Part shown: one piece after another, positions 1 through 58,377 of the stretch
How positions within the stretch are numbered: the stretch's first letter is position 1
Layout of the letters: the number at the start of each line of letters is the position of its first letter
Source: an uncultured Planctomycetales bacterium
Lineage (GTDB): Bacteria > Omnitrophota > Gorgyraeia > Gygaellales > Profunditerraquicolaceae
NCBI GenBank assembly: GCA_964467905.1
Contig: CAYXSY010000010.1
Span: 2,415-60,791, forward strand
Direction of reading: 5' to 3'
DNA length: 58,377 nucleotides
The notes under the pieces: generated by a model
The model's input: only the letters and a program-made list of their open reading frames with translations
Database searches by the model: none
Told to the model about the DNA's origin: nothing
Program-made: the position numbers and the translations under genes

Positions 1-107
1 CGGTTTTTAGAAAAGAATGGCTTCAGAATAAAGATTTTAAGAGCATTAGTGGCGCTATAAGAAAATACCTAGAGAAACTTCCGTAATTGTTTTTTTTGGA
101 GGTTAGT

Positions 108-719
108 ATGAAAAAAGTCATTATTTTATCTTCTTTTTGTTTTTTACTATTTACGCCTATGGGCTGGTGTGTTCAGGAAATTCCCGGTTTTGATGATGTT
201 TGGGTAAGCCCGGAAGCAAATTTTAGTTCTTACGATGTTATTTTTATTGACCGTCTTGATTTAAGTGCAGTTAACATTGATGTTTTTGATCCATACCCTA
301 CGGATGATCATTCAAGCGATAATAAAACCGATAATGATATTAGGGATGAAATGGCTATGCAGATACATGAATTATTTTCGGATGCTCTGGGTAAGGTTTT
401 GCCGGTAGAAAGAAAAAAGTCAGCTTTAGGGGGAAAGAAAGCTCTTATTCTTAAGGTGCGCCTGTCAGGAACAGTAGAAGATGAAAGCTTGCTTAGGGGC
501 GAGCTTTTTAAGCTAAAAGGCACAAGCGTTCATATAGACTGCGAGCTGGATGATTATAATACGTCAACCAAGATTCTTACTGTTTCTGATGATTATGAAA
601 AAGCAACGGATAAATATGATATTTCGACTTTAAAAGGAAGTGATTTGGATAGGTGGTATAAGGCTGTTGATTTTTGGGCTAAGGGCTTGGCAGACTATAT
701 TGCCTCTAATAGAAAATAG
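108..719 (+). CDS. Secreted hypothetical protein, DUF3313-like
   Basis: GGAGG at 98-102 favours ATG 108 over TTG 87; signal-peptide-like N-terminus; WVSPEANFSSYDVIFID resembles the start of DUF3313 proteins. Confidence 0.5.
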   Translation: MKKVIILSSFCFLLFTPMGWCVQEIPGFDDVWVSPEANFSSYDVIFIDRLDLSAVNIDVFDPYPTDDHSSDNKTDNDIRDEMAMQIHELFSDALGKVLPVERKKSALGGKKALILKVRLSGTVEDESLLRGELFKLKGTSVHIDCELDDYNTSTKILTVSDDYEKATDKYDISTLKGSDLDRWYKAVDFWAKGLADYIASNRK

Positions 720-729
720 TATTATAGCC

Positions 730-1101
730 TTAGCTATCTTTGATGAAAAGATAGTAAATTGACACTACAAATATTAAAATTATTATTATTGTTCTTAATA
801 TATCCGCAGGTATGAATTCCGATTCCGCAAAAGTCCCGCCGAAATGAGTGTTTATTATCGTAATTAAATAAAGCATAGATGAAACCAGCAGGCAGTACGA
901 AAATGCCTTTTTGTATCCCCAGCTTCTTGAGAGGAATAGAAAAGCAACCAGGATAATCAGGTCGAATACGGGGTTAGTAAAATAAAAATAGTAGTTGTTT
1001 AATTCTTCGATGTGGGGTTTAAGGGATTTGAAGAAATTTATAGCTGTCGGGTTATTGAAGAGGGAAATTGCGTTTTTATGTACATCCTGCAGTATTTCCA
1101 T
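730..1101 (-). CDS. Hypothetical membrane protein (about 3 TM helices)
   Basis: Fills the gap between + genes without overlap; three hydrophobic segments. Confidence 0.65.
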   Translation of the reverse strand: MEILQDVHKNAISLFNNPTAINFFKSLKPHIEELNNYYFYFTNPVFDLIILVAFLFLSRSWGYKKAFSYCLLVSSMLYLITIINTHFGGTFAESEFIPADILRTIIIILIFVVSIYYLFIKDS

Positions 1102-1224
1102 AGCTATATTATACCTTTGTTTTTATCGGTATCGCAAGCATTAATTAATCTTAAGGTATAGCTAAAATATGTTTTGGTTTTCTAAGCTATTGGAGTATAA
1201 TAATAAAAAATAAGGAGGATTTTT

Positions 1225-1401
1225 ATGGCGAGGTTATTTATTATTCCTTTTATAGTTTTTGGGCTGGCTGTGTTGTCTTTTTCAGGATGTAATACTCTCA
1301 AGAAAGATGTGGATAGCGCAGAGCAAGATTTAAGCGTAGATTCTTCGCCTGAATACCCCGACGGCTTGGAGAAAGAAATAGAAGAACGCGGCGAGCCTTA
1401 A
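1225..1401 (+). CDS. Small lipoprotein, 58 aa (absent from the ORF track), entericidin-like N-terminus
   Basis: AAGGAGG at 1212-1218; translation MARLFIIPFIVFGLAVLSFSGCNTLKKDVDSAEQDLSVDSSPEYPDGLEKEIEERGEP*; lipobox FSGC. Confidence 0.75.
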   Translation: MARLFIIPFIVFGLAVLSFSGCNTLKKDVDSAEQDLSVDSSPEYPDGLEKEIEERGEP

Positions 1402-1445
1402 TAATCAGATATTTTACCGGACGCATTGTTTTTTAAACAAAATTA

Positions 1446-1454
1446 TGTTATACT
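1446..1454 (+). promoter_or_regulatory. Extended -10 promoter (TGnTATACT)
   Basis: TG 1446-47 and TATACT 1449-54, 6 nt upstream of the structured segment starting at 1461. Confidence 0.5.
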
Positions 1455-1460
1455 TTATTT

Positions 1461-1613
1461 GCAATCTCGGAGATTCGCTGTTAGCACGGGTTAACAAAAG
1501 GGATGAGATTTTTCATTTAATCCGTAGGGGCGAGATAACCCGGAGCGTCCGAGATTCCAAATACTTCGCCCCTACCGTTAATATAATCCCGGCTTTTTAA
1601 AGCCGGGATTTTT
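1461..1613 (+). ncRNA. Candidate structured ncRNA or leader RNA, family unassigned
   Basis: Nested helices 1463-71/1548-56, 1476-79/1544-47 and 1487-93/1536-42; extra 10-bp pairing 1524-33/1566-75; bounded by a promoter and a terminator. Confidence 0.5.
1585..1613 (+). terminator. Intrinsic terminator
   Basis: AATCCCGGCTTT/AAAGCCGGGATT 12-bp stem followed by a T run. Confidence 0.8.
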
Positions 1614-1638
1614 GTTATTATATCGATAAGGAGGCCTT

Positions 1639-2064
1639 ATGAAAAAGATAGCTATAGTTATGGTGTCTTGTTCCCTCATTATTTTGGCATCCCTATTTTT
1701 TGTTGAAGAAGCATATTGCCGTTATGGGGCAACACTTTTTGATGCAGACCCTTCGGCGCCGTTTTTGCTTTATCCTTCTTCGGATAATGTGGATTTGACA
1801 GGTAAGAGCAGTCTTAGTTTTCAATGGGAAAGGTCACAGCTTTATCTGACTGATTATTTTGACTTTAAGGTGTATAAGGGTTATGTTACTTCGCAGGATA
1901 ACCTTATTTTTAAGAAGCAGCTTGATGCTTATGATTATCCGGTTTCTGTTCCGGCATCATATTTTGAAGTAGGCCAGACTTATACCTGGACTTTAGTGCA
2001 GGTATTTTCCAGTGGCGTAAAAAGCGAACGGGCTTTTGATTCTTTTAGTATTTCTAAGAAGTGA
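1639..2064 (+). CDS. Secreted hypothetical protein, Fn3/Ig-like beta domain
   Basis: AAGGAGG RBS; signal peptide; PFLLYP..SLSFQWE..YTWTLV pattern. Confidence 0.6.
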   Translation: MKKIAIVMVSCSLIILASLFFVEEAYCRYGATLFDADPSAPFLLYPSSDNVDLTGKSSLSFQWERSQLYLTDYFDFKVYKGYVTSQDNLIFKKQLDAYDYPVSVPASYFEVGQTYTWTLVQVFSSGVKSERAFDSFSISKK

Positions 2065-2450
2065 TAAAGATTTCTAAATTTATTACTGTTCTTAGCATGC
2101 TTGGCGTTGTTTGCTCTTTTTATCTATGCGGTTGTAGTGATAATATCCCTGTTTACGGCGCTTATCCTAAAACCGGCTTAGCCAGCTGGTATGTTTCAAA
2201 ACATACGGCTTCAGGCGAGGCTTATAGGGATAATCTGTTTAGCTGCGCGCTTAGAAAAAGAGACTTTGGGCAATACTACAAGGTTTGCAATCTGGATAAT
2301 AACAGATGCGTGGTGGTAAGGCATAATAATTTTGGCCCTTCGCGCGCGATGTTTAATAAAGGCAGGGTCATAGATTTAAGCAAAGAAGCTTTCTTGAGGA
2401 TTGCGGATTTAGAAGACGGCGTTATCAGAGTGAGCGTTGAGGAAGAATGA
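2061..2450 (+). CDS. rlpA: RlpA-like lipoprotein, DPBB domain (no SPOR domain)
   Basis: Lipobox LCGC; GLASWY, TASGE and GRVIDLS motifs. Confidence 0.8.
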   Translation: MIKISKFITVLSMLGVVCSFYLCGCSDNIPVYGAYPKTGLASWYVSKHTASGEAYRDNLFSCALRKRDFGQYYKVCNLDNNRCVVVRHNNFGPSRAMFNKGRVIDLSKEAFLRIADLEDGVIRVSVEEE

Positions 2451-2701
2451 CATTAAAGTGCCCCAATTGCGGACATGACAACGAATCAGGCGCAGCATCG
2501 TGCAGGATGTGTCAATTTGCATTTATCAAGGAGCAGCTGAGTAATCCTGTCCCGCAAGCCATTAAGTCTCCTTCGGATATTGAGCCGGTGGTTATTTCTT
2601 ATCAGGGCCAAGAGTTCTATGAAGGCGTATATAAGCTGCGTTTTCTGATTCTCATTTTAGTGTTGGTAGTTTTCTGTTTATATTTTATTATTGTCGGTTG
2701 A
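2447..2701 (+). CDS. Zinc-ribbon protein with a C-terminal TM helix
   Basis: CPNC..CRMC; hydrophobic C-terminus; ATGA overlap with rlpA. Confidence 0.65.
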   Translation: MTLKCPNCGHDNESGAASCRMCQFAFIKEQLSNPVPQAIKSPSDIEPVVISYQGQEFYEGVYKLRFLILILVLVVFCLYFIIVG

Positions 2702-2714
2702 GGAGGGATAAGCT

Positions 2715-3260
2715 ATGATAAGGAAGGCGTTCGTACTATTGGCGTTAGCGGTAATTATTAACTTTAACTCAAAAGGAGTATGCGCGGTGGATAAAAACAT
2801 AGTGGTTTTGGAAACAACGCAGGGGACAATAGAGATAAAACTTATGCCTGATATTGCACCTAAGGCGTGTGAAAATTTCAAGAAGCTGGTACAGAAAGGC
2901 TATTATAACGGCATAATCTTTCATCGCGTAATTAAGAATTTTATGATTCAGGGCGGAGATCCTTTAGGTATCGGAAGCGGAGGCGAGTCAATCTGGGGCA
3001 GGCCCTTTGAGGATGAATTTAACCCTGCCGTAAAGTTTGATAAACCGGGCATTCTTGCTATGGCAAACGCCGGGCCTAACACTAACGGCTCGCAGTTTTT
3101 TATTACCACGGTATCTACTCCATGGTTAAATATGAAGCATACTATTTTCGGTGAAGTAATTTCCGGGTTTGACGTTGTTAAGAAGATAGAGAATGTGGAG
3201 ACCGGCCTGGCGGATAAGCCGGTTGTTGATCAGAAAATTATAAAGGCATATTTGAAATAA
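2715..3260 (+). CDS. Cyclophilin-type peptidyl-prolyl isomerase (exported)
   Basis: [15 protein letters not shown] and [16 protein letters not shown] motifs; signal peptide. Confidence 0.95.
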
Positions 3261-3286
3261 TAATTGAGGAGGTTTATAAGATAGCA

Positions 3287-3658
3287 ATGGGTAAAAAAGA
3301 GAAGATAAAATGTCATGAATGTAAAAAGCCGCATGAGTGTTGTCAGTTTGGCGCATGGCTTGATTTAGATGAAGCGAAAAAGATCCTAGACCTTAAGATA
3401 AAAGGAGGAGATTTCTTTCATCTTGAGAAAGATGATGATTATCCTTCCGGCTATAGGACCAGCACCAGCGTTGAAGACGAGAAGTGCACCTTTTTAACCC
3501 GGGATGGCTTATGCGCGATTCATAAAATTAGTTATGACCTTAAACCAACGCATTGTAAAGAATTCCCCTATGAGGGGAAGAGGCTCTCTTCTTTTGCAAA
3601 GTATATTTGCGGCCATGTTAAGGCTATCCATAAGAAGAAACGCAGAGCAAAGAAATAA
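3287..3658 (+). CDS. YkgJ-family cysteine-cluster protein
   Basis: CHEC..CC, CTFL..LCAIH, PTHCKEFPY. Confidence 0.8.
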   Translation: MGKKEKIKCHECKKPHECCQFGAWLDLDEAKKILDLKIKGGDFFHLEKDDDYPSGYRTSTSVEDEKCTFLTRDGLCAIHKISYDLKPTHCKEFPYEGKRLSSFAKYICGHVKAIHKKKRRAKK

Positions 3659-3661
3659 TTT

Positions 3662-4099
3662 ATGAAGTATACTAAGGGATCAATAGGCAGAGTTTTCTTA
3701 TTAAAATTTAATGATGGCGACATTGTTATCAATGAACTCGTCAAGCTTGCGCGTAAAGAAAATATTAAATCTGCAACAATATTATTTATTGGCGCCTTGA
3801 AAAAAGGGGATTTGGTGACCGGGCCGAAGAAGCCGGTTATTCCTCCTGAACCTAATTGGGTCAAATTCGCAGGCGGGTGGGAGGCTATGGGCATAGGAAC
3901 AATATTCTCTAATTCTTCAGGTCCGCAAGTCCATATTCATACCGCTATGGGCAAAGCTAAAAAAGCTTTTACCGGGTGTCTTAGAAAAGAATCTAAGGTT
4001 TTTCTTGTGGTTGAGGCGGTTGTATTTGAATTGAAAGGGGTAAAAGCATCTAAGGCCACAGACCCCAAAACAGGGCTTAATTTATTGAGGATCGCTTAG
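3662..4099 (+). CDS. PPC/DUF296 domain protein
   Basis: GRVFLLKFNDGD and VHIHTAMG motifs. Confidence 0.85.
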   Translation: MKYTKGSIGRVFLLKFNDGDIVINELVKLARKENIKSATILFIGALKKGDLVTGPKKPVIPPEPNWVKFAGGWEAMGIGTIFSNSSGPQVHIHTAMGKAKKAFTGCLRKESKVFLVVEAVVFELKGVKASKATDPKTGLNLLRIA

Positions 4100-4172
4100 C
4101 ATAATCTATTTACTATATGCGAGAATTGCCATATAATTATCTATAGATAGAATTATGACAGGAGGTAAGTTT

Positions 4173-4646
4173 ATGGGTAAAAAGGGATTTACTTTATTGG
4201 AGATTACTGTTGTCTTGGTTATTGTCGGGATATTAGCTTCGATAGGCATAGCGCAGTATCATAAGGTGGTAAGAGAGTCTTATTTTGGCGAGGCAAAGAC
4301 AAATTTATCTATGTTGCGCAAGTTGATGATAGCATACAAGGACGAATACGGCTCTTATCCAGCTAATGTTACTCAAGAGTATAATCCGCTAGGTGTGGAT
4401 TTGGCTCTTTGGGGTAATGGACGCGCATCTGATGCTTGCGCTGATGCTAATTTCTTTTTTCAGTATGATTGCTGGGGTGATGTTGAGGTTGGTGGAACGG
4501 CACAAATCCCAAGATGCATAGCCTTTAGGTGTGAGTCGGGAGGCAAAAACCCGCAAGCACCTGATCTTAATGAGCGATTAGTTTTGTTTATTGAGAACGG
4601 GACTTTAAGAAAATGGTCTAATGGTACGTCTTATGATATGTATTGA
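4173..4646 (+). CDS. Type IV pilin-like protein
   Basis: GGAGG 4161-65 favours ATG 4173; prepilin motif KKG/FTLLEITVVLVIVGILASI. Confidence 0.9.
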   Translation: MGKKGFTLLEITVVLVIVGILASIGIAQYHKVVRESYFGEAKTNLSMLRKLMIAYKDEYGSYPANVTQEYNPLGVDLALWGNGRASDACADANFFFQYDCWGDVEVGGTAQIPRCIAFRCESGGKNPQAPDLNERLVLFIENGTLRKWSNGTSYDMY

Positions 4647-4671
4647 TTACTTACTTTCTGGTTGTAGCAAC

Positions 4672-4701
4672 AAAAAACCCCGATTTATTCGGGGTTTTTT
4701 T
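4672..4701. terminator. Bidirectional intrinsic terminator
   Basis: AAAAAACCCCGA/TCGGGGTTTTTT. Confidence 0.85.
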
Positions 4702-4760
4702 GTAGGTGATAGGCCTATATAGGTTGTCCCTATCTGACCGTCCTCCTTTGAATGAGTAAG

Positions 4761-4806
4761 CCCCGTTAGAAAGCAGGAGTTCTAACGATTATTCTTTCTA
4801 ACGGGG
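4761..4806. repeat. CCCGTTAGA-family palindrome without a cargo gene
   Basis: CCCCGTTAGAAAG 4761-73 / CTTTCTAACGGGG 4794-4806; same core as the GIY-YIG element ends. Confidence 0.75.
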
Positions 4807-4866
4807 TAAACGCTTGTATAAGATATCTGCCATATTTTAGCCTGTCTTTCAAGCCCTCGGAGCTAT

Positions 4867-4890
4867 TTTTTAGAAAGCGCTTTCTAAAAA
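4867..4890. promoter_or_regulatory. Perfect 24-bp palindrome upstream of the pgi promoter, possible LacI-type operator
   Basis: TTTTTAGAAAGCGCTTTCTAAAAA. Confidence 0.45.
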
Positions 4891-4896
4891 TTATAC

Positions 4897-4925
4897 TTGA
4901 TGTATTGCCTCGTCGATTATATAAT
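4897..4925 (+). promoter_or_regulatory. sigma70-type promoter of pgi
   Basis: TTGATG-17 nt-TATAAT. Confidence 0.6.
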
Positions 4926-4948
4926 TATCTACAAACGCAGGAGCATTA

Positions 4949-6421
4949 ATGAAACAGATAAGATTTGATTTTAACAATATGTTTGGTTTTTCGATAGGCC
5001 AGACTCATGGCGTTGAGCCTGATGAAATAAAGAAGCTCGCCGGACCTATCCGTGATGCCCATAAACACCTTACGGCTATTATTGAGGATACCAGAAACAG
5101 AATAGGCCTTAATTTGGAATGGGCAGCCCTGCCTTTTCAGGATGAAGCAGAAATAAGAAAAGTTCACCTTTTAGGAAGAGAAATCGCCCGCAAATACAAG
5201 AATGTTCTTTTCTTAGGCATAGGAGGGTCGTATTTGGGCCTGAAGGCAGCGCAGGATGCGTTGCTTGAGCCATATTATAATGATTTTTCCGCCTTAAGAA
5301 GAAACAGCCCCAAGGTTTATTTTGAAGGGAACAACCTTGACCCTGACACGTTAAATAATTTACTTAAAAGCATTAAGCCGCAGGAGACCTGCGTTGTGGT
5401 TATTTCAAAGTCAGGCGAGACCACAGAAACAAAGGCAGCTTTCACAGTCGTTGAGGCCTGGCTTAAGAAACATTTAGGCGCAAAATACGGGCGTAATGTT
5501 ATTGCCATAACTGACCCTGAATCTGGAACTCTGCGTAAGAAAGTCAAAGCCGAGCAGGAAAAAGATGTTTTAAGTTTTCGTAACTTGCCTTTGCTAAAAG
5601 GTGTAGGCGGCAGGTATTCTGAATTCAACATGGGGCTTTTGCACCTTGCAATTACCGGGGTTAATCTGCGCGAGGTCTTACGAGGCGCAGCTGATATGGC
5701 AAAAAGATGCAGCAATCCCGATGTCTACAAGAACCCGGCGTATTTATACGCGGTTCTTTGCTACATTCTTTATCATAAAAAAGGCAAGGCAATATCGATT
5801 ATGATGCCTTTTTCCGAGAAGCTTAAGTCAACCGGAGATTGGTATTGTCAGCTTTTAGCTGAAAGCCTTGGCAAAAAGTATACCCGTAAAGTTAAAGTAA
5901 GGGGCGATGGGACAGAGATTTGGGAGAGAGACCTGACTAATCCTGTGCATTGCGGCCGTACACCGATTGCCTGCCGCGGCACAAACGACTTACACTCCAT
6001 ACAGCAGAATAATATTGAAGGCGAAAATGATAAGGTTGTTACTTTTATTAAAGTAGAAGACTTTGAGCATGATATAAGGATGCCTTTATCCGCAGGCATA
6101 CTTTCTTCTATGAAGTTTTCCGAATTAATTCAGCTTGCCCAGGAGGCGACAGAGTGGTCTTTAGTCAGGGAATCGCGCCCTAACTGTACTATCGCTTTGC
6201 CGAGAGTTTCTCCTTACTATTGGGCAGGGCTTTTATTTTTTCTTGAGATGGCAACCGCTTTTGAAGGCGAGCTGCTTAATGTGAACGCTTTTGACCAGCC
6301 CGGAGTAGAAGGTTATAAAAACTACATGTATTACAAGCTTGGTAAAGCGGGCATCTCCGAAGAAATCATTTCCGAAATCAAAAACTTCCCCCTCATCAAA
6401 AAGAAATCCCTCATCCTCTAA
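4949..6421 (+). CDS. pgi: Glucose-6-phosphate isomerase
   Basis: GIGGSYLG, SKSGETTET, VGGRYS, QLLAESLGK and AFDQPGVE motifs. Confidence 0.92.
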   Translation: MKQIRFDFNNMFGFSIGQTHGVEPDEIKKLAGPIRDAHKHLTAIIEDTRNRIGLNLEWAALPFQDEAEIRKVHLLGREIARKYKNVLFLGIGGSYLGLKAAQDALLEPYYNDFSALRRNSPKVYFEGNNLDPDTLNNLLKSIKPQETCVVVISKSGETTETKAAFTVVEAWLKKHLGAKYGRNVIAITDPESGTLRKKVKAEQEKDVLSFRNLPLLKGVGGRYSEFNMGLLHLAITGVNLREVLRGAADMAKRCSNPDVYKNPAYLYAVLCYILYHKKGKAISIMMPFSEKLKSTGDWYCQLLAESLGKKYTRKVKVRGDGTEIWERDLTNPVHCGRTPIACRGTNDLHSIQQNNIEGENDKVVTFIKVEDFEHDIRMPLSAGILSSMKFSELIQLAQEATEWSLVRESRPNCTIALPRVSPYYWAGLLFFLEMATAFEGELLNVNAFDQPGVEGYKNYMYYKLGKAGISEEIISEIKNFPLIKKKSLIL

Positions 6422-6429
6422 CCCACTAT

Positions 6430-6467
6430 TAGTGTCAGACACTCCTTTAGGTTGGTGTCTGACACTA
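6430..6467. repeat. REP-like hairpin, GTGTCAGACAC family, copy 1
   Basis: TAGTGTCAGACAC/GTGTCTGACACTA with a 12-nt loop; second copy at 43754. Confidence 0.75.
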
Positions 6468-6547
6468 GAATCGATATATGTTGACAAGCTATAGTTTTGC
6501 TTGTATATATTAGGTTACACTAGATATGCTAAAAGATGAGGTAATTT

Positions 6548-6775
6548 ATGGCCGGAATTAGCAAAAAGAACAAAGAAATCATGACTGCCAAGGATGTAGC
6601 CGAGTATTTGAATCTTCATCCCCTTACCGTGCATCGTTATGCGCGCGAAGGCAAGATTCCCGCATTTAAAATCGGGACGGATTGGAGATTCCACAAGAAA
6701 TACATCGAGCGCTGGATTAAAGAGAAACTTACCGGAGCTTCGCGCAAGGTAAAATCAAGCAGCATTTTTGGTTAG
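6548..6775 (+). CDS. Excisionase-like (HTH_17) DNA-binding protein
   Basis: MTAKDVAEYL..TVHRYAREGKIPAFKIGTDWRF. Confidence 0.85.
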   Translation: MAGISKKNKEIMTAKDVAEYLNLHPLTVHRYAREGKIPAFKIGTDWRFHKKYIERWIKEKLTGASRKVKSSSIFG

Positions 6776-6804
6776 TGGAACTCTTTGTATAGCTGCATCT
6801 AAAT

Positions 6805-7842
6805 ATGAGAAAATTCGCTTTCATAATTTTTGTAGATACTATAGAAGCCCTTAAGAGAATACATGGCTTATATCGGGCTTTGCCTTCTTTTGCGGTAGGA
6901 GCGATTCTAAAGAACAAGCCTGCAATTGAAATTTTTCACGCCAGGAATATTACCTGCGGACGCGGGGAGAAAATAGACGGCCACATTATTTTATGTCCGC
7001 TTTTCCCGAATAAATATATGGGCGGCCTGCATATGGATTTCGTCATGGACAGGATAAACAGCGCAGGCAATCTGGCTAAGAAACTTGGTGCAGATATAGT
7101 CGGTTTTGACACTTTGCCCCAGGCAGTCTCCGATAAGGAACAGGTAATTTCCGATACTCTTAAGATCCCCATTACAACCGGCAGGGCCTTAACAGCCTGG
7201 TCGATGTTTGAGGCAGCTTATCGCATAACAAAAGCCAAGAGAATACCTTTTTCGCAGACTGTTATTACCGTTTTGGGGGCGAATAAGCCTTTGGCGCAGT
7301 TGTGCGCTTTTAAATGTTCGAGCCTGGGAGCGCGTCTGGTTATTTTTGACTGGAATCAGGAAAAACTTGTTGCCTCAAAGGAGCGCCTTCTTAAATTCCT
7401 GTGCATAGCGAATAAGCCGGAGGCGCTGACTTTGTTTGCAAAGGATAATTTAGCGCTTGCAGTTGCGGAGGCAGACATTATTATTAATGCGGATAATTTT
7501 GATGAAGGCAGGTTTTTAAATAATACTAAGCGTTCAGCAACAGTATTGGATTTATTTGGTTGTGACGCAAAACCGCTTAATAGGACATCGGCAAACAACG
7601 TTAATTTTATTAAGGCCGCTCTTATAAAAATGCCGCACCTTACCCAGTTGGGATTCCATACCGGGTTGCCGGAAGGAGTCATTTGTTCCGGACTATCTGA
7701 AACAATGCTTTTAACTTACGAAGGAAAATTTGTGAATTATTCGATAGGCGATAATATAAATCCCGATGATTTGGAGGAGATAGCCGACATGGCAGCCGCG
7801 CATGGTTTTGAAGTCTGGTTGCCGGAGGCACCGGTTATATAA
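6805..7842 (+). CDS. Acyl-ACP reductase-like (COG5322-type) protein with degenerate motifs
   Basis: AKKLGADIVG..IPITTG, Rossmann region and SETMLLTYEG fit the family layout. Confidence 0.55.
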   Translation: MRKFAFIIFVDTIEALKRIHGLYRALPSFAVGAILKNKPAIEIFHARNITCGRGEKIDGHIILCPLFPNKYMGGLHMDFVMDRINSAGNLAKKLGADIVGFDTLPQAVSDKEQVISDTLKIPITTGRALTAWSMFEAAYRITKAKRIPFSQTVITVLGANKPLAQLCAFKCSSLGARLVIFDWNQEKLVASKERLLKFLCIANKPEALTLFAKDNLALAVAEADIIINADNFDEGRFLNNTKRSATVLDLFGCDAKPLNRTSANNVNFIKAALIKMPHLTQLGFHTGLPEGVICSGLSETMLLTYEGKFVNYSIGDNINPDDLEEIADMAAAHGFEVWLPEAPVI

Positions 7843-7845
7843 GAT

Positions 7846-7872
7846 ATGACCCTTCGATTAACTCAGGGTCAT
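7846..7872. repeat. Short intergenic hairpin (CCCTTCGA..CTCAGGG type)
   Basis: ATGACCCT/AGGGTCAT stem around TCGATTAACTC. Confidence 0.5.
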
Positions 7873-7898
7873 TTTGATACAGGAAAAATATAGGCAAA

Positions 7899-16271: not shown

Positions 16272-17369
16272 ATGAGTGAGTATAAAAATATACTATTAAC
16301 TGGTAGCACTGGTTTGTTGGGGTCGTACTTATTAAAAGTTCTACTTGATAATGACTATTATGTGTATACCATTGCTAGATCTAGTAATTATAAGGATAGC
16401 GTATCTAGGGTATTAGATGTTTTAGAATTTTGGGGTAAAGAAACTATATCAAAGGCTAGGAGCAATCTTAGGGTAATTGAGGGAGATATTTCTATGCCTG
16501 ACTTCGGCTGTTCTTTAGAGGAATTAAAAATCTTGAAAGATGAGGTAGATGTTGTATTCCATTGTGCAGCCTTAATAGATTTTACGAGCCCGTTGGAGAA
16601 AATAAGGAGAATTAATGTTGGTGGTACAAAGAATTTATTAGATTTCGCTATCGAGTTTAAGAAGCTAAAGAAGATAAATTATATAAGTACGGTATATGTG
16701 GTAGGTACAAAGAACAACATTATTTTTAACGAAGAGATGTTAGATTTTAAACAAGGCTTCAACAATACTTATGAACAATCAAAATATGAGGCAGAAGTTA
16801 CGGTAAGGAATTACTTACAAAGAGGTTTAAAAATATCAATTTTTCGGCCAAGTATGGTTGTCGGAGAATCCTCTACGGGTAAGATTACTGCTTGGAATTT
16901 ATTTTACAATTCTCTAAAGTTATTTACTAGAGGAATATATGATGAGTTCCCTAGTAGTAATGACTGTTTTTTCAATATAGTGAATGTTGATGCTGTAGCG
17001 AAAGCAATATTCGTGCTCTCCAGGTTAGATGAGACTGGTGTTTATCATGTTGTTTCTCCTAATGATGTAATGGGAGAGCATTTTATAAGGATGGCCGCCG
17101 ATTATTTTGGATTCACATTGCCTAAATTCATACCATTGAAAGACTTTGATTTTAATAGGTGGACTCCTATTCAGAGAAAATTAGTTGGTGTTTTTGTCCC
17201 GTATATCAATTCTACTACTAAAATAGAATCTTCTAAGACACAGAAAATTTTAGCCAATTATGGATTTGAATATCCTATAATGAATGATGATAATATTTTA
17301 CGTATGTTTAAATATTGTTTTGAAGTAGGTTTTATTAAGAAAAACACAAATAAATCTTTAGTTAAATAA
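16272..17369 (+). CDS. Extended SDR, thioester-reductase/fatty acyl reductase type (NAD_binding_4)
   Basis: LTGSTGLLG, HCAA, INVGGT, YEQSKYEAE and FRPSMVVG motifs. Confidence 0.82.
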   Translation: MSEYKNILLTGSTGLLGSYLLKVLLDNDYYVYTIARSSNYKDSVSRVLDVLEFWGKETISKARSNLRVIEGDISMPDFGCSLEELKILKDEVDVVFHCAALIDFTSPLEKIRRINVGGTKNLLDFAIEFKKLKKINYISTVYVVGTKNNIIFNEEMLDFKQGFNNTYEQSKYEAEVTVRNYLQRGLKISIFRPSMVVGESSTGKITAWNLFYNSLKLFTRGIYDEFPSSNDCFFNIVNVDAVAKAIFVLSRLDETGVYHVVSPNDVMGEHFIRMAADYFGFTLPKFIPLKDFDFNRWTPIQRKLVGVFVPYINSTTKIESSKTQKILANYGFEYPIMNDDNILRMFKYCFEVGFIKKNTNKSLVK

Positions 17370-17370
17370 T

Positions 17371-19560
17371 ATGAATATATTTTGGTTTTCTAGCGTTGTT
17401 CTTCAAGTATCAGCTTTGATTGTGGGTGTTCTTACTTTACTTAGGAGCAATAATAAGGTTACAAATACTATTTTTGCTTTAATGTCTTTAAGCTTCGCGG
17501 TTTGGGGAATTGGGAGCTCGGTTTTCTCGAGAATCCCGATAGAAGACTATCGAGAGGCTATGTTCTGGTGGCAATTTTCTTATACTGGTGTTATTGCATC
17601 AATTGTGTTTTATGCGCATTTCACATTCAGATATTTAAATATACATAAGAGGAAGTTTCTATTACTGATATATTTAGTTGGTTTATTATTTATGTTTTTG
17701 AATTGGTATAGTCGTTCAAGTCTATTCTTAGGTGATTTAAGATTTGTATTTAATCAATTCTACTGGCATGATTGGATAAGTAGCTCGAATCCCATATTTC
17801 TAATTTTTCATGTTGGATTTTATTTATTGTTATCTGGATATTGTTTTGTAATTACATTGAAGCATTTTAGAAAAACAACGGGTTTGGTTCGTAACCAACT
17901 AAAATATATTATATTTGGATCTATATTTGTTTGGTTAGGCGGGGCGTTAAATTTCTCTATAGATTACGGTTTTAATATCTATCCGTTTGGGAACTTTATA
18001 ATTTTGCCTTACGTTTTTGTTTTTGCATACGCAACTGCAAAATATCGCCTGTTAGACATTCGCGTTGCTATTACTCGGGCAGGGGTATTTATATTAGTTT
18101 ACACTTTAGTTTTAGGCGCTCCTTTTGCCGCAGCTATATGGTTTAAGGATAAATTAGTTGATATTTTAGGATCACAGTGGTGGATGTTTCCGTTTGGGCT
18201 ATTAGCATTCTTAGCCACCGGTGGTCCATTCCTTTATATATATATTCAGCGCCAAGCCGAGAATAGGCTATTTAAAGAGCAGAAGCGCTATCAGGATACT
18301 TTGAAACAGGCATCGGTCGGTATGACGCGTATCAGGGATTTACGCAAACTTCTTGATTTAATCGCTCATATCGTAACCAAAACAGTCAAAATTTCTTATG
18401 CGGCTATTTATCTTCTGAATGAAGATACCGAAGAATATACCGTGCAGGTCAGCCGCGATAAAGGTAGAATTCCTTTACAAAAGATAGCCTCTGATAATCC
18501 TTTGATACAATGGATAGTTTTTAAACGCGAGCCGATTATTTATGACGAAGTAAAGCGTTTGATGGAAGATACCCATAATGAGACATATCGACATCTTGAA
18601 GAAAATATGCGTTTGCTCACGGCTTCGGTAATAATACCAAGCTTTTTGGAAGATAAATTTATCGGCTTCTTTGTTTTAGGAGATAAAATATCGGGCGAAA
18701 TTTATACTATTGAAGATTTAAATGTTTTTCAGGTTTTAGCCAGTCAAGCTGCTTTAGCTATTGAGAACGCCGAGTTCTATGAAGAAGCCAAGGAAATGCA
18801 GGATCAGATTGCGCAGGCAGAGAAGATGGCTACTATTGGTACTATGGCCGATGGGCTATCCCATCAGATAAATAATCGTTTCCATGCTTTGTCGTTAATT
18901 GCCGCAGATACCATTGATACGATAAAGACTACAGATACTGCAAGCTGCAGCCCCGAGATGCAGGAGATGATTAAGAAAATCAGCTATGCCCTTGAGCGCG
19001 TTGAGGCAAATGTTATGCAGGGAGCAGAGGTAGTAAAGGGAATACTAAAATATAGCCGTAAAGGCGAACAAGGGTTAACGGCGCTGGATTTAGATCAGAT
19101 TATAGATGGGACATTGGAGATGGTACAGTTTAAGGTTAAGCTTAATGAAATAGATTTTATCCGTAATTATTCTAAGGATATCCCCAAAATTAAAGGTAAT
19201 CTTGTTCAGCTAGAGGAGGCATTTTTTAATTTTATTGATAATGCCTACGACGCTATAGTTGAGCGGCGTACTCTTCTTAAAGAAGCAGGTTATAAAGGAA
19301 AAATTACCGTCACCGCTACACCTAAAGACAAAAGTATAGAGATTGTCGTTGAAGATAACGGTATGGGAGTAAAAGAAGAAGACGCTAAAAAAGTTTTCAC
19401 TCCGTTTTTCACCACTAAAATTTCCGCGCGTAAAGGTACAGGCCTTGGCCTTTACGTTATCAAAAAAATCATTACTGACGCCCATAAGGGAAAGATCAAT
19501 TTTGAATCCGCCTATCAAGTCGGAACTCGCTTTATTCTCGAGTTGCCTACCACATCCTAA
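17371..19560 (+). CDS. Sensor histidine kinase: multi-TM N-terminus, GAF, HisKA, HATPase
   Basis: Many TM helices; GAF-like region; LSHQINN H-box; DNGMG, PFFTTK and GTGLGL boxes. Confidence 0.92.
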   Translation: MNIFWFSSVVLQVSALIVGVLTLLRSNNKVTNTIFALMSLSFAVWGIGSSVFSRIPIEDYREAMFWWQFSYTGVIASIVFYAHFTFRYLNIHKRKFLLLIYLVGLLFMFLNWYSRSSLFLGDLRFVFNQFYWHDWISSSNPIFLIFHVGFYLLLSGYCFVITLKHFRKTTGLVRNQLKYIIFGSIFVWLGGALNFSIDYGFNIYPFGNFIILPYVFVFAYATAKYRLLDIRVAITRAGVFILVYTLVLGAPFAAAIWFKDKLVDILGSQWWMFPFGLLAFLATGGPFLYIYIQRQAENRLFKEQKRYQDTLKQASVGMTRIRDLRKLLDLIAHIVTKTVKISYAAIYLLNEDTEEYTVQVSRDKGRIPLQKIASDNPLIQWIVFKREPIIYDEVKRLMEDTHNETYRHLEENMRLLTASVIIPSFLEDKFIGFFVLGDKISGEIYTIEDLNVFQVLASQAALAIENAEFYEEAKEMQDQIAQAEKMATIGTMADGLSHQINNRFHALSLIAADTIDTIKTTDTASCSPEMQEMIKKISYALERVEANVMQGAEVVKGILKYSRKGEQGLTALDLDQIIDGTLEMVQFKVKLNEIDFIRNYSKDIPKIKGNLVQLEEAFFNFIDNAYDAIVERRTLLKEAGYKGKITVTATPKDKSIEIVVEDNGMGVKEEDAKKVFTPFFTTKISARKGTGLGLYVIKKIITDAHKGKINFESAYQVGTRFILELPTTS

Positions 19561-19571
19561 GCCCCAACCCC

Positions 19572-20270
19572 AGGACCGTTTCCATCTAACTACTTATAAA
19601 GTATCAACTTATGCCAGAACTGTCCCCTTGTAATAAAAAATATTGTTAGATTTCTCCTCTTTTATGCGTCTATTTATTATAGAGGTAAGATTTAAAAAGG
19701 AGGGGACTATGTCTAGACCGGGCAGGACATATTTTAATAACGCTGTTTATCATATTACCATAAGAGGCAATAATAAGCAGGCGGTTTTGAAAGAAGCGGA
19801 CGATAAAATGAATTTTATTAAATCTTTAGATAAATTTAAGAAGCGCTTTAAATTTAAGCTTTATTGTTTTGCTATTATGCACAATCACGTTCATTTAGTT
19901 ATTGAAACGCAAGAACATATTAGAATTTCTAAGATTATGCAAGCGATTGCGCTTTCTTATAGCGTAAAATTTAGAAAGAAATATGGATATGTTGGCTATG
20001 TTTGGCAAGGCAGATTTAGGAGCACGGTTATTGATGATGAGAAGTATATATTGGCTTGTATGGAGTATATTCATAATAATCCTGTGAGGGCTGGTTTTTC
20101 TAGAAGGCCTCAAGATTATACATGGAGTAGTTGTCGTTTTTATGAAGGGCTTAAATCTAGTATTGATAAGTACGTAGAAATCGATAGGTATATTGCTTAA
20201 TACTGGTTTTTATGGGGGTCAGTTCCATCGGAACTTATTATGTTGCAGAGAGATAAATAGAAACGGTCCT
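19572..20270. mobile_element. RAYT locus bracketed by nested inverted repeats
   Basis: AGGACCGTTTCCA 19572-84 vs TAGAAACGGTCCT 20258-70; GAACTGTCCCC 19617-27 vs GGGGTCAGTTC about 20216-26. Confidence 0.7.
19709..20200 (+). CDS. REP-associated tyrosine transposase (RAYT, Y1/HUH)
   Basis: AGGAGG RBS favours ATG 19709; YHITIRGNNKQ, MHNHVHLV (HUH), VWQGRF, YIHNNPVRAG and YTWSS motifs. Confidence 0.9.
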   Translation: MSRPGRTYFNNAVYHITIRGNNKQAVLKEADDKMNFIKSLDKFKKRFKFKLYCFAIMHNHVHLVIETQEHIRISKIMQAIALSYSVKFRKKYGYVGYVWQGRFRSTVIDDEKYILACMEYIHNNPVRAGFSRRPQDYTWSSCRFYEGLKSSIDKYVEIDRYIA

Positions 20271-20321
20271 ACAGGTGGGGATTTTAGCTTGAAAAGCCTT
20301 GAATCATATGTTATATTTTAC

Positions 20322-20428
20322 CTAAAGCTGCCACGGGACATATAAAAAGAGGGTTTATGTTCCAAGAAGAACATAATAATATAGTGAACTTTCTAAAGAG
20401 AACAGTTTTTCCTGTTCTCTTTTTTTGT
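20322..20428 (+). repeat. 107-bp direct repeat copy 1 (upstream region, RBS and first codons)
   Basis: 4 mismatches versus 32218-32324. Confidence 0.92.
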
Positions 20429-21700
20429 TTTTTATGTGGCATCGCCCTTGCCGCAGATACGACCCCGCCAGCCACGCCCACAATAACTTATTTACCATGG
20501 ATAATCACCCCTGACAATAAGTTTAACTTTACCTGGAGCGCATCGAGCGATGCCGGTGGCTCCGGCCTGGCAGGTTATTATTATCGGATTACCAAAGACT
20601 CTGTTTCGGGAGCGCCGCTACGCGACTGGACGTCAGTCGGGCTTAATACGTCCGTGCAGATTGTCGCTTCGCAGCTTGCCTTTGTGCGCGGTTCAACTTA
20701 TTATTTCAGTGTAAAGGCAAGGGATGGTGCCGGAAATGAAAGCGCATCTGCTTACAAAAGCGCGCGTTTTATTAAATTTCCTTCAGTCGGCACAATTAGC
20801 CCTTCAGCCGGCTCATCCGTTACCGGAATGCCCGCAACAATCACTTCTACCTATATAGATCCTGACGCATATACCAATTTAGCATCAACAAGTATGCTGA
20901 TTTCCACTGCAGCCGGAAGCTATGCTAATTGTTTTTACGGCGATTATAACCCTCAAACTAATAAACTCTATTTAAGGAATGATGCCGGTACCGGCTTTGC
21001 CAGCGGCAGCGGACAAGTTTCTCCGGGGCAGAGCGCTACATTAGAGAATAGTTATGTAAAGTTAAACTGCGCCCAGACTACGGTTTCGGGTTCGGGCACG
21101 ACCTTAACCGTTAATTGGAATATAACATTTAAAGACGGTTTTTCCGGTTCAAAAAATATGTATCTTTATTTGCGCGATAAATATGGCGCAGGTGCCGGCT
21201 GGTCGCAGAAAGGCACGCATATCGTAAATTTAAATAACGTTCCGTCTTTGGTGAGTTTTGCCCCTAGCTTAGGTACATCTTCGCAGAATAAAAGCACATA
21301 TATATTAGGAATATATACTGACCCCGACGGCTCAAGCAATATTGAGATAGCCCAGATTCTATTAGACACAACCACCAACCCTCAAGGCGGGGTATTTATA
21401 ATGTATAACCGTAAGACTGACAAATTGTATCTGCGTGATGATAATAACACTGCCTGGTTAGGCGGATATGCGCCGCGGTCAACTAATATAATACAGAATT
21501 CATTCTGTAAGCTTGAGTGCGCTAATACCTTCGTCATAAATTCAGGAAGTAACCTTGGGGTTATTGTTAAAGTAACTTTTAAAGACAGTTTTGCCGGGCC
21601 TAAGAATGTATATTTACGCGTAAAAGACCTTTCCGGAGCTGACACTACACTGTTGAAGAAAGGCGATTATTGTGTTTTTAGGGAGCCGCTTAAACCATAA
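20357..21700 (+). CDS. Secreted protein: Fn3 domain plus two about 150-aa beta modules
   Basis: Signal peptide; WSASSD..YYFSVKARDGAGNES Fn3 signature; two KLYLR(N/D)D modules. Confidence 0.85.
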   Translation: MFQEEHNNIVNFLKRTVFPVLFFCFLCGIALAADTTPPATPTITYLPWIITPDNKFNFTWSASSDAGGSGLAGYYYRITKDSVSGAPLRDWTSVGLNTSVQIVASQLAFVRGSTYYFSVKARDGAGNESASAYKSARFIKFPSVGTISPSAGSSVTGMPATITSTYIDPDAYTNLASTSMLISTAAGSYANCFYGDYNPQTNKLYLRNDAGTGFASGSGQVSPGQSATLENSYVKLNCAQTTVSGSGTTLTVNWNITFKDGFSGSKNMYLYLRDKYGAGAGWSQKGTHIVNLNNVPSLVSFAPSLGTSSQNKSTYILGIYTDPDGSSNIEIAQILLDTTTNPQGGVFIMYNRKTDKLYLRDDNNTAWLGGYAPRSTNIIQNSFCKLECANTFVINSGSNLGVIVKVTFKDSFAGPKNVYLRVKDLSGADTTLLKKGDYCVFREPLKP

Positions 21701-21703
21701 AAG

Positions 21704-24700
21704 ATGAAGAAAGCAATATTTAAATCCATTTCTATAATTGTTATTATCTCCCACCTGATTACAGTTTGTTTTAAGGATGTGGGGTTTGCCGAGGAGACAA
21801 AGGCTTCGGTATCTAGTAATTCTGCTTCGGCTACAAGCACCGCTTCTTCCCAATCCGAATCATCTGAACCAGTTAATCCACCTTCTGCAAGCGAGCCTCC
21901 GAGTAAGGCAGTTGATGCAGAGCCGCCGATTCCTCTTGATCAGATTGGAGGTATAGGCAATTTTAATTCCCGTCCTGTGCAGGTAGATTATTTTACCGGC
22001 CAAGCCTCATTTTCTATACCTATAATAGTTCCCCAGGGCAGAGCTGGTATGCAGCCGCAGATAGCTCTTAGTTATTCATCGGGTTCCGGTAATGGTATCG
22101 CCGGTGTCGGTTGGTCACTAAATATGGATTCCGTTCAGCGTTCAACCAAAAGAGGCGTTCCTAAATATAATGATATAACTGATATATTTATATTTTCTTC
22201 TTCCGGCAATGCGCAAGAATTAGTTAATATTAGTGGTAATGAATATCGCTCAAAAATAGAAGGAAGTTTTTTAAAAATTGAGCATTTGGATTCTAAATGG
22301 GTGGCTACTGATAAAACCGGAAAAAAGTATTATTTTGGCGTTAATGAGAACGCAAGGCAAATTACTCCTAAAGGATCATTCTCCTGGTATTTAACAGAAG
22401 TAGTAGACATTAATAATAACTCTTTGAATATAGAATATCTAAAAGATAACGGACAGATTTATCCATCGTTAGTCACTTATGGCATTAACTGCATTGAATT
22501 TGTTTATGAAGACCGGATGGATATTCATTTCAGCTATATAACCGGCGCAAGAGTAGCCAATAATAAACGCCTGAAAGAGATAATCATTAAGACTAATAAT
22601 ACGTTAGTTAGAAAGTATGTCTTGGAATATAAATTAAGCGCATCTACTAATCGTTCGCTTTTGACTTCAGTTATATTCTATGGTTCTGAAGATTCGTCTA
22701 CTCAGCCACCTTTGATTTTCAACTATAAGGATGAGTTGCCGAATTTTGCTTCTATGAGTTATTGGCCGGGGTTAACTGGAAGTTACAGGCATATAAGGAG
22801 ATCTACTACTGGAGCAGACAGCTATGTACAATTGGCATATGATTTATTCGACATAAACGGTGATGGCTTGTTGGATAGGGTGGTTAAAAAAGGCGATGAT
22901 GATACCACCTTATTAATACAGCTCAATAATGGCAGTGGCTTTGGTTCTTATAATAACTGGGCCGGACTTACAACCGGTAATGTTGTGCGTAGTACATATC
23001 GTAATGGGGTTTGGGATGAGACAGTGCGCGATACCGTCGATTTAAATGGCGATGGTTTACCTGATAAAATATACGGTTTTAATATGGCTAATTGGAGGGT
23101 GCAGCTGAATAATGGACAAGGTTTTGCGTCTCAAAGAAATTGGAATGGCATAGAAGGAGGGCGCCTTAATATTAGAGTCACCAAGACATTTAGCCCTGGT
23201 AATTGGCAAGTCGATAAGGGTTTAGTCACAGATTTGATAGATATGAATGGTGATGGGCTTGTTGATAGAGTTATTTATAATCCTGGTAATGATTATCTTA
23301 AGGTTCAACTTAATAATGGAAATGGGTTCGAACCTTATGTATTATGGGGACCAATTCAGACTAGCGATAGCAACTTCAAGGGTTGGGTTAATTATTCTAA
23401 ATATTACGGTAATTTAGATGTTGTAAACCTTAGGGATATGAATGGTGATGGCCTGCCGGATAGAGTGGAAGCCGATGGTACGAGTGTTTGGCAAGTGCAG
23501 TTTAATAACGGAATTGGTTTTGAGCCTCCCGTAGCTTGGGTTGGCGTAAATAGAGTCGGAGGCGCAGCTAACTATTATCGGATGATAAGATATTCGGTAA
23601 CGCAAGGTAGTGAATATTTAACAAACATTGAATTAATAGATATGAATGGCGATAATTTACCGGATAGGATAATCCATAGTCTTGATAGTACTAGTATTAT
23701 GAAAGTTCAGTTTAATAATGGCAATGGTTTTCAGCCTCCAGTTGATTGGGGCCCCATTTATGGAGATATTAATAGGATTCGTTACATAAATTCCAATAGT
23801 CAAACTTATGCCGATATTATGGATATAAACGGTGATGGTTTGCCGGATAAAGTCTATATTCCTGGTCCCAATGTTACGAATTGGCGTGTCCAACTTAATA
23901 CCGGCTTTCCCACAGATGCTTTATTATCCGTTGACAACGGCTTAGGCGGAGTAACGGAGATTACCTATAATCCTTCTACTAAATATGACAACACCGGCGA
24001 AGATAATAAATCTGATTTGCCGTTTCCTGTACCTGTGGTCAGTTCGGTTACTTATTCAGACAGCAAAGGCTCAAGTTATACAACCAATTATTTTTATCGT
24101 GATGGCTTATATTCATGGCAGCAGCGTGAATTTCGTGGGTTTGGTTATGTTAAGGTAACCGACGCAGAAAATACCTCAAACGAAAGCTATTTCCACCAAG
24201 ACGATATCTTTAAGGGCCGCTTGTATAAGCAGGAGGTAAAAGATGCAACAGGCGCGCTTTATTCTAAGACAGAAAATACCTGGTATAACGACCAGAGAAC
24301 GGACGGAACGAATTTTGTATTTTTGCAGCAGACGGATAGTTATTTATATGAAGGCAAGCCCGAGCCCAAGCATACGCGAGTCAGGTTTCTTTATGACAAT
24401 TACGGAAATCCCTGGACAGTTTATTCAGATGGAGAAGTTGATGTTTTGGGCGATGAGAAAACCCAATGCACAAACTATGTTTATAACGAATCGCAATGGC
24501 TGCTTAGTTTCCCGCGCTACACCTGCTTGTTTGATGCAAATAATAATGTAGTTTCCGAGAAATATTTCTATTACGATAATCATTCAAACCCGGAGGATAT
24601 TCCTGTAAAAGGCCTTTTGACCAAAGAAGAGGCAACTATTTTTAATCCTCCGGCAAAAAGCGGGGTAAAGAGCGGCAATACAGTTGTTGCGCAATATGCC

Positions 24701-27700
24701 TATGATGTTTACGGCAATCTGATAACCTCAACCGATTCACGCGGCAATAGCGTAAATACGGCTTACGATACGGTTGCATCAACTTTTCCTGTGCGCGTAG
24801 TCAATTCTTTAGGGCAGAATATTCAGATGACTTATTATGGCATTAATGAGTCAGGCTCAAAAGCAGGGGTAAGCGGTTTTGGGCTCCCGGGCCAACCTAA
24901 AGCGACAATTGACACTAATAGCCAGCAGACTTATCAAATTTATGATGCATTAGGTAGGGTGGTTAAAGTCATCGGCCCCAATGATACCGAAGATTCACCC
25001 GGTGTGATTTACGAGTATGATTTATCAGCCCAACCCATAAAAATCACCAAAAAAGTTAAAGATGATTCAGGCGGTTCGATAAAATATCTTACTACTTACG
25101 AATTTTATGACGGCTTAGGCCGCCTTATTGAGAGTAAGTCTCCTGCTGAAGCAGACCCGCTTACAGGGGGAGCCCGTCAGATAGTCTCGGGTATTGTTAC
25201 CTATGATCAGAGAGGGCAGGTTAAAGAAAAATATCTGCCTTATTTTGTTCCTGCGTCAGCCGATTATGTTGCCCCGACTTATGAAACCCCGCATGTTAGC
25301 TTTACATATGATGCCTTAGGAAGAGTGGTGCAGGTCACCAATCCCGATGGCAGCTATTCAAGCGTAACTTACGATCAATTCAAGAAAACAACCACCGATG
25401 AAAACGGCCATTACAGGACAGAGTATTACGACGCATACAGTAGGATTATTAAGGTGGAGGAAAATAATTCCGGGCAAATTTATACTACCCGTTATGAATA
25501 TGATACCTTAGGCAACCTCACTAAGACTATCGATGATAAAGGCAACGTTACTCAAATTTGGTATGATTCGCTGGGGCGCAAAATAAAAATGGATGACCCG
25601 GATATGGGCGTCTGGCTTTACGAATACGATTCAGCAGGAAATCTTACCAAGCAAACCGATAATAAGGGAGGAGTTTTAACTTTTGAATACGATTCTCTGA
25701 ATCGTCTGATCCGTAAGTTAATCGGCGCGCAGGTGCTGGCCACTTATTATTACGATGATTTAACTAAGCCAAATTGCGTGGGCAGGCTTTCTAAAATAAC
25801 GGATCAGTCCGGCTCAACCGAGTTTTTCTATGATAATTTAGGCAGAGAGATAAAATCTACAAAGACAATCGGCGGCTCGCAGTTTACGGTCCAAAGAGAA
25901 TATGATTCGCTTGATCGCTTGACGAAATTAACCTATCCGGATGGCAGCGTTATCCAATATGAATATAATCCGCAAGGTATAGAGAAGGTCTATGGTTCTT
26001 CAAAAGACGTCTCTTATGTAACAAATATTAATTATTCTCCAACCGGCCAAATCTTAAGAATTCAATACGGTAACAACACCGAAACTAATTACGCTTATAA
26101 CCCGCAGACTCTGCGCCTTGATAATATTATCACTCAAAGCCCGAAGGGTAAAGTTCAGGATTTAAGTTACACCTTTGACAGCGTCGGTAATGTCACCAAT
26201 ATCCAGGATTATGTAAATAGCGCAACGCAGAGTTTTGTCTATGATGACTTAAACCGCCTCACGCAGGCAAGCGGCGCGTACGGCACTTACGCCTACCAGT
26301 ATGACTCAATAGGAAACATGATTTATAAGGAAGGCGTAAGTATGGTCTATGGTTCGACTGCGCTCACCACAAGTGGTAAGCCGCGCCTGCCGCACGCGGT
26401 TACACGTTTTGGCGATACAGAGATAGATTATGACTTAAACGGCAACATGATTAAGAAGGGTTCGCTTGAATATAGTTATGATGCCGAGAACCGTTTAATT
26501 AAGGCAGAAGATAAGTCTTCTTCGGGTGAGGTAACTTTGGATATAACATTAAGACCCGGCTGGAACTTTTTCTCGCTGCCGCTAGAGCCGCTGGATGCAA
26601 AAGCCACAAGCGTTTTATCATCTATCGCAGGAAAGTATGACCAGCTCTCGCGGTATAATCCTACGGCAAAAACATTCGAGCATTTTATAAATGATTCGCG
26701 TTTTAACCAGTTTGATTCTTTTGAATACGGCAGGGGTTATCAGATTTATATTACTTCGTCTATAGATGTTATTTTGACCGTTGTAGGGTCTGTCCCCGTA
26801 AAAGCTGCAGGAGCAAGTAAGGGGACTGACCCTAAAGCAGCTACTGAAATTTTACTTAAGACCGGTTTGAACCTTATTGCTAATCCTAAACTCACTGAAG
26901 TATCGGTTGAGCAAGGGCTTTCTCCTCTAAAGTTAGGCGTTGATTATTCCCGCGTTCTTTACTATAATAAAGACACATCAAGTTTTCAGGAATATTCTGC
27001 TACTAAGAAGGAATTTTCTGTTTTTAAGCCCGGTGTAAGCTATTTCCTTGATTGTTTAAAAGATGCCAGCTGGGTCATTGATAACTCAAGACCCGTAACT
27101 ACCTTCCTCTATGACGGTGACGGAGGAAGAGTAAAGAAGATAGTAGGAAGTAGCTCTACCACCTACATCGGCTCGCTCTTTGAGAAGGACCAGGACGGCA
27201 AGGCCACCCGCCACATCTTTGCCGGAGCCAACAGGATTTGCAGTATAGAAGGCTCTGATGCCCGCTACTTCCATTCAGACCACTTAGGCAGCTCTAATGT
27301 TACTACGGATGCCTCTGGTAATCAGGTAGGCTTAACGGAATTTAGCCCGTATGGGGGAGTTTCCCGGCAGACAGGAACCTACGAGCCCAAGTATAAGTTT
27401 ACCGGCAAGGAGCTGGATGCTTCAACAGGGCTGTATTTCTACGGAGCAAGGTATTACGATCCGGAATTGGGGAGGTTCATTAGTGCGGATACTTTCGTTC
27501 AGAATCCATACGACCCGCAGTCTTTTAACCGGTATTCTTATTGTCGTAACAACCCCATAAATTACGTTGACCCGACGGGGCACTTCTTCTGGATAATTGC
27601 AGGAGCTATAATTGGTGCAATTATTGGTGGGGCGGTTGCTGCAGCTACTGGTGGGAATATTGGACAGGGATTCTTAATCGGGGCAATCAGTGGGGCGTTG

Positions 27701-28462
27701 TTTAACATCGCTGGCGGTTTGCCTTTGCAAGGCTTTGCCCATACTATAGGACATACTATTGCAGGGGCAGTGTCAGGAGCTATAAGTGGCGTGATAACTG
27801 GTGATGATATAGGAATGAATGCAATTATAGGAGGGATTAGCGCAGGTGCTAGCGAGTGGTTAGGAAGCAATGTCAATTTCTTGAAACCAGTAGCAGAAAA
27901 AAGTATAGGCGCGTTTGTAAATAATTTAGCTAAAAAGACATTTACGGGGGCGGTAATAGGAGGAGCGACTTCATCGGCTTTAGGTGGGGATTTTGGTGAA
28001 GGCGCAATATCTGGGGCCAGGACAGCCGCTATTGCATATACATGTAATGAAGCGTTGCATGAGGGGGGAAGACAGGCAATTGAAGCGCTCTCTGCTGATC
28101 AAGTACCAGTTGTACCAAGCGGTGATTTTGGAAGAAACGTAGGACCAGGGGGATTCTATGATGATACAGGTTTTCATTTAACTATTGGTGAATACGAAAC
28201 AGCTTCAACCTCTGGATTATCTCGATATAAAATAGGTCTTATTTTTGGAGCTTTTGATAATGTTAAATCTTCTATGGGAAGCGTGCGTAGTGTTATGCAT
28301 GAAGGTCAATCATCCGATGGCGGATTCGCAAGCGTTGCTTTAATGACGATGAAAATCGCCCAGAGTACTGCTTCAATGAGCAAAGCTCAGTTAGCATATT
28401 ATGAAATGCAGAAGATTGAGAAGATAAGAAACGAAAAGTCGTTATTCTTATTTAATCCATAA
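21704..28462 (+). CDS. Full-length Rhs/YD protein: signal peptide, SpvB, 6 VCBS/FG-GAP repeats, TcdB-mid-like region, YD shell, inserted domain pair, Rhs core, Gly-rich C-terminal cargo
   Basis: PQIALSYSSGSGNG..GVGW; six D-x-NGD-x-L-x-D repeats; REFRGFG; YD repeats; NNPINYVDPTGH. Confidence 0.92.
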   Translation: MKKAIFKSISIIVIISHLITVCFKDVGFAEETKASVSSNSASATSTASSQSESSEPVNPPSASEPPSKAVDAEPPIPLDQIGGIGNFNSRPVQVDYFTGQASFSIPIIVPQGRAGMQPQIALSYSSGSGNGIAGVGWSLNMDSVQRSTKRGVPKYNDITDIFIFSSSGNAQELVNISGNEYRSKIEGSFLKIEHLDSKWVATDKTGKKYYFGVNENARQITPKGSFSWYLTEVVDINNNSLNIEYLKDNGQIYPSLVTYGINCIEFVYEDRMDIHFSYITGARVANNKRLKEIIIKTNNTLVRKYVLEYKLSASTNRSLLTSVIFYGSEDSSTQPPLIFNYKDELPNFASMSYWPGLTGSYRHIRRSTTGADSYVQLAYDLFDINGDGLLDRVVKKGDDDTTLLIQLNNGSGFGSYNNWAGLTTGNVVRSTYRNGVWDETVRDTVDLNGDGLPDKIYGFNMANWRVQLNNGQGFASQRNWNGIEGGRLNIRVTKTFSPGNWQVDKGLVTDLIDMNGDGLVDRVIYNPGNDYLKVQLNNGNGFEPYVLWGPIQTSDSNFKGWVNYSKYYGNLDVVNLRDMNGDGLPDRVEADGTSVWQVQFNNGIGFEPPVAWVGVNRVGGAANYYRMIRYSVTQGSEYLTNIELIDMNGDNLPDRIIHSLDSTSIMKVQFNNGNGFQPPVDWGPIYGDINRIRYINSNSQTYADIMDINGDGLPDKVYIPGPNVTNWRVQLNTGFPTDALLSVDNGLGGVTEITYNPSTKYDNTGEDNKSDLPFPVPVVSSVTYSDSKGSSYTTNYFYRDGLYSWQQREFRGFGYVKVTDAENTSNESYFHQDDIFKGRLYKQEVKDATGALYSKTENTWYNDQRTDGTNFVFLQQTDSYLYEGKPEPKHTRVRFLYDNYGNPWTVYSDGEVDVLGDEKTQCTNYVYNESQWLLSFPRYTCLFDANNNVVSEKYFYYDNHSNPEDIPVKGLLTKEEATIFNPPAKSGVKSGNTVVAQYAYDVYGNLITSTDSRGNSVNTAYDTVASTFPVRVVNSLGQNIQMTYYGINESGSKAGVSGFGLPGQPKATIDTNSQQTYQIYDALGRVVKVIGPNDTEDSPGVIYEYDLSAQPIKITKKVKDDSGGSIKYLTTYEFYDGLGRLIESKSPAEADPLTGGARQIVSGIVTYDQRGQVKEKYLPYFVPASADYVAPTYETPHVSFTYDALGRVVQVTNPDGSYSSVTYDQFKKTTTDENGHYRTEYYDAYSRIIKVEENNSGQIYTTRYEYDTLGNLTKTIDDKGNVTQIWYDSLGRKIKMDDPDMGVWLYEYDSAGNLTKQTDNKGGVLTFEYDSLNRLIRKLIGAQVLATYYYDDLTKPNCVGRLSKITDQSGSTEFFYDNLGREIKSTKTIGGSQFTVQREYDSLDRLTKLTYPDGSVIQYEYNPQGIEKVYGSSKDVSYVTNINYSPTGQILRIQYGNNTETNYAYNPQTLRLDNIITQSPKGKVQDLSYTFDSVGNVTNIQDYVNSATQSFVYDDLNRLTQASGAYGTYAYQYDSIGNMIYKEGVSMVYGSTALTTSGKPRLPHAVTRFGDTEIDYDLNGNMIKKGSLEYSYDAENRLIKAEDKSSSGEVTLDITLRPGWNFFSLPLEPLDAKATSVLSSIAGKYDQLSRYNPTAKTFEHFINDSRFNQFDSFEYGRGYQIYITSSIDVILTVVGSVPVKAAGASKGTDPKAATEILLKTGLNLIANPKLTEVSVEQGLSPLKLGVDYSRVLYYNKDTSSFQEYSATKKEFSVFKPGVSYFLDCLKDASWVIDNSRPVTTFLYDGDGGRVKKIVGSSSTTYIGSLFEKDQDGKATRHIFAGANRICSIEGSDARYFHSDHLGSSNVTTDASGNQVGLTEFSPYGGVSRQTGTYEPKYKFTGKELDASTGLYFYGARYYDPELGRFISADTFVQNPYDPQSFNRYSYCRNNPINYVDPTGHFFWIIAGAIIGAIIGGAVAAATGGNIGQGFLIGAISGALFNIAGGLPLQGFAHTIGHTIAGAVSGAISGVITGDDIGMNAIIGGISAGASEWLGSNVNFLKPVAEKSIGAFVNNLAKKTFTGAVIGGATSSALGGDFGEGAISGARTAAIAYTCNEALHEGGRQAIEALSADQVPVVPSGDFGRNVGPGGFYDDTGFHLTIGEYETASTSGLSRYKIGLIFGAFDNVKSSMGSVRSVMHEGQSSDGGFASVALMTMKIAQSTASMSKAQLAYYEMQKIEKIRNEKSLFLFNP

Positions 28463-28490
28463 TTTAATTTATACCGAGAAAGGTGTTGAT

Positions 28491-29333
28491 ATGATAAAAA
28501 GGATATTTTTTCTAGTCTTATTTACATGTTTATTGCTAAAGACACCTCTGCTTTTAGCCGATGAGATAAACACATTAACCAATAGAGATAAAGAATATTT
28601 AGTAAATCTTGCCCGCCAGACGCTCTGTTGGTATTTAAAAGACGGTACGGTGCCTACTGTAGATAAGTCCGATCTAACAGACAACCTAAAACTAAAGAAA
28701 GGGTGCTTTGTTACTCTTGTTGATAGGAATAAAGCTCTGCGGGGGTGTATGGGTCTATTTTCGTCGCAAGAGCCACTGTATAAAAATGTAATAGATAGAA
28801 CTATAGCCGCTGTGACCCAAGATCCAAGATTCATAAACAACCGTATCAAATATTCTGATCTTAAAAACATTAAACTGGAGATTAGTGTTTTAACAGAGCC
28901 TGTAGACTTAAAATTCAATTCCCCTCAAGATTTGTTAGATAAATTGAAGCCTTTTACAGATGGCGTAATAATAACAACAAAATACGGCTCATCGACTTAT
29001 CTGCCTCAAGTTTGGGAGCAATTGCCGGACAAAAAAGAATTTCTTTCTAATCTCTGTCAAAAGCAAGACGTGCCAGCCGATTATTGGGAAACTAATTATA
29101 AGGATATATCTGTCCAAATCTATCAGGCAATCGCGTTTGGCGAAGAAACATATGGGCGAATTGTTATTGGTAAGAATGGCGCTACCGTAGGTGGGAAAGG
29201 TGCTTATTTATTGGGAGCTGTTAAACCTTTGAATGAAGGTTTATATTACGGCGACAGTAGTAAAGTAGGCAAAGGTACTAAATTAAGACCAGGCGCTATT
29301 GTGACATCTGATTCAGATATAATCGAGAACTAA
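28491..29333 (+). CDS. AMMECR1-domain (AmmeMemoRadiSam A-like) protein with a signal peptide and C-terminal extension
   Basis: GCFVTL..LRGCMG, DPRF, LEISVL and TYLPQVWEQ motifs. Confidence 0.85.
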   Translation: MIKRIFFLVLFTCLLLKTPLLLADEINTLTNRDKEYLVNLARQTLCWYLKDGTVPTVDKSDLTDNLKLKKGCFVTLVDRNKALRGCMGLFSSQEPLYKNVIDRTIAAVTQDPRFINNRIKYSDLKNIKLEISVLTEPVDLKFNSPQDLLDKLKPFTDGVIITTKYGSSTYLPQVWEQLPDKKEFLSNLCQKQDVPADYWETNYKDISVQIYQAIAFGEETYGRIVIGKNGATVGGKGAYLLGAVKPLNEGLYYGDSSKVGKGTKLRPGAIVTSDSDIIEN

Positions 29334-29347
29334 TATTTTTATAAACA

Positions 29348-29369
29348 AATTCCGGGAACATAGTATTTA
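29348..29369 (+). repeat. REP-like repeat, AATTCCGGGGACA..TAATT family
   Basis: AATTCCGGGAACATAGTATTTA. Confidence 0.6.
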
Positions 29370-29417
29370 GCTACCTTTTGCTCTTTTGATATACTAAGAA
29401 AACCGTGTTAGATTTTA

Positions 29418-29439
29418 AAATAGGGACGGTCCCATTTTT
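29418..29439 (+). repeat. REP-like repeat, AAATAG..CGGTCCC family
   Basis: AAATAGGGACGGTCCCATTTTT; compare 20255-70 and 42315-36. Confidence 0.6.
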
Positions 29440-29466
29440 CATATTTAACTAAAGAAAGGACTAACT

Positions 29467-30294
29467 ATGGGTGCAGTGGTTAAGGCATTAAGGCCGGGAA
29501 TAGTTTTATTGCTTTTAGTTTTTGTGGTTGCTTCATATATTTATGCTGATTCTGGCAGTGCTATTCATAAGCCATGGCAAGTGAAGACAATGTTTAGGGT
29601 GGGGTATACGACTTATAAGGAAAAAGTAGCTCCTATTAAGACTGATTACGATTCTGTGTATTTAGAAGGTAAGGTTTCTGCTGTATACGAGGCAAAAAAC
29701 GGGTTGCAGGCTTTATTTGATCTTTCTGGCGGCGGATCTATTGAAAATGGCGAAGATGTTAAAGTCGCTGGAATAGACTATCAAACCGATGATATGTATT
29801 TTTATCGTGCGAGCCCCAGGGTAGGTTTGGGATGGGTTTTTTATCTGGATGAAAGTAAGAATACCAGCATTGCTCCGTTTGGCGCCTATACTTTTAGATT
29901 TACAGATTTCAGGCGTAAGAACTTTGTCGTTTTAGGCACTCCCTTATCCGGATCGGCAAGCGAAAAGGTTTATTTGCATTGCGGCGGCGGAGGCCTTAAG
30001 TTTAACGCGAAGCTAAACGAGAAATTCAGTTTAGATATATCGGGAGCCTGTGCATATATATTTTCCAGTCAGGCCGATAATAGCGTGGCCGGCATAACTA
30101 TTGACGGCGACGGGGGCTTTGTCGCTGAAGGCGATGTGAATCTTGAATATGCGCTTAGCGATTCCTGCAAGCTCATATTTGGCGGATTCGCTGATGTCCA
30201 GAATGTTGACGGTGGCTCATCCGGCGGATGGATTTGGCCGGATAATAAGCTGCATACATTTGGCGGTAATATTGGATTGAAGTACAGTTTTTAA
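29467..30294 (+). CDS. Outer-membrane beta-barrel protein
   Basis: Signal peptide; amphipathic strands; C-terminal GLKYSF. Confidence 0.75.
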   Translation: MGAVVKALRPGIVLLLLVFVVASYIYADSGSAIHKPWQVKTMFRVGYTTYKEKVAPIKTDYDSVYLEGKVSAVYEAKNGLQALFDLSGGGSIENGEDVKVAGIDYQTDDMYFYRASPRVGLGWVFYLDESKNTSIAPFGAYTFRFTDFRRKNFVVLGTPLSGSASEKVYLHCGGGGLKFNAKLNEKFSLDISGACAYIFSSQADNSVAGITIDGDGGFVAEGDVNLEYALSDSCKLIFGGFADVQNVDGGSSGGWIWPDNKLHTFGGNIGLKYSF

Positions 30295-30330
30295 TTAAGC
30301 AGATATTATGTCGGAATTTAATAATTCAAA

Positions 30331-31452
30331 ATGATAATTGAATTAAGGTTATTAAAACTATCCGCAGTGTTTATTTTAGCCGTGACTCTTAGCGGGTGCG
30401 CTACGCCGGTTAAATACGGCATAAATAAAGATTTGTACAGAGACAATAAACCTTCGCAGCATAAAGTGCTTGTCGATGTTTTTAATGATAAAAGGCCATT
30501 AAGCGAGAGAGAACTTTCGGTTAACCAGGATAATAAATTTTTATGGACGATTGATAAAAACTTTACTCCTGATGTTGCGTTACAGGCTTCGCAGATGTTA
30601 GCCGAGCATTTAAGGGCGACAAATTTATTCCAAGATGTTAAGCTTGAGGATATAGCTGATAACTTTATAGTTGACGAGAAAAGCACTACATTAATAACAC
30701 AGGGCGGGATAGATATAGTCGTTGTGGGAGATTTGAGTCATTTTTATGGATTCCAGAGCCAAGGCGCAGAAATGATTGCGGGCGTTCTTTTTGGTGCTGT
30801 GGGGGTTTTGACAGATGCTATGCTTAACCCGCGGCAAGTTGGCGGATGCGTAGAGTATGATAACGTTAAGATTATTTACCTTCCGCAAAAGAGAATTTTA
30901 TGGGAAGGTAAGATAGCTTACGATTTTAATGAGAAAGATACATTTTATGACGGGCCGCCGGTTTATGCATTACGAGCTTTTAAAGAAGCCAACAATCGTT
31001 TTTCCGAGAAGGTGGCCAGCGTTGTTAATGCTGTTTCATTGAGTAGCTTTGCATATACTAAGCCGGAAACAGAGATTTTTGAGCAGATTGAGGAAACGAA
31101 AGAGCCGTTGCAATTAAGCTTGACGGATACAAGCACTGTTGCCTCGGAGAAAAAGATAAGCATCCCTAACTATTCAGAATACTATAGGTTTCTGCATAAA
31201 ACAATTTCTAAGGCTGTAATTAGGCCGGAAAGTTCAGGCATAGGTACGGTAAGTGTAGTGTTTACGTTATTAAATGGCGGGACATTGGAAGATGTCAAAG
31301 TATTAGATGGCTCTGTTGACGACCAACTATTAAGAGAAGCGGTTATCAAGGCCGTAAAAGATTCCGCCCCATTCCCACCGTTTCCTGAAGATATTAAAAA
31401 GCAGCAGTCAGAAAACTTTACAATAAGCCTCGAGTTTGGTTATAAAAAATAA
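30331..31452 (+). CDS. Lipoprotein with a C-terminal TonB/TolA-C-like domain
   Basis: LSGC lipobox; VSVVFTLLNGG..VKVLDGS..AVKDSAPFPPFP. Confidence 0.7.
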   Translation: MIIELRLLKLSAVFILAVTLSGCATPVKYGINKDLYRDNKPSQHKVLVDVFNDKRPLSERELSVNQDNKFLWTIDKNFTPDVALQASQMLAEHLRATNLFQDVKLEDIADNFIVDEKSTTLITQGGIDIVVVGDLSHFYGFQSQGAEMIAGVLFGAVGVLTDAMLNPRQVGGCVEYDNVKIIYLPQKRILWEGKIAYDFNEKDTFYDGPPVYALRAFKEANNRFSEKVASVVNAVSLSSFAYTKPETEIFEQIEETKEPLQLSLTDTSTVASEKKISIPNYSEYYRFLHKTISKAVIRPESSGIGTVSVVFTLLNGGTLEDVKVLDGSVDDQLLREAVIKAVKDSAPFPPFPEDIKKQQSENFTISLEFGYKK

Positions 31453-31464
31453 GCAGAATAAGTT

Positions 31465-31513
31465 GAATTCCGGGGCGTGACATTTAATCCCGATAATTAA
31501 GTAAGCTGCTCTC
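31465..31513 (+). repeat. REP-like repeat, AATTCCGGGG family
   Basis: GAATTCCGGGGCGTGACATTTAAT...AATTAAGTAAGCTG. Confidence 0.6.
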
Positions 31514-31525
31514 TGATGGAAATAT

Positions 31526-31554
31526 TTGACAAATAGCAATTTAGAGGTTATACT
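31526..31554 (+). promoter_or_regulatory. sigma70-type promoter of the second TA pair
   Basis: TTGACA-17 nt-TATACT. Confidence 0.75.
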
Positions 31555-31607
31555 TTTACTGGAAGTAAGTAAGTAAGGAAGGAAGGAAGAACAAAGGAGA
31601 TATTCAA

Positions 31608-31871
31608 ATGACTGTAATCGAAACAGCAAAAGTTACATCAAAGGGCCAGGTAACTATACCTAATCGCATAAGGAAGATTCTGCATGTTTCTACAGGTACA
31701 TCGCTTGCTTTTGGTTTAAGCCGGGAGGGCGTGGTTTTATTGCCTTGTAAGGTTACCGTAGAATCGCCATACACGCCTTCAGAATGGGCCAAGATTGAAA
31801 AACTTGTCTCTCTGAAAGGGAAAACCTACAAGAGCGCCAAAAAAGCCAAAAAGCATATTGAGGCGCTATGA
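31608..31871 (+). CDS. AbrB/MazE/SpoVT-family antitoxin
   Basis: AKVTSKGQVTIPNRIRKIL. Confidence 0.88.
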   Translation: MTVIETAKVTSKGQVTIPNRIRKILHVSTGTSLAFGLSREGVVLLPCKVTVESPYTPSEWAKIEKLVSLKGKTYKSAKKAKKHIEAL

Positions 31872-32146
31872 GATTTGAATTTAAACCTTCCTTTGATAGG
31901 TCGGTTAAAAATCTCCGTGGTAATGAAAAAGAAGAGGTAAAAGCAGCAGCTATACAGGCGATAGATATCTTTTCGCAGGACAGGCTGATTTATAAGGGCA
32001 TTGGTTTAAAACGCATCAAGGGCGACTTCTGGGAAATAAGAAAAGGTATCAAGACCAGGATTCTTTTTCGATGGCAGAGCGATTTGGTTGAATTTGTCCT
32101 TGCAGGCGGCCACAACGACATCAAACGGTATTTAAAAAATATTTAG
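31868..32146 (+). CDS. RelE-like toxin
   Basis: MRFEFKPSFDRS..FWEIR..RILF; ATGA overlap with the antitoxin. Confidence 0.7.
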   Translation: MRFEFKPSFDRSVKNLRGNEKEEVKAAAIQAIDIFSQDRLIYKGIGLKRIKGDFWEIRKGIKTRILFRWQSDLVEFVLAGGHNDIKRYLKNI

Positions 32147-32158
32147 CTTGTAGAATTT

Positions 32159-32207
32159 GAATTCCGGGGAGCACGGCACATAATTTGTAATTAGGCAATA
32201 TGTTTCC
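32159..32207 (+). repeat. REP-like repeat, AATTCCGGGG family
   Basis: GAATTCCGGGGAGCACGGCACATAATT..AATTAGGCAATATGTTTCC. Confidence 0.6.
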
Positions 32208-32217
32208 TGAGCTTTAT

Positions 32218-32324
32218 CTAAAGCTGCCACGGGACATATAAAAAGAGGGTTTATGTTCCAAGAAGAACATAAAAATATAGTAAATTTTCTAAAGAGAACA
32301 GTTTTTTCTGTTCTCTTTTTTTGT
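32218..32324 (+). repeat. 107-bp direct repeat copy 2
   Basis: 4 mismatches versus 20322-20428. Confidence 0.92.
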
Positions 32325-35300
32325 GCGTTGCCGTCAATGGTTCTTGCCGTAGATAATGCACAGTTTGTTTCACAAACCGTTCCTTCCTCGATGATCGCCG
32401 GCCAAACTTATTCTGTAACTATTAAAATGAAAAATACCGGTTCGACATTCGCCTATTGGGATTATTCAACTCACAAACTCGGCTCGCAGAATCCCCAAAA
32501 TAATACTGTTTGGGGCACAAGTAGAGTTTTGCTTACCCCAAACGAATTTGTAGGTTCAAATAAAACTAAGATTTTTGTATTTCAAGTTACTGCTCCGGCG
32601 CAGGCCGGTGTGTATAACTTTCAGTGGCGCATGGTTAAAGAAAGCGGGGGTACAGTTCAGTGGTTTGGGGATTCCACGCCTAATGTATCTGTAACCGTTT
32701 TATCTCAATATGCCGCTGAATTTATTTCGCAAAGTGTCCCGGCTAAGATGGAAGCGAGTTCGTCTTATAATGTTTCTGTAACTTTTAAGAATACCGGTAG
32801 CGCCGCATGGACTAAAACAGGGAATTTCAGGCTTGGCTCGCAAAACCCTTTAAATAATACTTATTGGCATACAAACGGCAGGGTGGAGCTCGCCGATGGA
32901 GAGTCTGTGTCTGTAGGGCAGAATAAGGTTTTTAATTTCTTAGTTTCAGCTCCAACGCAGCCGGGAGTATATAATTTTCAATGGCGCATGCTTAAGGAAG
33001 CTGCCTCGCAGGAGTGGTTTGGAGACACCAGCCCCAATGTGCCTGTAGAAGTTCTGTCCAAGTATTCGGCTGCTTTTGTTTCACAAAATGTCCCATTAAC
33101 AATGGCTGCAGGCGGGATGTATGATGTTTCTGTCACGATGCAGAATAATGGTTATACTACTTGGACTAAGGCGGATAGTTTTATACTTGGCTCCCAGTCA
33201 CCGCAAGATAATACCATCTGGAGTGTTGCCAGGGTTTATTTAAATGATTCAGATTCAATCTCTACCGGTAATAATAAGATTTTCAATCTTCAAGTAAAGG
33301 CCCCCGCCAGCCCGGGAGATTATAGCTTCCAGTGGCGCATGCTTAAAGAAAACGTTGCTTGGTTCGGAGATTATAGCGGGTTGTTAAATATATCTGTATC
33401 AGCAAATAACACTCCTGCAGTCGGCACAGTTTCTCCTTTAAACGGGGCCTCTAACTCCGGGAGTAAGGTTATCTTCACCGCCACCTATTCAGATAATGAT
33501 GGTTGGCAAAATATACGGTATGCAGATTTATTATTTAATACTATTGTAAGCGGCGCTAATTGCGTGCAGGTGCGTTATGACCAGAATGCAAACAAGCTTT
33601 ATTTGCGCAATGATAACAACAGTGCTTGGCTGGGAGGTTTTGCTCCCGGGACAGATAATATTATAGAAAATTCATACGGAAGCCTTAATTGTTCTGGCAC
33701 TACTGTTTCGGGAACAGGGAATACTTTTGTTGTTAAGTGGAGTATTACGTTTAAGCCATCGTTTCAAGGAACAAAATATGTTTTTCCTCACGTGCAAGAC
33801 GACGGCGGAATGGCTACAGGTTGGGCTAATAAAGGAACATGGAGGATAAATTTCCCTCCGGCAGTAGGAACAATTAATCCTTCATCAGGAAACTCGAATC
33901 CAAACCAAGCAGCAAAGTTTACCGCTACTTATATTGATACCGACGGTTGGCAGGATCTAAGTTATGTCCTCATTCTTATGAACACCGGAATTTCCGGCTA
34001 TGATTGTTTATACGCGCGCTATAACGTGAACGATAACAAGCTTTATTTGCGCAATAATGAACATACTGCTTGGATCGGAGGTTTTGCGCCCGGTTCAAAT
34101 AATGTTATAGAGAATTCTTATGTTAAGCTCAATTGTTCTTCCGTTACTGTTTCGGGAAGTGCTGACACATTAACTGTTAATTGGTCTTTAACTTTTAAGC
34201 CGGCTTTTGCGGGGCCTAAGAAAGCATATCTTTATGCTGTAGACCGTAGTAATGCCTATAACGGTTGGGTTCAGAAAGGTTCTTGGACAATAACTAATAC
34301 GGCTCCTTCCGTAGGAACAATTACTCCTTCTCAGGGCTCATCGGTTACCGGCGTATCCCAGAATTTTGCCACCACTTATTCAGACCCGGATACCTGGCTG
34401 AACATTCAGTACGTCCATCTTTTGATTAATGCGGCAGGAGCAGGGTATACAAACTGTTTATATACTTATTATAATCAAAATACCAATAAGCTTTATCTAA
34501 GGAATGACGCTGCTACTGCCTGGGTTGGAGGCTTTGCTCCTGGCTCAAGTAATGTAATTGAGAATTCTTCCGCTAAGCTTGATTGTTCCCAGACAAGCGT
34601 TTCTGGGTCAGGAAATACCTTAACAGTCAATTGGGCAGTAACTTTTAAGCCCGGCTTTAATGGAGAAAAGAGCAGCTATCTTTACGTAAAGGATGATGCT
34701 GGCGTAGCTAACGGATGGGTACAGAAAGGGACATGGAAAGTCATTGAGGAGTCCAAGGAACGCATTTATATTTATCTAAACGGCCAGCGCATGAGCATGG
34801 AAGAGAACGGTAAGAAAACCTTTTACCACAACGACCACCTAGGCGGGACCAATGTGGTTACTGATGAATCCGGGCAGCAGGTAAAATACCTGGAGTATCA
34901 GCCTTTCGGGGACACTAAAATTGAGGAAGGCGACCTCAAGACCAAGAGAAAATTTACCGGCAAGGAGTTGGATGAGTCAACTGGGCTCTACGACTACGCC
35001 GCGCGCCAATATGATGCCAAGTTAGGGAGGTTTATCACGGCGGACACGGTTGAGCCGGATCTAAGCAATCCTCAAAGCTTAAATCGTTACTCGTATTGTC
35101 TGAATAATCCGTTGAAATATGTTGATCCGACCGGGCACTGGGCACAGCTATTGTATTATTATGCTATCATAGTTGTTTCTTCGCCGGATTTTCAGTATGA
35201 TATGCAGCAGCTAACTATGGATGCCCAAGCTGGAGATACGTTCGGCATGGCGATAGACGCGGTAAGTGCAGCAATTCCCGGATTATCTGCTACTGCAGCT

Positions 35301-35738
35301 CAGGCAGGAAGAAGGACGGTCTCCAGAGCGGTTGATGCAATACGCGGAGCGAAGGCGGTAGACAGAGCAGCAGATGTGGGGAGGACGGCAGAGAAAGGCT
35401 CGGGTATTATTAGGGTGAGGCATAATACGATGGTAAAAAACAGGCAGCTAATCGAAAAAGATGAAATTATAAAAGCTAGCGCTAAAGATGGCTATGTCTA
35501 TGTTGAAAAAGCTAAGCCCAAAATTACAGAAGGCATAGTTAAAGGAAGCCCCGTAGAAAAAGCAAAAGAACTTGGGATCAAGCCATGGCAGAAAGGGAAT
35601 GCCGGAGTTGATTTTGATATAAGAGCAAACGATTTAGAAACTGCGGTTAATCCAGTCACAAAAGGTACGGATTTAAGAATTAAGGGAGATGTCGATCTAA
35701 AAAATAGAAACCCAGAATACTTTAGGAGGAAGGAATGA
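32253..35738 (+). CDS. Secreted Ig-repeat carrier (3 NBR1-Ig-like domains and 3 beta modules) fused to an Rhs core only and a Tox-ART-HYD1-like toxin
   Basis: Three A-x-F-x-SQ..NTG..LGSQ-x-P..FQWRM repeats; three KLYLRND modules; HNDHLGG..FTGKELD..NNPLKYVDPTGH; C-terminal VRHNT..VYVE..VDFDI..NPVT..KGDVDL. Confidence 0.88.
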   Translation: MFQEEHKNIVNFLKRTVFSVLFFCALPSMVLAVDNAQFVSQTVPSSMIAGQTYSVTIKMKNTGSTFAYWDYSTHKLGSQNPQNNTVWGTSRVLLTPNEFVGSNKTKIFVFQVTAPAQAGVYNFQWRMVKESGGTVQWFGDSTPNVSVTVLSQYAAEFISQSVPAKMEASSSYNVSVTFKNTGSAAWTKTGNFRLGSQNPLNNTYWHTNGRVELADGESVSVGQNKVFNFLVSAPTQPGVYNFQWRMLKEAASQEWFGDTSPNVPVEVLSKYSAAFVSQNVPLTMAAGGMYDVSVTMQNNGYTTWTKADSFILGSQSPQDNTIWSVARVYLNDSDSISTGNNKIFNLQVKAPASPGDYSFQWRMLKENVAWFGDYSGLLNISVSANNTPAVGTVSPLNGASNSGSKVIFTATYSDNDGWQNIRYADLLFNTIVSGANCVQVRYDQNANKLYLRNDNNSAWLGGFAPGTDNIIENSYGSLNCSGTTVSGTGNTFVVKWSITFKPSFQGTKYVFPHVQDDGGMATGWANKGTWRINFPPAVGTINPSSGNSNPNQAAKFTATYIDTDGWQDLSYVLILMNTGISGYDCLYARYNVNDNKLYLRNNEHTAWIGGFAPGSNNVIENSYVKLNCSSVTVSGSADTLTVNWSLTFKPAFAGPKKAYLYAVDRSNAYNGWVQKGSWTITNTAPSVGTITPSQGSSVTGVSQNFATTYSDPDTWLNIQYVHLLINAAGAGYTNCLYTYYNQNTNKLYLRNDAATAWVGGFAPGSSNVIENSSAKLDCSQTSVSGSGNTLTVNWAVTFKPGFNGEKSSYLYVKDDAGVANGWVQKGTWKVIEESKERIYIYLNGQRMSMEENGKKTFYHNDHLGGTNVVTDESGQQVKYLEYQPFGDTKIEEGDLKTKRKFTGKELDESTGLYDYAARQYDAKLGRFITADTVEPDLSNPQSLNRYSYCLNNPLKYVDPTGHWAQLLYYYAIIVVSSPDFQYDMQQLTMDAQAGDTFGMAIDAVSAAIPGLSATAAQAGRRTVSRAVDAIRGAKAVDRAADVGRTAEKGSGIIRVRHNTMVKNRQLIEKDEIIKASAKDGYVYVEKAKPKITEGIVKGSPVEKAKELGIKPWQKGNAGVDFDIRANDLETAVNPVTKGTDLRIKGDVDLKNRNPEYFRRKE
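35274..35338 (+). repeat. 65-bp direct repeat copy 1 (within the active toxin gene)
   Basis: 64/65 identical to 36107-36171. Confidence 0.95.
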
Positions 35739-43871: not shown

Positions 43872-44900
43872 ATGTCTCATGATAAGAAGCAGGCAGTTAA
43901 GGATACCGCAAAAGAGTCTTCTGACCGTCAAAAGGCGCTTGAGTTGGCGCTTAGCCAGATAGAAAAACAGTTTGGCAAAGGCTCAATTATGAAGTTGGGC
44001 GGTGATGTTAAGGTCCATGTTGAGACCATCCCTACAGGCGCTTTGACTTTGGATGTGGCGCTTGGCGTAGGTGGCCTACCCAGAGGCAGGGTGGTTGAGA
44101 TTTTCGGGCCGGAGGCATCAGGAAAGACTACGCTTACATTGAGTGCAATCAAGGAAATTCAGAAAAAAGGCGGAGTCGCTGCTTTTATCGACGCAGAGCA
44201 TGCCTTTGATTCCACTTATGCCAAGATAATCGGGGTTAATCTGGATGAGCTTTTAATCTCCCAGCCGGACACAGGAGAACAGGCACTTGAGATAGCTGAA
44301 ACCTTAGTGCGTTCAAATGCGGTTGATTTAGTGGTTATTGACTCTGTAGCTGCCCTTACTCCGCGTGCAGAAATAGAAGGCGAGATGGGTGATTCTCACG
44401 TAGGTTTACAGGCGCGCCTTATGTCCCAGGCATTAAGAAAACTGACAGGTGCAATCAGTAAGTCCCGTACCTGCGTAGTTTTTATAAACCAGATAAGAGA
44501 AAAAATCGGGGTAATGTTTGGTTCTCCTGAAACTACTCCCGGAGGTAGAGCTTTAAAGTTTTACTCTTCCGTTCGCCTTGATTTAAGAAAAATCGCTACG
44601 CTCAAAAACGGTGACATGGTTATTGGAAACCGCGTTAGGGCGCGCGTGGTAAAAAATAAGGTTGCCCCTCCTTTTAGAGAGGCAGAATTGGAAATGTTTC
44701 ATGATGAGGGAATTTCGAAGTCAGGCGCGGTTATTGATGCGGGAGTAAACATTAATATCGTCGAGAAATCCGGCACATGGCTTTCTTTTAACGGAGAAAA
44801 ACTAGGCCAAGGCAGAGACGCGGCAATTAAGTCCTTAAAGGAAAAGCCGAAACTGCAGGATGAGATAGAAAAAGAAGTACGCAAAAAGCTTGCCGGATAA
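43872..44900 (+). CDS. recA: Recombinase RecA
   Basis: [22 protein letters not shown] and IFINQIR motifs; GGAGG favours ATG 43872. Confidence 0.97.
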
Positions 44901-44948
44901 TTTTTTTCTTGGGTCTTGAGGGTCAGGGGTTAAAAAGGAGGAGCTGCT

Positions 44949-46517
44949 ATGAAGACAAAAAGAATATTCTTTGCATTGAGTTTAATTATAATCGGTATTT
45001 TGGTTGGTTTTTTCTTGACCGCGAGAGTTGGGTTTATAACAGAGGCAGAAAGTCAGAGCCAGCCAACAGCAGTAAAACAGCCTACAACTCAACCGATAGC
45101 GCCTCCTGTGCTAAAGGAAAAGGTTGATTTAACCAGCGCTGTCAGTAATGTTGCTACCCTTACCGGGAAAGCTGTTGTATCAATAAGTACCGAGCATACT
45201 ACAAAATTAAAAAGCCCAAGAAGGTATTATTTTGGTGGGTCGCCTTTTGGTGGAGGAAATTCTCCTTTTGGCGATGACGATATTTTTAAAAGGTTCTTTG
45301 AAGATTTCTACGGCGATATGCCTGACAGGGAATTTAAGCAAAGAGGGTTGGGGTCAGGTGTGATTATTGACGCAGAAGGCCATATCTTGACCAATGAGCA
45401 TGTGGTCGGAGAGGCCGACAAAATAACCGTTACGCTTCCGGATGGCCGCGAATTTAAGGGCGAGCTAAAAGGAAGAGATTTGCGTTCCGACCTTGCGATT
45501 ATTAAAATTAATGCCGATAATCTTCCTGTGGCAAAGTTAGGGGATTCAAATGATTTAAAAATCGGCCAATGGGTTGTGGCTATAGGCAATCCTTTTGGTT
45601 TTGCTTTGGATAATACCGAGCCGACTGTTACTGTCGGGGTAATCAGCGCTTTACACCGTTCTTTAGGCCGTATCCTTTCCCGTGATAGAGACTATGGAGA
45701 TCTGATTCAGACCGATGCTGCGATAAACCCGGGGAATTCCGGTGGCCCGTTAGTTAATCTAAAGGGAGAGGTTGTCGGGATTAATGTCGCGATATTTTCA
45801 ACCAGCGGTGGGTATCAGGGGATAGGTTTTGCTATCCCGATTAGCAGCGCAAAAAGTATTTTGAAGCGCTTGATTGAAGGCAAAAAAATCCTTTATGGTT
45901 GGTTGGGCGTTACTGTACAGAATCTAACCGATGACATGTCTAAGTATTTCGGTATGGCTGATAAGAACGGCGTGCTTGTTGCCAATGTTTTAGAAAACGG
46001 CCCGGCACAGAAGGCAGGGTTAAAGGAAGGCGATATAATAAAAGAGTTTGATAGCAAGCCGATAAACAGCGTTAAAGACTTAGTCGGGCTTGTTTCTAGA
46101 ACCGACGTCGGGAAGAAAGCGAAAGTCATAGTTATAAGAGATAAGAAACAGATGGAACTTATAGTTGATGTTGGTGAGCGTCCGGAGACCCTTGAAGAAG
46201 GCGATTTTACCTCTAAGGCAACCGAAGGCGACGAAAAGGTTTGGCGCGGCATGGAAGTTGAGGATTTGAATTCTCCTAAAGTACAGCGTTATGGGATTAA
46301 AGATAAAAAGGGAGTTTTGGTGGTTAACGTGGAATCCTCAAGCCCAGCGGCAGAAGCAGGGATATCTGTGCGCGATATAATTGTAGAGATTAACAAGCAG
46401 GGAGTTGGAAATATTTCTGATTACCAGCGCATAATCAAAGAGGTAAAGGGCGACGCATTAGTTAAGACTACGCGCGGGTATTTCTTAGTTAAGTCAGGTG
46501 AAGCTAAACAAGAATGA
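44949..46517 (+). CDS. Do/HtrA-family serine protease with two PDZ domains
   Basis: LTNEHVV, SDLAII and GNSGGP catalytic triad. Confidence 0.93.
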   Translation: MKTKRIFFALSLIIIGILVGFFLTARVGFITEAESQSQPTAVKQPTTQPIAPPVLKEKVDLTSAVSNVATLTGKAVVSISTEHTTKLKSPRRYYFGGSPFGGGNSPFGDDDIFKRFFEDFYGDMPDREFKQRGLGSGVIIDAEGHILTNEHVVGEADKITVTLPDGREFKGELKGRDLRSDLAIIKINADNLPVAKLGDSNDLKIGQWVVAIGNPFGFALDNTEPTVTVGVISALHRSLGRILSRDRDYGDLIQTDAAINPGNSGGPLVNLKGEVVGINVAIFSTSGGYQGIGFAIPISSAKSILKRLIEGKKILYGWLGVTVQNLTDDMSKYFGMADKNGVLVANVLENGPAQKAGLKEGDIIKEFDSKPINSVKDLVGLVSRTDVGKKAKVIVIRDKKQMELIVDVGERPETLEEGDFTSKATEGDEKVWRGMEVEDLNSPKVQRYGIKDKKGVLVVNVESSSPAAEAGISVRDIIVEINKQGVGNISDYQRIIKEVKGDALVKTTRGYFLVKSGEAKQE

Positions 46518-46962
46518 CCTTGCCGGCGCAAGGGAATATGCTTTTTTGCTTCTTAAGTACCGGATGCGCAGCGAGCAGGAGTTGCGCTTGCGCATGCGCC
46601 GTAAGAAGTTTGACGAGCGCTTAATAACCGAGACAATAGAGTTTTTAAAAGAAAAGAAGTTCATTGACGACGATAGTTTTGCTAAGGCTTGGGTTTTCTC
46701 GCGTAAAAATCAGGGATTTGGCCTGCGTAGGATTGCGCAGGAGCTTAAGGTAAAGGGCGTTCCGGAAGAAATAGTCAAAAACCGCATTTCTGAAGGCAAA
46801 GGCGATTATCCCGAGAAGCAGATTGTCAGTGAATTAGCCTCCCGCAGATTAACTAAATCAAAAGGAGTTGACCCTAAGGCAGCAAAGCGTAGGGTCTATG
46901 CTTATTTACTAAGGCGCGGATTTTCTCCGGATGTGGTTATAGAGGTTTTAAATAGCAGGTAA
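46498..46962 (+). CDS. recX: Regulatory protein RecX
   Basis: RSEQELR, FIDDDSFA, YLLRRGFS motifs; near recA. Confidence 0.88.
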   Translation: MKLNKNDLAGAREYAFLLLKYRMRSEQELRLRMRRKKFDERLITETIEFLKEKKFIDDDSFAKAWVFSRKNQGFGLRRIAQELKVKGVPEEIVKNRISEGKGDYPEKQIVSELASRRLTKSKGVDPKAAKRRVYAYLLRRGFSPDVVIEVLNSR

Positions 46963-46980
46963 GGTTAGATAAGGACAAGG

Positions 46981-49596
46981 ATGAAAGCTGACGTATTAAG
47001 AAGAAAATTCCTGGAGTTTTTTAAATCCAAAAAACATAAGATTGTTGATCCGGATTCTTTGGTTCCAAAAGATGACCCTACGGTATTGTTTACCCCTGCC
47101 GGAATGAATCAGTTTAAAAAAGAATTTATGGGGCAGACTAGCGGTTTTCGGCGTGCGGCGACTTGTCAGCGATGCCTGCGTACGGATGATCTTGATAAGG
47201 TCGGCAAGACCGCTTGCCATCATACTCTATTTGAAATGTTGGGTAATTTTTCTTTCGGTGATTATTTTAAGGAAGACGCGATTTCTTTTGCCTGGGAGTT
47301 TCTGACAAAAGAATTAAATATCCCGCAGGAAAAATTATGGGTTTCGGTTTATAAGGATGATGATGAGTCGTATAGTATCTGGAAAGATAAAATAAAAGTT
47401 CCTGCCAATAAGATAGTAAAGCTTGGGGATAAGGATAACTTCTGGCCTGCCGAAGCAAAAGAGAAAGGCCCCAATGGCCCGTGCGGACCCTGCTCGGAAA
47501 TATTTTATGATTTTGGTAAAAACGTTGGCTGCGGAGAGGATGTATGTGATCCGTCATGTTCCTGCGGCAGGTTTGTTGAAGTATGGAATTTAGTTTTTAC
47601 CCAGTTTAACCGCAAAGAAGGCGGGGTCCTGGAGCCATTGCCGAACAAAAATATTGATACCGGAATGGGGCTTGAGAGGCTGGCTGCGGTAATGCAGGGG
47701 GTTTATTCTAACTTTGAGACGGATTTATTTACTCCGCTGACCGGAGAAATATTTAAGCAAATTAAAGATAAAGTAGCGGTTGATAAAATGGCGGTTTATG
47801 CTATTGCGGATCATCTTCGGGCGATAGTTTTTGCCATATTCGACGGGGTTATGCCTTCTAATGAAGGAAGAGGTTATGTTATACGTAAGATTATCAGAAA
47901 AAGCGTTTTGGCTTTACGCAGCCTCGGGATAAAACAGGCGTATCTTTATAAGCTGGTTCCGGTATTAGCAGACGTAATGAAAGATTTTTATCCGGAGTTA
48001 AAGGAGCGCAGAGAAAATATTTCCGAAATTATACTTGCGGAAGAAAAGAATTTTATTTCTACGCTGAATTCAAGTGAGACTCTTTTTAAGGAGAAACTTG
48101 CTGTTAAGGGTATATCTGCCGATAAAGCAGGAATAATTGCCTTTATGCTTTATGATACTTACGGCATACCGTTTGAGCTTACGCTTGATTGGGCAAGGCG
48201 TAATTCGCTGAAAATATCTAAAGAGGCCTTTGATAAGGAGTTAGAGAATCAGAAGAAACGCTCAAAGTCAGGGAGCGCGATGAAGGGGGATGTTTTTGAT
48301 TCTAAGCATGCTTCCTTAGGGGTATCTGCTACTTTATTTAAGGGCTATGATAAATGTTGCCTGCGCGCAAAGATACTCAAAATATTCAAGGGTGATGATG
48401 AAGCCAAGAAAGTAAGTAAAGGCGATAAGGTATCGGTGGTGTTGGATGCGACCTGTTTCTATGCCGAGTCCGGCGGACAAGTCGGAGATACCGGAGCCCT
48501 GATTAAGGGCAAGAATATCATTGAAATATCGGATACGCAGAAGTTCGGCAAGGTTATTGTTCATAACGGCGTCGTTAAAAACGGGTCTTTTAAAAAGAGC
48601 GATTTAGTGTCAGCTTCCGTTGATGAGGCGCGCAGGCTCTCTATTGCAAGGAATCATACCGCAACACATCTTTTACAATCAGCGCTGCGCAAGGTTTTAG
48701 GGGCCCATGTTAAGCAGCAGGGTTCATTGGTTGCTCCTGATAGGCTGCGTTTTGATTTTACTCATTTTAAGGCCTTAACCCCTGATGAATTAGACAGAAT
48801 AGAGCTTTTAGTTAACGAGTATATTTTAGGCGATACGCCTTTATCTAAAAAACAGATGAGCTTGGTGGATGCCAAGAAAAAAGGTGCTTTGGCATTTTTC
48901 CAGGAGAAATATGAAAGCAAGGTACGCGTGATTTCAATAGGTGATATTTCGCAGGAACTCTGCGGCGGCACGCACCTTGAGTCAACAGGACAGATAGGGG
49001 TATTTAAGATTATTCAGGAAAGCTCCATTGCCAGCGGCACAAGAAGAATTGAGGCAACTACGGCAAAGACAGCCTACGAGCTTTTTAAGAAAGAAGAGCA
49101 GCACTTAAAAGAGGCTTCCGCGCTTTTAAACGCCCCCTTGGACAAGGTGGCTTTAGAGCTGCAGAAGCGCATATCCCGCATAAAAGAGCTGGAGAAGGAA
49201 TTAAGCAATAAAAACTTATCGGCAGCCCAGGGGATTGTTGATACATTAGTTAATGAGGCAGAGCAGATAAAAGGAGTAAGATTTATATCTAAGGCACTTG
49301 ATAATGCCTCTATGGATGTCTTAAGAAAAACCGTAGATACCATTAAACAGAAAGCGGGAAGCGCGGTTATTGCGCTTGGTTCTTCTATGCAGGGCAAAGT
49401 TTTCCTGGTGGTGGGTGTCACTGCGGATTTATGCGATAGAGGGCTTGATGCGTCTAAATTAATAATAGAGCCGTCTAAGATTATTGGGGGTTCGGGCGGA
49501 GGAAGAAAAGAATTTGCTCAAGCAGGCGGAAGCGCGGCAGACCAACTTAATAATGCTTTTGTGAGATTACGGGAATTAATCGCGGGGGCTTTATGA
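46981..49596 (+). CDS. alaS: Alanine-tRNA ligase
   Basis: LFTPAGMNQFK, IDTGMGLER, NHTATHLL, ELCGGTH and GGSGGG motifs. Confidence 0.97.
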   Translation: MKADVLRRKFLEFFKSKKHKIVDPDSLVPKDDPTVLFTPAGMNQFKKEFMGQTSGFRRAATCQRCLRTDDLDKVGKTACHHTLFEMLGNFSFGDYFKEDAISFAWEFLTKELNIPQEKLWVSVYKDDDESYSIWKDKIKVPANKIVKLGDKDNFWPAEAKEKGPNGPCGPCSEIFYDFGKNVGCGEDVCDPSCSCGRFVEVWNLVFTQFNRKEGGVLEPLPNKNIDTGMGLERLAAVMQGVYSNFETDLFTPLTGEIFKQIKDKVAVDKMAVYAIADHLRAIVFAIFDGVMPSNEGRGYVIRKIIRKSVLALRSLGIKQAYLYKLVPVLADVMKDFYPELKERRENISEIILAEEKNFISTLNSSETLFKEKLAVKGISADKAGIIAFMLYDTYGIPFELTLDWARRNSLKISKEAFDKELENQKKRSKSGSAMKGDVFDSKHASLGVSATLFKGYDKCCLRAKILKIFKGDDEAKKVSKGDKVSVVLDATCFYAESGGQVGDTGALIKGKNIIEISDTQKFGKVIVHNGVVKNGSFKKSDLVSASVDEARRLSIARNHTATHLLQSALRKVLGAHVKQQGSLVAPDRLRFDFTHFKALTPDELDRIELLVNEYILGDTPLSKKQMSLVDAKKKGALAFFQEKYESKVRVISIGDISQELCGGTHLESTGQIGVFKIIQESSIASGTRRIEATTAKTAYELFKKEEQHLKEASALLNAPLDKVALELQKRISRIKELEKELSNKNLSAAQGIVDTLVNEAEQIKGVRFISKALDNASMDVLRKTVDTIKQKAGSAVIALGSSMQGKVFLVVGVTADLCDRGLDASKLIIEPSKIIGGSGGGRKEFAQAGGSAADQLNNAFVRLRELIAGAL

Positions 49597-50819
49597 AGAT
49601 TATAAGATATGGCAGTAAGCAGCTGCAGAAGTTGTATAATCGCGGGCAGGCGCGTCCTAAACGCGTGGAAGAGAAAGTCCGTCAGATTATTCAGGATGTC
49701 CGTCTTTACGCAGATGATGCGGTATTAAAATATACCAAGAAGTTTGATAAGGTTAAGCTGTCTACCCGGCAGCTGCGCGTAGCCGCAATTGAAATAAGCG
49801 GCGCTTATCAGAATATTAATCCGGATTTCGTTGCAAATCTTAAGGTTGTTATTGATAACGTAAATAAATTTTACCGCCGCACGCTTAAGAAGTCATGGCG
49901 CATGAAAGATCCCGACGGGGCGATACTGGGTGAGAATTATATGCCGCTTGAGACTGTGGGTGTTTATATCCCGGCAGGGACTGCTCCGCTTGTATCCTGT
50001 GTTTATATGACGGTGCTGCCGGCAAAAATTGCAGGCGTCAAAAAGATAGTTTTGATAAGCCCTCCGGATAAATTCGGGCGTATAAATCCGCACATATTGG
50101 TGGTTGCGGATTTACTTAAAGTAGATGAGGTCTATCGCGTAGGCGGTGCGCAGGGTATTGCCGCCTTAGCCTATGGCACAAAAATTATTCCTAAAGTAGA
50201 TAAGATAGTTGGCCCGGGGAACATTTATGTCAGTGAGGCAAAGCGTCAGGTTTATGGCGCGGTAGATATAGATATGATTGCCGGCCCGACAGAGCTGGTT
50301 GTCATCGCTAACCGTTTAAGTGACCCTAAATTTATTATCGCTGATTTAAAAGCACAGGCGGAACATTCCGGAGGCCTGGCTGTTTTGGTTACGAATTCCA
50401 AGAGCCTGGCTAAGGAAGTCAAAAAATCCCTTGATGGCTCATGCGGCTATATAGTATTAACTAAGAATCTGGAGCAGGCAGCCGAAGTCGCTAATAACAT
50501 TGCTCCCGAACACCTTGAGATTCTGGTAAATAACCCCAAGAAATTATTAAAATGCATTAAGAATGCCGGGGCGATATTTCTTGGGCCATACAGTCCGACT
50601 GCCGTAGGAGATTATGTCGCCGGACCCAGCCATGTATTACCTACGGGCGGGACAGCAAGATTTTTTTCGGGACTTTCTGTCTGTGATTTTCTAAAGAGTA
50701 TACATGTTATCGGTTATTCCAAAAAGGCGCTTGAGAAGATTCGCACGCCTTTAGAGAAAATAGCTGAAATTGAGGGCTTAAGTAAGCATCTTGATTCGGT
50801 TGAAGCCAGATTCAGGTAG
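49593..50819 (+). CDS. hisD: Histidinol dehydrogenase
   Basis: DMIAGPTE, QAEH, APEHLE and AGPSHVLPT motifs. Confidence 0.95.
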   Translation: MKIIRYGSKQLQKLYNRGQARPKRVEEKVRQIIQDVRLYADDAVLKYTKKFDKVKLSTRQLRVAAIEISGAYQNINPDFVANLKVVIDNVNKFYRRTLKKSWRMKDPDGAILGENYMPLETVGVYIPAGTAPLVSCVYMTVLPAKIAGVKKIVLISPPDKFGRINPHILVVADLLKVDEVYRVGGAQGIAALAYGTKIIPKVDKIVGPGNIYVSEAKRQVYGAVDIDMIAGPTELVVIANRLSDPKFIIADLKAQAEHSGGLAVLVTNSKSLAKEVKKSLDGSCGYIVLTKNLEQAAEVANNIAPEHLEILVNNPKKLLKCIKNAGAIFLGPYSPTAVGDYVAGPSHVLPTGGTARFFSGLSVCDFLKSIHVIGYSKKALEKIRTPLEKIAEIEGLSKHLDSVEARFR

Positions 50820-50844
50820 GTTTTATCTGAAAATAGGAGAATAA

Positions 50845-51462
50845 ATGCGCAAAGCAGAGATTAAGAGAAAAACAAAAGAAACAGATATTTTTGTAAAATT
50901 AAATATCGACGGCAAGGGCATTTCGAAAATTAATACAAGCATAGGTTTATTAGACCATATGTTGGATTTGTTCGCTTTCCATGGTCTTTTTGATTTGGAG
51001 ATAACAGCTAAAGGTGACCTACAGATAGATATCCATCATACAAATGAAGATGTAGGGATAGTATTAGGGCAGGCTTTTAAAAAAGCATTAGGTGATATGG
51101 CTGGTATTCGAAGGTTTGGGTCTAGTTCAGTGCCCATGGAAGATGTTGTGGCTGAGGTAACAGCAGATATCAGCGGGAGAGGACATCTCAGTATATCCGG
51201 ATATACACCTGTTCGTACAGTCAGAGGTGCTACTGAACAAATAACGGAAGCAAAATTAACTTTTCAAGATTTTCAGCATTTTTTTGAATCTTTTTGCTCG
51301 CATGCTGGCGTGAATGTAAATATAGCCCTACGTAATCCAAGCGAAGATATACATACACTACTTGAACCTATTTTTAAAGCGCTTGGCGTGGCTTTAGACC
51401 AGGCTACTCAAATTGATCCGCGGCGTAAAGGCGTACCTTCTACAAAGGGGATTATAGATTAG
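50845..51462 (+). CDS. hisB: Imidazoleglycerol-phosphate dehydratase
   Basis: RKTKETDI, DHML, DIHHTNED, PSTKG. Confidence 0.95.
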   Translation: MRKAEIKRKTKETDIFVKLNIDGKGISKINTSIGLLDHMLDLFAFHGLFDLEITAKGDLQIDIHHTNEDVGIVLGQAFKKALGDMAGIRRFGSSSVPMEDVVAEVTADISGRGHLSISGYTPVRTVRGATEQITEAKLTFQDFQHFFESFCSHAGVNVNIALRNPSEDIHTLLEPIFKALGVALDQATQIDPRRKGVPSTKGIID

Positions 51463-51916
51463 TAACTTGTAAGCTCGTAACTAGTAACTAGTAATTTTAT
51501 GGCAGAACAAAAGATAAAAGATTTTTATGATTTAGATACATGGAGAAAGGCGCATAGTTTTGTTTTAGAAATATATAAGATAACAGATAAGTTTCCCAAA
51601 GAAGAATTCTACGGTATAACGACCCAGCTGAGGCGTGCGGCATCATCTATCGCAGCTAATATTGCCGAGGGCTTTAGCAGGTATCATTATAATGACAAGA
51701 TCAGATTTTATCATAATGCGCGTGGGTCTGCGAGTGAGACACAAAATTTCTTGTTTTTGGCAAAAGATCTATCCTTTTTATTAGAAAAAGAATTTAAGTT
51801 GTTATTCGCATCTGCAGAAGATGTTAATAAGTTGATTAATGGCTTAATACGCTCTATTGAAGAACATCGATAAGAATTTAATTACTAGTTACGAGTTACT
51901 AGTTTACTAGTTACTA
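51460..51916. mobile_element. Four-helix-bundle gene between inverted 36-bp heptamer arrays
   Basis: Left array 51460-95 and right array 51881-916, both of unit structure 7+8+7+7+7 from the outer end; TA at both outer ends. Confidence 0.65.
51499..51873 (+). CDS. Four-helix-bundle protein (23S rRNA IVP/bAvd-like family)
   Basis: FYDLDTWRKA..FPKEE..QLRRAASSIAANIAEG..ARGSASE. Confidence 0.92.
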   Translation: MAEQKIKDFYDLDTWRKAHSFVLEIYKITDKFPKEEFYGITTQLRRAASSIAANIAEGFSRYHYNDKIRFYHNARGSASETQNFLFLAKDLSFLLEKEFKLLFASAEDVNKLINGLIRSIEEHR

Positions 51917-51918
51917 AC

Positions 51919-52533
51919 ATGATTGCAATAGTCGACTATGGCATGGGTAATATTCACAGCGTTAAAAAAGCGCTGGAGTCTATGGGTGCGCAAACTATTG
52001 TAACCGATAATCCGAAAGACCTTAGCCGCGCCGAAAAGATTGTTTTTCCCGGAGTCGGCTCTTTTGGGGATGCAGTTGTAGAGCTTAAAAAGCGTTCTTT
52101 AGATGTTGAAATAAGGAAACAGGTGCAATCAGGCAAGATTTTCTTAGGTATTTGTCTTGGCATGCAGGTTTTGTTTGAGAAAAGTATGGAATCACAGAAG
52201 TACGTCGGGTTAGGATTATTGAAAGGCTCCGTAGATAAATTTGAAGCCAGCCAAAAACTAAAGGTTCCGCATATGGGTTGGAATCAGATTACAAAAACCT
52301 CAAATAACTGCCAGTTATTAAAAGATATGCCGGATAATTCTTATGTGTATTTCTGCCATTCGTATTATGTGAATCCCGCCGATAAGAAAATTATCGCTGC
52401 TTCCTGTGATTACGGCGATAATTTTGCTGCGGTAGTCTGCAAGGATAATTTATACGGGCTGCAGTTTCATCCGGAAAAAAGCCAGGCAGCCGGATTAAAA
52501 ATCGTGAAAAACTTTGTGGAGATGCAATGCTGA
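51919..52533 (+). CDS. hisH: Imidazole glycerol phosphate synthase subunit HisH
   Basis: DYGMGN, LGICLGMQ, QFHPEKS. Confidence 0.96.
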   Translation: MIAIVDYGMGNIHSVKKALESMGAQTIVTDNPKDLSRAEKIVFPGVGSFGDAVVELKKRSLDVEIRKQVQSGKIFLGICLGMQVLFEKSMESQKYVGLGLLKGSVDKFEASQKLKVPHMGWNQITKTSNNCQLLKDMPDNSYVYFCHSYYVNPADKKIIAASCDYGDNFAAVVCKDNLYGLQFHPEKSQAAGLKIVKNFVEMQC

Positions 52534-53252
52534 TTATTCCGGCGATAGACATACAGCTCGGCCGTGTTGTCAGGTTGACCCAGGGGCGTTTCGATGATAA
52601 GAAAATATATTCTTCGGACCCGCTAAAAGCAGCAAGGCACTGGGCTAAGCAGGGTGCAAAACTTATACACATCGTTGATTTAGACGGTGCTAAGACCGGA
52701 GAGCCTAAGAATTTAAGCGTGGTTAAAGATATTATTAAGGCGGTAGGCGTTCCTGTTGAATTTGGCGGAGGGGTAAGGAAGCAGGAGACTATAAATAAGT
52801 TGATTGGCTATGGCATCAGGCGAGTTGTCTTAGGGACTAAGGCCGTGCAGGATACTGCATTCTTAAAGAAAGCTTTTAAGGATTTTAAGGATAAGGTTAT
52901 CGTTAGTATTGATGCCAGCGGACTTGAGGTTTTGATTAAGGGGTGGCAGCAGAAAGCAGCGGCGAATACGGATGCTTTAAGTTTCTCCGGATTACTTAAG
53001 AATATAGGGTTTAAGGAATTTATTTATACCGACGTTAGAAAGGACGGTATGCTTTCAGGCCCGAACATAAAAGATATCAAGAAGCTTCTTAAGGAAACAG
53101 GTATGAAAATTATTGCATCAGGCGGGGTATCTTCCCTTGAGGATATAAGAAAATTAAAGGCATTAGAAAAAGATGGGCTTTGCGGAACGATAATCGGTAA
53201 GGCATTGTATGAGGGTAAGTTTACTTTACAGCAGGCCCTAAAGCTTGCTTAA
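52527..53252 (+). CDS. hisA: ProFAR isomerase
   Basis: IIPAIDI, HIVDLDGA, EFGGGVR, ASGGVSS. Confidence 0.96.
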   Translation: MLIIPAIDIQLGRVVRLTQGRFDDKKIYSSDPLKAARHWAKQGAKLIHIVDLDGAKTGEPKNLSVVKDIIKAVGVPVEFGGGVRKQETINKLIGYGIRRVVLGTKAVQDTAFLKKAFKDFKDKVIVSIDASGLEVLIKGWQQKAAANTDALSFSGLLKNIGFKEFIYTDVRKDGMLSGPNIKDIKKLLKETGMKIIASGGVSSLEDIRKLKALEKDGLCGTIIGKALYEGKFTLQQALKLA

Positions 53253-53322
53253 ATTAGTTCCTTCGAAGCCGTATCGTATTATTTGATAATCTTACGGCGT
53301 AGAAGAAAAAAAGGAGGCTCAT

Positions 53323-53763
53323 GTGTTTAGAAAAATAGCTTTATATTCGGCGTGCGCATTTCTGGTAATTTCTTTATCGGGTTGTGCTACGGCAAGAAAG
53401 AGCAGTGATGAAGAGATGCAGAGTTTAAGGAATCAGGTTAGCTTGCTTGAATCGCAGCTGCAGTCAAAAGATGAAGAAATAAACAGCCTGCGCGATTCTT
53501 TGGATAGGGTAAGCTATGAGGCCCAGAAGACAATTGCCAAGAGCGATAAGATGGAAGTAAAATGCCGCCCGAGCACAAAAGATATCCAGGCCGCCTTAAG
53601 CAGCGCAGGATATGATCCCGGTGTAATCGATGGTAAAATGGGCAGGAAGACCCGCGAGGCAATTAAGGCATTTCAGAAAGCTAATAATTTGACAGCTGAT
53701 GGTAAGGTAGGGAAAGACACCTGGAATTTATTAAAATCCTATCTGGATAAGAAAGTAAAATAA
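53323..53763 (+). CDS. Lipoprotein with a coiled coil and a PG_binding_1 domain
   Basis: LSGC lipobox; [31 protein letters not shown]. Confidence 0.85.
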
Positions 53764-53765
53764 GG

Positions 53766-54524
53766 ATGTTGACCAAAAGGATTATCCCTTGCCTTGATAT
53801 AAAAGACAACCGAGTAGTCAAAGGTATAAAATTTGAGGGGTTGAAAGACGCAGGTGATCCGGTTGAGGTTGCTAAGCTTTATGACCAGCAGCTTGCCGAT
53901 GAGCTTGTTTTTCTGGATATTACCGCAAGCTACGAAAAAAGGAAAACGCTTATTGAGCTGGTTGAAAAAATAGCCAGCAATATCTTTATGCCTTTTACAG
54001 TCGGCGGCGGCGTAAGGGATTTGGATGATATAAGAGACTTGCTTAATGCCGGTGCTGATAAAGTGTCTATAAATACTTCTGCAGTGAAGTTCCCGCAATT
54101 AATCAGCGATGCTTCCAGCAGGTTCGGCAGCCAGTGTATAGTCGTTGCTATAGATGCTAAATCCAGGGCAGACAACAGTTGGCAGGTTTATATTAACGGC
54201 GGCAGGACAGAGGTTGAGCTTGATGCCTTGAAATGGGCAAAGCAGGCAGCAGATTTGGGCGCCGGAGAAATTCTTTTGACAAGCATGGATTATGATGGTA
54301 CAAAAGATGGATATGATTTTGCTCTTACTTCCGAGGTTTGTAGAGCCGTGAATATTCCGGTTATTGCCTCCGGCGGAGCGGGTAAATTAGAGCATTTTTA
54401 TGATATTTTATCGCGCGCAAACGCAGATGCGGCATTGGCAGCTTCTTTGTTTCATTACCAGGAGCTGACTGTCAGGCAGGTCAAGGAATATCTTAAAGAT
54501 AAAGGCGTGAGCGTTCGCATTTAA
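53766..54524 (+). CDS. hisF: Imidazole glycerol phosphate synthase subunit HisF
   Basis: [27 protein letters not shown]. Confidence 0.97.
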
Positions 54525-54551
54525 CTTTTTAGTAAAGGGAGAAGATATTAA

Positions 54552-54887
54552 ATGGCAAAATTCAATGTTAAGGACTTAAAGTTTGATAAAAACGGCCTGA
54601 TCCCGGCGATTATACAGGATTATAAGAATAAAGATGTTTTGATGGTTGCTTATATGAATAAGGAATCGGTTAAGAGGACCATAAAATTAGGTAAGACATG
54701 CTTCTGGTCGCGTTCGCGTAAGGAGTATTGGGTCAAGGGTATGACTTCAGGGCATTTCCAATTTGTAAAAGGCATGTATTACGATTGCGATATGGATGCG
54801 CTTTTAATAAAGGTGAGGCAGGTAGGCAAGGCATGCCATACGGGTAACAGGAGTTGTTTCTACCGTTCAATAAAATTAAAGGGTTAA
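54552..54887 (+). CDS. hisI: Phosphoribosyl-AMP cyclohydrolase
   Basis: [27 protein letters not shown]. Confidence 0.95.

Positions 54888-58377: not shown

Follow-up and report, generated by a model that had tools for sequence, protein, structure and literature searches.

The histidine operon in the stretch of DNA analysed here (58,377 nucleotides; "the window" in the following) carries, at the exact stop/start junction of the translationally coupled genes hisB and hisH and in the same orientation as both, a cassette that holds a small four-helix-bundle gene between two inverted arrays of heptamers. What is this cassette, how does it come and go, and what are its arms for? These questions reach beyond a single operon, as the locus and its relatives tie together, in one testable object, three puzzles that have been kept separate for 20 to 30 years: the nature and mobility of the intervening sequences (IVS) of 23S rRNA, the role of the S23p genes, and the excess of intergenic 7-nt repeats.

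Anatomy of the cassette and its protein

The upstream gene, hisB (imidazoleglycerol-phosphate dehydratase, IGPD; ORF list; PF00475, E = 3.6e-46), occupies positions 50845-51462 of the + strand, and its stop codon TAG (51460-51462) is at the same time the first triplet of the left arm. This arm (51460-51495, + strand), identified by direct reading of the sequence and by repeat search, is an array of five NNGTAAY units in a 7-8-7-7-7 layout, TAGTAAC TTGTAAGC TCGTAAC TAGTAAC TAGTAAT, with stop codons in all three frames. It is separated by TTT (3 nt) from the ATG of the 124-aa gene (51499-51873, + strand), the cargo in the loop, after which GAATTTA leads into the right arm (51881-51916, - strand). 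The right arm, recognised in the same two ways, is an inverted five-unit array of 7-8-7-7-7 layout, ATTACTA GTTACGA GTTACTA GTTTACTA GTTACTA, the reverse complement of which is TAGTAAC TAGTAAAC TAGTAAC TCGTAAC TAGTAAT. Two nucleotides (AC) lie between this arm and the ATG of hisH (glutamine amidotransferase, GATase; 51919-52533, + strand; ORF list and Pfam), the downstream gene of the operon, and a Shine-Dalgarno-like sequence is absent between the right arm and this ATG. Both arms are 36 nt long and have the 8-nt unit second from the outside, so that the composition, length and mirrored layout described in the original prediction are confirmed by direct reading, and the discrete element that it proposed is borne out at a size of about 457 bp.

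The repeat search returned the two arms as one inverted repeat (51459-51496 and 51880-51917) of 38 nt with 89% complementarity. A generic period-7 detector misses the arrays of the window, as the 8-nt unit breaks the register, and a parser for the GTAA core was used there instead. Across the whole window we counted 10 matches to the two-unit motif TAGTAACTAGTAAC at up to 2 mismatches, where 0.42 are expected (0 of 100 shuffles reached 10), and all ten are confined to three arrays, namely the left arm, the right arm and a solo arm located at 11653-11688. In the minimum-free-energy fold of the element (-127.7 kcal/mol, z = -4.1), and likewise in the centroid fold, the arms pair as a closing helix; looping by the inverted arms, as originally proposed, is thus reproduced at the level of prediction, the modelled fold closing the gene into one long helix. 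Scans of the element found neither a sigma-70-type promoter on the + strand nor an intrinsic terminator, and an Rfam search of 51300-52100 at a permissive E-value returned no RNA family.

The solo arm (11653-11688, + strand), which had been overlooked in the original prediction and came to light by motif search, lies at the junction of acpP and fabZ and has the same 7-8-7-7-7 layout (TAGTAAC TAGTAAGC TCGTAAC TAGTAAC TCGTAAT; 34 of 36 positions identical to the left arm), with neither partner arm nor gene. The acpP stop codon TAG forms its first triplet and fabZ starts 11 nt past the arm; in a relative of about 88% identity the acpP/fabZ junction also has an array, which is 5 nt longer.

The 124-aa product belongs to PF05635 (23S_rRNA_IVP; E = 8e-36, 122.9 bits against a cutoff of 33.8) and to TIGR02436 (119.8 bits against a cutoff of 24). 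Its AF2 model, a monomer with a pLDDT of 90.5 and helices at residues 8-29, 40-60, 64-90 and 96-123, superimposes on XCC0516 (2GSC) with a TM score of 0.82-0.90 and an rmsd of 1.3-1.4 A as an up-down four-helix bundle, and on the diversity-generating retroelement (DGR) accessory protein Avd (4DWL) with a TM score of 0.76 at a sequence identity of about 7-12%. The conserved RxxxSxxxNxxE motif of the PF05635/TIGR02436 family (PMC3936711) is present, R46, S50, N54 and E57 being invariant in our alignment A1. Pfam, TIGR02436 and the structure comparison hence agree with the earlier assignment to the four-helix-bundle family of 23S IVS and Avd-like proteins. The solved homologues 2GSC (XCC0516) and 2RLD (BT_0352) comprise five chains each as deposited, and by analogy with XCC0516 and Avd the protein probably forms a pentameric ring; the Avd pentamer binds RNA stem-loops (bioRxiv 10.1101/2023.10.23.563531). 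A search at E <= 1e-10 gave 714 homologues of the protein, from Omnitrophota and the candidate phyla radiation. The gene is under purifying selection, with a dN/dS of 0.06 against the related locus L001 and a range of 0.06-0.19.

Empty junctions, relatives and orphan arrays

The hisB/hisH junction is found in several states among relatives. A 21.5-kb contig from run X3, with 92-97.5% identity to the window in its flanks, lacks 51462-51918, and its junction reads GAT TAA ATG. Empty junctions also occur in L153 (GAC TAATG; HisB 82% identical) and L150 (GAT TAG A ATG), hisB and hisH overlap in L149, again with no element, and L148 has a solo inverted array alone at this site. In hisH, X3, which is without the element, is closer to the window (97.5% identity) than L001, which has it (90%), yet of the two only L001 carries the element, which implies that its gain or precise loss is recent. 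The cassette between hisB and hisH is an insertion. The original prediction had made itself depend on empty sites turning up in relatives, and the junction is empty in X3, L153, L150 and L149; its calculation that removal of the element and one TA would leave GAT TAA C ATG is correct, and the real site in X3 differs from this predicted TA-excision product by one base. Removal of the whole element including both TAs, which would leave GAT ACA TGA with an ATGA stop/start overlap, was rejected, because HisB in the Omnitrophota relatives ends in ...STKG[VI]ID, with the same end residue in 39 of 40 (one has an extra K), and the real empty sites keep a stop codon directly after GAT or GAC.

To place the element in its family we surveyed 74 distinct relatives of the gene with 56-83% identity. 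At least three NNGTAAY (GTAAY) units flank the gene on both sides in 57 of these relatives and on at least one side in 72, and arrays accompany the family in other phyla as well, so that the association with arrays at other loci, on which the original prediction had also staked itself, is found. Five units is the commonest arm size, the innermost unit is mostly GTAAT, and the 7-8-7-7 spacing recurs in both arms. The elements sit between genes of one transcriptional direction: ORFs on the same strand were found on both sides in 59 of 76 cases, with zero opposite-strand neighbours among those 59, and between them these 59 elements represent 45 types of junction (e.g. gatA|gatB, glycosyltransferase|acyltransferase, an epimerase pair, CCA-enzyme|aminotransferase). 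In 51 of 61 cases the array contains the stop codon of the upstream gene, and mostly 2-9 nt separate the right arm from the start codon that follows.

The arms themselves are strongly conserved. Compared with L001, the left arm is identical at 35 of 36 positions and the right arm at all 36 of 36, at a synonymous divergence of 0.28 in the gene, and in each of two orthologous pairs with this synonymous divergence (0.28) the arms agree at 71 of 72 positions. They evolve more slowly than synonymous sites and are thus more constrained than the coding sequence. In the two arms of an element the variable dinucleotides match in register in just 21-30% of the units, the inner-anchored matches (46 observed) are fewer than with shuffled unit order (60.2 +/- 5.3), and an arm pairs only moderately better with its own partner than with foreign arms (-34.9 vs -27.3 kcal/mol). 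Selection does not keep the arms as a perfect duplex, and the conservation of their mismatches speaks for something that reads the arm sequence itself.

Similar cassettes accompany distant members of the family. The orthologues of XCC0516 in Xanthomonas, Dyella and Lysobacter are all located at the junction accB|accC, between 4+4 inverted units of the GGGAATC type, a repeat that was reported, without explanation, by Rehm et al. (PMC4692102). The cassette is thus fixed at one junction across three Xanthomonadales genera, and in this it resembles a domesticated or regulatory gene more than a mobile element that is still active. Six homologues on cyanobacterial plasmids (31-52% identity) lie inside cas, par and tra operons, at junctions that include cmr2|cmr3, cas6|cas4, parA|parB and the tra cluster, and their heptamers are specific to the element (AGTCAGG, AGGAGAT, AAAAGCT, AAGGGAA or AGGGTGT). 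The Geminocystis plasmid, for example, has in its 49.7 kb only three period-7 arrays, of which two flank the gene and one is a solo array of the same unit type; the arrays of the Pseudanabaena copy are direct, not inverted, and contain 10-14 units. What travels with the gene family is the 7-nt period and not the sequence TAGTAAC, a point that the original prediction does not contain. PF05635 genes are, moreover, a source of mis-annotation, as they occur within cas, par, acc, gat and his operons to which they do not belong.

An excess of heptamer repeats between bacterial genes has been described (PMC4692102), and TAACTGA arrays abut start codons that are devoid of a Shine-Dalgarno sequence (PMC4679880), but neither of these papers on heptamer repeats mentions PF05635 or S23p. 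In the literature searched we found no statement that ties PF05635 to heptamer arrays, apart from an incidental observation in Coxiella. The finding points to a connection of PF05635 genes with the heptamer repeats of bacteria that is general and, it seems, undescribed.

Arrays are far commoner than the gene, which is likewise a point beyond the original prediction. The arm pattern matched more than 120 genome stretches, from Bacteroidota, Cyanobacteriota, Chloroflexota, Patescibacteria, Planctomycetota, Verrucomicrobiota, Gammaproteobacteria and Omnitrophota. Among 120 GTAAC-array genome loci (each up to 8 kb) a four-helix-bundle ORF is present in 7 and missing from 113; as most GTAAC arrays have no gene within the locus, the arrays do not need it in cis. 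None of 17 viral contigs with GTAAC arrays carries the four-helix-bundle gene (0/17), and we accordingly saw no sign of a phage vector. Convergent array pairs fall nearly all into two loop classes, gene-less hairpins with loops of up to about 100 nt and pairs 362-435 nt apart with the gene; in the few pairs that are farther apart (678-759 nt) the enclosed sequence is hisB, or the gene together with one further ORF. Hairpins with the 7-8-7-7-7 layout of the window arms were found in L122, L133 and L158. In the source metagenome the depth is 57-167 for the arms and 5.5-6.5 for the baseline, and on several contigs a left arm is joined to a right arm via loops of 22-36 nt. This community thus contains multiple gene-less copies, in the form of both solo arms and arm-loop-arm hairpins. 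In their variable dinucleotides, orphan arrays overlap more with the arms of their own resident gene (0.62) than with those of others (0.36).

Function of the arms and rival explanations

The evidence tips, if modestly, towards a discrete insertion-type element that is akin to the ORF-bearing IVS of 23S rRNA, that lives in a protein-coding operon and whose arms fold it out of the mRNA. Within the polycistronic transcript these arms would form a helix of about 36 bp, from which the gene is looped out and which would bring the end of hisB beside the start of hisH. By analogy with the homologous rRNA IVS this helix is a likely substrate of RNase III. The protein, as a probable pentameric ring, would bind nucleic acid, its own and the orphan heptamer arrays being candidate ligands. 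Gain and loss of the element would probably proceed via the repeated arms, with recombination or template switching from one array to another, or precise deletion mediated by a hairpin, as the mechanism, and we favour such exchange and loss through the arms over a TA-duplicating transposase. A small GIY-YIG ORF was considered as a mobilising nuclease partner and dropped, its homologues being present at just two other loci (L140, twice, and L163; three ORFs) in 1.24 Mb.

A different weight is given to the same parts if the arrays are post-transcriptional operators of the host and the ring protein is a trans-acting binder, by analogy with TRAP and HutP, for which the arrays next to its own gene would be autoregulatory. 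We keep such a network of regulator and operators as the main rival on account of the conserved mismatches, and hold it to be unlikely but worth serious consideration; it is compatible with an IVS-type cassette. Orphan arrays greatly outnumber genes and have the unit type of the resident gene, as seen in the solo arm of the window, on the Geminocystis plasmid and in the dinucleotide overlap, and the arm sequences are conserved, mismatched positions included, beyond what pairing needs. The arrays also abut start codons without a Shine-Dalgarno sequence, as the TAACTGA repeats do (PMC4679880), and the fixation at accB|accC across three genera would suit a regulatory role. However, presence and absence among close relatives, together with the 45 unrelated junction types, form the pattern of an insertion element and not that of a conserved regulon. 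The modal arm of five units invites comparison with the five chains of 2GSC and 2RLD, but one heptamer per subunit of a pentamer is not general, as it fails for the four units of Xanthomonadales and the 10 to 14 of Pseudanabaena, and we retain it as a lead only.

The original prediction saw in the cassette an element targeted to TA. In its fullest form this would be a transposon with terminal inverted repeats and a passenger gene, of the type of miniature inverted-repeat elements (MITEs) or mobile insertion cassettes, mobilised in trans by an IS630/Tc1-mariner-like transposase. Terminal inverted repeats of 36 bp, multi-copy gene-less derivatives, ends of the form TA...TA in the window, L004 and L018, and an X3 empty site one base off the predicted TA-excision product would all agree with it. 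The TA, however, is part of the unit and palindromic, and so is indistinguishable from the inverted repeat; it is the commonest variable dinucleotide, and the outer left dinucleotides vary across 57 elements (AA 12, TA 11, TC 6, CA 5, others). No target-site duplication is visible in these 57 elements, the ends CA...TG (L010) and TA...TG (L169) not being direct repeats and those of the CA...TG type being inverted. The targeting of TA is therefore not supported. Moreover, the gene always lies in sense orientation, which random transposition would not predict without strong selection, and in about 1.2 Mb of fetched loci we saw no array pair enclosing cargo of the size of a transposase, nor a transposase or other mobilising enzyme between array pairs. 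We regard a transposon of this kind as improbable.

Two further explanations retain next to no credence. Despite the fold shared with Avd (TM 0.76 to 4DWL) and weak matches of homologues to PF22296 (bAvd), the gene as a DGR accessory protein or DGR remnant is effectively refuted by a score of 17.8 bits against the cutoff of 80 in the NCBIfam Avd equivalog (NF033474) and by its neighbours hisD, hisB, hisH and hisA, none of them a reverse transcriptase, and no direct repeat pair resembling TR/VR was seen in 51300-52100. Neutral slippage repeats that came to lie by chance beside an ordinary small gene, which the general excess of heptamers between bacterial genes (PMC4692102) and the variable unit number among loci might suggest, are just as hard to credit in view of the arrays in 72 of 74 relatives, arms more conserved than synonymous sites, the inverted symmetry with an 8-nt unit mirrored in both arms, and a 49.7-kb plasmid whose period-7 arrays, one solo excepted, all flank the gene.

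Beyond the single locus we propose, as a tentative generalisation that may well prove wrong, that PF05635 proteins and heptamer arrays together make up a single system, widespread but unrecognised. Every lineage of the protein would be accompanied by a 7-nt unit of its own, which it would probably recognise, and the cassette would colonise transcribed junctions, be they operons or rRNA helices; the intergenic heptamers (GGGAATC, TAACTGA, STRR, NNGTAAC) would be orphan arms or binding sites, and the 23S rRNA IVS a special case resident in rRNA. The 124-aa protein and its 36-nt candidate ligand are concrete reagents.

Comparison with known systems

The preferred reading, an IVS-type cassette that would be gained and lost through its arms, can be set against several known kinds of element. 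MITEs and mobile insertion cassettes, such as the Correia elements of Neisseria, have terminal inverted repeats and gene-less multi-copy derivatives, are intergenic and form hairpins in transcripts. The his cassette is like them in its terminal inverted repeats, gene-less multi-copy derivatives, intergenic site and (predicted) hairpins, but has no target-site duplication or known cognate transposase, its arms are tandem heptamers instead of a single unique inverted repeat, and its orientation is always sense. TRAP and HutP are ring proteins that bind tandem RNA triplets, and the sites of HutP have a 7-nt period (UAG and four spacer bases). An oligomeric ring and evenly spaced short repeats would be shared with the present system, in which both the ring and its heptamer ligand are putative, whereas the fold of these proteins is unrelated to the PF05635 four-helix bundle. 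From Avd of the DGR of the Bordetella phage BPP-1 the his cassette differs in having no reverse transcriptase and no TR/VR pair, and in scoring below the Avd equivalog cutoff.

The intergenic heptamer repeats also include the STRR of cyanobacteria as a further family. The described families GGGAATC (Xanthomonas) and GGGGAYT (Nostoc) (PMC4692102) and TAACTGA (Beggiatoaceae, Cyanobacteria, Bacteroidetes) (PMC4679880) are, like the arrays studied here, multi-copy 7-nt arrays between ORFs of the same strand, where they extend over stop codons or adjoin start codons, either alone or as inverted pairs that converge. The difference is that the arrays here and at accB|accC of Xanthomonas bracket a PF05635 gene, which suggests that the two phenomena are linked.

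The closest likeness is to the ORF-bearing 23S rRNA IVS of Leptospira, Coxiella, Haemophilus and Brucella. Such IVS have a patchy distribution and their mobility has long been suspected; in Coxiella an S23p ORF, whose ATG is closely preceded by tandem GACAGAT heptamers, occupies the loop of a 28-bp stem that RNase III cleaves (PMC4990558). In both systems a PF05635 gene is located in the loop of a long stem of terminal inverted repeats, in sense orientation within a strongly transcribed unit and without an evident promoter of its own, and tandem heptamers adjoin the start of the ORF, the five heptamers of the his cassette ending 3 nt before the ATG. By contrast, the rRNA IVS reside in helix 25 or 45 and the his cassette at an mRNA operon junction, hisB/hisH, and the arms of the latter consist entirely of heptamer arrays. 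The Coxiella ORF is decaying and probably untranslated, whereas the gene of the his cassette is under strong purifying selection, and excision by RNase III, which has been demonstrated for rRNA IVS, would by analogy apply to the his cassette. The his cassette is an IVS-type element in a new habitat, the operon junction.

Occupants of the his-operon junctions

Close to the four-helix-bundle gene and its inverted heptamer arrays, the relatedness of the window to other genomes changes. Compared with L001, a relative that carries the element at the same junction between hisB and hisH, the body of hisB (50845-51370 of the window) is only ~72% identical, while the 3' end of hisB, the four-helix-bundle gene and hisH reach 90-93% identity. 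The alignment of the window to the X3 contig, a 21.5-kb contig of sequencing run X3 on which this junction lacks the element, likewise ends upstream of ~51370. These comparisons suggest a recombination breakpoint within hisB that adjoins the element.

The hisB-hisH junction is occupied in other relatives as well. In L169 it is taken up by another, divergent family member (264-635; protein identity 67%), whose host is as distant as hosts in which the site is empty. This copy implies either that the junction has been used repeatedly or that an ancient insertion was followed by several losses. In L148, where HisB is 79% identical, the four-helix-bundle gene is absent and an ordinary gene, hisB itself, is enclosed by inverted arrays, one at hisD-hisB (1427-1461, plus orientation) and one at hisB-hisH (2140-2174, minus orientation). 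Further along the his operon of the window, between hisA and hisF, lies a lipoprotein-like ORF of 146 aa with a peptidoglycan-binding domain (53323-53763, plus strand), an unusual passenger of a his operon that is also found in L001.

Other features of the window

A GIY-YIG-like ORF of 100 aa (11114-11416, plus strand) is located between fabG and acpP, overlapping each of them by 4 nt, and is weakly matched by the N-terminus of a group I intron endonuclease model. Since the X3 contig diverges from the window exactly upstream of the acpP ATG, this ORF looks like a second selfish insertion at an operon junction, specific to this lineage. A cluster of two NNGTAAN units at 25088-25101 (minus orientation) may be due to chance.

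Array arrangements in other genomes

At two loci, L203 (1975-2758) and L231 (1948-2748), a 120-aa ORF, which by eye resembles a tRNA-binding domain, separates the four-helix-bundle gene from the next inverted array downstream; this points either to a two-gene cargo or to loss of the right arm. On a Pseudanabaena plasmid (L240, between cas6 and cas4) the arrays on both sides of the gene are direct and not inverted, with AAAAGCT x14 upstream and AAAAGCC x10 downstream, and inverted AGCTTTT copies are situated further upstream.

An insertion between accB and accC, flanked by GGGAATC-type units, is common to the three genera Xanthomonas (L234), Dyella (L263) and Lysobacter (L266). In Dyella and Lysobacter the upstream array may be translated in part, as the start codon called for the four-helix-bundle gene falls within it. 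In Xanthomonas the called ATG lies ~40 nt downstream of the array, into which the reading frame is open.
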